DNA from: a virus
Taxonomy: Duplodnaviria; Heunggongvirae; Uroviricota; Caudoviricetes
IMG/VR virus record: IMGVR_UViG_3300032007_000008
DNA length: 64,000 bases
Strand: one strand, 5' to 3'
The notes below the pieces were generated by a model. That model worked only from the letters and a program-made list of their open reading frames with translations. It had not been told where the DNA came from and searched no databases. Positions 1 to 64,000 of this stretch are shown one piece after another. The position numbers and the translations under genes were made by a program. How positions within the stretch are numbered: the stretch's first letter is position 1; the number at the start of each line of letters is the position of its first letter.

Positions 1-14
1 GGTTCAATACTGGT

Positions 15-380
15 GTGATGAACCATGACATAGAGTATATGGAGGAAGCCGTCGAGGGAGGTGCCAACATCTACAAACACAGCTATTGGCCTTACAAGTA
101 CGCCGCAAACCACAAGTATGAAGACATAATGGATTGGCTTGAGCAGCATGGAGCTTTGATACCAAAAGAAGACGAAGAGCATTATCTTACAAGCGAAATC
201 ATCAATTATACTCTAAGCGAAGAGGGAGAAAAACTGCTGAAGTCACACGGAATAATGCCAAACGGAAAGGATGGCAAATATACAAAGGAGCAGATAGAAA
301 GCTGCAAATCCATCCTCAATAAATATGAATATTTTAAGTATAAGAAGAAAATAGAGATTTCAGACTTGGCGACCAAATAA
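15..380 (+). CDS. ankyrin-repeat-like protein, probably 5'-truncated by the window edge
   Basis: EEAVEGGANIY...KYAANHKYEDIMDWLEQHGA resembles an ankyrin repeat. Confidence 0.4.
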   Translation: MMNHDIEYMEEAVEGGANIYKHSYWPYKYAANHKYEDIMDWLEQHGALIPKEDEEHYLTSEIINYTLSEEGEKLLKSHGIMPNGKDGKYTKEQIESCKSILNKYEYFKYKKKIEISDLATK

Positions 381-385
381 AATTA

Positions 386-414
386 TTGACACTTTCCGCC
401 TGTTGTGGTATACT
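386..414 (+). promoter_or_regulatory. sigma-70-type promoter with extended -10
   Basis: TTGACA-17 nt-TATACT with TGTG just upstream of the -10, ahead of uvsX. Confidence 0.65.
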
Positions 415-443
415 TATTGCCAAAAGAAAAAATAGGCATTGCC

Positions 444-2213
444 ATGTTTGATATAAAATCTCTGAAGAAAAAAGTTGAGTTGGTATCCCTCGACGAAGCA
501 GACCTAATAAAGCCGAAAGACTACATTTCCACTGGAAACCTTGCGGTAAACAAGATTATCTCAGGTTCCATGTTTCGTGGCATTCCGAATAACAGAATCA
601 CCACGTTCTACGGTGAATCCGGCTGTGTTCTGCCTGGGACAGGAATTTACGTAATAATGCAAATTGACAGTGATGTCAACAGCTATCTGCACGAAATAGA
701 GGATTCGAGAATCTTTGACGATTTTCTAAGCAGAATTCCCATTTCCGACAGGATGTTCCTTCTTCAAGACATAGGGTATTCGATGTCCGCAATCGGAAGA
801 AAGACAAAATTGAGTAGACAGACGCTCTACACCCTATTGAAGTCGTCACAGTGCAGACCCAGAAAAAACAGAAAAGAGCATTCTTCGTACTTCAAGATAA
901 ATGCTCTTATACGCAAGCACATATACAAAACCGAGATATCCAACATACCTAAGTTCTATGAGGTGAACAAGGACTTTCTCATTTTAACTCCTGTTGGTTT
1001 CCGTCGTTGCAGCAACCTTAACGACCGTGGTGAAAAGGACTGCTTGCAGTTCACGATTTCAGACTGCGACACCACGACGGTTTCAAAAGACCACGTAATA
1101 CAGCTTGCAGACGGAAAGTTCGAGTTCGCGGAAAACGTGTGGAACGAGTTCAAAAATGGAAACGAAAACATTGAGATTAGAACAATCTATGGAAATAAGA
1201 GGGTTCTCAACGTAAAAGACGCAGGCGTTCTGCGCGTATACGACATAGAGGTTGACGACGAATGCCACACATACTATGCAGACAACATAGTCGCGCACAA
1301 CTCTGGCAAGTCACTGATAGTCTCCGAGATAATAATCAACTCTTTGAAAGAGAAGAACTATGATGCCGTGTTCTATCTCGACTCCGAAGGCGGAATACTT
1401 TACGATAAGCTCATAAAGTCAGGAATAGACCAGACGAAATTCCTGCACGTGCCTGTTAGCACGGTAGAGGAATGCACGGAGACGTTGCAGAAGATTTACC
1501 ATGATATCAAGGAACAAAGAGATTTGGCCAAGGGAGATGAATCTAAGATGCCTCGTGTGCTTGTCGTCCTCGACTCTCTGTCCGGTCTGGTAACAACAAA
1601 GACCATAACGGATGCAGAAGGCGGAAAGGTCGTTCAGGACATGGGACTTAGCGCAAAGCTCAAGAACACCATGGTCAAATCGATGATGGTGACTGTCATG
1701 AAGACATGCTGCCCGCTCGTGGTAATAGCCCACGCCTATGCAAACATGAATGCAATGGGACCGCAGAAATTCCAGGAGATGGCCGGCGGAAACGGAATAC
1801 GATATGCTTCTCACATAGTCGTGCAGTCTTCAAAGTCTAGGAAGCGTCAGGAAGATGCAAGCCTTGGCTTGAAGGGCGGAGGTTCATACTATTCGGCAAA
1901 TGCGATAAGGTACATAACGTACAAGAACCGTCTTGTCAAAGAAGGTCTTGAGACAACGATGTATGTTGACCTGAACAAAGGTATATCGAAATATGCAGGA
2001 TTGTGGGACGATGCCGTTCGTCTTGGCTACATTCAGCAGCAGGGTGCTTGGTATACAGTTCCATCATGCTCCGAGCCTACAAAGAAGTTTCGTAAAGACG
2101 AAATTGCGGAGAACGACGACATATGGAATACATTCCTTGAGGATATGGACAAGCAGTTCATCAAGGAGACTGCATATGGTGTCGGAGAGATGCAGTCTGA
2201 CGAGGAGGCTTGA
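444..2213 (+). CDS. uvsX: RecA/UvsX-like recombinase containing an intein
   Basis: ISTGNLAVNKIISG; P-loop FYGESG|SGKS split by an intein; YLDSEG, VVLDSL, GGNGIRYAS, QQGAWY; ATG at 444 preferred over GTG 405. Confidence 0.9.
   Translation: MFDIKSLKKKVELVSLDEADLIKPKDYISTGNLAVNKIISGSMFRGIPNNRITTFYGESGCVLPGTGIYVIMQIDSDVNSYLHEIEDSRIFDDFLSRIPISDRMFLLQDIGYSMSAIGRKTKLSRQTLYTLLKSSQCRPRKNRKEHSSYFKINALIRKHIYKTEISNIPKFYEVNKDFLILTPVGFRRCSNLNDRGEKDCLQFTISDCDTTTVSKDHVIQLADGKFEFAENVWNEFKNGNENIEIRTIYGNKRVLNVKDAGVLRVYDIEVDDECHTYYADNIVAHNSGKSLIVSEIIINSLKEKNYDAVFYLDSEGGILYDKLIKSGIDQTKFLHVPVSTVEECTETLQKIYHDIKEQRDLAKGDESKMPRVLVVLDSLSGLVTTKTITDAEGGKVVQDMGLSAKLKNTMVKSMMVTVMKTCCPLVVIAHAYANMNAMGPQKFQEMAGGNGIRYASHIVVQSSKSRKRQEDASLGLKGGGSYYSANAIRYITYKNRLVKEGLETTMYVDLNKGISKYAGLWDDAVRLGYIQQQGAWYTVPSCSEPTKKFRKDEIAENDDIWNTFLEDMDKQFIKETAYGVGEMQSDEEA
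624..1301 (+). mobile_element. 226-aa intein in the UvsX Walker A motif
   Basis: Starts CVLPGT, block B TVSKDH, ends VYDIEVDDECHTYYADNIVAHN followed by Ser; removal restores GESGSGKS. Confidence 0.92.
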
Positions 2214-2614
2214 TGAAGAGAGTTGTCAGAAGAAAATATGCTTCCGTCTCGTTTGACGGAAGCAATCCCTCTAATTCCGAAAACGCCACAAAATCGGAGC
2301 AAGAACTTCTCATGAAGAAGGTTGAACGACAGTCCGCCTCTGCGAGGGGTCAGTCAAAGCCTACATCGGCAAAGGGTAGGAAGACGGTTGTCGTTGACAA
2401 GTCTCTCGAAGATTCGCTGAACGTCATAAGGGAATTTCTAAAGGTTCCAAAAGATGCAGATTTCGGGTTTCCGACTATCATAAACAAATTTCTTGAGCTT
2501 ATAACAAACTACATGAATCTTTACAGGGAACACGAAACTCTAAAAATCAAGTTCAAGAAAATGGTAGAGCAGCAGTCGAGGTCTTTACAGGATTTCGCGC
2601 CATCATGGAACTGA
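2213..2614 (+). CDS. hypothetical protein
   Basis: ORF coupled to the uvsX stop (TGATG). Confidence 0.6.
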   Translation: MKRVVRRKYASVSFDGSNPSNSENATKSEQELLMKKVERQSASARGQSKPTSAKGRKTVVVDKSLEDSLNVIREFLKVPKDADFGFPTIINKFLELITNYMNLYREHETLKIKFKKMVEQQSRSLQDFAPSWN

Positions 2615-2674
2615 CAAAAACCGTTTACAGGATTTCCACAATATGTTATAATGGTTGCGCGAGAGGACATATAG

Positions 2675-4189
2675 ATGCACACCAGCATAGAAAACGAAAC
2701 GGAATTTTCTGACTCGTTGGTTTCCGAGTGGATTTTACATGAGATTTTCAACAATTCGACTTATCTTGAAACACTATCTCGTGTAAACAACGAAAAGTGG
2801 TACAGCGATTATGAGGTTGGACTTCTGATTAGCCTCGTAATTGCGTATTACAACCGTCACCACGAGATTCCGACTACTGCGGCAATAGAGGGAAACATAA
2901 GCTATCTTGCCGAAAAGGGGCGTCTGAAGACTGAACCGTCTGAGCTTATCAGAAAGTTCAACGACATAACGACCACACACATAGACATAGACCAAGATAC
3001 CGTTAGGGAGTCTATAGAGCTGTTTGTGAAGAAAAGCGGTCTTTTCCAGTGCATAACAGACTATATTTCGGCCAAGACCGACATAGGAAACAGCAAAAAG
3101 AAGAACGTAACGTTTGAAAGTACATATGGAGAGATGTCCAAGTTCTATGAATTTAGATTGGACAATGACCTCGGTCTTCGTTATTTCGAGCAATTCGACA
3201 AGCAACTTGAGTATCTAATGAACCCCGACGTTCGCCTAAAGACCGGCGTCGATGCGATAGACACATGGACGAATGGAGGGATACCAAGCGAGGGAAACTG
3301 CCTATGTGCGTTTCAAGCTGGAACGAACGTCGGAAAAACTCTGTTTTTGGCAAATCTTGCATATAACATGCTAAAGCAGAACAAGTGCGTTGTGGTAATA
3401 ACCATGGAGATTTCCGCTTTGGGATACGGAAGAAGGCTTTCCGCACTGATAAGCGGATGCAATGTTGACTGTCTTGCCGCATATCACGATGAGCTTGAGA
3501 AAAATGTCAAGGCGTTTAAGGAGGAACACGACAAGGCCGTACTAATATTCAAGGAATATCCTATGCATGGGACTACTACAGGCGAGATAGACACCTACAT
3601 AGAGAGCTTAAAGCACGATGGGGTTAATCCAGACCTTGTTATTATAGACTATCTTAACCTTCTGACACCTTCGTTCTGCAACAAGAACGAACAGCAGTGG
3701 ATAAAGGTTGCAATAGTCTCCGAGCAGCTTAGGGCGATATCAAAAAAGTGGAAGATACCGTTTTTTACGGCAACGCAGAGTTCCAGGTCGTCATTGATGG
3801 ACCAAGAGACAAAACTTGCAGATATGTCGCAAAGTCTCGGTTTGGCGGTTGCCGCAGATTTGGTTCTCGGTCTTTACTGTTTTACAGAAGAAGAGGATGT
3901 CGTTCACATGAACTGCATAAAGAACAGGTTTGGCTCTAAGAACTATGTGTCTAGGATGTATAGGGTTGACAAAAATACACTTGAGCCTATGGACATAGGG
4001 GACTCAAAATCGGACGACGCTTCAGAGATAGTGAATCCGATAATGACCATACAGAAATCCGCAAAGGTTGTCGAAGCGGAGAAAAAGACTGAATCCGATA
4101 AAATCGTCGCTGAGCAGAAGATTTCAGTTCCATCTCCTAAAAGCAGTCCACTTTCATCAATAGGAAACGACGAATTCGAGCTGTTCTGA
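2675..4189 (+). CDS. DnaB-family replicative helicase (T4 gp41-like)
   Basis: Walker A AGTNVGKT, ITMEIS, VIIDYLNL, TATQSSR, KNRFG; follows uvsX as in T4-like phages. Confidence 0.9.
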   Translation: MHTSIENETEFSDSLVSEWILHEIFNNSTYLETLSRVNNEKWYSDYEVGLLISLVIAYYNRHHEIPTTAAIEGNISYLAEKGRLKTEPSELIRKFNDITTTHIDIDQDTVRESIELFVKKSGLFQCITDYISAKTDIGNSKKKNVTFESTYGEMSKFYEFRLDNDLGLRYFEQFDKQLEYLMNPDVRLKTGVDAIDTWTNGGIPSEGNCLCAFQAGTNVGKTLFLANLAYNMLKQNKCVVVITMEISALGYGRRLSALISGCNVDCLAAYHDELEKNVKAFKEEHDKAVLIFKEYPMHGTTTGEIDTYIESLKHDGVNPDLVIIDYLNLLTPSFCNKNEQQWIKVAIVSEQLRAISKKWKIPFFTATQSSRSSLMDQETKLADMSQSLGLAVAADLVLGLYCFTEEEDVVHMNCIKNRFGSKNYVSRMYRVDKNTLEPMDIGDSKSDDASEIVNPIMTIQKSAKVVEAEKKTESDKIVAEQKISVPSPKSSPLSSIGNDEFELF

Positions 4190-4229
4190 TTATGGTATAA
4201 TTTAATCATAGTATTAAATTTGCCGTAAA

Positions 4230-4745
4230 ATGAGCTTTAAGACAAAAAATGACATATGCATAATAGCGAATAAGAAGATAATCGTATCAAAAGCACCTCT
4301 TGAAAGATTGAAAAAGAGTGCGGAAACGAGAAAAAGACTTCGCGAAGAGCAGAACGTAAGGAACGAAAAACAGCAATCAAAGCACAAAGACCCTCTTGAT
4401 GCTCTTGGAAATTTCGTATCTGAGCTTGATTTGGACAAAATAGACGCAGACCTAGATTTCGAAAATGCACAAAGGGCTATAAAAGACATCATAGGTGAAG
4501 ACGGTGCGAACGCAGAATCGATTATAAACGAGGAAGTTGTATATAGACTATGTAAATCCTTCGACTATAACATGAGGCAGCTTCTCGAAATGCTCATGGA
4601 AAAGTTTCCATCAACGTTTACACTAGGGTTTGTTAAATCTAAAATAAAACCATTTATACTGAATTTGCAGAAGGAAAAGCTTGAGTACCAATCTACAGAC
4701 AGTTCAAACAGATGCGGATATAGAGCAATCTTCTCCGTCCTTTGA
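4230..4745 (+). CDS. hypothetical protein
   Basis: 171-aa ORF, co-oriented with neighbours. Confidence 0.55.
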   Translation: MSFKTKNDICIIANKKIIVSKAPLERLKKSAETRKRLREEQNVRNEKQQSKHKDPLDALGNFVSELDLDKIDADLDFENAQRAIKDIIGEDGANAESIINEEVVYRLCKSFDYNMRQLLEMLMEKFPSTFTLGFVKSKIKPFILNLQKEKLEYQSTDSSNRCGYRAIFSVL

Positions 4746-5415
4746 CAATATTTCTGCATCAGATGACGAAATAAACTATGCGTACAATCTGTTTCATGCG
4801 GAATCGATGAATCATTTTCGCCATGTCAGAATAAAGCTCAACAAAAATTTCAAGCCGAGAAAGAAACTCAACCCATATGAATGGAGTAATTTTCAGCATG
4901 TGATAGAACTGTGCAAGAGAAACGGCTTTAATGTAAAGAGCTACATAAAGTACTGTTTTCTCAACAGGCTTGTTCCGCATGGCAAGGGGAGGACGATATC
5001 CGATGTTTCTTATTTGATGAACTTTCCGCAGATTTCGGACTATTCGCAGAACAAGGAGAAAATAGAGAAACTGTATGCGATTTACATAAGCATACTGAAA
5101 AGTGTGTTGAAAATACGCGGAATGTGCAAAGAAACTGGATTTACTGTTCAGAAGACGATAAAAAACATACTGTCGTCTGGATTCATTTGCAGCTATGTCT
5201 CAACAGGAACAATATCGAGATACTTTCTTTCCATAATACCAAACATAGACACGATATTGTACGAAGCGACGAAGAACGATAGAAACGAAGAGCGTCATCT
5301 GATAGACGGTCTTTGCTCGACGATAAAGCAGTTCACCCCAAAGGCGAGGGAAGCCCTCGAAATGTTTTGGCCGGAATCTGCGAAAATGACAATCGCGGAA
5401 CTGTGCTCAAATTGA
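4681..5415 (+). CDS. hypothetical protein (start uncertain)
   Basis: 244-aa ORF just upstream of the SSB gene. Confidence 0.55.
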   Translation: MSTNLQTVQTDADIEQSSPSFDNISASDDEINYAYNLFHAESMNHFRHVRIKLNKNFKPRKKLNPYEWSNFQHVIELCKRNGFNVKSYIKYCFLNRLVPHGKGRTISDVSYLMNFPQISDYSQNKEKIEKLYAIYISILKSVLKIRGMCKETGFTVQKTIKNILSSGFICSYVSTGTISRYFLSIIPNIDTILYEATKNDRNEERHLIDGLCSTIKQFTPKAREALEMFWPESAKMTIAELCSN

Positions 5416-5488
5416 ACAAGAAAACTATTGCGAAAAATCGGTTTATGTGGTATACTATGACTCGTTGAAAGGATAATTAGGAACAATC

Positions 5489-6766
5489 ATGAAACTAATC
5501 AAGACAATCAATGCAAGCACCTCGGCATATGCCGGAAACAAGAGGCTGTACACGGACTTTTCGTTCAAGCCGTCTCCAAAGACGGATGAGAACGGTGTGG
5601 AGCTTCCCCCAAACAAGAGGTATTACGTACTTCGAATGCTGAATTTCGAAGGCCCTGACAGGACGGATTACCCGTTCATTCAGCGAAACGAGCACATCTG
5701 CTTCCATCGCGATTCTGACAACAAGGTTGTTGGCGTTGACAGGATTGTCTGTCCGTCCACCCCTTGGGCGAAAAACAAGCTTTATCAGAGTGGGGAGAAG
5801 ATTGCAAAGGGCTATTGCCCAATCTGCGAATACTCTTTCGAAAAGAATAAGGAGGCATGGAAGGTGCCCGGACAGGTTGACCGCACGTCTGCTCGCCTGG
5901 CGTCTGACACCAAGTCCGTATGGACTGTGTATCTTCCAGTCTATGTTGTTTCAGACCCCCACTATTCGGCAAACAACCAGCACCTTCGCGTTTTGAGGCT
6001 TACTGGAGATGCAGGAAAAGACGCTCTTGAGCGTTTGACAACGATTCTGAACGATTACACCAATCGCGGAATCAACTGCTATAACGGAGAAATGGGGATA
6101 AATATCGGCTTTCTTTGTGAATCGGTTCAGAAGACCCGCACGAACAAGAACGGCGAGGTATCAATCAACAAGAAAACAGGACAGCCGTATGTTTATACGG
6201 AAAATGTCATTACGGACATTCGCCCGATGGTGAAGAAGCAGTATGCTTATCCTGAAATCAATGACGCTGCTATCGAAGAGCTTGATTTTGATGGAACGTA
6301 TGGAGTTCCTGCGACAAAGGCGGAACTTGCCGAGTTCCTTAATCGCAACTGGCTCGACATCGGAGGCGGCGAAGACGATTTCGATGACGGTGCTGTGAGC
6401 AATTCCGATTTTGAAGCACCAGCAGCTTCCAATACGTCGGAGGCCGCTGCCGAGCCTACGGCTTCTACAGATACTTCTTCTACAGAGGATGATTTTGAGG
6501 ATTCTCCGTCAGATGGAGCATCGAAAGATACAGCGGATGACACAGCCGATGAATTCGATACTACCGATTCGGCAGAGCCACAGTCAACAGATGATATGAT
6601 TGGCAGCATCATTGGAAAATCCGCTGTAAAGGCATCAGTGGCAAAGGCACGTACAGCAACTTCTACGCCAAAGAAGTCTGCGACAAAGGTTATTCCGCCG
6701 AGCAACGAGGCAATTCGAAACGAGGCGGCGAACGGTTCGGTAGACCTTGACGACCTTCCGTTCTAA
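5489..6766 (+). CDS. single-stranded DNA-binding protein (gp32-like)
   Basis: His/Cys ligands (CPST...CPICE), VYVVSDP...NN, long acidic tail ending DLDDLPF. Confidence 0.7.
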   Translation: MKLIKTINASTSAYAGNKRLYTDFSFKPSPKTDENGVELPPNKRYYVLRMLNFEGPDRTDYPFIQRNEHICFHRDSDNKVVGVDRIVCPSTPWAKNKLYQSGEKIAKGYCPICEYSFEKNKEAWKVPGQVDRTSARLASDTKSVWTVYLPVYVVSDPHYSANNQHLRVLRLTGDAGKDALERLTTILNDYTNRGINCYNGEMGINIGFLCESVQKTRTNKNGEVSINKKTGQPYVYTENVITDIRPMVKKQYAYPEINDAAIEELDFDGTYGVPATKAELAEFLNRNWLDIGGGEDDFDDGAVSNSDFEAPAASNTSEAAAEPTASTDTSSTEDDFEDSPSDGASKDTADDTADEFDTTDSAEPQSTDDMIGSIIGKSAVKASVAKARTATSTPKKSATKVIPPSNEAIRNEAANGSVDLDDLPF

Positions 6767-6801
6767 AGTTTAAACGAGGTTCTCGTCCTTTCACCCTCGT
6801 T

Positions 6802-6830
6802 AGGCACTCCAAAAGAGTGCCTTTTTCTTT
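6802..6830 (+). terminator. intrinsic terminator
   Basis: AGGCACTC-caaaa-GAGTGCCT followed by a T-run. Confidence 0.8.
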
Positions 6831-6836
6831 ATCATC

Positions 6837-6844
6837 CTAAATAG
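6837..6844 (+). promoter_or_regulatory. putative late promoter CTAAATAG
   Basis: One of 9 exact copies found just upstream of genes; resembles the T4 late box TATAAATA. Confidence 0.7.
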
Positions 6845-6858
6845 TTTCACATTTCGAA

Positions 6859-8727
6859 ATGAACAATACTATGGAACTAAAAACCCCAACGGATGGTCTC
6901 ATTAAGAATGGAGAGCTGTATGGAATTCGCAATGCATATTCGAAGATGCTTGTCGAAAGCGCGGAGAAGAAGCAGAAAGACCAGCTTTTCAAGACAATTT
7001 ATGAGGCGGTAAAAGAGGCAGATTTTGATAAACTTACCAAATTTGCCAAAAAGAATACGAAACTTGCAACTATGGCAACCAAAAATGCTATTGCCAACGC
7101 AAGAAAGCGCGTAAAGTGCTGCTGTGACGAAGCCACAGTAGACGAGGTATGCAAGAAAGTTGAGACAATAATCACCTCCGAGCTTCCAAAGCCAAAGAAG
7201 CTTTCCGGAAAGCAGACCGCAAAGGGTGTTGGAAAGATGAAGGCTCGTAAGGTCATGTCGATAAACGAAGCTGGCGACTACGATGATGACGACAATTCCG
7301 ATGATTCGGAACCTGATGTTTCCGGGTTTTCCGTAGACCGTGCAGAAAAAGCAGGGTTCGGTCAGGGCGAAAAGCTTTCTCCAGATATTTTGAAGGAGAT
7401 TGACCGTCTTACGAAAGACGTTAAATATGACAAAGAGCTTACGCCAGAGATGAAGCGTGACCTAGCAAAACAGGGAATAGACACGGATGAGCTTGACGAT
7501 ACTCAGGATAATGTAGGACAGGGCGATTCTGACGGAAGCGATGCGACATCGAAAGAGCGTTCACGGCAGGCAAGTTCGGCAAGGCTGACAAGCCTCGACA
7601 ACCGTCCTGGAATGTCTAGGATGTCCGACGAGTTCGATAATCCAAATTCCGTTGGCGGAGAGGAATCAGACCCACGTAAGTATTTCGACTATTGCGTACA
7701 GGCAATCCGCATGTGCGTGACTGTTGGAAACCAGCAGCTTGGAAAGCCAGTCACAATCCACTTCGTAACTCCAACAGATTTTAATTATAAGGTTCAAAAT
7801 CTTTCTGATATGGAGCAGGTTGTAGATTTCATCAACAATATGACCGGCTTCTATTTCGACATAAACGACTATTCGTTTGACTTCTCGACAGCGGAAAAAA
7901 CAGGAAAGCGTCCTATGCTCATGGCCAAAAAGGTTCTTACTAGCGATGCTGTGCAGGGTAGCAAGGCGTTCAACAAATACTTTGGACCTGAAGGACAGTT
8001 CGCGGATTACCTTTACAATGCGGATGGAACGCCAAAGTTCTCTCCAGACTCAGAGGATGCACAGTCCCTTGAAGGAGCTGAGAAGGACGTTTCAGTAGTG
8101 TCTAAGTATCCTGTCATTTGGGTTGGCGCAAGAGTATATTCGAGAAACCACAAGACAGGAAAAGAACGCGAAATCAAACCACTTGATTTTCGCGGAACTG
8201 AAATTGTTGTAAAGGAATGCAGCGAAGTAAGCGAAGGAGCACTTGGAGCTGGAATTGGAAATGTCCTTGGAGGCATTATAGGAGGAACAGCTGGCTCTGC
8301 TTTCGGTCCTGTTGGTACTGTTGTCGGAACTATAGGCGGAAGAGCACTTGGTGCGGCACTTGGAGCTGGAAGTGGACGTAGACTTAAGGCTGCGGCAGGT
8401 TCTGCGGCAGGTGGTCTTGTCGGTGGCGGACTCGGTTCTGCCGCAGGAGCCGCTCTTGGTGGTTCAGACCTAGTAAACGAAGAGTCGAATTCCGAAAGGG
8501 AAGCACTAGCGAACGCTGTAACTGAATTCAGAAATGTTGCAGCTCAGCTGTTCAATGCTTCACAGACGACATTGCAGTCTGCACAGCAGATGGCAAGCGT
8601 ATGCAAAGACGAATCACTTTCTGCCGACGTAAGCAATGTTGTTGCTCAGGCTTCTTCGGTTCTCAACTCCGTGAAGAGACTGACGGTAGCATTCCAGAAT
8701 GGAGTATACGCAAAGCTCACAAAATAA
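6859..8727 (+). CDS. hypothetical protein with a glycine-zipper segment, possible internal virion protein
   Basis: GAGIGNVLGGIIGGTAGSAFGPVGTVVGTIGG... repeats; late promoter upstream. Confidence 0.6.
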   Translation: MNNTMELKTPTDGLIKNGELYGIRNAYSKMLVESAEKKQKDQLFKTIYEAVKEADFDKLTKFAKKNTKLATMATKNAIANARKRVKCCCDEATVDEVCKKVETIITSELPKPKKLSGKQTAKGVGKMKARKVMSINEAGDYDDDDNSDDSEPDVSGFSVDRAEKAGFGQGEKLSPDILKEIDRLTKDVKYDKELTPEMKRDLAKQGIDTDELDDTQDNVGQGDSDGSDATSKERSRQASSARLTSLDNRPGMSRMSDEFDNPNSVGGEESDPRKYFDYCVQAIRMCVTVGNQQLGKPVTIHFVTPTDFNYKVQNLSDMEQVVDFINNMTGFYFDINDYSFDFSTAEKTGKRPMLMAKKVLTSDAVQGSKAFNKYFGPEGQFADYLYNADGTPKFSPDSEDAQSLEGAEKDVSVVSKYPVIWVGARVYSRNHKTGKEREIKPLDFRGTEIVVKECSEVSEGALGAGIGNVLGGIIGGTAGSAFGPVGTVVGTIGGRALGAALGAGSGRRLKAAAGSAAGGLVGGGLGSAAGAALGGSDLVNEESNSEREALANAVTEFRNVAAQLFNASQTTLQSAQQMASVCKDESLSADVSNVVAQASSVLNSVKRLTVAFQNGVYAKLTK

Positions 8728-8747
8728 AAAACATCTAATAGAGCTAC

Positions 8748-8778
8748 AAGAGCGCGGCGAAAGTCGCGCTCTTTTGTT
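8748..8778 (+). terminator. intrinsic terminator
   Basis: AAGAGCGCGGC-gaaa-GTCGCGCTCTT then TTGTT. Confidence 0.8.
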
Positions 8779-8815
8779 ATTCCCAAGATTGTCAACTTAT
8801 GATATACTATATCGC

Positions 8816-10771
8816 ATGAGCACCACCATAGACATTACAGACAAGATTTGCCAAATAAAAGAAGCTAATAAGGCGTACAGATGCGGCGTACCAATCATGA
8901 GCGACACGGATTACGATAATCTCGTGGACGAGGTTGCGTCTGCCATGGGCAAGGATTTCGAGTCAATCAGAAATACTCTTACTGAAGAAAAAGGCAGTGT
9001 TCATCATCCATATGCGATGGGGTCTTTGGGGAAAATAAAGGCATATGACGACGAATCTCCTATAAAAAAGTGGATTTACAACCATATACCAGACAACGGT
9101 GATGGAACAGAGGGAATGTTTGTGTCTTCCAAAATAGATGGATGTTCGGCAAGGCTTACATATAAAAACGGCATATTGGTGGGTGCTTCTACACGTGGCG
9201 ATGGTTCTGATGGCGTTGACATACTGCATAAGGTTTCGATGTTCGTAGATACGAAGATAGCAAAAACGTTCAGCGGTGACATACGTGGAGAAATCACTCT
9301 TACAAGAGAGACTCTTGAGCAACTGTCCTCATTTAACGGCAAAACATACAAAAACTTGAGAAATGCCACAGTCGGTTTGATAAATTCAACAGACGCTTCT
9401 GATGAGGAATATTCGTTTTTGCGGTTTTTCCCATATGAGATAATGGGACATACCGGCATGACGAAGGGCGAGCAGTTCAAGAAACTTAAAGCGTTGGGAT
9501 TTACTACTGCGCTTTATCGCGAGTTTACAGATATCTACAATTCGGCATTCAATGCGAAGGATGCATATGACGATGCTTTGATGGCGATATATAATTCGTT
9601 TTCAGAGGAAGCTCCATTCGACATAGATGGATTGGTAATTTCGGATTTAAGGGATAATGAGGTGTTTGAAGACCAATTCATTCCTGAAAAAACCGTTGCC
9701 GTAAAGTTCAATCAGATGACTGCCGAATCGACTCTTATTGACATACAGTGGAGGCAGTCGAAATCTGGGAAGCTGCATCCTGTTGGAATAATCGAACCAG
9801 TGGTTCTTGGGGGTGCAGAAGTTGTCGCGGTCACGTTGAACAATCTAAGATATATCAAAGAGCTTGGCGTAAAGTATGGTTGCCGTGTGAATGTCCTTAA
9901 GTCAGGCGACATAATCCCAAAGATAGTTGGAGTTTCGCATCCAAATCCAGAAATAGAGACGGATATCATATATCCAGAATATTGTCCTTCGTGTGGAAGT
10001 GAGCTTTCATACGATGTAGACCCTCTGTTTCCGATGTGCGAGAATGAAAAATGCGTTGGTGTTCTTGCAAGTAGGATTCTCCATTTTCTCAGAAAGCTGA
10101 ATATCAAGCACCTTAGCCTGAAAACTATCAAAAAATTCAGATTGTTTTCGATATCTGACATTTTGAACATACAACCAGATGGAAGTGCGGTAAAGGCAAC
10201 TTTCATAAAAGATTTGGATTCGAGGATGTTTGGAGTCGATAAAGAGACTCTTCTTACGGCATTTGACTATGATGGAGTTTCCGAAAAGATAATAGAGAAA
10301 ATGCTCGGCCATTACGGATACGACTCTCTTTTGAATTCTACAGCCGAAGAGCTTAAAAAATCCCTCCCATACGGAGTAGGCGACAAGTTCATAGACAAGT
10401 TCAAAAATGGCTGGGAGCGATGCAAGGACGACTATAACCGTATAATTTCAGACAGCAGATATCATGGACAGAATGTCGTCAAGAGCAAAGTTACTGCTAT
10501 AAGCGGCATTTTGGGCGGAAAAGGATTTGTGGTTACTGGCGATTTGAAAACTATGGGAAGAGAGGAATTCAAGAAAACCGTCATAGAGAATGGCGGAGTT
10601 TACCAGTCTGGAATATCGAAGAAGACTGCGTTCCTTGTCACCAACGACGCATCCACAGGCACTACAAAAATAAAGAAGGCCAAAGACCTTGGCGTTCAAA
10701 TCATAAACGAGGAAAAGTTCCTGAACATGATTCAGCACGGAAACGGAAATTCAGATTTTTCTATTTTTTGA
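8816..10771 (+). CDS. ligA: NAD-dependent DNA ligase
   Basis: MSDTDYD, KIDG, STRGDG, RGE, NLRNA, DGLV, AVKF, SGDIIP, Zn finger CPSC...C, C-terminal BRCT (FVVTG...KKAKDLGV). Confidence 0.95.
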   Translation: MSTTIDITDKICQIKEANKAYRCGVPIMSDTDYDNLVDEVASAMGKDFESIRNTLTEEKGSVHHPYAMGSLGKIKAYDDESPIKKWIYNHIPDNGDGTEGMFVSSKIDGCSARLTYKNGILVGASTRGDGSDGVDILHKVSMFVDTKIAKTFSGDIRGEITLTRETLEQLSSFNGKTYKNLRNATVGLINSTDASDEEYSFLRFFPYEIMGHTGMTKGEQFKKLKALGFTTALYREFTDIYNSAFNAKDAYDDALMAIYNSFSEEAPFDIDGLVISDLRDNEVFEDQFIPEKTVAVKFNQMTAESTLIDIQWRQSKSGKLHPVGIIEPVVLGGAEVVAVTLNNLRYIKELGVKYGCRVNVLKSGDIIPKIVGVSHPNPEIETDIIYPEYCPSCGSELSYDVDPLFPMCENEKCVGVLASRILHFLRKLNIKHLSLKTIKKFRLFSISDILNIQPDGSAVKATFIKDLDSRMFGVDKETLLTAFDYDGVSEKIIEKMLGHYGYDSLLNSTAEELKKSLPYGVGDKFIDKFKNGWERCKDDYNRIISDSRYHGQNVVKSKVTAISGILGGKGFVVTGDLKTMGREEFKKTVIENGGVYQSGISKKTAFLVTNDASTGTTKIKKAKDLGVQIINEEKFLNMIQHGNGNSDFSIF

Positions 10772-11067
10772 TGGACAATAACAGCGATATACCGGGTTTC
10801 GACCCAAAGTTTGACGAACTTCTCGTAGTAAACAAGCTCTTTTATGGAAAGATAGAGCGTGTTACGAGAGATTTCTATAAGGTATACGTTCGCAAATGCA
10901 ACGAATACAACTGCTATATGAACTTCTTTGAGGTTTTGTACGCATATCTAATAGGGTGTGGGTTCAAGCATAAGAAGATAGAAAAATACGTTGACATGGT
11001 TAGCGAAAAGATACACGAAAGACTTTCTGAATCTGGTGGCGGAAATTCAACAGAGGAATCTGAATGA
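10771..11067 (+). CDS. hypothetical protein
   Basis: ORF coupled to the ligA stop. Confidence 0.5.
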   Translation: MDNNSDIPGFDPKFDELLVVNKLFYGKIERVTRDFYKVYVRKCNEYNCYMNFFEVLYAYLIGCGFKHKKIEKYVDMVSEKIHERLSESGGGNSTEESE

Positions 11068-11663
11068 AAATTAAAGCCATAGATGCGTCTCTCATAGCTG
11101 ACAAGGCGTTGGATATATATTCCTCTAGGGTTATGAAATTCCACGTAACCGCAACAGCTATCAAAAACCGTTCATCTAGCACAAAATCTTCAGTATTGAA
11201 GATATTCGACGAAGTGATGGATGCGGTTGTAGACGAATGTCGAGGAGTATATGACAAGGTTATCGTATGCGTAGGCTGCTTTCCATTGATGCGAATGAAG
11301 TCGTCTCCATCGCTGATGACTCGGCTCATATGTAAAAACAGCATATTTTTAAGAGAGCATGGGGTAAGTTCAAACCAGTTTCTCGATTATTTCGAGAAAT
11401 ACATACAGATGAAATGCCAATCTGAAAAAACAGAGCATTATGATGGTTATGTTGTGTTTTTGAAAGACAAATACACTTTTTGCTCGGAATGGATGCAGTT
11501 ACTAACAGAGCATTTTGGAAACAGCATTATCGATTTTGCAGAATGCAACCTATTTTCAAATAATCCACGGTTTATTGTGACTATGGAGTCTCAAACTGAA
11601 ATGTTTACCGAGTTTCCAAAAGATATCGAGTATAAAGATAGAAAAATAATAGAATCTATCTAA
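11064..11663 (+). CDS. hypothetical protein
   Basis: 199-aa ORF overlapping the previous stop. Confidence 0.55.
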   Translation: MKIKAIDASLIADKALDIYSSRVMKFHVTATAIKNRSSSTKSSVLKIFDEVMDAVVDECRGVYDKVIVCVGCFPLMRMKSSPSLMTRLICKNSIFLREHGVSSNQFLDYFEKYIQMKCQSEKTEHYDGYVVFLKDKYTFCSEWMQLLTEHFGNSIIDFAECNLFSNNPRFIVTMESQTEMFTEFPKDIEYKDRKIIESI

Positions 11664-11766
11664 AATTGACATAAAAATGCTTTTTGTTTACAGTTTGGAA
11701 AAATAAAAATATGTTCCAAACTTGTAATTTATGCTATACTTGTGCCATTGAGTACGGATATAGTAG

Positions 11767-12600
11767 ATGCAGCATGGAAATTTGAAAGACAAAAAACGAA
11801 AGCGGTCAACAAAGAAAATAGGACTTAGGGAAAGAGACAGCGAAACATACAAAGCTTGGGCTGTGTGTGTAGATAAATTCTTTAGCGGATACAAGAACGT
11901 TAAAGACGAGATGTTTAAGTCTCTCACAAAAGAAGAAGAGCTTGAACTCATAGAAACATACAAAAACGACAGACCTACGCTCGAAGAACGTCTCATACAG
12001 CACAATATATTTTTGGCTGTAAATCTCGCGAGCAAATATTCTTCATACGGTACCGACTATGACGACATCTTGTCCTCCGCAATGTATGGCCTAAATGTTG
12101 CGGCGAGAAAATTCGACATAAAGAGAGGAACCAAGTTTTCAACACATGCCGTGTGGTGGATTAGAAAATACATTCTGATGGCGACTACAGGCAATCGATA
12201 CAACAAGAACATAGGCTCAAAGGTATCAATATATCTCGATTCTCCGGAATTCAACAGCGAAAGAGATGAAGAAAATTACAACTATTCTACATTCTCCGAG
12301 TTAATAGAACCTTCATTTTCACACACTTTCACCGATGCCAAGACCCCATATGAAAAAATAGCCGAACAGGAAATATTGTTCGACAATAGCAAATTGATAG
12401 ACAAAATAACAAAATCGGTAAGCGCAAGCTCTCTTACAGACAGGGACAAAGACGTATACCAAAAAATGTTTATCGACGGGATGGATTCATCAGACATATC
12501 CGAGCAGCTTGGAATATCAAAACACGCTGTAGCAAAAAGCAGAAGCCGCATAGCTTCATTTATATCTGAAAATTTTTCGAATATTAGGAAGTCCGTATAA
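11767..12600 (+). CDS. sigma-70-family RNA polymerase sigma factor
   Basis: Region 2 LIQHNIFLAVNLASKY...DDILSSAMYGL..AARKFD..RGTKFSTHAVWWIR; region 4 HTH SDISEQLGISKHAV. Confidence 0.9.
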   Translation: MQHGNLKDKKRKRSTKKIGLRERDSETYKAWAVCVDKFFSGYKNVKDEMFKSLTKEEELELIETYKNDRPTLEERLIQHNIFLAVNLASKYSSYGTDYDDILSSAMYGLNVAARKFDIKRGTKFSTHAVWWIRKYILMATTGNRYNKNIGSKVSIYLDSPEFNSERDEENYNYSTFSELIEPSFSHTFTDAKTPYEKIAEQEILFDNSKLIDKITKSVSASSLTDRDKDVYQKMFIDGMDSSDISEQLGISKHAVAKSRSRIASFISENFSNIRKSV

Positions 12601-12626
12601 TTTCATCATAACGGACACTAATATTC

Positions 12627-13856
12627 ATGGACGAACAGAAAAAAGACAAAGAAGACGAGATTCAGTCTTCCCCATTTTGTGTAAATATCTTCCCGGCAGA
12701 CGCCACAGGATGTGACTTCTACAGGAATTTCGCACCAAGAGAAACGGTAGAGCACTGCATAGGCGACGTTACGTTTAACACGTGCCGAAAGTTCACTATA
12801 GACATGAACTTCTTCAAAGGTGTAAATGTAAACGTTCTACAGCGACAGGTATCGGACGCGCAGTGTGAATACTATCTAAAGTTCATAATACCCATGAGCA
12901 GACGCTGCGGCTCTTGGATTGTCTACAACATAGACGATTGCATACACAAGGACGATATCCCTGAATACAACAAAGCTTGGGAGGCTTATCAGTCAGATGG
13001 CTACATGGAAAACATCAAGCGAATGGTAAACGCCTCCGACTTTCTTCTTGTTACTACCGATGAGCTTGGAAAATACTATACTGAAAGGTTTGGAGTCAGT
13101 GACGAGAATATCATCGTTATACCCAACTACGTTCCATATTGGTGGATTGGACATTTCTACGACCTTGAAAAGCGGATTAAATCCTTTAATGAAAATGTAA
13201 TCAAGAACCATAAGCCAAGGATAGCACTTATAGGGGCGCCAGCCCACTATGATACGAACAAGAAGGGTCTTCCGAACGACATAACTCCAATATTGGATTA
13301 CGTCAAGAAGACTTCGAAAGACTATCAATGGGTTATATTCGGTTCGACCATCCCTGAATTGCAGGAGTATGTTGACCGCAAGGAGATGGAATACTATCGT
13401 GGAATAGACATTCTGCATTATCCTGACGCTTTGAGCAAGTTGAACCTACAGTACATAGTTGCGCCTCTCGCAGATAACGTTTTTAATCGCTGTAAGTCAA
13501 ACATAAAGCTGACAGAATCATGGGCATTGGGCGTAGGCTGTGCGGGACAGAATATATGTACGTACAACAAATATACAAAGGATGTGTTCGACAATGGAGA
13601 TTCTCTCGATGCCATTCTCAAGAGAGACCTTGCGTCCGAAGATGCATTTGCCAAAAAGCTTGAGGAAAACCACAATCAGATGCAGAATTGGTGGCTTGAG
13701 AATCACTTGGGGGATTGGGTTAACCTATATCACCTTAGACAAAAGCCATTGGTGTTCAACTATGACCAGGCACGTGCATCCGAGGAGGCCAAGAAGAGGC
13801 TTGACAGTGCAAATTCGACAAATGGCGTTGTCGCTCCAAACATATCTGTAAAGTGA
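12627..13856 (+). CDS. GT-B-fold glycosyltransferase
   Basis: GCDFYR, VLQRQ, YNIDD, VIPNYVP, APLADNVFNRCKSNIKLTE. Confidence 0.7.
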   Translation: MDEQKKDKEDEIQSSPFCVNIFPADATGCDFYRNFAPRETVEHCIGDVTFNTCRKFTIDMNFFKGVNVNVLQRQVSDAQCEYYLKFIIPMSRRCGSWIVYNIDDCIHKDDIPEYNKAWEAYQSDGYMENIKRMVNASDFLLVTTDELGKYYTERFGVSDENIIVIPNYVPYWWIGHFYDLEKRIKSFNENVIKNHKPRIALIGAPAHYDTNKKGLPNDITPILDYVKKTSKDYQWVIFGSTIPELQEYVDRKEMEYYRGIDILHYPDALSKLNLQYIVAPLADNVFNRCKSNIKLTESWALGVGCAGQNICTYNKYTKDVFDNGDSLDAILKRDLASEDAFAKKLEENHNQMQNWWLENHLGDWVNLYHLRQKPLVFNYDQARASEEAKKRLDSANSTNGVVAPNISVK

Positions 13857-13864
13857 GGTTAAAA

Positions 13865-14803
13865 ATGGAAAACAGAGTATATGTAATCTTAAACGGAAAG
13901 CGCGACCTTTCAAAGGTAGCAGAAAACCTTAAGCAGCTTTTCAATGATGGAAATACAGTTCTTCTATATACAAAAAGCGAACTGTCCGAGGTTAAATCCG
14001 TATTTGAAGAGAAACTTGAAATATCTCAGGAATCATTCGATGCCGTGGCCACATATGTCAAGTTCAACGAATACAACGCAGATGATTTTAAAGATGGAAA
14101 GTCTAAGAAGATTGTTGTTGTAAAAATGCCTCAGTCATTGTTCAAGTCCATACCACATGCATTGAACAGCATCATAAAGTTTGCAACATCTACTGGCATA
14201 GGGAGATTTGTCCATTTCTTCTATGACGACCTCAAGATTCCGACGGGAAAGACGTATGACCCATCCGCATACGAATGGTATATGGACATGTTCAACGAAC
14301 CATTCGTTCTCGACGCGAAGTTGAATAGGGCGAATTTTTCATTCAAGAAACTGTCGCCAAGATTCATATTCGTATCGAAAGAGTTGAAGTCGCCAGTCTC
14401 ATTCTACCAGTTTGAGGGAAAAGACCATTTCATAATTGATGTGGAGCATTTCAGCTCAAATTTCGATGAAAAGCTCAAGCGTCTGTACATGATTGAATAC
14501 ATTATTCGAGCGCATAGTGAAGGTTTTGTAAAGCACATGACGTTTTACCCAGACCCAGTTCTCGAAGAAACTGTAGTTCGCGATACAGAAATTCCATCAG
14601 CAGTAGCAACCGAAGACATCATGAAAGAGTATCAGTCTGATGATGTATACATACGTGAAACTCTTAAGCTTTCTATAAAGGCCGAATCATCTGTTGACCC
14701 AATCATAAATTACATGACCGGCATAATAAGGAAGAATGAGAAGCCTTTCGAGAAAACTGAAATGGATTCAAAAGCAGAAGTAGTCGTGCCTGAGGTCGTA
14801 TAA
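13865..14803 (+). CDS. hypothetical protein
   Basis: Long ORF in the same operon; HFFYDD faintly GT-A-like. Confidence 0.55.
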   Translation: MENRVYVILNGKRDLSKVAENLKQLFNDGNTVLLYTKSELSEVKSVFEEKLEISQESFDAVATYVKFNEYNADDFKDGKSKKIVVVKMPQSLFKSIPHALNSIIKFATSTGIGRFVHFFYDDLKIPTGKTYDPSAYEWYMDMFNEPFVLDAKLNRANFSFKKLSPRFIFVSKELKSPVSFYQFEGKDHFIIDVEHFSSNFDEKLKRLYMIEYIIRAHSEGFVKHMTFYPDPVLEETVVRDTEIPSAVATEDIMKEYQSDDVYIRETLKLSIKAESSVDPIINYMTGIIRKNEKPFEKTEMDSKAEVVVPEVV

Positions 14804-15624
14804 TGCGGAAGAAGAAAAACAGATTCGATGATATCGACAGTGAGGAACTTTACGAAACGGAATCCTCGCCGTCCGAAGATGATTGCTTGAAACTGGATGA
14901 TTGTGTGGATGGAGATGACGACGATTCTGCTGAATCGTCAACATCCTTCTCATTCGACAGATATGGGAGCAGAATATCAGAGATGGAATCTACCGACGAC
15001 ATGGATTCCGAAGACGACGACGAAAAGCCGAAAGAAGATACAGACATAGACCCAACCAGATTTGGTCTAAAACCATGTAAGCCGAAAAATATATACTGCG
15101 ATAACAAGGAACTTATAGAGGAAATCAGGAAATACCAGAACGACGGCGTTGCCACGGAAAAACTTGGAGAGCTTATCATAAAGATAGCTTTGCATATGAC
15201 TACAATGGTTAGGTTCTGGAGGTATTCCCACGGAATCAAAGAGGAACTTGCCCAAAACGCGATATACAGGATGCTTTTATCGGTACCGAAGTTTAATCTG
15301 AAAAACGACAAGTCGAATGCGTTTGGGTATCTGTCCATGATTTCCTATAGGGAAATGCTGCATACACTGAAGAAGCATTTTAAGCAAAACAAGGTAAGAG
15401 ATGTTTTGGCCGATGCGTATTTGACAAAACTGTCGGAGAATCCGAATGACGAGAGAATCGGAATGCTTAGGCAGACTCTGCAAAGGTCCGAAGAGTACAA
15501 TGCGTTCATGAAAAACAAAAATTCCTCGGAAAAGGAAGTTGACATGTTTGCATTGTCAAGGCCGGAGCAAGAACGCAGGTACAAGGAATCCATAAAGAAA
15601 AAACGGACAAAAATCACTAAATAA
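14803..15624 (+). CDS. late-transcription sigma factor (T4 gp55-like) with acidic N-terminal extension
   Basis: YCDNKELIEEI...LGELIIKIA...F..YS...KEELAQNAI...KFN...SNAFGYLSMI. Confidence 0.8.
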   Translation: MRKKKNRFDDIDSEELYETESSPSEDDCLKLDDCVDGDDDDSAESSTSFSFDRYGSRISEMESTDDMDSEDDDEKPKEDTDIDPTRFGLKPCKPKNIYCDNKELIEEIRKYQNDGVATEKLGELIIKIALHMTTMVRFWRYSHGIKEELAQNAIYRMLLSVPKFNLKNDKSNAFGYLSMISYREMLHTLKKHFKQNKVRDVLADAYLTKLSENPNDERIGMLRQTLQRSEEYNAFMKNKNSSEKEVDMFALSRPEQERRYKESIKKKRTKITK

Positions 15625-15628
15625 TGAT

Positions 15629-16108
15629 GTGAGCTATCGCAATTACAAGCATGTCGTGGAATGCGCAGGCGTCGCGCTGGTTAATGATGGGCGGATATTT
15701 CTAATCCGTCCATTTTACAACTATCGCCCGCAAAGCTATGCCATTCCAAAAGGACATCTTGAAGATGGCGAAAGCTCTCAAGAATGTGCAAAGAGGGAGT
15801 TTTTTGAAGAAACCGGAATAAGTCTTGAGGGCAAAAAACTCGAATTTCTAACATACGTATACACAAAAATAAGCGTAAACAGCGTAAAACGAGTGGTCGT
15901 ATACAAGGCCGAAGGAAATGGAAACGAGAAATTCCGTGGGGCAAATCTTACAAAAAGCGGTGCTCCTGAAAACATATACGGCGAATACATAGCATATGAG
16001 GCAGCAAAAGACGTTATAGCTGGATATCAAATACCAATAATAACGAAACTTATGGAAAACGAAGTATCGTCGTTTGACAAATTTTATACAAGAAAGCTGG
16101 GATTCTGA
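15629..16108 (+). CDS. Nudix hydrolase
   Basis: Nudix box PKGHLEDGESSQECAKREFFEETG. Confidence 0.9.
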   Translation: MSYRNYKHVVECAGVALVNDGRIFLIRPFYNYRPQSYAIPKGHLEDGESSQECAKREFFEETGISLEGKKLEFLTYVYTKISVNSVKRVVVYKAEGNGNEKFRGANLTKSGAPENIYGEYIAYEAAKDVIAGYQIPIITKLMENEVSSFDKFYTRKLGF

Positions 16109-16109
16109 C

Positions 16110-16265
16110 ATGAAAAAGACTATAATAATTGCAATACTATCGATTGCATTCTGCTTTTGCGGATGCAAAGCCAACAAGACTGAGCCTGTAACGCCAGAAC
16201 CTCAGCCAACAGTGGAAGCCAACGAACCACAGCTTCCGCAGCAGAAGCCTTGGTGGGTTCTTTAA
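16110..16265 (+). CDS. small Pro-rich lipoprotein
   Basis: MKKTIIIAILSIAFCFCGC signal/lipobox. Confidence 0.6.
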   Translation: MKKTIIIAILSIAFCFCGCKANKTEPVTPEPQPTVEANEPQLPQQKPWWVL

Positions 16266-16277
16266 GGAGACAAAACA

Positions 16278-17054
16278 ATGAACATCATAAAATTTCTATT
16301 ACCGTTCCTGTCAAACGATGATTCCTCTGATTCTTCGAAATCAGCATCCACAGACGAGGAGTTTGCAAAACTTCACAAAGTGGGTTTCTGCAAGATTCCC
16401 ACAGACATAGACGAGCTTCCTGCGCTAAAGGCTTCATCGTCGCGATTCATAGCACCTGCCACAATAGACCTTCGCGACTACTGCACTAAGACTGAAGACC
16501 AGGGTTCGAAACCTTGGTGTGCGGCATATACTGCCGCGCAGTGGTGCGAAAACATCAAGTGGAGGATAAACGACTATCCAGAAAACGTAGACCCTACGTG
16601 GATTTACTCGTATGCCAAAAGCATTGACGGAGACCCAAAAGGGGACGGGACGACACTTGTTGCTGTTCTCAAAGCACTTTTGTACAAAAAGCTTTTTGAC
16701 GAAAAGCTGTGCAAGATTAAGGTAATATCTAAAGGCTCGTCTGCACGTAGCAATGTAAAATATGCGATACATAAGTTTGGCTGCATACTTGGAGCATTTA
16801 ACATAACGCAGGAATGGTATACTGTTAGAAACGGAAACATGTCTGTAAAAGGCATTAACGGATACGAATCCGTTGGAGGACATGCCGTTCTATTTTGCGG
16901 ATACAATAGAGATGGTGTGATAATACAGAATTCCTGGGGAGAGGGATGGGGTTCTTACGGTTTTGGACTCATCTCATGGAACGCATTCGACCAGCAGTTC
17001 TTGTATGCGGCTGTTTTGAGCAATGCGTTGGACGGTCTTACCTTAAACACTTAA
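16278..17054 (+). CDS. papain-family (C1) cysteine peptidase
   Basis: DLR...DQGSKPWCAAY, GGHAV, IQNSWG. Confidence 0.9.
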   Translation: MNIIKFLLPFLSNDDSSDSSKSASTDEEFAKLHKVGFCKIPTDIDELPALKASSSRFIAPATIDLRDYCTKTEDQGSKPWCAAYTAAQWCENIKWRINDYPENVDPTWIYSYAKSIDGDPKGDGTTLVAVLKALLYKKLFDEKLCKIKVISKGSSARSNVKYAIHKFGCILGAFNITQEWYTVRNGNMSVKGINGYESVGGHAVLFCGYNRDGVIIQNSWGEGWGSYGFGLISWNAFDQQFLYAAVLSNALDGLTLNT

Positions 17055-17075
17055 TCGAAGTTGCATTTCAAAAGT

Positions 17076-17083
17076 CTAAATAG
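17076..17083 (+). promoter_or_regulatory. putative late promoter CTAAATAG
   Basis: Upstream of terminase, within GTCTA-AA-TAGAC. Confidence 0.7.
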
Positions 17084-17107
17084 ACCTATTTTTGAAATTG
17101 TGACATT

Positions 17108-19054
17108 ATGGAAAAAAAGCAGAAAAAGCTGCATCTTGGAGACCAGGAAGGTTTAAAGATTGCAGAATCGGACGAGCGTCTCACAAAAGAAGAGATGCAA
17201 TACAGGGTTCGGGAGCTTGAACGCTGTAGAACCGACATTGACTATTTTGCAAACAACTATTTCCACGTTCTCGACCCGTCTGGTGAAAAGATTCACATAA
17301 AGGTATATCCGAAGCAGAGTGAACTCATACACAAGATACTAGACAACAATCGAGTTATAACATGTTGCGCAAGACAGAACGGAAAAACGACTGCATATGT
17401 CATAATCTGCGTTCACCAGATTCTGTTCCAAAAGAACTTTAATATACTGATAGCTGGAAATAAGGGCGAGACGGCCAGAGACAACCTTGCAAAAATTAAG
17501 GATGGATTTGAGGCACTGCCTAATTGGATGAAACCTCCCATAACAATATGGAATGAGTCCAAAATAAAGTTCAAGAACGGTGTCGTGATAAAAGCCGTCA
17601 CCACGACGGCGAGTACAGGACGTTCCGGTTCCATAGACATGCTCATTCTTGACGAATTTGCATTCGTTCCGAAAAACGTGCAAGAGGAATTCTGGAAAGC
17701 GTCTCTTCCTACAGTTTCCGCAAGACCAAAAGCAAAAATCGTCATAGTTTCGACACCTAACGGAATTGGAGACAAGTTTCACGAGGTTTGGCAGATGGCG
17801 ACATCTGGCAGAAAAACTGGTGACGGTTCAGTATGGATAGCGCATAAAATCGATTGGTGGGAAAGACCAGACAGAGATGAGGCTTGGTACAAGAGGGAGC
17901 TGTCATCGCTTGGCTCGAAAGAGGCGTTTGAACAGGAATACGGAAATTCATTCACCGTTACGGCAGGCAACAAGCTTGTTCCAGACGAACGGCAGCTAGA
18001 ATTAAAGAGTGTATATCAAAACATTGAATATACCGAAACTATAAGAAGAGTTGAACCTAAAAACCCGAACAACGAAAAAACCTACATCGAATATTTTCCG
18101 TATAAGCAAGGAAGAACGTATATAGGAACAGCTGACACTGCTGAGGGTACTGGACAGGATGCATCCGTATTCTATATCATGGACATAACGGAAGGGAATA
18201 GGATATACCTTTGCGCCAAATTCGAATCGGCAAAGATAATACCGTCAGAATACGGAAAGGTGATTTTTCATATATCGGCAAGATATGGAAACCCCCTTCT
18301 GTTTATAGAATCGAACTCCGTAGGCATTGCCGTAATAGACGCTTTGACGAAAACAGGTGTCGTTGATTACATAACAAAAAAGAGGGATTTTTACACAAAC
18401 ATAGCAAGGTACAACAGAAAGAACATGCTTCCAGGTCTTCTGTCGCATCTTCACACAAAGGCAAAGGCATGTCTGAATGCGCAGAGGATAATACAGAACA
18501 AGAACTATCAGCTTATCCTTCCAGACCCTGAGCTGTTCAAGGAACTTGCATTTTTTGAAAAACAGGAAACGTCATATCAGCTCACAGTATACCGCGCTCC
18601 AAGAGGAAAACACGATGACCATGTTCTTGCTTTGATATGGGGTCTTTTCGCATATACGGACGAAATGCTCGACCGATATTTCAATGTTGAAATAACAGAA
18701 GACGAAGAGACCGGAGAACGTTTTCCGTCTCTTATAGTGTATAACAGCGACGACCTAGACGAAGTTAAGTCCAAACTATCGTCTGAAAATTCGCCCATGA
18801 GCAAAGAAGAACGTTTTCAGCTTGCCGCCAAATGGTTCGAAATGGGCGATTCTGCACGTGCAAACTTCATATTGCAGACCATTTTCGACCAAGACGCAGA
18901 AGAGGGGACTGGAATGTGGTGCAACAATCCGTTTCAGGTAGACCCAAGCCGTTTTTCAGATGGTTTGTTCGGAAGACGATACGAGGGAATGGGGCGAAAT
19001 TCAATACAGCGCGAAGTTGTTGACGAAGGAATAGGATTTGGATTTTTATGCTGA
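17108..19054 (+). CDS. terminase large subunit (T4 gp17-like)
   Basis: YFANNY, ARQNGKTT, LILDEFAFV, VSTPNG, FEQEY, ADTAEG.GQD.S, IESN, HDDHV. Confidence 0.95.
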   Translation: MEKKQKKLHLGDQEGLKIAESDERLTKEEMQYRVRELERCRTDIDYFANNYFHVLDPSGEKIHIKVYPKQSELIHKILDNNRVITCCARQNGKTTAYVIICVHQILFQKNFNILIAGNKGETARDNLAKIKDGFEALPNWMKPPITIWNESKIKFKNGVVIKAVTTTASTGRSGSIDMLILDEFAFVPKNVQEEFWKASLPTVSARPKAKIVIVSTPNGIGDKFHEVWQMATSGRKTGDGSVWIAHKIDWWERPDRDEAWYKRELSSLGSKEAFEQEYGNSFTVTAGNKLVPDERQLELKSVYQNIEYTETIRRVEPKNPNNEKTYIEYFPYKQGRTYIGTADTAEGTGQDASVFYIMDITEGNRIYLCAKFESAKIIPSEYGKVIFHISARYGNPLLFIESNSVGIAVIDALTKTGVVDYITKKRDFYTNIARYNRKNMLPGLLSHLHTKAKACLNAQRIIQNKNYQLILPDPELFKELAFFEKQETSYQLTVYRAPRGKHDDHVLALIWGLFAYTDEMLDRYFNVEITEDEETGERFPSLIVYNSDDLDEVKSKLSSENSPMSKEERFQLAAKWFEMGDSARANFILQTIFDQDAEEGTGMWCNNPFQVDPSRFSDGLFGRRYEGMGRNSIQREVVDEGIGFGFLC

Positions 19055-19061
19055 ATTAACA

Positions 19062-19069
19062 CTAAATAG
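19062..19069 (+). promoter_or_regulatory. putative late promoter CTAAATAG
   Basis: CACTA-AA-TAGTG upstream of the neck gene. Confidence 0.7.
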
Positions 19070-19094
19070 TGATTAACGGAATTTTAGTGTTCAA

Positions 19095-19907
19095 ATGGCA
19101 ACAAAACGCAGTGCTTTAACCTACATCGACCAGAGGATTAGGACACGGGAGGATTTGAAAGACTATATATGTCGAACTCTCGGTTGGCCTTTGCAAACGG
19201 TTGAACTTTCTGACGAGCAGCTTGAGGATTGCATAGATGATGCTACCCATCTATGGACGAAATGGGCTACTCTTCCTGAACGCTTTATAACGATGCCTCT
19301 TTCTGCATATGAGAATGGCAACGATGACGAGGGCATAGAAGAAGGATTAGACCTTTCGGACTATCGTGTCGCCTCTGTACGTGGGGTCAATGGACAGGAT
19401 AGCTTTGGAATGTATGGTGGAGATGCCATATGGGGTCTTTCTAACTGCATGCTCGCTACAGGCACATATCCATTCATAGGGCGTTCATTTGGCGGAACGA
19501 ATTTCGAGGGGTTTACAACTATGCAGACCGCTTATGAATTCGTAAGTATGGCGAAGCGTCTTACAGCGAACTATTTCGACTATAGATTCAATCCGGTAAG
19601 TCAAAAGCTGGTTCTTATACCGAATCCAAACACAGATGAGCAATACAAGGATACCATTGTGGCTTTTCAGGTCGAATGCGTTCCAGAAGACGAAGAGCTA
19701 TACGGAAACGACTACGTGAAAAGGCTTGCCGTTGCATATGCAAAGGTTCGTCTCGGAAACATACGCGGAAAGTTCCAGAACGTCACTTTTGCAGGCGGAA
19801 TAACTGTAAATGCAGATATAGGGCGAGAAGGCTTGGATGAGATAAAAGACCTCGTTGCAAAGATAAAGGGAGAAGAGTCCGCAACCACAGGATTCTTTTA
19901 CGCATAA
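19095..19907 (+). CDS. neck protein (T4 gp13-like)
   Basis: REDLKDYICRTLGWP...VELSDEQLEDCIDDA; C-terminal KFQNVTFAGGITVN. Confidence 0.85.
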   Translation: MATKRSALTYIDQRIRTREDLKDYICRTLGWPLQTVELSDEQLEDCIDDATHLWTKWATLPERFITMPLSAYENGNDDEGIEEGLDLSDYRVASVRGVNGQDSFGMYGGDAIWGLSNCMLATGTYPFIGRSFGGTNFEGFTTMQTAYEFVSMAKRLTANYFDYRFNPVSQKLVLIPNPNTDEQYKDTIVAFQVECVPEDEELYGNDYVKRLAVAYAKVRLGNIRGKFQNVTFAGGITVNADIGREGLDEIKDLVAKIKGEESATTGFFYA

Positions 19908-19918
19908 GGGAATACCAA

Positions 19919-20488
19919 ATGACAGCTGATGAAAAGATGCTTTATCAGGAGTTTCCTGCAACAAAGAACAAATGGTATGCTGACATACCATTGAGTCTGA
20001 TATCGCATGATTTCAAGGATGTCACGTTAAAATTGCAGGATTTCCACATACCCAGAATACAGGTGTCCCAAGATACAATAAAATTCAGAGGTGTTGATGT
20101 ATACGCACCAACCCGTGTATTCAATCCAAACAACAAGTTCATAACCTTCAAATACCTCATAGACGCAAGATGGGAGTCGTATCTCGCGCTATATCAGTGG
20201 GCAAACTGTTATACGTCGATAGACAATCCAACTCCACAGGATTCAGTTAGGCAGAATGATAGGGAAGATGCCTTTTGGACAATACCTATTAGGGTATATC
20301 TTCTTGACGAAATGAAGAAGACGACTATAAACATAGTCTATTACGGCTGCATGTTGAAGGAGTTTGGCGAGTTTAACCTATCGTACATAACCGAACCTGA
20401 TATAGTTCCACACGACTTTCAGGTATCTTATACCAGACTTGAAATAGCTAGGCAGAATCCGCTGGAACGTATTCCAAGCTCAAAATAA
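19919..20488 (+). CDS. tail completion / tube terminator (T4 gp3-like)
   Basis: ITFKYLIDARWESYLALYQW pattern and size match gp3-like tube-fold proteins. Confidence 0.65.
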   Translation: MTADEKMLYQEFPATKNKWYADIPLSLISHDFKDVTLKLQDFHIPRIQVSQDTIKFRGVDVYAPTRVFNPNNKFITFKYLIDARWESYLALYQWANCYTSIDNPTPQDSVRQNDREDAFWTIPIRVYLLDEMKKTTINIVYYGCMLKEFGEFNLSYITEPDIVPHDFQVSYTRLEIARQNPLERIPSSK

Positions 20489-20491
20489 ACA

Positions 20492-20499
20492 CTAAATAG
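20492..20499 (+). promoter_or_regulatory. putative late promoter CTAAATAG
   Basis: ACACTA-AA-TAGTGT. Confidence 0.7.
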
Positions 20500-20525
20500 T
20501 GTCAACATAGATTATTTTTAACTGT

Positions 20526-21983
20526 ATGTTGCAGCCAATCGACATAAAATCAAGCTATCGGGTCTCCGTATATGCCATAAACGAAGGAAAAATGGTAAAC
20601 GAGGATATCGGTGACTGGTTGATAAAGAAAGTCAGGGATGCGAGAACCAACATAGTGACAGACCTTGACGACAGCCAATTTCTCAATGTTCGCAAAAATG
20701 CATTCAAGCAGATAATGCGTGGACAATACCACAAGGCGTTGGGAAAAATGGAAAGGTACAACATAAAGTACAATTCGGCTTCTCCAAACGGAATAAAAAT
20801 ATTCGGGCATCGTTTTGAAAAGCTTCCATTTGTTCTCGGAGCTATAGGGTATACGATTTACAATAGAAACTATAAACGCATACCGGAAATATGTGAAGCC
20901 ATATCGACGATACTTTCAGAAGTCTTCGGAAATTCAATTGACGTGTGCCTTAAGATGAAATCCGCAGAAACTCCAAGATATAATGACCTTCTGTCGTTTT
21001 GTCTAAGTTGGGGCGCAAAGCGTGAGCCAAACTGGAAATCATATCGAGAGGATGACGATACAAGTGTTATGGAACTTGTAAAGTCTTTGGTTGGAATGGG
21101 ATGGAATCCCGGAAACATACTGCAATCGTCGCCTGGATTTCTTCATTACATAATGAAAAGTGATTTTGTTGAAACGGCAAAGTATCTTTCCGAAAACAAG
21201 ATGGTTGGTTTAAGTTCGTTTATGGTAAAGCAGTTTGGGCTAAATCCAAAGTCGAGGATGGCGAAATATCTGAACGACAGCGGAGAACATCCATTTAGAC
21301 TCCACGAGCCTGATGTAGTGCTTGACAGACATGGACGAATAGCAAGCGATACGGATGGTATGTTCGCTGCAAAAATGAGTTCACTCGGTTATATGATTGC
21401 TCAAAGAAACGAGCAGCCAATACTGTACAGCACATTGATGGCACTACAAGATGAACTCGCCATAATAATACAGAGATATACAAAACAGAACCACGAAAAG
21501 ATTTCGAATCCTACGCAGATAAACATATTCAAGGGTTCAAATTTTGATTATGCCAAGACCGAATGCAAGAAGCTCGTGGCTGAATATAATAAAGCAGTTG
21601 GTGATGCGTCATGGGCTTCGAAAGCTGATGCCGAAAAGCAGAAGCAGCTTTCTGCAATAGCCCAAAAACTAACGCAAATATTGATAACACTACAGAAATC
21701 GGTAAATCCTGTTTTGAAGGTTATTGGTCTTCCTCCGATATCAATCAAATTCAACACGGATATATCGAGAGGCATAGACTCTTCAAATATAATCGAAGTT
21801 ATGAAAGAACTTGGAGGCAGGGACCCAGCTGCGGCAACTGCACCGGCCTCGGCAGCAGCACCTTCTGGAGCAACAACGGCATCTCCAGCTCCATCGGCAG
21901 CTCCTGCGTCACCGGCGCCTGCGGCACCTGCTCCAACCCCAACAGCCACGACTGCGACGCCAGCACCGTCAGCAACAACATAA
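20526..21983 (+). CDS. hypothetical protein with Ala/Pro/Thr-rich tail, possible virion protein
   Basis: 485-aa ORF behind a late promoter. Confidence 0.6.
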   Translation: MLQPIDIKSSYRVSVYAINEGKMVNEDIGDWLIKKVRDARTNIVTDLDDSQFLNVRKNAFKQIMRGQYHKALGKMERYNIKYNSASPNGIKIFGHRFEKLPFVLGAIGYTIYNRNYKRIPEICEAISTILSEVFGNSIDVCLKMKSAETPRYNDLLSFCLSWGAKREPNWKSYREDDDTSVMELVKSLVGMGWNPGNILQSSPGFLHYIMKSDFVETAKYLSENKMVGLSSFMVKQFGLNPKSRMAKYLNDSGEHPFRLHEPDVVLDRHGRIASDTDGMFAAKMSSLGYMIAQRNEQPILYSTLMALQDELAIIIQRYTKQNHEKISNPTQINIFKGSNFDYAKTECKKLVAEYNKAVGDASWASKADAEKQKQLSAIAQKLTQILITLQKSVNPVLKVIGLPPISIKFNTDISRGIDSSNIIEVMKELGGRDPAAATAPASAAAPSGATTASPAPSAAPASPAPAAPAPTPTATTATPAPSATT

Positions 21984-22052
21984 CAATATTTTCATATTGC
22001 GAATTTTTTGATAATGTGATATTATATACGCAAACAAAGGTATATAATAGAC

Positions 22053-22949
22053 ATGTTTGAAACAGTAGCTTGTGTTGACACATCGTATGTGACATATCAT
22101 ATTTTGTTTTCCGCAGTAAACAAGTGGAAATCGGAATCGCCGAATTCGGATGTTTTGGATGTTGACAAAGACGCAGATGATTTTGAGCAGGTTGACATAA
22201 CAGTATATCCAGATTTCATGGATGTTCTAAAAAATAAAATTTTTGATACATTGTGCAACATAAAGACAATGGTGTCGGATTTCAATTCAACCTATGGAAA
22301 CAAGCTTAAAGGACCGATACTGTTCGTCATGGACCCGCCTCAGGACGCGAAGTTGAAGTCGTGGAGATATTTGATATACAAAGATTACAAAGGACAGCGT
22401 TCTGCGTCAAGGGCTGCGCATCCGTTCCATGTCAGGAAGGTGTTCAACGAGGTTATTAGGATTTTATTGGAGACTGAACGATATCGTTCACAATTTGATA
22501 TTGATTTCGTGTATGCCGACGGTTGTGAGGCCGATGACATAATAGCAGTATATCTAAGCGACGATTCTGTTGCAGATTGTAAAAAACTGCTTATAGCCAA
22601 TGACAAGGACTATCTACAGCTTGAAAACGTGACGCAGCTTACTCTTGAGAGAAAAGAGGTCGAGATAGAGCAGCCATATCCAAACCTCATTACGGTAACT
22701 CCGCAAACATATCTTTTGGCGAAGATAATAACTGGAGACAAGTCAGACAACATACCACAGGTGTTTCCTATGGTAGCATACAAAAAGGCCGTAAAAAACT
22801 ACGTTGCAAACCTGAAGAATCTTACAGAAAGCCTTGATTCTGATGCTGTTGCAAAAGACAAGTTTATGAAAAACACTCAGTTGATAGACTTTAAGAGGAT
22901 TCCGAAGTCCATAAGGAAAATAGCTCGTGAAGTACTTGGACTGCAATAA
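22053..22949 (+). CDS. RNase H / 5'-3' exonuclease (T4 rnh-like)
   Basis: VDTSY, SWR...DYKGQR, EADDII, NDKDYLQL, GDKSDNIP, LIDF. Confidence 0.9.
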   Translation: MFETVACVDTSYVTYHILFSAVNKWKSESPNSDVLDVDKDADDFEQVDITVYPDFMDVLKNKIFDTLCNIKTMVSDFNSTYGNKLKGPILFVMDPPQDAKLKSWRYLIYKDYKGQRSASRAAHPFHVRKVFNEVIRILLETERYRSQFDIDFVYADGCEADDIIAVYLSDDSVADCKKLLIANDKDYLQLENVTQLTLERKEVEIEQPYPNLITVTPQTYLLAKIITGDKSDNIPQVFPMVAYKKAVKNYVANLKNLTESLDSDAVAKDKFMKNTQLIDFKRIPKSIRKIAREVLGLQ

Positions 22950-22953
22950 ACTT

Positions 22954-22980
22954 AAAGACCGAGGAAATCCTCGGTCTTTT
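22954..22980. terminator. bidirectional terminator
   Basis: AAAGACCGAGG-aaat-CCTCGGTCTTTT between convergent genes. Confidence 0.8.
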
Positions 22981-22984
22981 GTCG

Positions 22985-23407
22985 TTATTTTTTGGAAGTG
23001 TTTTTCTTTCTAGTTTTTTCGAGCGATGCAGCTTCTTTCTTTCTCGCTTTGTCTTCCTTATCATAGCGTATTGTGCTGTTTTTGTTCTTTGCGCGAATTG
23101 CTCGATTTTTCTCAATCAGAAGTTCAAGAGCCTTGTCATAGGTCTTTTTTATCGAAATCGTCTTGGAGTCGTTTCTTTTTGCCGCATCCTTTGCAGCCTC
23201 TATGAATTCTTTTATCGCGCCTACAGAATCCTTTGGAACTCTTATACTCTTCTTTTCCCCAAGAATAGATGACTGCCACAAATAGTAGAATTTTGACTTC
23301 TTTCCGTTTGCAGTCGTATATCTCTGCTTGCTAAGTGTGCCAGGATGGGCAGGGTCCAGCATGATATACTTTTTTATTCTTGGAATTTTGGATAGTTCTT
23401 TTTCCAT
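22985..23407 (-). CDS. small basic protein, possibly nucleic-acid binding
   Basis: 140 aa, Lys-rich; CTAAATAG at 23432-23439 on the minus strand. Confidence 0.6.
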   Translation of the reverse strand: MEKELSKIPRIKKYIMLDPAHPGTLSKQRYTTANGKKSKFYYLWQSSILGEKKSIRVPKDSVGAIKEFIEAAKDAAKRNDSKTISIKKTYDKALELLIEKNRAIRAKNKNSTIRYDKEDKARKKEAASLEKTRKKNTSKK

Positions 23408-23512
23408 TATATGCCATCAAAATGTTTGATACTATTTAGTCTAAGAAAAAACTATTTACAAAAACTCAAAAGTGTAGTATACTATTGGTCGTTTGAAGAG
23501 GAATAACATACA

Positions 23513-25054
23513 ATGACAACCAACTGGAGCGATTTTTCAGTCAAATTATTGAAATTCGTTGGCGATTATGAAAATTACAAACGTTTCAACGGAAACCTTG
23601 AGCCTATTCTAAAAGAACTTGAGAAAAAATATGATTTGAACATTCTGGACATAAAGAATGGACGCGAGAATGCTCAGAGACTGTTCAAGATTCTGATGCT
23701 TATGCTTGGGGTCAAAATCTCCTTTTCACAGAATGGAAGTGTTTGCAAGACATTTTTAACCAATAACGAGCATTCGAGGTGCGTCTCTTCTGTAAAATCT
23801 ATACTGGAGTACATAAGCAAGAGATACCTGAGAAGAGCGGCAATAAGCCTAAACGCATCCGATAGTGAAAACAGCATCAAGTCTCTGCTAAAAAACGGAA
23901 CATATACGGACTATCTCATGGAGTTTATCTCTGAAAAACAGCTGGATTCACATTCGACGGAGAATCCTATTGGAAAATTTATGAAAAAGACAGTAAAAAA
24001 CAGCGCAAAGAAATCAGAATCATCCGATGCAAAGAAAAACGGTTCGGAAAACCTAGACATGATTTCCGCACTAAAAGTCGAAAACCAGAAGCTTCGCAAA
24101 CAGCTCGAAAAGACTCGTGTTTCCGGTGGAGACGAGCAGCTTCTGTTCGAACGAATAGAGGAGTCGATAAAAGACGTTCTGCCTGAGCTTAAGTTCGTAA
24201 ACGAGAAATGGACTGGAAATTCTTCGTTCAAGAAGAACGAACACGGAACCGCAGTTCTGCATATTTCCGATTGGCATATCGGTTCGAAGGAGAACGTGAA
24301 CGGATTCAATAACTTCAACTACGAAATAGCTTGCGAGAGAGTAAAGACCCTTGCGAACAAGTACATAGGGTGGACAAAGATGCACCGAGCCATGTACGAT
24401 ATCGATGAACTCGTAATCATAGCTACAGGCGACATGATTTCCGGCGACATCCATGAAGAGCTTCTTCGCACGAATGAGTTTTCGGTGCCTGAACAGTGCG
24501 TAAAAGCGGCAACACTCATAGCGAAGCTGACAAATAGCCTTTCTCCTCTATTCAAGAAGGTTCGAGTTGAATATATCGTTGCCGATAATCACTCACGGAC
24601 GACCAAGAAGATACAGTTCGGAGATGGAAAGAACTCTTACAACTATCTAGTTGGGTACATGTCCAAGATTCTTCTCAGCAATGTCAAGAACGTCGAATTC
24701 AACCTGTATCCTGAGATTCAGAAGGTTATTCAGGTAGAAAAGCTCCGCTATCTCATTACCCATGGAAACTGCGTTCGCGGAGGATTTGCGGGCATTCCGT
24801 TCTATTCAATGCAGAGAAAGGTCGGAGCCGAAGCCGCAGTCAGAATGAACATGGGCGATAGCTATCATTTTGACAAGATTGTAATGGGACACTACCACGT
24901 TCCGCTTCGTTCGTTGCAATATGAAATGACAGGATGCCTCTCATCAACTACCGCTTTTGACCAGTCGGCAGGCCGCCACTGCCGAGCCTGTCAGACAGGA
25001 TGGATTGTGTCGAAGGATAACGAAATAGACTACTACGAACTCTGGCTGTCCTGA
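23513..25054 (+). CDS. calcineurin-like metallophosphoesterase
   Basis: ISDWHIG, TGDMISG, DNH, THG, MGHYH. Confidence 0.85.
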   Translation: MTTNWSDFSVKLLKFVGDYENYKRFNGNLEPILKELEKKYDLNILDIKNGRENAQRLFKILMLMLGVKISFSQNGSVCKTFLTNNEHSRCVSSVKSILEYISKRYLRRAAISLNASDSENSIKSLLKNGTYTDYLMEFISEKQLDSHSTENPIGKFMKKTVKNSAKKSESSDAKKNGSENLDMISALKVENQKLRKQLEKTRVSGGDEQLLFERIEESIKDVLPELKFVNEKWTGNSSFKKNEHGTAVLHISDWHIGSKENVNGFNNFNYEIACERVKTLANKYIGWTKMHRAMYDIDELVIIATGDMISGDIHEELLRTNEFSVPEQCVKAATLIAKLTNSLSPLFKKVRVEYIVADNHSRTTKKIQFGDGKNSYNYLVGYMSKILLSNVKNVEFNLYPEIQKVIQVEKLRYLITHGNCVRGGFAGIPFYSMQRKVGAEAAVRMNMGDSYHFDKIVMGHYHVPLRSLQYEMTGCLSSTTAFDQSAGRHCRACQTGWIVSKDNEIDYYELWLS

Positions 25055-26991
25055 TGAACGTCTACGACTCGAATCCAGTACGTCACTACGACCTAAGCAA
25101 CGTAGGCCACGGATATCGCAACGCATGTTGGATTCCTCCGTCAAACTTCGGCGGGAAGACAGGCGTTGGAAAGATTAAGCTTTTTGGCTACGACAAGGAG
25201 GGAAACGAAGCGGAATTCGTCTTTCCCTTCTATCCATCCGTGAAATACGAGGTCAAGCAGCACACGTCTGAAAAAGACCTTTATGGAAAAAACATTGCGA
25301 CGAAATGGTTCGACGACACACAGGCAAGACGCGCATGGTGCGAAGCCATGGAGGGGAAAGCCAAGATAATTTCATGCTATCCCCCAGAGCAGGAATTTCT
25401 TTTGGGTCTGTTTAGGAAATACGTATTTGACGACACTTTCAATCATCAGAAGATAAGAACCCATTATATAGATATCGAAGTTGCCATAGAGAACGAGTTT
25501 CCAGAGCCTGAGGTTGCGAAATATCCAATTAACCTCATAACAGTATGCGATTCAAGAGACAGGAAATTCTATTCTTGGGCATTGGGAGACGTAAAGAACA
25601 CGATAACCGATTTCGAGGTCGAGCTTAGGGCCTTTGATTCGGAAAGTGAGCTTCTTACAGACTATTTGAAATGGCATACCGAGAACTATCCGTCGATATT
25701 CGCTGGATGGAATACGAAGTTTTTCGATATAACCTATATCGTAAAGCGCATGGAAAACGTTCTTGGAAAGGAAAATTCCAGGAGATTTTCCCCTATAGGA
25801 AAATATTCCATGCGCGAGGACAAGAAGCAGTACGGAAAAAAGTTTATTTCTGTTAAGGGCATATCGAATCTCGACATGCTGTTTCTGTATCGTGACAAGT
25901 TTAACATAAAGGCGTCTCTTGACGGTGGATACAATCTTGACAATGTTGCCAACGAGGAGATTGACGATGCTAAGATTCACTATGACGGCTCGATGCTCGA
26001 TTTCTACAAGCAGGATTTCCAGAGGTTCTGGGAGTATAACGTTCAAGACGTTAACCTTGTGGTGAAGCTTGACGAAAAGCTTAAACTAACATCAATTGCG
26101 AGAAAGATAACATCCTTCGGTTGTTCTCAGCTAGAATCCATATATACGACAATTTCGTATATCATAGCGTCGCTAGACATATATTCGAGAAACAACAGAA
26201 ATAAGGTTTTTCTGTCATATGCTTCCTCAGACAGTAGAGGAAAGGACGTGGAACAGTACGAAGGCGCGTTCGTATTTCCAACGTATGCGGGACTTTATAC
26301 TCAGGGCGTAATGTGCGCTGATGTGAACTCGCTTTATCCGAACACCGCCAGAAGCCTGAACCTATCGCCTGAGACAATGCTTGGAACCGTTGAAAAAGTT
26401 GTTCACGTTTCAGAAGGCACTAACGATGAATACTATACGTATGCGATAAATTTCGTAAACGGGCAGTTCAAGGAACTTTCGCAGGAAGAATTCGACAATC
26501 TTCTCGCCACCACGTGCATACTGTCGAGAAACAACGTTCTTTTCGTAAAACATGAAATAAAGCGCGGAATTTTTTCGGATTGGTGCGGAAACTTCTTCGC
26601 CATGAGAAAAGGATACAAGAAGAGAAAGGCCGAGGCCGAGGAGAAGCTTGATAAGCTAAAGCGTGAAAACTGCCAGGACGCAGAGCTTATACGGAAGCTT
26701 GAGATGGAAGTAGAACTTAACGAGACGACCCAATACGCACTTAAAATCATGATTAACTCTGCGTATGGAACGCTTGGCACGACTTTCAGCCCGATATACG
26801 ACACACGTCTTGCAGAGGCAATAACCCTTGGCGGACAGTTCTGCAACCGTTCAACCTCTATGTTCTTAAACAAGTATTTTCATGAGCATTACGGAACAGA
26901 CGAAAAGTTCAACATAACCATATCTGGAGATACAGACAGCGTTACGGAAGACATGGAACTACAGCTTAGAGTGTCGGACGACATCGTATAA
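25054..26991 (+). CDS. family B DNA polymerase, N-terminal fragment (exonuclease, palm motifs A/B, up to GDTD)
   Basis: DIEV, GWNTKFFDITY, YNVQDV, DVNSLYP, KIMINSAYG, ITLGGQ, SGDTDS, then stop; thumb/KKRY region absent. Confidence 0.92.
   Translation: MNVYDSNPVRHYDLSNVGHGYRNACWIPPSNFGGKTGVGKIKLFGYDKEGNEAEFVFPFYPSVKYEVKQHTSEKDLYGKNIATKWFDDTQARRAWCEAMEGKAKIISCYPPEQEFLLGLFRKYVFDDTFNHQKIRTHYIDIEVAIENEFPEPEVAKYPINLITVCDSRDRKFYSWALGDVKNTITDFEVELRAFDSESELLTDYLKWHTENYPSIFAGWNTKFFDITYIVKRMENVLGKENSRRFSPIGKYSMREDKKQYGKKFISVKGISNLDMLFLYRDKFNIKASLDGGYNLDNVANEEIDDAKIHYDGSMLDFYKQDFQRFWEYNVQDVNLVVKLDEKLKLTSIARKITSFGCSQLESIYTTISYIIASLDIYSRNNRNKVFLSYASSDSRGKDVEQYEGAFVFPTYAGLYTQGVMCADVNSLYPNTARSLNLSPETMLGTVEKVVHVSEGTNDEYYTYAINFVNGQFKELSQEEFDNLLATTCILSRNNVLFVKHEIKRGIFSDWCGNFFAMRKGYKKRKAEAEEKLDKLKRENCQDAELIRKLEMEVELNETTQYALKIMINSAYGTLGTTFSPIYDTRLAEAITLGGQFCNRSTSMFLNKYFHEHYGTDEKFNITISGDTDSVTEDMELQLRVSDDIV
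26938..26988 (+). mobile_element. putative 17-aa split-intein N fragment (SVTEDMELQLRVSDDIV)
   Basis: Follows GDTD at the known pol-c intein site; resembles intein block A (S/C-h-x-x-D-x-x-h). Confidence 0.65.
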
Positions 26992-27012
26992 TTTACCAAA
27001 GGATAAAAATCC

Positions 27013-27849
27013 ATGAAAAAGACAAACAAGAACACCAAGACTGCGGTGAAGAAGTCAGTCAAGAAATCTGCTGCGAAGGCAAAGACCTCCGTAACGGCAA
27101 CGAAGAAGTCAACAGCCAAGAAAACTACGGCCAAGACTACCGCTAAGAAGCCTGTTCGCAAGCCAACTGCGAAGAAGGCCGATGCCGCTAAATCTCCTGC
27201 ATATGTTGCGGAGATGGTAGAGGCTCCAAAGTCGGAGAGCATAGGAAACGTAATGGCTCGCGGAATGCGCAGATATGCGTCCAAGTTCGCGTCAATCGCC
27301 ATAATCGCAATTATGGCTGCGTCAATTCTCATGACCGGATGCAAGAGCATTCCAACGGTGGAGAAGATGACGACCACGGCAAAGTCTGTGGGTGTTGCGG
27401 CTGCTGCCGTCTGCAACGTTAGCGGACTTGACTCCGCGTCAAAGTCCGCAATCATCAACATCATGGATTGTGTTGACGACATAGTTCCGACGAATTCGCA
27501 GAAGTTCGTGGATGCGTGGATGCCGATAGTGAAGGTCGAGGTCAAAAAGCTTGTTGATGCAGGCAAGATTGACGATGGAAAGGGAACTATCATAATTGCC
27601 GCCGTTAATGTGGCATGCAAGGGCGTTGACTACATATTCGACGTGAAGTATCCAAAGGCGAGGGAGTATGAAGAGCTTGTCTCTGCGGCGGTACACGGGT
27701 TCAATGATGGATTCCTTGCGACGATAAATCCGAATATGAAGCTTTCGGCACCTGCCTCTGTTGAGATGGATGAGGATGCATACAAGTACCTGAAGTCTGT
27801 ACAGTATCCAAAGCCAGTCGAGCAGAAGTACCTGAAGGCCGTCAAGTAA
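27013..27849 (+). CDS. Lys/Ala-rich histone-H1-like N-terminus joined to a lipoprotein-like domain
   Basis: KKSAAKAKT..KKSTAKKTTAKTTAKKP repeats; hydrophobic FASIAIIAIMAASILMTGC. Confidence 0.6.
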   Translation: MKKTNKNTKTAVKKSVKKSAAKAKTSVTATKKSTAKKTTAKTTAKKPVRKPTAKKADAAKSPAYVAEMVEAPKSESIGNVMARGMRRYASKFASIAIIAIMAASILMTGCKSIPTVEKMTTTAKSVGVAAAAVCNVSGLDSASKSAIINIMDCVDDIVPTNSQKFVDAWMPIVKVEVKKLVDAGKIDDGKGTIIIAAVNVACKGVDYIFDVKYPKAREYEELVSAAVHGFNDGFLATINPNMKLSAPASVEMDEDAYKYLKSVQYPKPVEQKYLKAVK

Positions 27850-27928
27850 AGATATGGCGATATAACCGGTGTTGAATTACACCGCAAGACGGACAGCCGC
27901 AAAAAGCGGCTGTCCGTATAATTTATGT

Positions 27929-28273
27929 ATGAGCATTGTTCCACTTACAGGCTACTGCATAGGAAAGCCTACGACTAAATTGACAAGCATAGAGGCCGAA
28001 TCTGCAAATGCAATGGGTTTGCATGGGTTCACCGTCGTGGATTCGAAGGCCGGTAGAAACGACTCTCTTTCTGGAAAAACCCGTGTAAGGAAATTCGAGA
28101 TTCTGTCGATGTACGATGATGCAGATGAATCTTTGAAATCGTATGTCGGAAAGAACGTCTATTGCGTATGTTTCGAAAATGAAAACGAGAACAACATAAT
28201 AGTTGACAGAACCAATGGGGACAAGCTATGGATTCTGCCGGTCGTGAACATGCTAGGATATGACAAGGAATAA
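27929..28273 (+). CDS. hypothetical protein, possibly a divergent GroES-like co-chaperonin
   Basis: About 114 aa, begins IVPLTGYCIGK, ends V.NMLG, directly upstream of groEL. Confidence 0.35.
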   Translation: MSIVPLTGYCIGKPTTKLTSIEAESANAMGLHGFTVVDSKAGRNDSLSGKTRVRKFEILSMYDDADESLKSYVGKNVYCVCFENENENNIIVDRTNGDKLWILPVVNMLGYDKE

Positions 28274-28276
28274 CTT

Positions 28277-29977
28277 ATGATTACTAATACGATAATGGCG
28301 CAGAAAGAAGCGCGTAGGAAGATATTGTCTGGCGTTAAGACAGTTGCAGATGCAGTAACGTCAACGCTTGGGCCTGGCGGAAGAAACGTTATTATAGAGA
28401 ATTTGAACGGAATGCCTCCGACAGTCACGAAAGACGGTGTGTCTGTTGCACGTTCCATAGTCCTAAAAGACAATTTCGAAAACATGGGAGCGCAGATGGT
28501 TATTGAGGTTGCTTCCAAGACTAACAGCATGTGCGGTGACGGAACTACTACTGCAACTCTGTTGGCGTATGAGATATACAAAAGAGCCGTCGAGTGCGTG
28601 GAGAACGGAGAAGAGCCTATGAATGTCAAAAGAAGCATGCTTCACGCCCTTGAGTTCGCGAAGGACGAGATTAGGAAGCAGGTTGTTCAGGTATCTTCCA
28701 AGGACGATTTGAAGAACATAGCCACAATATCAGCCAACGGTGATACTGCAATCGGAGAGATGGTTGCCGACATAATATCGCAGACCGGAAAGGACGGAAT
28801 AGTCGTTGTTCAGGAAGGAAGCAGCCTTGAGACAACTTGGTCGGTGACAAAGGGTGTTCGTCTCGACAGCGGTTTCATAAGCCCCTATTTCTCCAACGAC
28901 CCAAGCGGAAAGTGCGCATGCTCATTTGCAGATGCAAGAATTCTGTTTTTCGCCAAGAAGATTTCAAACGTGAACGAACTGTTTCCTGTTATGAACATAG
29001 CAGCTCGCGAAAAGTTTCCTCTTGTGATAATAGCGTTGGACTACGACCCAGACGTTATATCTACTCTCGTTGTGAACAGGCTTCGCGGAAACATACAGTG
29101 CTGTGCCATAAAAGCACCTGGTGTGATGGAAAGCATGAAGCTTGAATTCATGACGGATGCGGCAATAGCCACCGGCGGCACCGTTATCAATGACGATTTG
29201 GGAATAAAGCTTACGGATGTTACGGAAGAGCATCTCGGAAAGGCCAAGAGGGTTGACGTTACACTGCAATCTACAACGTTCATAGATGGAGCTGCGGACA
29301 AGGAGAAGTTTGACATGCGCGTGAACGAGCTTCGCAGCATGATGGAATCGGACAACATATCCGAATACTATCGCCATTCCTACAAAGAGAGATTAGCAAA
29401 GCTTGTTGCAGGAATAGCCGTTGTGAAGGTTGGCGGAGAAACACAGTCCATAATTCACGAAAAGCGGGACAGAATCGATGACGCGATATGCTCTACAAGG
29501 GAGGCAAGCACAGGCGGAATAGTCGCAGGCGCTGGCAGCACATTGCTGAAGATTGGAATAAAGATGGCATATCGCATATCAGAAGATTTGGCAAAGGATG
29601 TCGGAATCGAATCTCCGATGGTCGATACAGATAAGAGGTGCGAGCTTGGAAGCTTCATAGTCGGGCAGTCCATGCAGTCGTCATTCAAGAAGATTATAGA
29701 GAATGCCGGATACAGCGGAGACGAAACCGTTAGAAAGTATATAGAGAAATGTCGCGATAATGCAGAAAGCGATGAAATCGACAGGTCTGGATTCGATGTA
29801 CGGAATTTAAGTTATATGGACGACCTTGTTAAGGGTGGGGTCATAGACCCTGCAAATGTCGATATCTCTGCTCTTACGAATGCCGTGTCCGTGGCCGCTC
29901 TATTGATATCAACAGACTGTATGGTTGGAATAAACCAGGATTCCATACCAGTTGTTCAGACTGTTCAAGATGCGTAA
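28277..29977 (+). CDS. groEL: chaperonin GroEL
   Basis: TLGPGGRNV, TKDGVSVA, GDGTTTAT, ISANGD, ERLAKL, GIVAGAG, GVIDP. Confidence 0.97.
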   Translation: MITNTIMAQKEARRKILSGVKTVADAVTSTLGPGGRNVIIENLNGMPPTVTKDGVSVARSIVLKDNFENMGAQMVIEVASKTNSMCGDGTTTATLLAYEIYKRAVECVENGEEPMNVKRSMLHALEFAKDEIRKQVVQVSSKDDLKNIATISANGDTAIGEMVADIISQTGKDGIVVVQEGSSLETTWSVTKGVRLDSGFISPYFSNDPSGKCACSFADARILFFAKKISNVNELFPVMNIAAREKFPLVIIALDYDPDVISTLVVNRLRGNIQCCAIKAPGVMESMKLEFMTDAAIATGGTVINDDLGIKLTDVTEEHLGKAKRVDVTLQSTTFIDGAADKEKFDMRVNELRSMMESDNISEYYRHSYKERLAKLVAGIAVVKVGGETQSIIHEKRDRIDDAICSTREASTGGIVAGAGSTLLKIGIKMAYRISEDLAKDVGIESPMVDTDKRCELGSFIVGQSMQSSFKKIIENAGYSGDETVRKYIEKCRDNAESDEIDRSGFDVRNLSYMDDLVKGGVIDPANVDISALTNAVSVAALLISTDCMVGINQDSIPVVQTVQDA

Positions 29978-30497
29978 GTCGTCTAAAATATCCAACGAAA
30001 TCGAATTTACGACTTCGGCAGACAGCCGCAAAATCTCACAGAGGTATCCGTTTAATACGGATGGAGTCAAGGACGAGGTTTTGCGGCTGTATGATTTGGC
30101 ATATGACGCACTCAAGATAATAACCGTTGCTCTAAGCATGGAGAACAGCGATTTTTTTGCGGATTTTCATAACCTTGAGCAGTTCTATAGGATTTTTGAA
30201 ATATTTGGAATAAACACTGGAGATTTCAAACCATCCGAAGAAAATTTTTCTTCCAATCCAATTAAAGAATGGATTGAAATCATATCTCTTTTATTCGTTA
30301 CTATAGAGTCAATGCCAAACGAAGGTGGTATATGCAATGAGCGTATAGTCTATGGAGGAAAATCATGCAACTATCTTACGTTATGCGTTGATACAGAAAC
30401 AATGGACTTTAAATCCCATGTGTTGGGATTGATGATTGACGAAAATTCATCGATATTGATGATTGACAACAATGCGATTATTACAACGCTATCCTGA
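29970..30497 (+). CDS. hypothetical protein
   Basis: ORF overlapping the groEL stop. Confidence 0.5.
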   Translation: MRKSSKISNEIEFTTSADSRKISQRYPFNTDGVKDEVLRLYDLAYDALKIITVALSMENSDFFADFHNLEQFYRIFEIFGINTGDFKPSEENFSSNPIKEWIEIISLLFVTIESMPNEGGICNERIVYGGKSCNYLTLCVDTETMDFKSHVLGLMIDENSSILMIDNNAIITTLS

Positions 30498-32724
30498 TTG
30501 ATGAAATTGCTTTTGTCCCAGTTACTCCATAGTAAACATTGCAATTGTTGGTTTCGTCATATTCCGGGTCAGGATTTCCAATAAATAGAACATTGGTATT
30601 GGCTCCAAACGGAAAATTCGCATCATTTATTATATTCTGGAACATATCCTCATCAAATGAATTGTTGATGGTGCAATTTATGTATATAATTCCTGAAACT
30701 CCATAAAAATCTGTGTCATATGGCAGTATTGTTGATGACGGTGGAGGAGTTTTTAAAGTTGTTATTCCGGCAAAGGCAGCTTTATCAAAGATAACCGGAG
30801 GCTCATGCCCAACACTGCTGTCTCTTGTTATGTCTCTGTTGAAGTTTATTCTTATGAGAGGTGTGCTTCCGAATGCGCTTGCTCCAACTGAACTAACATA
30901 CGTTAAATTTGCAAATCCATCCGAACTTGTGCAGCTGAAAAAGCATTTCTCCGGAATCGATGTATAGTATTTTTCTCCAGGGTTATTTCTGAAACACTCG
31001 ATATGATTTATTCCTGAATATGCAAATGCCGATGGTCCTATTGAAGCATGTGTATTGAGCAAATTTGAAATTATATCCAGTTTTGAACACCCATAAAATG
31101 CAGCATCGCCTATATAAGTCGCGCTGCTTATACCTCTGCCAAATGAATTCAGATTAGAACATCCACGAAATGCATTGTCGTGTATCTCACTTATTTGAGT
31201 AGAACCAGTGCTAAAAATTTCTAATTTTGTACATCCTGAAAAAGCCTTACTGTAAACGTAGATATATGTTTCTGGTTCTCGCCCTACGGAATCAGATGCG
31301 CCATACGTATAAAAATCGACTAAATTAGTACATCCTACGAATGCGCTTTCACCTATTTCTGTGCAATTGGAAACGTCAACAGAAGTCAAATATGACGAGT
31401 TATAGAAGCATTTACCATCGAAAACTATGTTTCCTTTATCATAACCTCTGCTAGTACTGCGTGTAATCGAAACAATATTATTGTATCTGCTGTCTCCACT
31501 GCATGTGAAATTTACCTCCCAGCTTCCTACATAGCCGACATCTATCATGTACCACTTGTTCACGTCGTCACCTGTCCATACTAATGAGTCTCCTTCGTAT
31601 ATTAAATCTTCATGAACGTTTTTTCTATCAAGTAACAGGTCTTTTACGAGTTCCCCTTCTGTATCCATGTGTGCTGAATATTTGACGGCAGTAAATTTTG
31701 CATCATACGCAGGTGAACAGGTGTCATAACTGATTTTTCCAACTCCAAGATAATTTCTGTTGGTTCCTGATGAGATGTTTATAGTATAGAAACCCATTTT
31801 TGAATTTATCTGGAACCTTGGATATCTTTTGTCAATTTCGCCATTGACATAACTATACTCAGTCATTTCCGTCGTTGTTGGAACTATAAAACAGTTTTCT
31901 TTGAAAATGACAGGCTCGGTGTTAAATGGGATACCATAGCTCATCGGTGTGTCAGTTACAATATCCGCTTCAACGAATTTTCTTTTGTCTATAAACGATA
32001 TTGACGGAAATTCTTTAAATACAAAAAAAGAATTTAAAAAATCAATACGAACAGGATTATGTGATAGACTTCTAACTGTACCGATAATGTTTTCGCCATG
32101 TGTCCACACCCAACCAAAGGTTTGACTAAATTCCGCTACATTAGAACTATATGTTGTTGCTTCACCGCCTGACATTTCTACTACCAATTTAAAATATACT
32201 GTAATCGCTTGCCAGCTTTCATAAAAAGTCGTAAGATATTTACGCCTAATCCACACAAATATCTTGTATGGCTGTATCAAATTTGATAAATCTGTTAGTT
32301 CTGCCCATCCGTTTAAATTTCCGCCATTTGTAGGAGGATTCGTATGAATGCATGATTGTGATTTTGGCAGTTCGGCAGTAAAATCCTGAAAGCTTCTAGT
32401 ACCTGAACCGTCTCTAACCCTTACGTTTCCTCTCATTTCAATTAAGCCCACAATGTCATCTGTCATTACTCCGCATATTTCGCGTTTGTCCGACGGAAAT
32501 ACTATCGTCATAGGATTACCGTTCAAATCGTTAAAACTGCTGGGTGCGAGGTATGCGCCATATGGCGAATCGACTGTTTGATATTCATCAAAATAAATAG
32601 ATGTCAATGCAGGAAATCCGGCAAATGCCGAACGTCCAGCCGTAAGTGTCAACGAGCCGAAATCAAGACTTCCGGTCGTGGCGCGTGTCATGTATGCATT
32701 GTATAGTTCTTGTGAAGTAGCCAT
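30481..32724 (-). CDS. BspA-type (LRR_5) repeat protein, candidate receptor-binding protein
   Basis: Repeats IGESAFVGCTNL, KAFSGCTKL, NAFRGCSNL, IGDAAFYGCSKL. Confidence 0.7.
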   Translation of the reverse strand: MATSQELYNAYMTRATTGSLDFGSLTLTAGRSAFAGFPALTSIYFDEYQTVDSPYGAYLAPSSFNDLNGNPMTIVFPSDKREICGVMTDDIVGLIEMRGNVRVRDGSGTRSFQDFTAELPKSQSCIHTNPPTNGGNLNGWAELTDLSNLIQPYKIFVWIRRKYLTTFYESWQAITVYFKLVVEMSGGEATTYSSNVAEFSQTFGWVWTHGENIIGTVRSLSHNPVRIDFLNSFFVFKEFPSISFIDKRKFVEADIVTDTPMSYGIPFNTEPVIFKENCFIVPTTTEMTEYSYVNGEIDKRYPRFQINSKMGFYTINISSGTNRNYLGVGKISYDTCSPAYDAKFTAVKYSAHMDTEGELVKDLLLDRKNVHEDLIYEGDSLVWTGDDVNKWYMIDVGYVGSWEVNFTCSGDSRYNNIVSITRSTSRGYDKGNIVFDGKCFYNSSYLTSVDVSNCTEIGESAFVGCTNLVDFYTYGASDSVGREPETYIYVYSKAFSGCTKLEIFSTGSTQISEIHDNAFRGCSNLNSFGRGISSATYIGDAAFYGCSKLDIISNLLNTHASIGPSAFAYSGINHIECFRNNPGEKYYTSIPEKCFFSCTSSDGFANLTYVSSVGASAFGSTPLIRINFNRDITRDSSVGHEPPVIFDKAAFAGITTLKTPPPSSTILPYDTDFYGVSGIIYINCTINNSFDEDMFQNIINDANFPFGANTNVLFIGNPDPEYDETNNCNVYYGVTGTKAISSIRIAL

Positions 32725-32733
32725 GTTCTAATC

Positions 32734-35700
32734 CTATATTCTTGTTGGTATGTTTGGAACGTACCATACCGGTGCGAATGTTCCAAGTTCGAGATAAAGT
32801 CCCCCTACACCATAGAAATGCGCACCGTATGCAGCACCCCATGGGAATCCTGCCATTGACGAAATCGAACCTACAGTCTTGTTCGGAATGTAAATGTCCC
32901 CAGTGACGCCGGAAAACGCATTTTCCCCTATGGCAGTAACGCTTGGGATGTACACCGACGACAAATGGGCATTCATAAATGCGCTTGCGCCTATAGTCTT
33001 GCATTTTTCGAAATACAGATTTCCCAATCCGCTTACGTTGGCAAAGGAGCATGTTCCTATAGATTCAGCCATGTTCGCACGAACTGAACGTATGGACGAG
33101 CAATGTGCAAATGCGGCATCGCCTACTGAAATAGCATTGTTCACGCATACGCTTTCAAGGTCGTTGCAATACGCAAACGTGTAGTTTCCGACATTTCCAA
33201 GATTGTCGTCATCGAATCTGGTCACTGTCCTCGCCATTACATTTCCAAGAGCTGATTCGTAGTCTGGGTGGAGCTTGTATATGCGTTTTCTCTCCGCATT
33301 AATGCTGCCATCCCACATCTCTCTGAAACGGTAGAGATAATATTGATATTCATCGGATTTTTCGATATGGGACGCAAAGTTATACGCATTTCCGCTTCCA
33401 TCGTTGTTGTATGTGCCATGAAGGAAATCCATGTTTCCCCTCAGCATGGCATATCCAATATCATTTCCTCCAAAATCAAATGCGGTCGAAATCATGACCT
33501 CTTCATCATTGGCGGCTATTGCAACAGGCATGCAAGGAAATCTCTCAGAATCCTGTCCGTCTACATGGAAAAGGTATTTCTCTCTGGAATAGTCTTCTTC
33601 GGTCTTGTCTATATCTCCACAGAATCTGTGGATTACTTTCCAAGATGTTACCCTAATTTCCGTAAAGCCAAATTGCTCCAGTTTTTCCACGTCATCTATG
33701 CCGCTTTCCACGTCAACTGTTATCTTATGTCCATTTTCAAACAGTTTTGTTATTGTTCCATTATCGAGAACATAGATGTCTTTCCACAATACCCTTCCAA
33801 CCGAATTGGCTACTTCTACTGTTTCATCCTCTTCGCTTCTTATTATTTCGACATAGTATTTTGCCTTGCCGCCATCTACGATGTTTGATGTCTGTACATA
33901 GGTGAGAATGACATAGAATCTTCCGTTGAAGAAACACACATCGCTGTTTTTGAACTCATAGTCTTCTTGACCGTCAAAGGTGCATTCGTATTCCTCGAAC
34001 CAGTGCGCGTATTTTGTTTGGTCCCTGAATGGACGACATCCGTATATCTTTCCGCTTTCGCCCAATGCAATATAGTTTCCGTTGCCTCCGCATATCTTGT
34101 GTATGATTCCGGATGATATGTCGGTTTGCTGCATCTGGTAACTGGTTATTGGGATGTTTGCCGTTGATTTTGCGAAATAATATATTCCTCCTCCTTCTTT
34201 CGAGGCAAACAGGCATTCGTTGTCGGAATATACGCTGTTCCATGCTTCCGTGCCAGTTCCGCCCAAGGAATTTCTCGTCGAGATGTTGTTCGTATACTTC
34301 AATCCGTTTGACATTGCAATAATGAAATTTTTGGAAGATTCATCGAAGCAGATGTCGTTGGATGATACATTTGCAAGTGAAACAGATGTCCACGAAGCCG
34401 TTGCTGGATTTGAAATGAGGTCGCTTGTGGTGTGAATAATGGATGAAGCCGGCCTGGAAGTCGCGACGACAAAGTATTCCGTACCGTTAGCGACTTTTCC
34501 GTATGCTATCCCATTTATCGGACGAAGAACTGTTGTGCTTGAAAGTTTTGTGTCCAGCCACTTCGATTGAGCACTTGAGTATACTTTAAGACCTATGTTT
34601 CCATCCGCTGTGAAAAATGCGCCTTTTTCAGATTTCAAGAAACTCCATTGTCCGTTGGGGGGAGTCGCCATTGTCGGGTCTGATTGGACAAAAGAGTAGT
34701 CAGATTCAGAATCTTCGAAAAACCAGTCACGCTTTGCCGTATTCATCGATGTCGGTTCGATTGTTCTGAAAACCGAAAAGTTTCTCGATACTCCAGAAGA
34801 AGGAGACGGTATCTTCAAAACCAGCGATTCGCGGTTGTTTCTTCCGCCGAATATCGAATGGCGTGAAAGAGGAACGAACACGGAACACGGATACATCGGC
34901 GGAACATCGGAATAGAATCCATCCTCATAATACTGCGTGTAGTAGTATTTCGCATTATTGAACGCAGCATATATTCCACGGCCTTGCGCTTGCTGAGTGC
35001 TTGGTAATGATGGTCCTAAATCTACCCGTACCGATATTGAAGATGCAGCATATCGTCCGTTATCGCCGTTATATGTGTATGGAGTGACAATGAATTGTCT
35101 ACGGTCAAACTCAAGCTTGTCTTGGTAATCCAGTAGTTTGCTATATATGGAACTTCCCGTCACGAGCCATCCGTTGTCGAACGATATGCTTCCATACACA
35201 GGACGAATATTTTGCGGCGACGAACTTCCTAGTATTTCAAGCTCTCGGCTGTCGTAATCCCATAGAGAATATGGGGTTTTCGTGGCGTTATATATCTCCT
35301 TCGACCTAAGAACATAATTCGAAGAGCTTACAACGTTCACTCCGTCACTGCTCTGTTTTACGCATCCGCGCTTCAAGCTTGTCGCATGGGTCGGAGTATA
35401 GACTACTCCGGTCGAGCTTATTACGGTTGCATCATGTCCATCTACAGATGAAGGAAATATTGTAAATGTGTTCGCTGGCGCTGTCAGAATATTGTTGCTT
35501 TTTTTCGAAATTTCTTCCACGAACGCAAATGCCGAAACTGGATGCTCCGAATTCGATGCAAGAGTTCCATAGTTCAACGATATGTTGGTTGATGGCGGAG
35601 TTGTGCCAGTGACAGTTCTGATGAAATGTTCGGGTTTTGGATTCAGAACATTCTGCTTATCTTCGAGAGCCTCATGAAGAACTGATGCTTCGACAACCGA

Positions 35701-38274
35701 TGACGAACCCGCCGATATCGTGTTTCCAGCAAGCTTTACACCTCCAAATGTAGAGATTGTCGCATGCTTAAGTTCGTATGTCGTATCGGTTTTCGATATA
35801 TTTCCGTTTTCGTCTATTGAAACATTGTACATGTGTTCGAACTTGTCCTGTTTGTGGCTAAGTTCGGTGAACATGTGTCCCCCCATTACAAATTTGTCAG
35901 ATTGCTTCGATATACCGCCTCTTTCCAGAAATACATGAGTTGATTTGTCAAGAGACACAACATCAAAGTTTCCAGACCATAATATTCGAGGAGATTTTTC
36001 GAGAAGAGAGTCATAAAGCCAACCGCCTGAAATTGGAAGAGAGTCATCTGTGTGCAAGTTGTCGAATTTTACGAGTTTACACACGCCATCTGAGGTTGTT
36101 ATGGCGGAATCGCCGAATATTATCGGTTTTTGAAGATTCGATTCGAAGTATTCGTAGATTGACCCTCCTGAAATCGGATAGTTTATTCCACTCCCAAGAT
36201 ATGTATGATTAATTCCAATGTTCTCACCATCAACGGAAAATCCAGATTCCGAGTCAAAATAAAGTTTTTTCTGTTTGGATGTCAGTGCCATATATATCGA
36301 TTTTCCGTTTATGACACTGTTTGGAAAATTCTCGTAGTTCTCGAAAGTGTTATTGAATGAGCATAGGTGCGGAGATGTCGTCAATTCGTCAATAAAATCC
36401 GAATGGTTGAAATGAATGTTGTCTTCCTTTGATGTAAGAGAAGAGGAAATTGTTGACACCAGAGGAACGTATAGACTATACTGTTCATCATAATCTTCGC
36501 CATGTAAAGGTGTATTCGTTATTAGATATAGTCCAGCGTTTCCATCGATTTCCGCAGTTGGCGGCGTAGCCTGCCAGTCGTTCGTTATTTCGTTTTCGTT
36601 TGATATGTGAACATGGCTACCCGCTATAGATGATGGTTGAGTAAGTGCAAACCTATGCCCAACTGTGGCAGAATCGACAGGTTTCGTTTCTCCCTGAGAT
36701 ATCGAATTCGCTATTCTCAGTGAAATTACGTCAGGCGTTTCTTCATTCCTCTGTAGATTTAGCTGAGACCGCACAACCGATATGCAATCCTGTTTTTCAG
36801 ACAGATATTCGCAGAATGACGAGTTTGCCAACGTATCTGTGCTTTCGAGTGAAGAAGTGATTTCTGTTTTTGCTATTCCATATTTTGAGCTTGTCGCTTT
36901 TGATACGGTAAGCGTTTCATCATATATGTCGAGATAGTCCGAAGTCGTCAACATCCTGTAGAGCGAGCTTGTTCTCATGGATGCCGTGGCATTTGGATTC
37001 AATATGAAATCCTCTATGGAAGAGATGGCGGCAGAAACGAAATAACCGTTTGATGTGATAAGACCAGAATTTTTTGTGTCTATATTGACAGAATCCTGAA
37101 ATTTTTCTATTTCTTCGAATATGGCGTTACCATCGCATGGGATAGCAGAATTTTCGGCAACAGATGCTGCAATCTTGAGAGAGACATCTGTTTTCTTGTT
37201 ATCGTAATCTGTTTCAATATCGAAAAACGAATTGTTGGCACTGAGCTTTTCGGCCTTGGAATATAGTCCCCTTGCAAGAGTTTCCGACAGTCGGAAAACC
37301 TCTCCAGAGGAAATTGGAGGTGCATCTCCATCAAACGATATTGTTATGATTTTGCCGAATTTAGCTATAGGACTGCAAAATGACAACCTATCTTCTTTTT
37401 GGCGTATAGCTTCCCACAGAAAGCCACCCATTACAGGCAATCTTCCGTTGAGCGATGCGGATTCCGCTATAAGAAGTTCAACGTTGTTTGAATCTACGGA
37501 AAGAGGTTCAACGAATGTGATTGAGTTCTGCTTTTTGGAGAAGGCTTCCGAAACCTCATTGCATGAGACAACCGTATCACCCTCCGAAGATGAAAGAGGC
37601 ATGCGTCTAAGATAAATGCCGCCATCCGAAGAGAGAACTGAATTTCCATCGACCGATACGATATCCTGTTTTCTTGAGAGAGCATCATATATGGCAGATG
37701 ATTTCACGGCATTCGAATCGTTTTTCTTTACCGCGTCTGACGGCAAAAACAATCCGCCGCTTACGGAATCGCTGGCATGTGAAAGAACGAATTCAGTGTC
37801 CTTCTTGTCAAGGGACGGAACGGTTTTCGACATGTCGAAGCTTAGATTTTGCCCAATTGTCAATTTTTCTTCTTTTCCGTCCGTTTCGCGTGACAGTTCG
37901 TCGAGAATGCCGTATATGGATGAGGCGTATCTCTCAAAATCGTGAAATGGCTCTTTCGACACTACTGCATATGAAGTCAATCTTCCGAACGACTGTAAAA
38001 TACGACCGTCTGCAAAAATGAAGTTCTTTCTGTCGTCGGATATCGCGGGTATGCTTCCGTATCCGCTGGTGTCGAATATTGTACGCACACCGTAATCAAA
38101 TATGGAGAATCTTTCGAAATGCGAATCAAGGGAAGACAGGTGCGAGAGCATGTGCCAAATAACGAACGACTTCGGCGACAAGTTCCATGTATTGGAGCAA
38201 TTTGTGGTCAAGCTCATGCTTTCAAGAAAGCAATCGCTGACCTCTTTTGTGGTGTCTGTCTGTATGATGTCCAT
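32734..38274 (-). CDS. long tail-fibre-like protein with KQD repeats and C-terminal BspA-type LRRs
   Basis: Many V-S/G-G-x-I-Y-x-x-L-x-x-KQD repeats, ATISTFGGVKL; VGNYTFAYCNDL, VGDAAFAHC. Confidence 0.7.
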   Translation of the reverse strand: MDIIQTDTTKEVSDCFLESMSLTTNCSNTWNLSPKSFVIWHMLSHLSSLDSHFERFSIFDYGVRTIFDTSGYGSIPAISDDRKNFIFADGRILQSFGRLTSYAVVSKEPFHDFERYASSIYGILDELSRETDGKEEKLTIGQNLSFDMSKTVPSLDKKDTEFVLSHASDSVSGGLFLPSDAVKKNDSNAVKSSAIYDALSRKQDIVSVDGNSVLSSDGGIYLRRMPLSSSEGDTVVSCNEVSEAFSKKQNSITFVEPLSVDSNNVELLIAESASLNGRLPVMGGFLWEAIRQKEDRLSFCSPIAKFGKIITISFDGDAPPISSGEVFRLSETLARGLYSKAEKLSANNSFFDIETDYDNKKTDVSLKIAASVAENSAIPCDGNAIFEEIEKFQDSVNIDTKNSGLITSNGYFVSAAISSIEDFILNPNATASMRTSSLYRMLTTSDYLDIYDETLTVSKATSSKYGIAKTEITSSLESTDTLANSSFCEYLSEKQDCISVVRSQLNLQRNEETPDVISLRIANSISQGETKPVDSATVGHRFALTQPSSIAGSHVHISNENEITNDWQATPPTAEIDGNAGLYLITNTPLHGEDYDEQYSLYVPLVSTISSSLTSKEDNIHFNHSDFIDELTTSPHLCSFNNTFENYENFPNSVINGKSIYMALTSKQKKLYFDSESGFSVDGENIGINHTYLGSGINYPISGGSIYEYFESNLQKPIIFGDSAITTSDGVCKLVKFDNLHTDDSLPISGGWLYDSLLEKSPRILWSGNFDVVSLDKSTHVFLERGGISKQSDKFVMGGHMFTELSHKQDKFEHMYNVSIDENGNISKTDTTYELKHATISTFGGVKLAGNTISAGSSSVVEASVLHEALEDKQNVLNPKPEHFIRTVTGTTPPSTNISLNYGTLASNSEHPVSAFAFVEEISKKSNNILTAPANTFTIFPSSVDGHDATVISSTGVVYTPTHATSLKRGCVKQSSDGVNVVSSSNYVLRSKEIYNATKTPYSLWDYDSRELEILGSSSPQNIRPVYGSISFDNGWLVTGSSIYSKLLDYQDKLEFDRRQFIVTPYTYNGDNGRYAASSISVRVDLGPSLPSTQQAQGRGIYAAFNNAKYYYTQYYEDGFYSDVPPMYPCSVFVPLSRHSIFGGRNNRESLVLKIPSPSSGVSRNFSVFRTIEPTSMNTAKRDWFFEDSESDYSFVQSDPTMATPPNGQWSFLKSEKGAFFTADGNIGLKVYSSAQSKWLDTKLSSTTVLRPINGIAYGKVANGTEYFVVATSRPASSIIHTTSDLISNPATASWTSVSLANVSSNDICFDESSKNFIIAMSNGLKYTNNISTRNSLGGTGTEAWNSVYSDNECLFASKEGGGIYYFAKSTANIPITSYQMQQTDISSGIIHKICGGNGNYIALGESGKIYGCRPFRDQTKYAHWFEEYECTFDGQEDYEFKNSDVCFFNGRFYVILTYVQTSNIVDGGKAKYYVEIIRSEEDETVEVANSVGRVLWKDIYVLDNGTITKLFENGHKITVDVESGIDDVEKLEQFGFTEIRVTSWKVIHRFCGDIDKTEEDYSREKYLFHVDGQDSERFPCMPVAIAANDEEVMISTAFDFGGNDIGYAMLRGNMDFLHGTYNNDGSGNAYNFASHIEKSDEYQYYLYRFREMWDGSINAERKRIYKLHPDYESALGNVMARTVTRFDDDNLGNVGNYTFAYCNDLESVCVNNAISVGDAAFAHCSSIRSVRANMAESIGTCSFANVSGLGNLYFEKCKTIGASAFMNAHLSSVYIPSVTAIGENAFSGVTGDIYIPNKTVGSISSMAGFPWGAAYGAHFYGVGGLYLELGTFAPVWYVPNIPTRI

Positions 38275-38297
38275 CGTATGCCTGATTGTAATTACCC

Positions 38298-41200
38298 CTA
38301 TAGTGGTGGCGTGTATTGTATTAGGGTTCTCTTTGAAATCAATATCTCATTCGCTGCAATTTCCTCAAAATCAAAAACGAATATCGATTCTCCGCTTGAG
38401 TTTGTCTCCATTGGAATGAACGGAGAGGTTGAATCTTCCGAATACCATGTGATATCTGGGTCAAAACTTACACGCACAGATGTAACTGAACCAGTCGTTG
38501 TCTGTGGAAGAATGATTACCGATGAAAATTTTCTTGACTTATCCTGTACATATGATGGTCGTGTCATTGTAAGTGTAAAACTTGTACCGTAGCTACGAGT
38601 CGTATTGGTGAAATCTCCAACATTTATTGTGTAATTATAATTTGGAAATTCATAGTTTTGAACTCCCATATTATTTGGATTGTCAACATCCATCGTGCGA
38701 ATCTGCATCTGTCGCTCTGTGAGTATGAATCTCGATATCGCGCCGCCGCTGACTGGGAGGGTGGTGCTGCTTGTTATTTCAGATGCCAAGTTAAGGCTGA
38801 CCAAACCACTATTTTCTTTGATAAAATCGCCTGTAAATGTCAGTATTCCATTCTTTCCCTCAAGCGCGGAAGCTATGTCGGCACCGCGAACGGGCTTGTC
38901 CGTATTCGATGTAGATATCTCTCCATAGTCTATCTCTATTTTCTTCTTCAGCGGCTGGAAATAGGAAAGCTCCGTGGAACGTTCCGTGCTGTCGGTTATT
39001 GATATTCCGCTTGCACCGACCCATGCGTTTCTCATGGCGACTATTGAGTTAAACACAGTACTCGCCGGAACGGTATATGTTCCATTAGACTCAAGAGCGT
39101 CATTCTTATAGTACACTCCGCCAATCGTAGTCGGTGTAGCCGCAGGCAGATTGTACGCAACCGTGTTTATTCTTATGTAATTGCCTTCTGGCGTTAACGT
39201 AACGTTGTCGCCTGGAGTCAAGATGGGTTGTTTTTTGTCAAGAGCGGATTTTGCATCCCCAGCCCTTACCGGCTTTTGAGACATCGTTAAGCTGTCGTAA
39301 TTAGAGAGGTCTGCATAATCAAGCATTATGCTGAACTGACTGCTCGATGTTATGCCAGTTCCAAATGTAAGAACATTTTCCTTCTTTGCAAGTTCTATCG
39401 CTATCGAAGACGCAGGAACAACATGGCTGAAATTTCCGATTGCACTTCCGTAGAGAACCCCTCCAAGGGTATCCGTGGTAGCAGCAGGAAGTTCATATAC
39501 CGTGTCCTTTGCGCTTATTGTTTTGGTAGCTTGATTTATAGTGATATTAGTTCCAGGTGTCAGCTTGTCTTGTTTGCCAGTTAAGGCGGCATATGCAGAA
39601 CCGCCGCTTATCGCCCTAGTTTCTCTTTCTGAAATTTCACCATAATTTATGTCTACCGAGATATATCCATTTGCATCCGTGGAAGTTGCAAAATCAGTAG
39701 TGCTGAAAACCGTTATAGGCTGTTTTCCGTCAAGTGCGGTTTTTGCGTCAGAGGCATATACTACATTACGGTCGTTAAGCGCAATCGAACCATACTTCAA
39801 ACCTATTTCAATTGGCGAATCCGTATCGTCAACAACAAAATCAGCGTCCGAAAAGCTAAGTTTAGGCATATAATTCTCAATAGCATCGAGAATTGCGGTA
39901 TGCGACGGAACAGTTCTTTGACCGCGTTCGAGCGTAGAAGCGTAGTTTAAAGAAACGACATTGGCGTTTGAACAGGTTATTTCGGATGAAAATGTAATGT
40001 TGTTTTGTTTTTGGTCGAGCGCCTGCTTTATCGTGCTGCCGCGTACAGGAAGCGTATCGTTTGACAGCTCTATATTTCCATATACGATGCTTACGGTATT
40101 TCCAATTTTCGACAGGTCTGAAGAAAACGAGAGTATATCTTGCTTAAGTTCAAGCGCAGATTTAACGCATCCAGCCGTAGGAACTCTGTTAGTCTCGTCA
40201 TTTATGTTCGTAGTCACTCTGATTAGACCAGCAACAGGTCCATTTGGCTGCGCTTCTGGTATTGCCGATGTCACGGAAATCGTTACGGTTCCATCTGGAT
40301 TTCCGGTCAGATTGATTCCTGCGCCTTCTCTTAAAAGAGGCTGGTATTTTGAAAATTCCTCATACAGCTCTCCGGAAGAGACTACTTTCGAGGAACTTTC
40401 GCCAATATGACCGAAATCCACGGATATCACGTTGTTGTCTATGGATATTCCGTCTCCCTGAGAAAGTACGTGCTGTTTTTTGTTCAGCTCGGTCGTTATT
40501 ACGGAGTTTGACACTGCATTGCCGCTTCTGTCGTTAAGCGCAGCGTCAACCTTAACGAGACCCGCTTTCTGGCTAGTTGCGGTTCGTATTTTTAAAATAC
40601 CGCCGTCGAAATAGAAAGGCTCATTGTTGAGGACTGAGTATATTACGCCGCCCTTAACAGTATGGATTCCATTTTCGCTTATCGAACCATCGAACAAAAC
40701 AGAGATTCCATTTTCGTCTATTTTTATCGAATCTCCCTCGGAAAGCTTTTGCTGCTTTGTTGATAGTTTTGAATATATTTCTCCACCGCTTACCGTCCTG
40801 GTCTCGTCTCTCTGTATATGGCCAAAGTCTATAGCTATTTTTGTCTTGCCATCTTCGACATGTCCACTCAACCCATTTCCAAAATCTATTGGATATGCCC
40901 TTTCGTCTATTAGGCCGCTTATTGCGGAAAATGCCGAATGAACAGAGCCTGCCGTGACAAGCTTGTTGGACTCAGGCGATATTTCTCCAAACACAAGTGA
41001 AACGTTATTTTCGGAGTCTAGCGAAAAATATAGTCTTGAGAATGAGAGCGAATCTTGCTTGCCTGACAGTGCGGCGAATATCTCTCCTCCACTCACAACT
41101 CCTGTAGCACCCTCTTCTATGTGTGAGAATTTTATTGATACTTTATCATCTGAAGATGTGAAATTGGATTCACTGAATGACAGTTTATCCTGTTTTTTCT

Positions 41201-41990
41201 CCAATGCAGACCGTATTTCGCTGCCACGGACTGGCTTTGTGGGCGAACCATCCTCAAGTCTGCCAAAATCAACGGCTATCTTTCCGTCTTCATCCAGACG
41301 TATTCCATTCGAAGGGATTATCTTGTTCTGCTTCTTGGATAGTTCTTCGTATATAGCACTCCCCTTTACGGGGTTCTGCCCATTCTCGGTAATGGCATTG
41401 TCAAGATACACGCCGCCTATGGAAGTTTCTGTGGCCACCGGCAGCACATATATTGTATCTTTCGCGCTTATCACCCTCGTAACTGGGTCTATGGATATGT
41501 TGTCACCGGCTATAAATGCAAACTGTTTCGAGGCCAACGCTCTTCTTATGTCGGATATTTTAGTTTCGGTATTGGAACTCAGTTCATCGAACGACGTGTT
41601 TTCGCTGGCATTGGAGGTTACTATGTAACCGCTCTTTTGTCCATTGTCATACGCCACTTTTCCATTAGCGTAAATGGCATTTCCGCTAAGGTCTCGTATT
41701 GCCGAAAACTTGAACTCTTTTCCATATATCAACGCATCGGAATATCTTGCAAGTATGTCGTTGAATATGGCTTGATGGGCGTTTATGTCACTGTCGTGGC
41801 CATGTATTGCCGAAAGGACGTAGAATTTTGTGGCAAGACCCCACGTCTTATCCGCGTTGTCCGAGAAATCGTATGAAGACAGCTGCTCAAGAGTTCCGAC
41901 GTTCTCCTCGCCATGCTCGTCGATTGGAGATGTCGTCAAGCCGATTACTCCATACTCGTCGGTATCGAAATATGCTGTTTCAAATGACAT
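38298..41990 (-). CDS. tail-fibre-like repeat protein
   Basis: Repeats SGGEIFAALSGKQDSLSF, LPAATTDTLGGV; ATG 41990 lies downstream of CTAAATAG at 42017-42024. Confidence 0.7.
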   Translation of the reverse strand: MSFETAYFDTDEYGVIGLTTSPIDEHGEENVGTLEQLSSYDFSDNADKTWGLATKFYVLSAIHGHDSDINAHQAIFNDILARYSDALIYGKEFKFSAIRDLSGNAIYANGKVAYDNGQKSGYIVTSNASENTSFDELSSNTETKISDIRRALASKQFAFIAGDNISIDPVTRVISAKDTIYVLPVATETSIGGVYLDNAITENGQNPVKGSAIYEELSKKQNKIIPSNGIRLDEDGKIAVDFGRLEDGSPTKPVRGSEIRSALEKKQDKLSFSESNFTSSDDKVSIKFSHIEEGATGVVSGGEIFAALSGKQDSLSFSRLYFSLDSENNVSLVFGEISPESNKLVTAGSVHSAFSAISGLIDERAYPIDFGNGLSGHVEDGKTKIAIDFGHIQRDETRTVSGGEIYSKLSTKQQKLSEGDSIKIDENGISVLFDGSISENGIHTVKGGVIYSVLNNEPFYFDGGILKIRTATSQKAGLVKVDAALNDRSGNAVSNSVITTELNKKQHVLSQGDGISIDNNVISVDFGHIGESSSKVVSSGELYEEFSKYQPLLREGAGINLTGNPDGTVTISVTSAIPEAQPNGPVAGLIRVTTNINDETNRVPTAGCVKSALELKQDILSFSSDLSKIGNTVSIVYGNIELSNDTLPVRGSTIKQALDQKQNNITFSSEITCSNANVVSLNYASTLERGQRTVPSHTAILDAIENYMPKLSFSDADFVVDDTDSPIEIGLKYGSIALNDRNVVYASDAKTALDGKQPITVFSTTDFATSTDANGYISVDINYGEISERETRAISGGSAYAALTGKQDKLTPGTNITINQATKTISAKDTVYELPAATTDTLGGVLYGSAIGNFSHVVPASSIAIELAKKENVLTFGTGITSSSQFSIMLDYADLSNYDSLTMSQKPVRAGDAKSALDKKQPILTPGDNVTLTPEGNYIRINTVAYNLPAATPTTIGGVYYKNDALESNGTYTVPASTVFNSIVAMRNAWVGASGISITDSTERSTELSYFQPLKKKIEIDYGEISTSNTDKPVRGADIASALEGKNGILTFTGDFIKENSGLVSLNLASEITSSTTLPVSGGAISRFILTERQMQIRTMDVDNPNNMGVQNYEFPNYNYTINVGDFTNTTRSYGTSFTLTMTRPSYVQDKSRKFSSVIILPQTTTGSVTSVRVSFDPDITWYSEDSTSPFIPMETNSSGESIFVFDFEEIAANEILISKRTLIQYTPPL

Positions 41991-42053
41991 CTTGGTGCTA
42001 TTTTTAGTTAATAACACTATTTAGTGATGTCAAGTCTTTGAATTGAAGCTGTA

Positions 42054-42386
42054 TTATCCTATTGGATTTGCATATGATTGTAAACTAGATAGCCTAGCTT
42101 TCAATTCCGCTATTTCAGATTCAAGCGTCGATATTCTCTTCTCAAGCCTGTCTAAAGATTCTTTGTGCGCGTTTGGGTCTTCATCGTGCTCACCAAGAGA
42201 GTCCAATACGAAAAACTTTGTTGCAAGTCCAAAAGTTGACGACGAATCTATTCCTACGCCGACGGTTCTGACCTTCTTGAGATTTTCGGATTTTCCGCTG
42301 CCCTTTGTTCCGCTAGAATCGGATGGGTTTGGACATACGTTTATATTTCCGAACTTACGTGTTGGTATGTTCGAGGATATAATCAT
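42054..42386 (-). CDS. small fibre-associated coiled-coil protein
   Basis: GLATKFFVL...HDEDPNAH shared with the downstream fibre gene; C-terminal heptad repeat. Confidence 0.55.
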   Translation of the reverse strand: MIISSNIPTRKFGNINVCPNPSDSSGTKGSGKSENLKKVRTVGVGIDSSSTFGLATKFFVLDSLGEHDEDPNAHKESLDRLEKRISTLESEIAELKARLSSLQSYANPIG

Positions 42387-42814
42387 TAGATAAAGCTTCC
42401 GGTGTTGTCTATGTCAAAATCGGGAACAGAACCGTAGTATAGTCTGAATTTGGGAAAATTTGCATTATCAGCTGGAATTACCGTATCCGCAAGATAGCCA
42501 CGATTCGTCTCGACCTTCAGCATCCAATAATAATCTTGATAGCTGAACTTTTCCTTCGTAGGCTCAACTTCCATCTCTTCCGTATCTTCTGGCTTTATGA
42601 AGAAATATGCCTCGTATGGAGAAACAGTCGGGTCTGCGCCGCATTTGTAGGATTTCGCTATAACCGCATCTTCATCTGGGTCTTCGCGATTGCGTTTTAC
42701 GGCAAAAGTCACATACACATTTGTCATGTCATGGTCGAAAAGGAACCTAAGCACACCAGAGTCCTTTTTTCTCATGTAAATCATGTTTGAATCTGTTTTA
42801 AGGAAAAGCGACAT
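42386..42814 (-). CDS. BppU-N-like baseplate/fibre attachment protein
   Basis: IYMRKKDSGVLRF...VTFAVK...IKPEDTEEM...YYW pattern. Confidence 0.5.
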   Translation of the reverse strand: MSLFLKTDSNMIYMRKKDSGVLRFLFDHDMTNVYVTFAVKRNREDPDEDAVIAKSYKCGADPTVSPYEAYFFIKPEDTEEMEVEPTKEKFSYQDYYWMLKVETNRGYLADTVIPADNANFPKFRLYYGSVPDFDIDNTGSFI

Positions 42815-42835
42815 CGTTAATAGAAAAGTTTTACA

Positions 42836-42871
42836 CTATTTAGGCTTGCTCGGCATGGAAGGTCTAAATAG
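42836..42871. promoter_or_regulatory. divergent pair of CTAAATAG late promoters
   Basis: Minus copy 42836-42843 and plus copy 42864-42871. Confidence 0.7.
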
Positions 42872-42878
42872 TGTGGAG

Positions 42879-43484
42879 ATGAGCAAAACAACTTCACCAT
42901 ATCCGCGAGTGCATGCAGCGTTCAAAAAGGAATTCAAGAAACTTAGGGATTTCATAAGGTCTACAAACAGGTACGACCTAAAGAAGATTAGGGGAAAATT
43001 GAATATTTTTGAAGACACAGAACATTTCGTAGACAGCGACAACGAGGAAAACATGAAGGAGATAGAATATGACAATCCTCATTATTCCGTAAGAGAAATA
43101 GAGGGATGCAACCTCACGCGAGTAAAAGAGGATAAGTCTTCGTTTGCAATAGGCGATGAAAATGGAATACCGATAACGCCATTCGACTACATATGGGTTT
43201 CGAAAGAGGCCACTGGCGATAAGGAGCTTCTGATAGAGGTGATAACAAAGGGGGGCGATGCACGGTATTTCAGCGTTGACAGGAGAAAGCTCGACGAATG
43301 CATGGGAGTTGGAAGCGTTGGCATCGGAAACGTTGGGTCGCAGTCAAACGCAAGCGGAGCCGAGATACAGTATTCCGACGTTGGAAAAGAGATTCTCATA
43401 CCCGTAAGGGGGCGCGTTCCGCTGCTGTATGGTGCTGCGCGTGGAGGAAAACGAAAACGTCGATATTCGGGTAGAATTTACTAA
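42879..43484 (+). CDS. hypothetical protein
   Basis: ATG 7 nt after the late promoter. Confidence 0.55.
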   Translation: MSKTTSPYPRVHAAFKKEFKKLRDFIRSTNRYDLKKIRGKLNIFEDTEHFVDSDNEENMKEIEYDNPHYSVREIEGCNLTRVKEDKSSFAIGDENGIPITPFDYIWVSKEATGDKELLIEVITKGGDARYFSVDRRKLDECMGVGSVGIGNVGSQSNASGAEIQYSDVGKEILIPVRGRVPLLYGAARGGKRKRRYSGRIY

Positions 43485-43492
43485 TAGAAGAG

Positions 43493-44281
43493 ATGGACAG
43501 CGCAATAGCAGAAGCCACGGGTTCCATGGTGAACTCGATTCACGTGCCGAACAACAAGTATTTCGGCATGATGCGCGGCATTGTCATAAAAAACGATGAT
43601 ACGGAGTTTCAGAGGGGGAGATGCAAGGTATACGTCCCTGGCGTTTATCCAGAGAAGTTCAAGGAAAACGACGGAGAGCTTCTCCCATGGTGCGAACCCT
43701 GTCAACCTCTGTTTTGCGGTGGCGGAGGCGACCTACATAAAAACGGAACGTTCCAATATCCTGACGTGGGGAGTACGGTATGGCTGTTCTTTGAAAATAA
43801 CGACATAACGAGACCTGTCATGTTCGGACAGACCACCGACAGTGAAGGAAAGTTTGACAACAACATATGCAAGGTATACTGGGAGGGCATGTACATAGAG
43901 ATGGACAAGACTACCCATACCATAACGGCAAGCGCGACGAACATAACGGCAATCGCAGAAAAGGAACTCAACGGATATGCAGAGACCATAAATCTCACGG
44001 CAGTTACAGCCAATCTGACATCTACGACCACGAACATGATAGCGGATACTACAAATGTAACGTCTAACAACGTGACAAACGTAACGTCTCCCAACATAAA
44101 CATGTATGGAGATACTCTTATAAAGGGGACAGTTCACATAACAGGGGCAACGACAATAGATTCAAATCTAACAGTAAACGCTTCGGAGGTTGTTGCTGTC
44201 GATTCCGTCATCGGAGGGAAATCGTTTATAGGGCATATGCACACCGGAAATGTGGGAGCACCTACATCTCCGCCTTTGTAA
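43493..44281 (+). CDS. baseplate central spike (gp5/gpV-like, no lysozyme domain)
   Basis: OB fold RGIVIKNDD...GRCKVYVPG...LPWC...PDVGSTVWLFFEN; beta-helix repeats; tip GHMH. Confidence 0.85.
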   Translation: MDSAIAEATGSMVNSIHVPNNKYFGMMRGIVIKNDDTEFQRGRCKVYVPGVYPEKFKENDGELLPWCEPCQPLFCGGGGDLHKNGTFQYPDVGSTVWLFFENNDITRPVMFGQTTDSEGKFDNNICKVYWEGMYIEMDKTTHTITASATNITAIAEKELNGYAETINLTAVTANLTSTTTNMIADTTNVTSNNVTNVTSPNINMYGDTLIKGTVHITGATTIDSNLTVNASEVVAVDSVIGGKSFIGHMHTGNVGAPTSPPL

Positions 44282-44293
44282 GGATAAATCACT

Positions 44294-45163
44294 ATGGCAG
44301 CACCGAATAACATCGAAATAGTTACATGGGGAGTAGGATATTACCTAACTCTGCCATACAGTTATACAAATTATTGGCAAGATAAATACGATGAGTTTGA
44401 TGAAAAACCATATAATAATAGCTTTTTTTATTCATCTAGCGGAGGTCGTGGAGAATTTCTATTTTTTACCAATGATAGCGCAAGTGCTGGTAGAATAAAA
44501 TTTATTACAGATAACTATCTTTGGAATAGCAAATGGGTTCCCACAAGTGCAGAATACAACATTTTAACGAATCACACTGATGTTCGCATTCCAATGAATA
44601 ATTTATGGGGGAAAACGTCCTGGCTTACAAAAAATACTGGTGGAAGGGTTAGTAATTTATATACTTCAGCCTCTGCATATTTGACGAATTCAAAATATTA
44701 TCCAATATATTCAGCAGTAAGTTCTTTGAAAGCTGATTATGGAATATATTCAACCGAATCATTGCCGATATTTGATTATCTTGATATTGATAAAAATGTT
44801 TTATCGGTATCAAAAGCTACAACTGGGAATTTTTCAAATTCCATTACCATATCTTCGGAAATTTATAGAGATTCCAAATCAGCAACAGTCAGTTCAGTAT
44901 CTACAAATCCAATAAGAGTAGATTTTGCATGGTCAAATTCTGATGGATATTTACCAAGTGGGAATACGTATTCATTTAATGGGAATAGCATAGTTTATAT
45001 TGACGACAATTATATCGGGAGCTATATATACTCAAGATTAAACATAGAAAAATTCATTTCGGTTAAAAATACAGATGTTTCAAATTTTATATTGAGATTA
45101 CGCAATACGCCAGCTCTTTCATCGGCATATTTCCAAGCACCGACATCAATTGCAACATCATAA
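44294..45163 (+). CDS. hypothetical protein (AT-rich, Ser/Asn/Tyr-rich)
   Basis: 289-aa ORF after the spike gene. Confidence 0.55.
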   Translation: MAAPNNIEIVTWGVGYYLTLPYSYTNYWQDKYDEFDEKPYNNSFFYSSSGGRGEFLFFTNDSASAGRIKFITDNYLWNSKWVPTSAEYNILTNHTDVRIPMNNLWGKTSWLTKNTGGRVSNLYTSASAYLTNSKYYPIYSAVSSLKADYGIYSTESLPIFDYLDIDKNVLSVSKATTGNFSNSITISSEIYRDSKSATVSSVSTNPIRVDFAWSNSDGYLPSGNTYSFNGNSIVYIDDNYIGSYIYSRLNIEKFISVKNTDVSNFILRLRNTPALSSAYFQAPTSIATS

Positions 45164-45174
45164 TTGGGTTTTGT

Positions 45175-46560
45175 ATGACCAAAAAAGACAGAATATATGA
45201 AGTATTAGAAACGCTTAGTGGTCCTTATTCAGAGGACAACAAAAAACTTTTTAATTTCATAATGGCCATTCCAACAGGAGATTCATCCATTTTGTGGAAT
45301 GATGTCATGGATTTCTTGAACATATATGTCAAGATGACTATAGACGAATTGAAAACTGGAGACTATGTTGATATATCGCAACTAACTGTTAAAAATTTTA
45401 GAAAAAAATATTATGATAATGAAACATATCTAGTTGTAGTAAAAAACATAGACGAACTGAATAAGATAAAATCTCCAAAATATTTTCCCAACCATTATAG
45501 CACAGGCGATAAAGAATATGTTTATGAAAATGGAGAATTTGTAGACATAACAGACAAACATGATTTGTATCTTAAGCAATATTTAAATTTTTTCTTATTG
45601 AACAAGTGTTTTACGTACAGCAAAAAAGACGGAATCAAAAAGGGTTTCAACAGGAGAAACAGGATAATAAAAATAGACGATGACTCTATTACGTTCATCA
45701 ACAATGAAGACTGGTCGTGGTATTTGGTGAATGAATTGCTTAATTTCAGAAATTTTGTAGATTTTCTCGAAAGAAAAAACAAAATAAACAGCCTATTTTT
45801 GACGTTATTTTCATCTGTGGAAAAGGACAAGCAAACTTCCGTTGTTGAAAATAACAATAATTACGATGAAATAAAATCGAAAATAGATAAACTTAGAGTA
45901 AAGTTCTCTTCAGGATATAAAACTAAAGCAATGTCCGATTCCATCTACAAGTATCTATCGTCATGGTTTGATATAGGATACAATTCGTCCATAGTTCTTT
46001 TACCTATTAGAGATAGACTTAAAACTGTATCAAGATACATAGAGAGATATTATCCAACGGAACTGCCGCCAGCAGATGCATACAACTACTTTAATGGAAA
46101 AAATTTTAATATAGCTAATCAATCATATGGAATAAAGGATGATAAACTTAGTTTAAATATAACCTATGAAAACAGTGAGGTGACTTCTAGGTATGTTTCC
46201 AATTGGAATTATCAATATTGGGCAATAGCGTCAACAAGCGAAAATTATAACGCATTTGGAGCGACTTCAGGAGATGTAGCCGCATATTATGGATACTATA
46301 AACCGTCAAATCCATTTAAGGAGAAAGAAGACGGTGTAAATCCTGGCGTATATGGACGTGAATTTTTTATAACAGACAGTGCTGAGTCAATAAAAACATT
46401 TTGTTTTTATGCCATGTCTTCTGAAAGCGGAAAGCAATATGACAAGTTTCTCGAATTTCTGTCAAGTTCCTATTATAATTCCTCTCCGCTGTCCACAATG
46501 GAGGGACATCCTGTTTCAGGCTATATAAATGATGTATACGACATTCTTTTTTCACAGTAA
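45175..46560 (+). CDS. hypothetical protein (AT-rich)
   Basis: 461-aa ORF. Confidence 0.6.
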   Translation: MTKKDRIYEVLETLSGPYSEDNKKLFNFIMAIPTGDSSILWNDVMDFLNIYVKMTIDELKTGDYVDISQLTVKNFRKKYYDNETYLVVVKNIDELNKIKSPKYFPNHYSTGDKEYVYENGEFVDITDKHDLYLKQYLNFFLLNKCFTYSKKDGIKKGFNRRNRIIKIDDDSITFINNEDWSWYLVNELLNFRNFVDFLERKNKINSLFLTLFSSVEKDKQTSVVENNNNYDEIKSKIDKLRVKFSSGYKTKAMSDSIYKYLSSWFDIGYNSSIVLLPIRDRLKTVSRYIERYYPTELPPADAYNYFNGKNFNIANQSYGIKDDKLSLNITYENSEVTSRYVSNWNYQYWAIASTSENYNAFGATSGDVAAYYGYYKPSNPFKEKEDGVNPGVYGREFFITDSAESIKTFCFYAMSSESGKQYDKFLEFLSSSYYNSSPLSTMEGHPVSGYINDVYDILFSQ

Positions 46561-46602
46561 TTTTGTTGCATAATGTCCGGTTGTATGCTATAATTGCTGT
46601 CG

Positions 46603-47613
46603 ATGAGTAAAATATTGACATGCACCGGCGAAAAAGATGACGACGGAAACGATTATTTGCTGAACGGAAAGAACAGCTCAAACGATTCATCTTCGACGAT
46701 AAACGAAAAGTCTCAATCTATAGGAAACGACGGAATAGATGAGGTTGTCGTTGATGTTTCCGTGAACAATACGAAAAATAATCTTTTGGTATATTTCAAA
46801 TGCGTTCAGCTAGGAGCTGATGGCGGAAAATTTCTTACAAGAACATACAGTCTAAGCACAAAAACAGGAACTCTCGGTATTTTTGATTTGCTTGATGACT
46901 ATTTTCTGAGACGCTACAAGTTTTTCCATTCTTCAAAAACCGTACAGGCGTTCATGTATGCTCTTGCGGAAGCTGAAAAGATTTTCAAGGAAAAGAGCGG
47001 ATTTTCTCTCTTTGAATATTGTGCAAAAGTTAGCGATACGGCAGTCAATGACACAATGGAATATCATAAAAGCAACAACGGTCTGAACTGCAAGCTATGG
47101 AGCGGGTACAATATAAGGGGGGAACTTGCGTTCTTCATAGAAAAAAAGCGGTCATTTATAAATATGGAATATTTCGAAGAACTTGGGATAAACACCGTAA
47201 AGTATTTCATAAAGAACATGAAGTACATAACGAACAAGCATTTCGTCGGGGTATGCGTTAACATAACTGCGGACATACCGCCATCCCTTTTCATAGACCC
47301 GTTCATAAACCTTCCGATGGTGGTATACATGCCACAGTTCACGGAGATTCTTGTAACGAAGATTGCGCATTCGTTCATGAAGACGGAAGCGTTCAAGAAG
47401 GCCGGAATCGACAGAATAAAGTTCGAGATTTATCTTCTGATGCCAGAGACAACGCTTTCCGATTTGAAGGGTTCGATGAAAAGTGACGGAGAACTCGTGG
47501 ACTACGATTCTTTTGAAGAAGAGGATTTTATTATTGCGAAGTTCAAGGAATATGATATAATAGAGCGCAAGATAAACGAATCCGAGTTCGATAGCATAAT
47601 ATGCTACAGTTGA
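46603..47613 (+). CDS. hypothetical protein
   Basis: ATG 8 nt after TGcTATAAT. Confidence 0.55.
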   Translation: MSKILTCTGEKDDDGNDYLLNGKNSSNDSSSTINEKSQSIGNDGIDEVVVDVSVNNTKNNLLVYFKCVQLGADGGKFLTRTYSLSTKTGTLGIFDLLDDYFLRRYKFFHSSKTVQAFMYALAEAEKIFKEKSGFSLFEYCAKVSDTAVNDTMEYHKSNNGLNCKLWSGYNIRGELAFFIEKKRSFINMEYFEELGINTVKYFIKNMKYITNKHFVGVCVNITADIPPSLFIDPFINLPMVVYMPQFTEILVTKIAHSFMKTEAFKKAGIDRIKFEIYLLMPETTLSDLKGSMKSDGELVDYDSFEEEDFIIAKFKEYDIIERKINESEFDSIICYS

Positions 47614-47617
47614 CGCC

Positions 47618-47989
47618 ATGACATCAGAGCAATTTAAAAGATATATACGGGAACTGGAAGACTGCTGCAAAAAGTCTTCAGACGATTCCGTTCTTCACTC
47701 CAAGAGAAAGATAAGCGCAAGAACAGCATCTCTGATAGCGTCGGACATACGCACTAAGATAGATTCCAACGGCCTTGACTTTGAAGATGCAATTTGCGTA
47801 AGTAGATATTCATCAGACAGGAAGGACAAGCTGCACAAAGAGCTTGTTAGGAGGTGTAAGGAGCTTTTAAATACACTTGCCGTAGTATACGCAAGGTTTC
47901 CAAACCACTTCAACGATTTCAATTTGCAGTATGCCATAACAGAGCTGAAGAATCAGCTGGAACTGGAGAAGGACGACAATGCCTGTTAA
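47618..47989 (+). CDS. hypothetical protein
   Basis: 123-aa ORF in operon. Confidence 0.5.
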   Translation: MTSEQFKRYIRELEDCCKKSSDDSVLHSKRKISARTASLIASDIRTKIDSNGLDFEDAICVSRYSSDRKDKLHKELVRRCKELLNTLAVVYARFPNHFNDFNLQYAITELKNQLELEKDDNAC

Positions 47990-48299
47990 GAAAAAGAGCT
48001 ACCAGGCTCGAAAGAACGAAGGGAACAACCTGTTCTTTTTAATTCTCCACAATATACTTACAGACAAGTCGGACGCTCTGTTCGAAGAGCATCTCGACAA
48101 TCCAACCTTCGACGATGTTTATACAAACGTAGGTGTCGAAAAGGCGTTGAGCAAATGCTACGATATTTCTGTAGTTAGAAAAATGGCGTCGATACAGAGT
48201 ACATACCGACGGATAGAGGAAAAGAGGCTTCACTATTGGTATCTCATGAAGGCACTTCCGAAGACTTACAAAACGATAGATTGGAGAATAGACGGATAA
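47979..48299 (+). CDS. clamp-loader small subunit (T4 gp62-like), short form
   Basis: YTNVGVEKALS...KRLHYWYLMKALPK...W resembles the gp62 core. Confidence 0.5.
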   Translation: MPVKKKSYQARKNEGNNLFFLILHNILTDKSDALFEEHLDNPTFDDVYTNVGVEKALSKCYDISVVRKMASIQSTYRRIEEKRLHYWYLMKALPKTYKTIDWRIDG

Positions 48300-48300
48300 T

Positions 48301-49008
48301 ATGGAAAACGAGAAAAATAACGCGAATTCGCCGATAAAGCAGTGTCCGACGGATTATGGAAACGCAATGAATTTCGAGACACTGGACGGTTCTCAGATAC
48401 TTCGTGAAGTATTGACTGACACATACGTCACACAATCAGGAAACGAAGACACCATGCTCAAGCAACTTGACAAGATGGTGGAATACACATACGCAAAGAG
48501 GGCAGGATTTGCAGGATACTTGAGTTGGTGCTACGCTCAGCTAACGTTGCTCTTTCTTCTCGAAAGGTATGAACAGTCGAAAAAGATGCTTGAATCGATG
48601 GAGTTTTGCGTAGGATGCTTCAGAAAGTACCTTATGACTGGAAACTATCTCGATTCTGGCGGAAAACCTACAGGATTCAGGAATTATTCGTTTGGAGAAC
48701 CTGAATCAGAAATGCGTAATACTTTACAATATGCTAATGACTGCTACCAGACAGCAAGATTGGTTCACAAGAAGTCTGGGTCTTTCGAATCGGGTTATTC
48801 CTTTCTTGTCGCAAGCATGTTATACCATACGGCAGTAGCCGAAACGTCGGCAGCTCTTGAAGATTGCTCTAAAATGGAAAAGCTCATAGACCACATCCGA
48901 AAATATATTGATTCGGTAATAGCTAACCCGCCAGAAACGAATATCGGAAACGACGGAAAGGACTATACGAATTTTTCTGAAATCTTAAAACAAGGAACAA
49001 AGAAATGA
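48301..49008 (+). CDS. hypothetical protein
   Basis: 235-aa ORF. Confidence 0.55.
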   Translation: MENEKNNANSPIKQCPTDYGNAMNFETLDGSQILREVLTDTYVTQSGNEDTMLKQLDKMVEYTYAKRAGFAGYLSWCYAQLTLLFLLERYEQSKKMLESMEFCVGCFRKYLMTGNYLDSGGKPTGFRNYSFGEPESEMRNTLQYANDCYQTARLVHKKSGSFESGYSFLVASMLYHTAVAETSAALEDCSKMEKLIDHIRKYIDSVIANPPETNIGNDGKDYTNFSEILKQGTKK

Positions 49009-49700
49009 TTGACATGATACATCAAAGCGTCGAGTTTCTCGACACGAAAGAAGACTGGGACCGGGGTTTAAAGAGGATAGCACGATGCACACGTGTCGCA
49101 TACCGCTCCGAAAATCTAGGAAAGACGGACGAGGAGACGAGAATGCGTGACGAGGAGCTTATGAAGCGGCTTCTTTTCAGAAATGGAGAAAATGCAGGCC
49201 CAAGACATACGTCTACCACAGAACACGCAGTGTGGGGTGTCATTCTGCACTGCTCAAGAGCGATAGCCAACGAGTTTGTCCGTCACAGACATACCGCGTA
49301 CACGCAAGAATCAACCAGATACGTGAACTTCAACAAGAAGAACGCGGAGTTTGTGGTTTCGACGGAATTTCCCCAGGAGGGGCTTGATTCTCTCCAAAAC
49401 ACATACGATGCCGCTTATAGCGGTTATCTGAAGCTCATCGAAAAGAACGTTCTCCCTCAAATGGCGCGTGATGCATTACCTCTTGGGCTTGCAACGAGCA
49501 TGGCCATGTCAACGAACATAGCCGAATGGAGAAGGATTTTCGAACTTAGATGCGATAAGGGTGCGCACCCTGACGCACGTTCAATAGCTTGGACGATACT
49601 TACGGTGTTCAACAAAAATGCGCCGTGGGCGTTCTCGGACCTTTATGATAAGTTCAAGGACTGTGGAATACCGTTGTGTAACTATACGGTTAGCGACTGA
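49005..49700 (+). CDS. thyX: flavin-dependent thymidylate synthase
   Basis: HTSTTEH, SRAIANEFVRHR...QESTRY, ARDALP, LR...AHP. Confidence 0.93.
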   Translation: MIDMIHQSVEFLDTKEDWDRGLKRIARCTRVAYRSENLGKTDEETRMRDEELMKRLLFRNGENAGPRHTSTTEHAVWGVILHCSRAIANEFVRHRHTAYTQESTRYVNFNKKNAEFVVSTEFPQEGLDSLQNTYDAAYSGYLKLIEKNVLPQMARDALPLGLATSMAMSTNIAEWRRIFELRCDKGAHPDARSIAWTILTVFNKNAPWAFSDLYDKFKDCGIPLCNYTVSD

Positions 49701-49733
49701 TTTGAATAGAGAAGATAACCATCAAACATCGAT

Positions 49734-49762
49734 AAAAGAGCTGACTAATGTCAGCTCTTTTT
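49734..49762. terminator. bidirectional terminator
   Basis: AAAAGAGCTGAC-taat-GTCAGCTCTTTT. Confidence 0.75.
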
Positions 49763-50665
49763 CTCTATAGGCTCATCTCCAACAAGCTGCTCTATCGAGT
49801 GCTCAGACTCTGTAGTCTCCTGTTCCGCGTTTGTGTAGGCAGTTTGGGCTGACGCAGAGTTTGTCGGAGAATTTGGACTGGCGTCGGCAGGTGTTTCGGC
49901 GGAAGATGCCGTTTGCGCATTCGTTGGCATATTCGCAGTTTGAGATTGAGGCTGTACCGTTTGCGTCTGTTGCTGTGGCGTAGGTGGCGGTTCTGTGGCT
50001 TGCGCCGTATTTGCGGATGCCGTCTGCTCTCCTCCCTGAACAGCTCCATTTTGCGCAACTTGCTGCTCTGTGTTTTGTGACTGTTGAGATTGCTGGCCGT
50101 TTTGTGGTGTTTCGGCAGATGGCGAATTCTGTACAGCCTGTGTAGCCTGTGTGGTTTGGTCAGACTGTCCACTCTGCGCGGCCTGCTGCTGAGCGGACTG
50201 CTGTTGCTGTTGCTGCTGTAGCTTCTGCTGCTCGGCCTGTGCAAGCTCAAGCTCTCTCTTTTCCTGTTCCGAAGGCGACGTTTCAACACCGTCGTTAGGA
50301 TTCACTCGAATTAAGTCGCAAGGCCGTCTCATGCGCCTTGTCATGTTAAGGTAGTTTCTGCATCCCTTTGACAGTCCGTCCCAAAAGACGAATGACCTCT
50401 CGGAGTTGTGGTTCATGTGGTAGCTTACTATTGAACCTGCCGACCTTTTCCACTTATTCCACTCCGTTTCGTATACCTTGCAGCGTATGTGGTTTTCGTC
50501 GGCATACCTCTTTACGAGATTGTTTCCGTGGTCCGGCTTGGTAGAGGGGGAAAGTGCTGTAAGTATTACCGGCGATGTCGTGTACTTCCGTATGTAGGTT
50601 GTCAGCATCTTTGACAGCCTATCATAGTTGGCATAGTTGGAAGTGACATAAACGCCAATGTTCAT
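49751..50665 (-). CDS. SLOG-superfamily (YspA-like) domain with Gln/Thr-rich disordered tail
   Basis: EWNKWKRSAG, VFWDGLSKG; poly-Q tail. Confidence 0.5.
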   Translation of the reverse strand: MNIGVYVTSNYANYDRLSKMLTTYIRKYTTSPVILTALSPSTKPDHGNNLVKRYADENHIRCKVYETEWNKWKRSAGSIVSYHMNHNSERSFVFWDGLSKGCRNYLNMTRRMRRPCDLIRVNPNDGVETSPSEQEKRELELAQAEQQKLQQQQQQQSAQQQAAQSGQSDQTTQATQAVQNSPSAETPQNGQQSQQSQNTEQQVAQNGAVQGGEQTASANTAQATEPPPTPQQQTQTVQPQSQTANMPTNAQTASSAETPADASPNSPTNSASAQTAYTNAEQETTESEHSIEQLVGDEPIEKKS

Positions 50666-50668
50666 TTA

Positions 50669-51292
50669 CTATTCCTTGATGTAGTCTATGTTGTACTTTG
50701 GATTGTATTCAAAGACTATCTTCAGGTCTTTGGAATTGAAGAAGCTGTCTGAAAGATACACCGGCTCCTTTTTCTTTATCAGCCCAAATAAAATTGATGC
50801 AGTGAGCTTTTCTATCTGTAGCTTCGGATAGCAGCATGCGGCAAGTTCAAAACAGTACAGACTTTCCGAACCATGTGTAAATCCAAAATCGTATGGAGTA
50901 TCGTCTTTTAGGTATTTTTCGGCTTTTGCAACGGCAGAAGCAGTATGTTTGCAAGGACGAAGAACTACAATCCTGTCGCACTGCATGAAATCTATCAAAT
51001 CCGTTTTAGTAACTTTTGGGGAGATGGAGTGGATTATTTTTCCGTTATCAACAACAACGCCCGCATGAGAATAGCTCCTTGAAGACGCTATGAAGAACGA
51101 ATCGAGGTATGAATCATATCCTCTAAGAACGATATCTCCAGGTTTGCATACGGAAATGGCCTGCCGTATGTGCTCGCCTGTCATTTTATACGATATGTCA
51201 TCGTAAAAAAGAAATGGCGGATATTTCGATATACGTATATCTCCGAATATCGTGAGAAACTTAGCCTTTATCTTGTACAGAAATTTTTTCAT
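50669..51292 (-). CDS. permuted papain-like amidase (YiiX/YebB-like NlpC/P60)
   Basis: PGDIVLR, YSHAGV, PYDFGF, LYCFEL. Confidence 0.8.
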   Translation of the reverse strand: MKKFLYKIKAKFLTIFGDIRISKYPPFLFYDDISYKMTGEHIRQAISVCKPGDIVLRGYDSYLDSFFIASSRSYSHAGVVVDNGKIIHSISPKVTKTDLIDFMQCDRIVVLRPCKHTASAVAKAEKYLKDDTPYDFGFTHGSESLYCFELAACCYPKLQIEKLTASILFGLIKKKEPVYLSDSFFNSKDLKIVFEYNPKYNIDYIKE

Positions 51293-52244
51293 CGGTTGTG
51301 TCCTTTTTGCTAAAGAGTCTTTTTTCGCAAATTTCGGAAAGGTTCGAACAAAACTCATCCAATTGGGAATTCTGGTCGAGTTTTGATATTTTCTTGAGAA
51401 CTGAAATATAGCCGAACTTTCCGAGAAGCTTGAATGTCGCATCCGCTATTTTCCATTCTTCTCGGTCTTTTGTGGCAAATGCTTCCTCTTTTGATTTAGG
51501 TTCTGTCAGCGAGCCTCGCATGTCTCGTGATTCCTTCAAAAGAGCCTTAGCGTTTTCTACTATTTCAGAAGACAAGTCTCCAAAAAGCTCTTTGAACGAT
51601 TCGTTTGATTTTTCCAAGGAAATTCCGGCTGTATAAACATATTCGAGAACGGACATAATATAGTCGCGTATCTCTCCTATGAGTTCTCCATGTGTTGAAT
51701 ATATCTTTTCATAGTATTCGCCGAATGGGTCGTAATCGTTTGGATAAAACGTTGGGCCTGATTCCCATTCGTCGTTTTCGAGGTTGTAACAGCCAACGGA
51801 GAGAAGGTCTCGAAACTCGTTTTCCTGCACGTACAATTCGAATGGGTGGCTTAGGAACTTATCTTGGTCGTTCTCTTCAAACGTGGATTTAAATTCGTTT
51901 CCGAGATTGTCGTTTATTTTTTCCCTATCTTCAAGGGTCAAAGACGTGTCTGTTATGTGTATGTCAAGGTCTGAATCGTCAGTAAAGGCATTCGAACATA
52001 TCGAACCTATCAATCGCACTGTAGGATTTTTTAATCCATATTTGTCAATAGCCCATTTAGCCAGTTCAAGAGCTTTTTCCTTGACTTCAGGTTTTAGGAC
52101 ATACCCGGAGTCAGTCTTATCCCATATTTCTTCGCAGAGCGACGAACCATTTGCATAGTCCATTATGGATTCAGAAAATCTAGCTTCCTGAACGTCATTT
52201 TGACAGCTAAACGCTTCTGCAAATATCTTTGATGCTATCCCCAT
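51261..52244 (-). CDS. Pol-beta-superfamily nucleotidyltransferase
   Basis: LIGS...DDSDLDIHI, FELYVQ. Confidence 0.75.
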   Translation of the reverse strand: MGIASKIFAEAFSCQNDVQEARFSESIMDYANGSSLCEEIWDKTDSGYVLKPEVKEKALELAKWAIDKYGLKNPTVRLIGSICSNAFTDDSDLDIHITDTSLTLEDREKINDNLGNEFKSTFEENDQDKFLSHPFELYVQENEFRDLLSVGCYNLENDEWESGPTFYPNDYDPFGEYYEKIYSTHGELIGEIRDYIMSVLEYVYTAGISLEKSNESFKELFGDLSSEIVENAKALLKESRDMRGSLTEPKSKEEAFATKDREEWKIADATFKLLGKFGYISVLKKISKLDQNSQLDEFCSNLSEICEKRLFSKKDTTDEKISVQDKG

Positions 52245-53038
52245 TATCCAACAACCGATTCAAATGCGTTTTTATAGAGTCCAACCATTGAAACCCTATG
52301 CTGGGTCTCAAACGATTCCGTGATTGCCGATTCATCATATTCATCAAAATCGTCTTCGTCATCTTCATCTTCATTTTCGTCGTCGTCTTCGTCATCCGAA
52401 TCATCTTCTGGCGTTTTTTCGTCCGAGTCATCGTTTTCAATAGATTTGTCGTCAACTTCCGTCGAAGCATCTTCAGACGAAAACTCATCAGAAGCATTCT
52501 TCTCTTCCGAGTTTTCAGAATCATCAGAATTGTGTTCGTCATCAGAATCCATCTTAGACAAACGCTCCCCTTCAGGAACTATATTGCTATAACAGTCCTC
52601 AAGTTCTGTGAGGTGAGCATGTTCGTCATTGCAGATTTCACCGAAAAACTGACACAATTCAGGTTTTTCCTTTACCGCTTCGCTCTTCAATGCTGTTTCA
52701 TATCCGGCTATGGCCTTCTTTTCAGCGTCTATGAACATTTCAACCAATCTTCCTGTATCCTCGTCTGGGTTGAGTGGGCCATATGGAGTTGTGCAGTTAT
52801 TCTGCATATCGGAAAGGTCGAATGATACTACGATTCCTAGAGACTTTGCCATATCGACAAGTTCTTCCATGTGTTCAAACTCTTCATCGCTGTTATCATT
52901 GAAGATTCCGTTTGAATATTTCAAAGCTTTGCCTTTTGAGACGAATGCGGCATTCTTATAGCTTAGCGCAGCCCACATTTCATCCGAGATGAACGCATTG
53001 AACATCTCTTCAAGCGACGAGTTTTCCGTAATTTCCAT
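52244..53038 (-). CDS. ferritin-like di-iron protein with acidic tail
   Basis: DEMWAALSY, EEFEH, AEKKAIAGY, DEHAH; CTAAATAG at 53064-53071 on the minus strand. Confidence 0.75.
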   Translation of the reverse strand: MEITENSSLEEMFNAFISDEMWAALSYKNAAFVSKGKALKYSNGIFNDNSDEEFEHMEELVDMAKSLGIVVSFDLSDMQNNCTTPYGPLNPDEDTGRLVEMFIDAEKKAIAGYETALKSEAVKEKPELCQFFGEICNDEHAHLTELEDCYSNIVPEGERLSKMDSDDEHNSDDSENSEEKNASDEFSSEDASTEVDDKSIENDDSDEKTPEDDSDDEDDDENEDEDDEDDFDEYDESAITESFETQHRVSMVGLYKNAFESVVG

Positions 53039-53074
53039 TTGTCACAATTTCGGTAATGTGATACTATTTAGGAT

Positions 53075-53674
53075 TTACAGTATGAAATTATGATTATCAA
53101 ACGTCTTGAATGCGGAATACTTTTTACTTTGCTTTTTTGTCTTTTTGGTGAAAATGCACTCTTTTGGAAGCCATGTTTTCGAAAAAAGGTCTTTTGGTTC
53201 TATTTTCCACACGTATATTCCGAATTTTGCCAAAACCCATTTACTGTTTACCCCAAAATTTCTATCTCCGCCAAATCTATTGAATGAACCTTTTACGTCT
53301 ATGTACACAACTCCGTCGTCTGGCACAAGCCTGTGGAAAATCTTGATTTTGTTGTTTTTCTGAAATTCTCTCCACTTATCAGTAAGGACGAACTTAAAGT
53401 CTGCCGTATATACATGCGGCCTCACGACAAGTTTCCCCTTTTCGTTTCTAAGACCTTCAAATAACTCAAACGAAGACGGTTGATATTCTACATCTTTCAA
53501 AAATTCAAGTTTTTCGCCCTCAAGAATCCATTCATACACGTCAGCTTCTTCATTAGAATCGAAGTTTATCCCATGGGAGACAATCGTGGATTTTGAATTT
53601 TTACCAGATTTTGCTTCCGCTTTTTCAGCGAGCGATATTATTTCTTCAGAAAAGGAATCAAAATTGTCTGTCAT
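53075..53674 (-). CDS. PD-(D/E)XK nuclease (DUF1064-like)
   Basis: GINFDSNEE, YQP..FEL, YTADF, IDVKG. Confidence 0.7.
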   Translation of the reverse strand: MTDNFDSFSEEIISLAEKAEAKSGKNSKSTIVSHGINFDSNEEADVYEWILEGEKLEFLKDVEYQPSSFELFEGLRNEKGKLVVRPHVYTADFKFVLTDKWREFQKNNKIKIFHRLVPDDGVVYIDVKGSFNRFGGDRNFGVNSKWVLAKFGIYVWKIEPKDLFSKTWLPKECIFTKKTKKQSKKYSAFKTFDNHNFIL

Positions 53675-53743
53675 AATTAAATTTTACCTATTCCCATTTA
53701 TTGTGGTTTATGGTATACTTTATATAGATTAAGGAATACAATC

Positions 53744-54469
53744 ATGTCAATGCAGACAAATTTTGCGATTATCCGTAAGGATGACAGACTCTCCCTCAAT
53801 GAAAAGGATAAGAAAGTAATACAGGAAGCCCTCGATTCATATCAGAGAGACTTTGAATATGCAGTAGAAAGGGCAAAGACACTATCTACGGATTATAAGG
53901 GACTAGGAAATGTAGTTCCGCCAACAGAGCCTGACATTCCTGAATTTATCTATCTCGACGATGCTCATTGGTATAACACAATTGACAAAAGCATATGGAT
54001 AAACGTGTTTGACGAGTATTTCTCGTCGTCGTTCGACGAACTCTCCGGATATTGGAATCTTCCATACGACGGAAAGATGAGTCAATATTTCATTTCAAAG
54101 GATGAAGCAAAAGAAATCAACGTTGCTGCAAAGTATCTAGCAAATGGAAAATATGACAAGGACTTCGAGTCGCTTCTTGACAACAGGTTTATAGAGATAC
54201 TGTCCGACCTCATGCCAAATTACGGAAAACGCGGAGCGAACAAGGATGGACTATGCCTGTTCGTTGACAAGGAAGACGACGGAAGCTACAAGATTACCGA
54301 CCATAGATGGGAATGGGGGGAATGTGAAGATGAGACAGAAAGCGAAGGAAAGTATATCCTAGAGAATCTTAGCTATGTCATGGGACTTTACCTGAAGGAA
54401 CTGTCGGAATCTGTTGATTATGATGGAAAGATTCTTCGAGAAGTTAGGTTGATGTATCGCAGAACCTAA
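53744..54469 (+). CDS. hypothetical protein
   Basis: 241-aa ORF with SD (AAGGA) and TGgTATACT upstream. Confidence 0.6.
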   Translation: MSMQTNFAIIRKDDRLSLNEKDKKVIQEALDSYQRDFEYAVERAKTLSTDYKGLGNVVPPTEPDIPEFIYLDDAHWYNTIDKSIWINVFDEYFSSSFDELSGYWNLPYDGKMSQYFISKDEAKEINVAAKYLANGKYDKDFESLLDNRFIEILSDLMPNYGKRGANKDGLCLFVDKEDDGSYKITDHRWEWGECEDETESEGKYILENLSYVMGLYLKELSESVDYDGKILREVRLMYRRT

Positions 54470-54516
54470 AAATACATCATTGACAAAACGGCAATATTGT
54501 GGTATTATATACCGCG

Positions 54517-55572
54517 ATGAACAGAAAAGACTATTTGCTAAAGGCGCGTGAAACCGCCTTCAAAACGTGCCGCATGCTATATTGCGGCACAAAAAAGCCT
54601 CTTACCGAAAGCCTTATGTCGTTCGGATGGGAGTGTAGAGAAGGCTGGTACGATGTTCTTAGCGAACTGTCGTATAATCTTGAAGCACTGAACCAGACAT
54701 ATTTCGAAAAGTATGGACTGTGGATTGAGGCCGTTCAGGTAAAGGAGAAGTTCGGTACTCTTTGTTTTTACTACGACATACACGAGCGTCAGAATTTTGT
54801 GACGAAGGTTTGCACGTTTCCATTTGATGCCGTGATTCGTGCAATCCGCAAGAATGTCAGGTTCGTGAGAAAGAATGTTCTCGTCAAGCCTGGATATTCG
54901 GAAGTCGTGACGGAAAAGGTAACTGCAAAGTTCGTAAAGGACGTAAAAGACGGAAAGCGAATCCTTTCAGCGAATTCAAGAATCGAGAAGAAGGGGCGCG
55001 GCTGGATAAAGATTACGAACCTAGAACATCCGGGAACGTATAAATCTGTTCTTACGAACCATAGGATTCTCGATTGGATTTCCAAGAAATGCTCCGAGAT
55101 TTCTCTTTGGCTTTCTGAAAAACTATATGTCGAGAGTCTTGAGAGAAATGTCATACGAAAGTACATGCAGAGCATGGCAGACGAGTACATCGAAAAGGCA
55201 GAGGAAAAGTGCTTCAACACATGTGAAGTCTGTGGAACCGAAATAGGTACCGAATACTCGAAGCGAGTAAAGACGGAAGGCTGGATTTCGTACATATGCG
55301 AGAACTGTGACAAGGACCGCAAAATGGAAATTGACATGCGGACATTCTCGCTTCCGATGCCGCGTGAAATTGGCGCAAATGCGAAAAAGGAATACGATTC
55401 GCTTTGCAAAAAGGCGTATGATGCGAGGAATAAGGTGAAAACGCTGAAGGAATCTGGAAAATATGTGGAGCGAAAGGTCTACGACAGTTTACAGAAGACG
55501 ATACACGAATGTTCGGAAAAGGCGGCTTCAATCATAAAGAACGCGGAGAAGAAAAATGCGAATAGGCACTAA
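54517..55572 (+). CDS. conserved phage hypothetical protein
   Basis: GWY...QVKEKFGTL.FY and CEVCG...GWISYIC..C motifs. Confidence 0.6.
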   Translation: MNRKDYLLKARETAFKTCRMLYCGTKKPLTESLMSFGWECREGWYDVLSELSYNLEALNQTYFEKYGLWIEAVQVKEKFGTLCFYYDIHERQNFVTKVCTFPFDAVIRAIRKNVRFVRKNVLVKPGYSEVVTEKVTAKFVKDVKDGKRILSANSRIEKKGRGWIKITNLEHPGTYKSVLTNHRILDWISKKCSEISLWLSEKLYVESLERNVIRKYMQSMADEYIEKAEEKCFNTCEVCGTEIGTEYSKRVKTEGWISYICENCDKDRKMEIDMRTFSLPMPREIGANAKKEYDSLCKKAYDARNKVKTLKESGKYVERKVYDSLQKTIHECSEKAASIIKNAEKKNANRH

Positions 55573-56257
55573 TCCAGTAAAGCTTGTATATGGCGTAGTT
55601 GGAACTCAGAACACAGGAAAATCCACTTTCATTTCCGATGTAATAGCCGATTCCGAGACACGGACGGATAAGATGCTTCGATTCAAAAGCAGCGTCGTTG
55701 ACTATCGCGCCAAGATTCAGTCCCTTGGACTTGAGATAAACAGAAACGGAAACGAAGAGTGCCAAAAGATAATATTCGACACACTGTACGACAACGTTAT
55801 CTCATGTTCGAAAAAGACCGAAACCATGAGAACCATACTCGACAGAACGCCTCTGGATGCATTTGTGTATACGCTATGGCACAATGTGTATGGAACGAAT
55901 TGCATAAGTGACGAATGTATCGATGACATGTGGGACAAAACGGTATATTCGATGAGGATGCTGGACAGGATTATATGGATTCCTTTGAGAATGTGCGATG
56001 ATGTGGAGGTTGTCGATGACAAGTTTCGCGACACGAACCTTGATTACAGAAGACAGATTGATGAACTCTTCAACATGTGTTTGAGGATATTGCATTTCAA
56101 CTGCAAGATGGGGCAGATTTCATCGGTGTACGGTAGCCGTGAGACGCGAGTGCATGTATTGAACGTTTTTGAGGAAAACGACGCTTTGCAGAAAAATTCG
56201 TCAATTATCTCGTATGATGCCATACGGGAAATGATAAAGAACAGTGAGAAAAGGTAA
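55556..56257 (+). CDS. P-loop nucleotide kinase / AAA_28-like ATPase
   Basis: VGTQNTGKST, LDRTPLDAFVY. Confidence 0.7.
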   Translation: MRIGTNPVKLVYGVVGTQNTGKSTFISDVIADSETRTDKMLRFKSSVVDYRAKIQSLGLEINRNGNEECQKIIFDTLYDNVISCSKKTETMRTILDRTPLDAFVYTLWHNVYGTNCISDECIDDMWDKTVYSMRMLDRIIWIPLRMCDDVEVVDDKFRDTNLDYRRQIDELFNMCLRILHFNCKMGQISSVYGSRETRVHVLNVFEENDALQKNSSIISYDAIREMIKNSEKR

Positions 56258-56264
56258 AATAAAA

Positions 56265-57122
56265 ATGGCTGAAATCGACAATTTCAAGATTATTCGAAAC
56301 CTTCTGGAGTTTAGGCTGAATACCGATAGGTATGTTCTTCATATTTTGCGTCGTCCGAAGGATTGCAAGAGCGAAGGTTTCGAAAACACACTTGGGAGTA
56401 ATGAAAAGCAGAGACTGCTCCGAACATACTATATCAATTCGGTAGACTACTTCGACAGTAAAGAGACTGCCGTGAAGGAACTTTGCCGTATAAACAATGC
56501 ACGTGCATACATCATACCACAGGTACGAAACAACAAGACGTGCATGACGAATCTTCTGAGGATTACAATCGACAATCTCGAAAATCCGACAATAAAGCCT
56601 GAGCATCTCATAAGGGCTGCATATTGTGGAAAGGGTTCCACGACAGGTATCGACAAAGACCGCAAACGTTGGGTAGTTGACATAGATAGCGACAATATGC
56701 AGGGATTTAGCGTAAGTTCCATTCGAATGGCAATCTATGATAGCTTGGCAAAATCGAAAAGAGGAGATGCGGCAGTTTACGAACTTCCGACCAAAAACGG
56801 AATGCATTTCATAACACAGCCGTTTGACGTTAAATACGCAAGCAGCAAGTGTTTTATGCTGTTCAGCGATACAAAAAGCGGAATTGACCGTGAATTGGCT
56901 GCTGATTTTCTGAAAGAACACAAATGGAATGACGATATCATCAGTTCAATTCCTGAAAATCCATTCGAAATAGAAGGATTTTTCATAAATTTGCTTAAGA
57001 AGAATTCGATACCTGTAAATACCTTGCTTGGACAATTCAGAGAACGATGCAAAAAGACTTTTACAGGATGGCTTCATAAAACAGGAATGACTCTTTTATA
57101 CACGACAAAGGAAAATACATGA
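56265..57122 (+). CDS. hypothetical protein, possible primase-polymerase fold
   Basis: WVVDID and PTKNGMH motifs. Confidence 0.45.
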   Translation: MAEIDNFKIIRNLLEFRLNTDRYVLHILRRPKDCKSEGFENTLGSNEKQRLLRTYYINSVDYFDSKETAVKELCRINNARAYIIPQVRNNKTCMTNLLRITIDNLENPTIKPEHLIRAAYCGKGSTTGIDKDRKRWVVDIDSDNMQGFSVSSIRMAIYDSLAKSKRGDAAVYELPTKNGMHFITQPFDVKYASSKCFMLFSDTKSGIDRELAADFLKEHKWNDDIISSIPENPFEIEGFFINLLKKNSIPVNTLLGQFRERCKKTFTGWLHKTGMTLLYTTKENT

Positions 57123-57856
57123 ACGAAAACACACAAAACGGAATGATGGCGAATCCCGCACAACCGCCTCCTCAGCAGGAAAAGCCTGTAGGATGGGAAG
57201 ACTCGACGATAAAGAAATTCGTAGAAAACGAATATGCTTTAATGGACAAGAAGTGGCAGGAGCAGTACGATAAGGAGACGGACGAGAAAAGGCGCGAATC
57301 GCTGAAGGCAAACAAGGAGTATGGAAAAGTTGTCCACGATTGCGTCACACAGCTTCTAAAGCTGATGTTCGAGCAGGGGCATTCAGAGCTTTCCGCAGGA
57401 TTCACTCTCGCCGAGTTTTCCCGTTTGTCCAAGTTCAAGCCGCTTTCTCCGCTAACAGGAGAAGACGACGAGTGGCAGGATGTATATGAAAATAATGGGA
57501 AGACCATTCAGCAGAACAAGAGATGTTTCAGCATTTTCCGTGAAAAGGGGGACAACTCCACCGCAGAAAATTCAGAGGGTGTCGCATTCTCCGATGATGA
57601 AGGAAAGACGTGGTACACGAACTCCCATTCGAGAGTGAAGGTTTCTTTCCCATATTCCGTGCCTGATGAAATAGCAAGGAAAATCATAACAAAGGAAGAG
57701 AAAGAGGCAATGGACAAAGCTGATGAAGAAGCATGGAATGCATTCATCAAGGAGCATCCTGAATATGTCGAAAAGCTTCGTGCGATGAGACAGGAGCGTC
57801 CAAATGTTGATAATGGCGAAATGCCAAAGGCGAGCGAGGGGGCTAATGCCAACTGA
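57119..57856 (+). CDS. conserved phage hypothetical protein
   Basis: QGHS...PLSPLTGEDDEW...QNKR. Confidence 0.55.
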   Translation: MNENTQNGMMANPAQPPPQQEKPVGWEDSTIKKFVENEYALMDKKWQEQYDKETDEKRRESLKANKEYGKVVHDCVTQLLKLMFEQGHSELSAGFTLAEFSRLSKFKPLSPLTGEDDEWQDVYENNGKTIQQNKRCFSIFREKGDNSTAENSEGVAFSDDEGKTWYTNSHSRVKVSFPYSVPDEIARKIITKEEKEAMDKADEEAWNAFIKEHPEYVEKLRAMRQERPNVDNGEMPKASEGANAN

Positions 57857-58136
57857 CATGTCGATAGGTCTTCGACCGTCGAAAAATCATCTTTTGGTAA
57901 AAAGAGTTTCTGTAGAGGAAACAGTGGGGGGAACGAATTTCGTTCTCCCCAAGGATTTCCATCAGAAACCGATGAAGTGCGTTGTCGTTGACATTGGCGA
58001 TGAGCATCTCGATACTGGGATGGAGTTAAAGGTTGGAGATACCATTCTGCTGCCGAAATATGGGAGCACGAAAGTTATAAAAGATAATGAAGAGTATCAT
58101 CTTTGCCATATAGATGATATAATTGGAATTTTATGA
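57846..58136 (+). CDS. groES: co-chaperonin GroES
   Basis: LRPSKNHLLVKR...GG..VLP...VVDIG...LKVGDTILLPKYG...DDIIGI. Confidence 0.88.
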   Translation: MPTDMSIGLRPSKNHLLVKRVSVEETVGGTNFVLPKDFHQKPMKCVVVDIGDEHLDTGMELKVGDTILLPKYGSTKVIKDNEEYHLCHIDDIIGIL

Positions 58137-58744
58137 AAAACGACGAAAAGAACAAGCCATCCAATACAGTCTCCAACGAGCAGGCGGCAGAGCCAATAGA
58201 AAAGAACTGCACAAACTATGTAGACGGGAATAGCGTTTTTATTCTTGGAGCATTTGACGATACTATATCTAAGAACATCGTGCCAAACCTTGTAAAGATT
58301 ATAAATCAGCAAAAATCCCTAAAAAATGGAAAAATTGATTTTTATATCAATTCATATGGCGGGTATTGCTCTGAGCTGTACAGCATATTGTCTTTGGTCT
58401 CGCTTGCCAAATCAAACGGAATAAAGATAAACACGTTTAACATGGGTATTGCATATAGCTGTGCAAGCATACTTTCAGTAGTCGGAGATGAGAGAAAGAT
58501 GTTTAAATGCGCAAAGAATCTCATGCATTTGGGAGAAACCTTTTCTTCAAGCTCGACCTTTATGCAATTGGACAGAAATCACAAGAGGCAGAAAGACCAT
58601 TTCAACAACATAGTCTCAATGTATGCCGCGCACACTAAGCTTACTGAAAAGAAAATACGTGAGCTTATGTCTGATAATTGCTGCTATCTAAACTCAAACG
58701 AATGCTTGAAATTTGGACTTGTTGATGAAGTTTGCGATTGTTAA
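58133..58744 (+). CDS. clpP: ClpP-like protease
   Basis: FYINSYGG, GIAYSCAS, LMH, ECLKFGLVD. Confidence 0.8.
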   Translation: MKNDEKNKPSNTVSNEQAAEPIEKNCTNYVDGNSVFILGAFDDTISKNIVPNLVKIINQQKSLKNGKIDFYINSYGGYCSELYSILSLVSLAKSNGIKINTFNMGIAYSCASILSVVGDERKMFKCAKNLMHLGETFSSSSTFMQLDRNHKRQKDHFNNIVSMYAAHTKLTEKKIRELMSDNCCYLNSNECLKFGLVDEVCDC

Positions 58745-58853
58745 AAAAATACCATTGCATTATTCTTACTGTTGTGATATAATAGTCGGCGTTTTCGGAA
58801 ATTCTTTAGTCGTTAGACGAAAAAAAAGTTCGAAGACTAAATAGGAACTGCAA

Positions 58854-58997
58854 ATGAAGAAAGTACAACATAGTTTTATGACAGCATGCGGCGTCAGAGA
58901 GTCCACGAAAGCGGATTCGTTCGGACGCTTTGTGCAGGGACTGCTTTCTTCAGATATTGCATCCAAGGCATATGCAATAGGCGAAAGGGGCTTCTGA
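58854..58997 (+). CDS. 47-aa leader ORF (MKKVQHSF...ERGF)
   Basis: Follows a sigma-70 promoter (58755-58783) and CTAAATAG (58837-58844); its stop lies in an 11-bp stem. Confidence 0.4.
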   Translation: MKKVQHSFMTACGVRESTKADSFGRFVQGLLSSDIASKAYAIGERGF

Positions 58998-59078
58998 TTA
59001 GGAATGGGATAAAGGTATAAAATAGTTCCACCAAAATCAGAAGCCGAATCCGAAAGGGTTCGGCTTAACTGTTGAAGA

Positions 59079-59154
59079 GGAGGTGTCGTATAGCCGGTCT
59101 GTACAGTGGACTGAAAATCCATCGGTGTTGGTTCGACCCCAACCGCCTCCACCA
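59079..59154 (+). tRNA. tRNA-Phe(GAA)
   Basis: Cloverleaf, loop CT-GAA-AA, encoded CCA. Confidence 0.9.
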
Positions 59155-59181
59155 AAAGAGAAAGAAACTCTATAAAACTTG

Positions 59182-59273
59182 TTGCGGCAAAATGCCAAGT
59201 GTGGTATAATGGTCGCCGTAGCTGAAAAAAAAAGGCGAAAGCCTTTAGCTCTTTGACAATTGAATGTAGATGA
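59182..59273 (+). promoter_or_regulatory. rrn-like promoter with GNRA hairpin and boxA leader (copy 1)
   Basis: TTGCGG-17-TATAAT, GC-rich discriminator, AAAGGC-gaaa-GCCTTT, TCTTTGACAATTGAATGTAGATGA. Confidence 0.75.
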
Positions 59274-59383
59274 CTAGGGTTTAACGACCCTATGGAGAAG
59301 AAACATGGGTTTCTTCCGTCCGAAGTCCACAATGATTCGGAACATTCTTTGTCGTTCGGTTGCGGTAACGCAACCGACGAAAT

Positions 59384-59470
59384 GGAGGGTTGTTCGAATG
59401 GTAAGGAGCCGGTCTTGAAAACCGGTGGATGTAAAAAGTCTTGGGGGTTCGAGTCCCTCACCCTCCGCCA
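59384..59470 (+). tRNA. tRNA-Ser(TGA)
   Basis: Long variable arm, CT-TGA-AA, GCCA. Confidence 0.9.
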
Positions 59471-59855
59471 TTGCATGTACGCCGATGAGGAGTAAAACTC
59501 AGTGCGCTTAATGTCAAACGATAGCTCAGTGACGAGAGTAGAGGTAACTCGTTCGGTCATTCACCATGATGGAAGGTTGGTTGGTGATGCGTCTTAGGAC
59601 GTAAGCCCATTCCCTTGCAGAGTTCAAGTCCTGCCAATGAGTGCGCACCCGAAATATTTTAGGGGATACATAGAACAGACGCGGAAAGGTCCGCGAAGCC
59701 TGTGCGAAATAAATAAGATATGCAGCAGGTCCCATTCGGAGGTCGGCATGCCAGACTCGTCAACTGCAATCCATAACCGCACTAGTGTGCTCCATACGTG
59801 AATCTGTCGGTAAACACATAAAATATAGACCGTCAAGCGAGTCTAGTTTCTTTTA

Positions 59856-59922
59856 AAGGCGCATACAGCAACAATATTTTATGCAATTGTTAGGGAACAG
59901 TCAAGCACAAAAACGCGCCTTG
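59856..59922 (+). ncRNA. ACAGCAA cassette A
   Basis: AAGGCGC-ATACAGCAA...GCGCCTT-G. Confidence 0.6.
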
Positions 59923-59927
59923 GTAAT

Positions 59928-60010
59928 GGGATTATGGCGGAATTGGCATACGCAGCAGTTTGAGGGACTGTCCCTTTTGGGTGAGAGTTCGAATCTCTCT
60001 AATCCCACCA
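59928..60010 (+). tRNA. tRNA-Leu(GAG)
   Basis: TT-GAG-GG loop, variable arm, ACCA. Confidence 0.88.
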
Positions 60011-60014
60011 CAGA

Positions 60015-60099
60015 GCGGAATTGATGGAATTGGTAGACTTGGCGTCTTCAGACGGCGTTGCCAAATGGCGTATTGGTTCGAATCCAATATTCCGCACCA
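60015..60099 (+). tRNA. tRNA-Leu(CAG)
   Basis: TT-CAG-AC loop, variable arm, ACCA. Confidence 0.85.
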
Positions 60100-60106
60100 C
60101 AAAGAT

Positions 60107-60183
60107 GCATCAATAGCTCAATCGGCCAGAGTACCTCCTTGCCATGGAGGATGTTACGGGTTCGAGTCCCGTTTGGTGCTCCA
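60107..60183 (+). tRNA. tRNA-Gly(GCC)
   Basis: TT-GCC-AT loop, TCCA. Confidence 0.9.
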
Positions 60184-60195
60184 CAATTTACGATT

Positions 60196-60308
60196 TAGAT
60201 GCGCACAGCGACTTTCATATCACGGTTTGTTTAGGTTCGACTCCTAAAGGCGATTCGGAGAAATCCGAGCGTGGAAGCGGTTCGATTGAGAACCGGCTCC
60301 GCATCTAG
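60196..60308 (+). ncRNA. ACAGC cassette B containing a T-arm
   Basis: TAGATGCG-CACAGCGA...TTTAGG-TTCGACT-CCTAAA...CGCATCTA-G. Confidence 0.6.
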
Positions 60309-60312
60309 CTTT

Positions 60313-60388
60313 GGGGACTTGGTAGAGCGGCTTCATATGCCTCACTGTCTATGAGGCGAGACGGGTTCAACCCCCGTAGTCCCCGCCA
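60313..60388 (+). tRNA. tRNA-Asp(GTC)
   Basis: CT-GTC-TA loop, GCCA. Confidence 0.9.
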
Positions 60389-60541
60389 TTCTAAACCGCA
60401 TTTGGCCAATGCGGAGCAAACGGCACCCCTGAGAGGTGGGCATCCGTGGAGAAATGCGGCTGGCGGTCTCATGAACCGCTTGTCTTCTCCTTGCCGGGGT
60501 AAGAGTCCTCACAATCTTCTCTGTTTCTTGTGATACTGAAT

Positions 60542-60618
60542 ACGGACTTGGTATATGTGGATTTGTGCCTCGGTCTCCAAAACCGAAGGAGCTTGTTCGA
60601 CTCAAGCAGTCCGTGCCA
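60542..60618 (+). tRNA. tRNA-Trp(CCA)
   Basis: CT-CCA-AA loop, GCCA. Confidence 0.88.
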
Positions 60619-60626
60619 ATTCAAAT

Positions 60627-60700
60627 GGGCCGGTGATGTAATGGTAGCATGCGACCTTTGCAAGGTTGATGTCGGGGTTCGAATCCCCACGTGTCCACCA
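60627..60700 (+). tRNA. tRNA-Ala(TGC)
   Basis: G3:U70, TT-TGC-AA, irregular acceptor stem. Confidence 0.85.
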
Positions 60701-60908
60701 ACTTAGGCTAAAGCCTTGCTGTCATGTGCTTCTGCATGACAGCTCAATAGTAAATCAGGAGCTGGTGGAGGACTCCATGCTCAACCTCGCAATCGCGAGG
60801 AACCCGCGTTTCGCTCTTCCTTCGGGTTTAAATGAGGCAAAGAGCTGGTAGCAAACGTTGTCCTAAAGTTCGGAGGCCGTTGTAAGATTCGGCGAGAAAG
60901 GACGATAT

Positions 60909-61003
60909 TTTAGCCGTTGTCGGGGTTCGAATCCCATCGATGCCGAAAGCGAAAGCAGGCTCGTAATCATGCAGTGCGCATGAAGGAGGTATCAACGGCT
61001 AAA
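60909..61003 (+). ncRNA. T-arm-containing structured RNA closed by an 11-bp stem
   Basis: TTTAGCCGTTG/CAACGGCTAAA enclosing GGG-TTCGAAT-CCC and TCATGC/GCATGA. Confidence 0.5.
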
Positions 61004-61130
61004 GATTTTTTCTGCGGTCGAGTTCTGATATTCAAATATCATTCAAAAACACTCGCCAAAAAACGTCGGAAGCGAGACTAGGAGTTAGCGTCGAAATACG
61101 TGCGTCGGACGACAAGCTTCACTTTGAAAT

Positions 61131-61204
61131 GGGCCGCTAGTTCAGTGGTAGAACATCCCGTTCGCAACGGGAAAACCTGAGTTCGATTCTCAGCGTGTCC
61201 ACCA
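61131..61204 (+). tRNA. tRNA-Ala(CGC)
   Basis: G3:U70, TT-CGC-AA. Confidence 0.87.
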
Positions 61205-61212
61205 TTCTCATT

Positions 61213-61295
61213 GCTTCGGTAATTCCATAACGGGGAATGTCAATCCCACCCAGTAATGGAGGATTGAATCAGTTCGTAACTGTATCGGGGCTCCA
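61213..61295 (+). ncRNA. atypical tRNA-like RNA with extended anticodon arm
   Basis: GCTTCGG/TCGGGGC-TCCA acceptor, D stem ATTC/GAAT, 7-bp TCAATCC/GGATTGA with a 14-nt loop. Confidence 0.6.
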
Positions 61296-61302
61296 ATTTA
61301 AT

Positions 61303-61376
61303 GGGCCGATAGTTCAGTGGTAGAATGCTTCAATGGCATTGAAGAGATGGCGGTTCGATTCCGCCCGTGTCCACCA
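61303..61376 (+). tRNA. tRNA-Ala(GGC)
   Basis: G3:U70, AT-GGC-AT. Confidence 0.87.
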
Positions 61377-61431
61377 TTCGGAGATGGCTGTGTTCTCAAC
61401 AGTCAACTGCGGCATCTCCGAAAAATTTTTC
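61377..61431 (+). terminator. hairpin ending the first RNA operon
   Basis: TTCGGAGATG...CATCTCCGAA then an A/T run. Confidence 0.55.
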
Positions 61432-61441
61432 AAAAAACTGG

Positions 61442-61521
61442 TTGCGAAAAACGCAGTCATGTGCTATAATAGGCGGCGTTTCCGAAAGGAAGCTGGTTCT
61501 TTGACAATTGAATGTAGATGA
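61442..61521 (+). promoter_or_regulatory. rrn-like promoter with GNRA hairpin and boxA leader (copy 2)
   Basis: TTGCGA-17-TATAAT, AGGCGGCG, TTCC-gaaa-GGAA, same 24-nt TCTTTGACAATTGAATGTAGATGA. Confidence 0.75.
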
Positions 61522-61525
61522 AGAC

Positions 61526-61591
61526 GGGTGTGTAGCTCAAGAAGAGCGTTCGTCTGAAAGATGTGGGTGTGAAATCCCACTACACTCACCA
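61526..61591 (+). ncRNA. 66-nt mini tRNA with collapsed anticodon arm
   Basis: GGGTGTG/TACACTC-ACCA, D stem GCTC/GAGC, TTC-gtct-GAA, T stem GTGGG/CCCAC. Confidence 0.65.
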
Positions 61592-61666
61592 TGCGGAGTA
61601 TAGCAACGGTAGCTAATCAGCCTCATAAGCTGAAGGTCGGTGGTTCGACTCCACCCTCCGCTACCA
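61592..61666 (+). tRNA. tRNA-Met(CAT), initiator-like 1:72 mismatch
   Basis: CT-CAT-AA; U1:U72; lacks the three consecutive G-C anticodon-stem pairs. Confidence 0.85.
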
Positions 61667-61741
61667 AGGAGGCCACAGCGCGGCATTAAGTTGCCGTTTC
61701 ATTAGTTTGCGTTATCATGCTCGCCGTAAGCTCTGTTAGAT

Positions 61742-61819
61742 AGGAGCGTAGCTCAGCCCGGTGAGAGCAGCATCCTTATAAGTTGTTGGTCGGTGGTTCA
61801 AATCCACTCGCTCCTACCA
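61742..61819 (+). tRNA. tRNA-Ile(TAT)
   Basis: CT-TAT-AA loop, ACCA. Confidence 0.85.
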
Positions 61820-61822
61820 AAT

Positions 61823-61898
61823 AGTCCTGTAAGCTAATTGGATAAACTTCAAGGCTACGAACCTTGTATTCCGGGTTCAAGTCCCGGTGGGACTGCCA
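61823..61898 (+). tRNA. tRNA-Arg(ACG)
   Basis: CT-ACG-AA loop, GCCA. Confidence 0.9.
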
Positions 61899-61905
61899 TT
61901 GCCGA

Positions 61906-62027
61906 AAGACGCACACAGCAATTCAACTTCTAAAATTCACTGTTAATGAAAAGGCGTGGGTTCGAATCCCGCAACCGCACGGCAAAGCGGTTTAGCTTAG
62001 TGGTAGAGCTTTAAAGAAGGCGTCTAG
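61906..62027 (+). ncRNA. ACAGCAA cassette C with circularly permuted tRNA(GTT)
   Basis: AGACGC/GCGTCT enclosing anticodon arm, T arm, loop-closed acceptor stem and D arm in that order. Confidence 0.7.
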
Positions 62028-62263
62028 TTATTTAATTTCATGCAACGGCTGCTGTATCGATGATTTGCAGAATTCAAAGTTCTGTCAACAGACAATGACG
62101 CAATAATCGATATGGTTTTAACAGCGAAAGCCTTTGCAGACTTGCAACCGCCGAGGCAGATGGAGGCGGCGGACGATGGAGGGGTGTCGCTCACCCCGTT
62201 ATCCGTATGAACCATTGGGAGTGCTGCGTCCCGCTCAGCCCGTCGAAGACGGACAACGCAGAT

Positions 62264-62379
62264 AAGTCACATGCAGCAATTAAAATTCTCCACCATTTGG
62301 GGAAATAGCATAATTGGTTAGTGCGTCCGTCGAAAGGCGGAAGGTTCTGGTTCGAATCCAGATTTAAATTGGTGACTTG
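62264..62379 (+). ncRNA. GCAGCAA cassette D with permuted, anticodon-less tRNA
   Basis: AAGTCAC/GTGACTT enclosing TTCTCC-ACCA-ttt-GGGGAA, D arm, GAAA-capped stem, T arm. Confidence 0.7.
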
Positions 62380-62391
62380 TTTTCAATCTTT

Positions 62392-62457
62392 AAGACTCAT
62401 ACAGCAACAAGCTATAAGCAATTGACAGTTAATCAATCACGCTAATACCGAGTCTTG
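62392..62457 (+). ncRNA. ACAGCAA cassette E with isolated anticodon-like hairpin
   Basis: AAGACTC/GAGTCTT enclosing ATTGA-CAGTTAA-TCAAT. Confidence 0.65.
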
Positions 62458-62461
62458 CCTT

Positions 62462-62537
62462 GCCTTGATAACACAGTGGTTTAGTGTGTCAGCCTTCCAA
62501 GCTGAAGACACCGGTTCGAATCCGGTTCAGGGCTCCA
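62462..62537 (+). tRNA. tRNA-Gly(TCC)
   Basis: CT-TCC-AA, TCCA. Confidence 0.9.
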
Positions 62538-62543
62538 TGATGA

Positions 62544-62631
62544 TGCTAGGTAGACCTGTAGGGAGCAGGGGCAGACTGTAAATCTGTTGTGTTAACGCAC
62601 CCTGTAAGTTCGACTCTTACCCTAGCAACCA
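62544..62631 (+). tRNA. tRNA-Tyr(GTA)
   Basis: CT-GTA-AA, variable arm, ACCA. Confidence 0.88.
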
Positions 62632-62805
62632 GAGAGGTGGCAGAAAAGCAGATGCAGTGTCTTTCGAGGACTGGCCATTGTCGATAATAGACGGTTTGTA
62701 AAAACGTTCCTTAAGGTTTCCGTCTGTGGTCAAGGAGTTAGCTACTCATGGAATTACCACTAATCGCATATGGCATTGGAGGTTCAAACCCTCCCCTCTC
62801 AACCA
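62632..62805 (+). ncRNA. tRNA shell with about 100-nt structured insert in the anticodon arm
   Basis: GAGAGG/CCTCTC-A-ACCA, D arm, AGTG/CACT, T arm GGAGG-TTCAAAC-CCTCC. Confidence 0.65.
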
Positions 62806-62806
62806 T

Positions 62807-62890
62807 TGGCATGTAGCGCGTATACGGTGATAGCTGCTCTTAAGTACATAGAGCCAACAAATGCGGGTTCGACTCCTGCCATGCCTACCA
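62807..62890 (+). ncRNA. atypical tRNA with 9-nt anticodon loop
   Basis: GGCATG/CATGCC, GCTCT-TAAGTACAT-AGAGC, canonical T arm, ACCA. Confidence 0.6.
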
Positions 62891-63101
62891 TCCTCGGTGA
62901 TAACCACCTTGGCAAAAACCCATACGAACGTGGTATGGTCGAGCTGTGAGAACAACGACACAGAGAGCAGTGGAACTTATATCCATGTAGCGACAGTTCT
63001 TCGTGACTGCCAGACGCGATATGAAATCCCTTGAATGGGTCTGGTTTCAGTGTGAGTGAGGCAGGCTACGCTGTGTAAAAGTCACTGCCAAGATTTTCAA
63101 T

Positions 63102-63357
63102 GGTGGATAGTTCAAATGTAACAGAATAAAGGGCATGTTCCGAGGGAACGAGGAGCAAGTAGTGTCACAAAAGGTGTGTGCAGTTCTTGACAATCTTCAC
63201 GCAGCGAGCCAGGTGACCCTGGGGTTGGCGAGTTTGGATTGGGATTGGAATGCAAGTTCTGTCCCAGTTGACCATAGGCTCTCGCCTTGAATTCGTTCGT
63301 ACTAAAAAATCCCCAAAGCCCCGCAAGACGGAGGGTGAAAATCCCTCGCCACCGCCA
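63102..63357 (+). ncRNA. tRNA shell with about 180-nt insert in the anticodon arm
   Basis: GGTGG/CCACC-GCCA, D stem GTTC/GAAT, GGGC/GCCC, T arm GAGGG-TGAAAAT-CCCTC. Confidence 0.6.
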
Positions 63358-63364
63358 ATTTCAT

Positions 63365-63452
63365 CACGCCGTGCGCCGAATGGATAAGGCATCGGCCTTC
63401 TAAGCCGACGGGAGTTTTCCCATTGCAGGTTCGAGTCCTGTCGGCGTGGCCA
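63365..63452 (+). tRNA. tRNA-Arg(TCT) with long variable arm
   Basis: CT-TCT-AA; GGGA-gttt-TCCC variable stem; GCCA. Confidence 0.85.
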
Positions 63453-63505
63453 TGGAACTCTGATAAATCGTAACGGTAATAATGACTCTTTCGGAATATG
63501 AAATT

Positions 63506-63591
63506 GGAGAAGTGCGATAATGGTATTCGAGCGGCTTGCTAAGCCGTGGGGTTAAGAGCCTCTCCCGGTTCGAGTCCGGGCTTCTCCGCCA
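63506..63591 (+). tRNA. tRNA-Ser(GCT)
   Basis: TT-GCT-AA, variable arm, GCCA. Confidence 0.9.
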
Positions 63592-63595
63592 CGAA

Positions 63596-63683
63596 GCTCC
63601 TGTGGCGAAACTGGCAGTACGCATGGGGCTTAAACCCCCAGCCCGGTATCGGGGTAGGGGTTCGAATCCCCTCTGGAGCACCA
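63596..63683 (+). tRNA. tRNA-Leu(TAA)
   Basis: CT-TAA-AC, variable arm, ACCA. Confidence 0.9.
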
Positions 63684-63687
63684 AGAT

Positions 63688-63763
63688 GTTCCGATAAGCT
63701 AACAGGACAAACTTCTGCACTCCTAATGCGGGTTTGACGGTTCGAGTCCGTCTCGGAATACCA
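63688..63763 (+). tRNA. tRNA-Arg(CCT)
   Basis: CT-CCT-AA, ACCA. Confidence 0.9.
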
Positions 63764-63768
63764 ACTAT

Positions 63769-63850
63769 GCTAGAGTGGTGGAACGGCATACACAGTGGCT
63801 TCAAATACCACGGCTTCGGCATATGGGTTCAAATCCCATCTCTAGTACCA
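63769..63850 (+). tRNA. tRNA-Leu(CAA)
   Basis: TT-CAA-AT, variable arm, ACCA. Confidence 0.88.
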
Positions 63851-63854
63851 AACT

Positions 63855-64000
63855 AAGGCAGATACAGCAAACATTGTTTTGTAAATAAAAAATGCTAAAC
63901 AATACCCAGACTGCGGGTTAAAGCCGTCAAACGCATCAATCAAGCATGGCGTTGTTATGCTGACAGTTTCGATTGCTACGTACTTCTGTAAAAAGCGAAA
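63855..64000 (+). ncRNA. ACAGCAA cassette F, truncated by the window end
   Basis: AAGGCAG-ATACAGCAA; closing strand not within the window. Confidence 0.45.

Follow-up and report, generated by a model that had tools for sequence, protein, structure and literature searches.

Judged by how its sequence has changed between two phage lineages, the 174-nt element at positions 62632–62805 is a real, selected, structured RNA gene in which a tRNA frame carries a 101-nt domain at the position of the variable arm. With moderate confidence, we read the element as a tRNA-derived, non-decoding, stable non-coding RNA, in which the frame would ensure maturation and stability and the variable-arm domain would act as the effector. 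A preliminary description had proposed a tRNA shell around a separately folded cargo; that much fits all the sequence evidence, since frame and insert are equally conserved (76–78% identity between lineages) and the helices of the insert are compensated, whereas the site it assigned to the cargo was the anticodon loop and the site found is the variable arm.

The window, by which we mean the whole 64,000-nt stretch analyzed, corresponds to bases 195039–259038 of a 291,479-bp IMG/VR phage record. This metagenomic phage is T4-like: its large terminase is ∼30% identical to those of T4-type phages, and its other genes include UvsX, a DnaB-type helicase, a DNA polymerase, GroEL, Cpn10, ClpP, and DnaK. 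A plus-strand array of 39 tRNAs and a tmRNA (ARAGORN calls) begins at window position 59079 and runs beyond the window end, and every ARAGORN-called RNA in it has an encoded CCA. The tmRNA (locus L003, 5995–6333) was identified by both ARAGORN and Rfam. The first base of the element directly follows the CCA of tRNA-Tyr(GUA), and the element is single-copy, with no paralogue in the 291-kb phage genome. The DNA directly 3′ of it (62806–63104) is an indel between lineages. A neighboring RNA of ∼260 nt (63096–63357) has acceptor and T stems that covary over four phage lineages and ends in NCCA, and Rfam returned weak, sub-threshold YrlA matches elsewhere in the array, off the element.

Three homologues were found, giving four sequences in all that represent two lineages. 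The copy in L019 is 97% identical to that of the window and, with a 1-nt insertion, measures 175 nt. The copy in the ENA contig L005 (9534–9705) is 78% identical over its full length and measures 172 nt through a 2-nt loop deletion, and the copy in L020 is of the L005 type, also 172 nt. L005 was reached via homologues of the upstream ClpP-like protein and their contigs, and L019 and L020 via cluster members of spurious ORFs in the array. L005 carries the entire syntenic array from ClpP to DnaK, with ClpP 81% identical. In the more distant relatives L013, L017, and L018, ClpP lies beside other genes with no tRNA array there, and in the latter two DnaK directly follows ClpP. Another contig, L009, ends exactly at tRNA-Tyr and is therefore silent on whether the element follows. 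Among the samples that contain this phage or relatives of it are ERZ27256887, SRR9008757, ERZ27298988, and ERR12352649.

No homologue of the element was returned by megablast against GenBank phages, by searching IMG/VR loci through ClpP and terminase, or by an exact T-arm/acceptor pattern, and three motif patterns run over IMG/VR, JGI metagenomes, and GTDB genomes gave no further copy. One motif pattern matched two marine contigs, where 29 nt of arm B (defined below) recur exactly within a glyoxalase-family ORF that has no tRNAs near it; we treated this match as unrelated to the element. A phmmer search with the spurious ORF lying over the L005 element found only homologues of the neighboring structure called “scaffold 2” and none of the element, and in a protein-coding test no frame was open across the element in both lineages.

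The features of the element and of the tRNA that it adjoins are as follows, in window coordinates:

62544–62631, plus strand: tRNA-Tyr(GUA), called by ARAGORN, 96% identical in L005; adjoins the element with a spacer of 0 nt.
62632–62637, plus strand: 5′ strand of the acceptor stem, GAGAGG, equivalent to tRNA positions 2–7; pairs with 62795–62800 and is invariant in all four sequences.
62640–62655, plus strand: D-like arm with a 3-bp stem (GCA/UGC) and a loop of 8–10 nt.
62657–62673, plus strand: 17-nt hairpin at the position of the anticodon arm, one base past the D stem.
62674–62774, plus strand: 101-nt domain at the position of the variable arm, with a long closing stem that ends in a three-way junction.
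62674–62685, plus strand: 5′ strand of the long stem, pairing with 62763–62774; 12 bp in L005, with a 3 × 3 internal loop in the window.
62689–62725, plus strand: hairpin A, built of an AGACGG/CCGUCU stem and an inner AAAC/GUUU stem, its tip formed by the invariant palindrome CCUUAAGG.
62726–62760, plus strand: arm B, a GUGGU/ACCAC stem around the hairpin GAGU-UAGCU-ACUC and an invariant single-stranded UGGAAU.
62763–62774, plus strand: 3′ strand of the long stem.
62778–62794, plus strand: T arm, GGAGG-UUCAAAC-CCUCC, with a canonical loop in the window.
62795–62805, plus strand: 3′ strand of the acceptor stem (CCUCUC), A at position 72, the discriminator, and the encoded CCA.

The tRNA-like arms of the preliminary description are confirmed within its coordinates, with GAGAGG/CCTCTC and GCA/TGC paired, a T arm of GGAGG-TTCAAAC-CCTCC, and AACCA ending at 62805; the acceptor, D, and T stems are invariant between lineages. 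The acceptor stem has six Watson–Crick pairs and a 5-nt 3′ tail, AA-CCA in the window or AC-CCA, the discriminator being A in the window lineage and C in L005. The sole candidate for nucleotide 1 is A62631, the final base of the tRNA-Tyr CCA, which gives an A1·A72 mismatch. The 7/5 geometry of acceptor and T stems is found only when A62631 is counted as nucleotide 1 opposite A72, which explains the 5-nt tail. When the domain is deleted, ARAGORN likewise starts the frame at A62631, and when R1, a covariance model of the element, is matched to real tRNA-Gln and tRNA-Ser, their alignment begins at tRNA position 2. U8 and A14 are kept in the window and L019, and the frame follows canonical numbering with a 3-bp D stem like that of class II tRNAs.

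Between the D-like stem and the T arm the element has a hairpin and then the domain, the order in which a tRNA presents its anticodon arm and its variable arm. An insert replacing the anticodon loop, as first described, does not fit this order: the 17-nt hairpin holds the anticodon-arm position, and the domain starts right after it and leaves 3 nt to the T stem. When R1 is aligned with real tRNAs over their full length, the domain becomes a deletion and the variable arm of tRNA-Ser(GGA) falls on the base of the long stem. The tRNA closest to the R1 frame among canonical tRNAs is tRNA-Gln, consistently in five different arrays (23–31 bits). As an independent check, deleting element positions 43–143, 44–142, 45–141, 46–140, or 48–138 from the copy in the window leads ARAGORN to call a tRNA of 74–84 nt. 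By contrast, ARAGORN made no tRNA call on the intact element when anticodon-loop introns of 0–400 nt were permitted, and placement of the insert in the anticodon loop is thus rejected.

Conservation of the element can be set against that of the phage genes. In the flanking genes, comparison of the window phage with L005 gives identities at four-fold degenerate sites of 45% for ClpP, 38% for the Tad3-like gene, and 39% for DnaK, values near saturation, whereas the element is 76% identical in its 5′ frame, 78% in the 101-nt domain, and 77% in its 3′ frame. An identity of 78% over the element against ∼40% at four-fold sites shows that it is under purifying selection. Counting against our main reading, the element is the least conserved part of its surroundings, its 78% identity falling below that of tRNA-Tyr (96%) and of the 500 nt upstream (92%).

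A structure of 51 pairs was written from the pairwise comparison and then counted on the four-sequence alignment. Standard pairs occupied 92% of structured cells, compared with 39–51% when partners were slid by 1–3 columns. Thirteen pairs changed between lineages, seven of them on both sides; all seven are Watson–Crick in L005, and four of the seven are Watson–Crick in the window too. These four pairs, which changed both sides yet stayed paired, are distributed over the long stem (46:140, A:U in the window to G:C in the L005 lineage, and 47:139, U:A to A:U), hairpin A (61:91, C:G to U:A), and arm B (96:128, U:A to C:G). The other double changes (26:42, 27:41, and 103:117) turn a mismatch in the window into a Watson–Crick pair in L005. 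Hairpin A shows an A:U to G:U change and arm B a G:C to G:U change; three one-sided changes were either wobble-compatible or cost one terminal pair. Two of the stems named in the preliminary description are borne out here: AGACGG/CCGTCT is real and covaries through its C:G to U:A change, and GAGT/ACTC is conserved with its G:C to G:U change.

RNAalifold, given no structure, arrived at this architecture as well and counted five compensatory pairs. It is matched by the minimum-energy fold of L005 taken alone, and the fold of the copy in the window has its main parts: a terminal helix, two hairpins (the first, on the 5′ side, small), a long helix that closes a multi-branched domain, and the T arm. 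The minimum free energy of the copy in the window is ordinary (z = −1.05, compared with −2.4 for L005), which counts against our main reading. So does the presence of two lineages only, whereby each covariation is a single event; the shuffle statistics are not readable as probabilities.

Part of the covariation bears on an alternative in which the element acts in cis, as a structured spacer or conformational switch in the precursor that times or directs RNase cleavage of the neighboring tRNAs. The strands at element positions 43–47, 95–99, 125–129, and 139–143 can pair in two mutually exclusive ways, and all four have changed together with both pairings surviving, as a switch would predict. 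The TGGCCA/TGGTCA helix of the preliminary description keeps four of six pairs in the second lineage and excludes two helices that each covary; it is at most an alternative conformer. Since the alternative pairing as a whole retains only 4/6 and 3/5 pairs, and since wobble tolerance makes the four-way change weak evidence, the case for a switch is lessened. With a spacer of 0 nt, folding of the element must affect 3′-end maturation of tRNA-Tyr, and other inter-tRNA stretches are also highly conserved (92%), both of which suit a role in cis; a full tRNA frame with a conserved CCA, however, exceeds the needs of a spacer. We regard this alternative as unlikely.

Whether the element could work as a tRNA turns on features that differ between the lineages. 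The window and L019 keep U33, A37, the UUCAAAC T loop, and one D-loop G at a G18-like position. L005 and L020 have G33, U37, and no G18 in a D-like loop that is 2 nt shorter, and their T-loop sequence, UCACGAA, is no longer a T loop and folds as a 6-bp stem with a pentaloop, yet every helix is retained. Accordingly, the cloverleaf frame (7/5 stack, U8, A14, and a UUCRA T loop) is present in the window and L019 with the domain deleted and A62631 counted, and absent from L005 and L020, for which ARAGORN gave no call in any deletion. The hairpin at the anticodon-arm position is similarly uneven. In L005 it has 5 bp and a 7-nt loop, U-N-UCG-N-G, and the window keeps three of those five pairs; alternatively, the window can form ∼7 bp interrupted by a bulge and capped by a UUCG tetraloop and L005 a small loop, so that the two lineages differ in register. 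A joint change at positions 33 and 37 (U-A to G-U), as if they were paired, is seen in the RNAalifold result. Across the two lineages, no one register keeps a 7-nt anticodon loop with U33 and a purine at 37, and the anticodon that ARAGORN read in the domain-deleted window frame is UUC, not UCG.

Loss of U33, of the purine at 37, of G18, and of the T-loop consensus in the second lineage, together with the register slip, makes a decoding tRNA unlikely, and conservation of the helices in the face of lost decoding and elbow features points away from a ribosomal tRNA. These observations weigh on the alternative of a functional, aminoacylated tRNA whose variable arm has grown enormously, either an Arg-like UCG decoder or a class II-like tRNA charged via the arm, acting on the ribosome or as an amino-acid donor. 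In its favor, the frame fits canonical numbering (U8, A14, 3-bp D stem, T arm), the CCA is kept in both lineages, and the window lineage retains U33, A37, and a proper T loop. The hairpin loop contains an invariant UCG, the A20-like position still has an A and C35 is kept (A20 and C35 are determinants for ArgRS), and CGG is the sole Arg codon without a cognate phage tRNA among the ARAGORN calls. The arm, however, to our knowledge exceeds every known variable arm several-fold in length, and at 101 nt it would probably clash on the ribosome. Hairpin register and loop size are not conserved, the discriminator is A or C, and ARAGORN rejects the L005/L020 frame even with the domain deleted. As in class II tRNAs, the D stem has 3 bp and an extra helix separates the anticodon stem from the T stem; known variable arms are ∼10–25 nt, compared with 101 nt and a three-way junction here in place of a simple hairpin with conserved identity elements. 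Unusual long-arm tRNAs do occur in phage tRNA clusters (PMC5389517). Unlike class II tRNAs and allo-tRNAs, one lineage of the element is without the T-loop and D-loop consensus and U33, and the discriminator is not conserved. On balance, a charged tRNA is decidedly unlikely.

An interrupted tRNA gene is a further possibility, with the domain removed from the variable region by self-splicing, RNase III-type excision, or another enzyme to leave a tRNA of ∼75 nt; the preliminary description had likewise mentioned a novel intron. Removal of the domain does give an ARAGORN-accepted tRNA in the window lineage, and the long closing helix would bring both junctions together. However, the would-be exons of L005 and L020 do not make a recognizable tRNA and are nonetheless conserved as much as the insert. 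Rfam gave no match on 62632–62805 either at the gathering threshold or with E as high as 10, the RF00005, group I intron, and tmRNA models included. A group I intron in a tRNA gene has a P3–P8 catalytic core, spans ∼200 nt or more, and is inserted in the anticodon loop, and the tRNA introns of bacteria and phages known to us are group I introns at that site; this candidate was rejected for a 101-nt insert in the variable region with no Rfam match. An archaeal-type intron was rejected as well, the junction helix having a symmetric internal loop in the window and being fully paired in L005, with no bulge-helix-bulge. No tRNA-splicing endonuclease (PF01974) or RtcB was found in the phage genome, nor any of the CCA-adding enzyme families. 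A search of the phage for Rnl1 ligase was empty, as was its control everywhere, so that absence of this ligase is not demonstrated. We hold an interrupted tRNA gene to be quite improbable, and the novel intron of the preliminary description finds no support here.

A decaying, functionless tRNA pseudogene bearing an integration scar or captured fragment would account for the lower conservation of the element relative to its neighbors, for the eroded tRNA consensus in one lineage and the lost anticodon-stem pairs in the other, for the 29 nt shared with the glyoxalase-family gene on two marine contigs, and for the downstream indel at 62806–63104. It is already disfavored, and in our estimate highly improbable, given 78% identity against ∼40% at neutral sites, the invariant acceptor, D, and T stems, the 7 of 13 changed pairs that changed on both sides (7/7 Watson–Crick in L005), and a full length kept in both lineages save the 2-nt loop deletion (172 nt) and the 1-nt insertion in L019 (175 nt).

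Membership in a known family of tRNA mimics, whether as a small tmRNA or as a bacterial Y RNA (YrlA), has a negligible claim: acceptor stem, T arm, and CCA do enclose a large internal domain as in tmRNA, and YrlA models do match the array below threshold, off the element, but the equivalent of G3:U70 is an A:U pair (its absence had been correctly noted in the preliminary description), there is no tag reading frame and no tmRNA call here while a true tmRNA lies elsewhere in the array, no YrlA model (RF02553) matches the element, the phage has no Ro60/TROVE or RtcB gene, and the tRNA-like module of YrlA is internal, not terminal (PMC4201824). An antisense regulator of phage genes was a separate candidate, rejected because the longest complementarity in the phage genome is 14 nt, the same as for shuffled sequences. 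The rest of our weight goes to something that we have not considered.

We return to the main reading, a non-decoding stable RNA built on a tRNA frame. Under it, the element would be transcribed within the polycistronic tRNA precursor, and host RNase P would recognize the minihelix of acceptor stem and T arm together with the CCA, a single cut freeing both the 5′ end of the element and the 3′ end of tRNA-Tyr. The paired ends and CCA tail would then shield the product from exonucleases and polyadenylation, so that it might accumulate as a tRNA does. In this way the tRNA shell would provide processing and stability, as the preliminary description had supposed. The working part would be the variable-arm domain, whose invariant, single-stranded CCUUAAGG tip, UUAGCUA loop, and UGGAAU segment may bind a protein or RNA partner. 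The processing and stability steps draw on two precedents. RNase P acts on non-tRNA substrates, and tmRNA is among the RNAs that it processes (PMC11143913). In engineered tRNA scaffolds the acceptor, T, and D arms are retained, and cellular enzymes process the chimera and spare it from degradation (PMC3753655). Counting against this reading, the element would be an irregular RNase P substrate, with an acceptor stem of 6 bp and a tail of 5 nt, and the analysis turned up neither a partner nor a target for it.

The likenesses to these and other known systems are partial. Cargo in the engineered scaffolds of Ponchon and Dardel replaces the anticodon stem-loop, whereas the cargo of the element sits in the variable arm and a hairpin resembling the anticodon arm remains. 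Like tmRNA, the element has an acceptor/T-arm module and CCA around a large structured insert; unlike tmRNA, it is without G3:U70, a tag ORF, or a pseudoknot ring, and it has a D stem and an anticodon-like hairpin.

The nearest parallels are in phage T4. Extra stable RNAs were recognized in phage tRNA clusters as early as the 1970s, among them T4 RNA C (species 1 RNA) and RNA D. The genes rnaC (139 nt) and rnaD (119 nt) directly follow tRNA-Arg in the T4 tRNA cluster, and in rnaC two larger hairpins are enclosed by paired ends and a canonical T arm (CCGGG-UUCGAAU-CCCGG). The element likewise abuts a tRNA inside the tRNA cluster of a T4-type phage and has tRNA-like ends. It differs in that hairpins stand in place of the D and anticodon arms of RNA C, whereas the element keeps both arms in reduced form and has its extra domain as the variable arm; RNA C as annotated also is without the encoded terminal CCA found in the element. 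R1 gave no match to the T4 tRNA region at E up to 10, and thus no detectable sequence or structure homology to rnaC or rnaD, so the element is an analogue of RNA C and RNA D rather than a member of their family. The roles of RNA C and RNA D are unknown according to reviews and a 2022 omics study (PMC3014915, PMC9697503).

A broader and more tentative proposal, which we consider possible though doubtful, is that tRNA frames serve phage tRNA operons as a general natural chassis for carrying cargo RNAs of unrelated kinds, several of which would lie in this array. The element, with its 101-nt variable-arm cargo, and the ∼260-nt RNA at 63096–63357 would be two examples. Each cargo would be a distinct effector, e.g., a decoy or sponge for a host tRNA-binding enzyme or defense nuclease, and host tRNA-processing machinery would mature and stabilize each of them. 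If this were true, T4 RNA C would be the long-unexplained first example of the class.

Short of that proposal, the element would be a second, independent case of an extra RNA in phage tRNA clusters, and one of clearer build, with a recognizable frame and a separately conserved domain. If it is expressed as predicted, a phage would be making natural use of the tRNA-scaffold trick that biotechnologists devised to stabilize recombinant RNA, and the variable arm would be a new insertion site that leaves the other three arms in place. The conserved 101-nt domain with its invariant loops would, in that case, offer a tractable handle on such RNAs during infection. The element also shows a tRNA gene part-way through exaptation, with the elbow and anticodon-loop features already gone in one of its two lineages.

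The inter-tRNA stretches of the array (window 62140-62460), which include stem-loops with an ACAGCAA motif, share about 92% identity with L005, an ENA contig carrying a syntenic array and a second-lineage copy of the tRNA-shaped element, compared with ~40% identity at four-fold coding sites. At this level of conservation, they are selected RNAs and not spacers. The features of the array considered here are as follows.

Features within the element and the surrounding tRNA array
Window 62674-62678, 62726-62730, 62756-62760 and 62770-62774: four strands of the element (element positions 43-47, 95-99, 125-129 and 139-143)
Window 62807-62887: weak tRNA-like gene (Rfam, 22.9 bits)
Window 63096-63357: scaffold 2, in a conserved block from about 62924
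Window 63365-63452: tRNA Arg(UCU) by ARAGORN, 88 nt
L003 5995-6333 (G000 259494-259832), just past the window: phage tmRNA, tag GNDYRMAA

Within the element, two pairings of the four strands are possible: the supported fold combines a:a' with b:b', and the alternative combines a:b with b':a'. Element positions 46, 96, 128 and 140 all differ between the lineages and both pairings survive, a doubly compatible change that may reflect a conformational switch or coincidence. A 29-nt stretch of arm B of the element, GTCATCGAGTTAGCTACTCATGGAATTAC, was found to be identical at L027:11763-11791 and L028:12892-12920, in both cases inside a glyoxalase-family ORF on a marine metagenome contig lacking tRNAs; the identity exceeds chance expectation in length, and the flanks differ.

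The scaffold 2 RNA shows strong conservation. Its block of ~440 nt (62924-63363) shares 79% identity with three further loci (L021, L024 and L029, on four contigs; L022 and L023 are duplicates of L021), at which the flanking tRNAs differ. Both the terminal stem (GGTGG/CCACC in the window vs. GCCGG/CCGGC in L005) and the T-like stem (GAGGG/CCCTC vs. GTTGG/CCAAC) covary, the 3' end is G/T-CCA, and an Rfam search with E up to 10 returned no match. Window 62806-63104 is missing from L005, where scaffold 2 begins within ~10 nt after the element; ARAGORN called the weak tRNA-like gene in this interval as a second Tyr(GUA) at a relaxed threshold only.

The tRNA called Arg(UCU), retained in L005 at 9987-10074, has a class II shape (3-bp D stem and 5-bp variable-arm helix) and discriminator G73, which are hallmarks of serine identity, not arginine. 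AGA is the commonest Arg codon in the phage.

The DnaK-locus region is an insertion hotspot; the two examples below are from relatives.

Insertions beside the DnaK locus
L004 5465-7742: IS605-type TnpB (OrfB_IS605/Cas12f-like) and resolvase
L017 5628-7346: IS605-type TnpB (OrfB_IS605/Cas12f-like) and Y1 transposase

The phage carries its own tmRNA within the tRNA array, and it also encodes GroEL, Cpn10, a ClpP-like protease and DnaK (coordinates given: window 28277-29977 and 58133-58744). The closest named cellular relatives of the phage DnaK belong to Kiritimatiellae, Lentisphaerae and Verrucomicrobia, a kinship that hints at the host of the phage.
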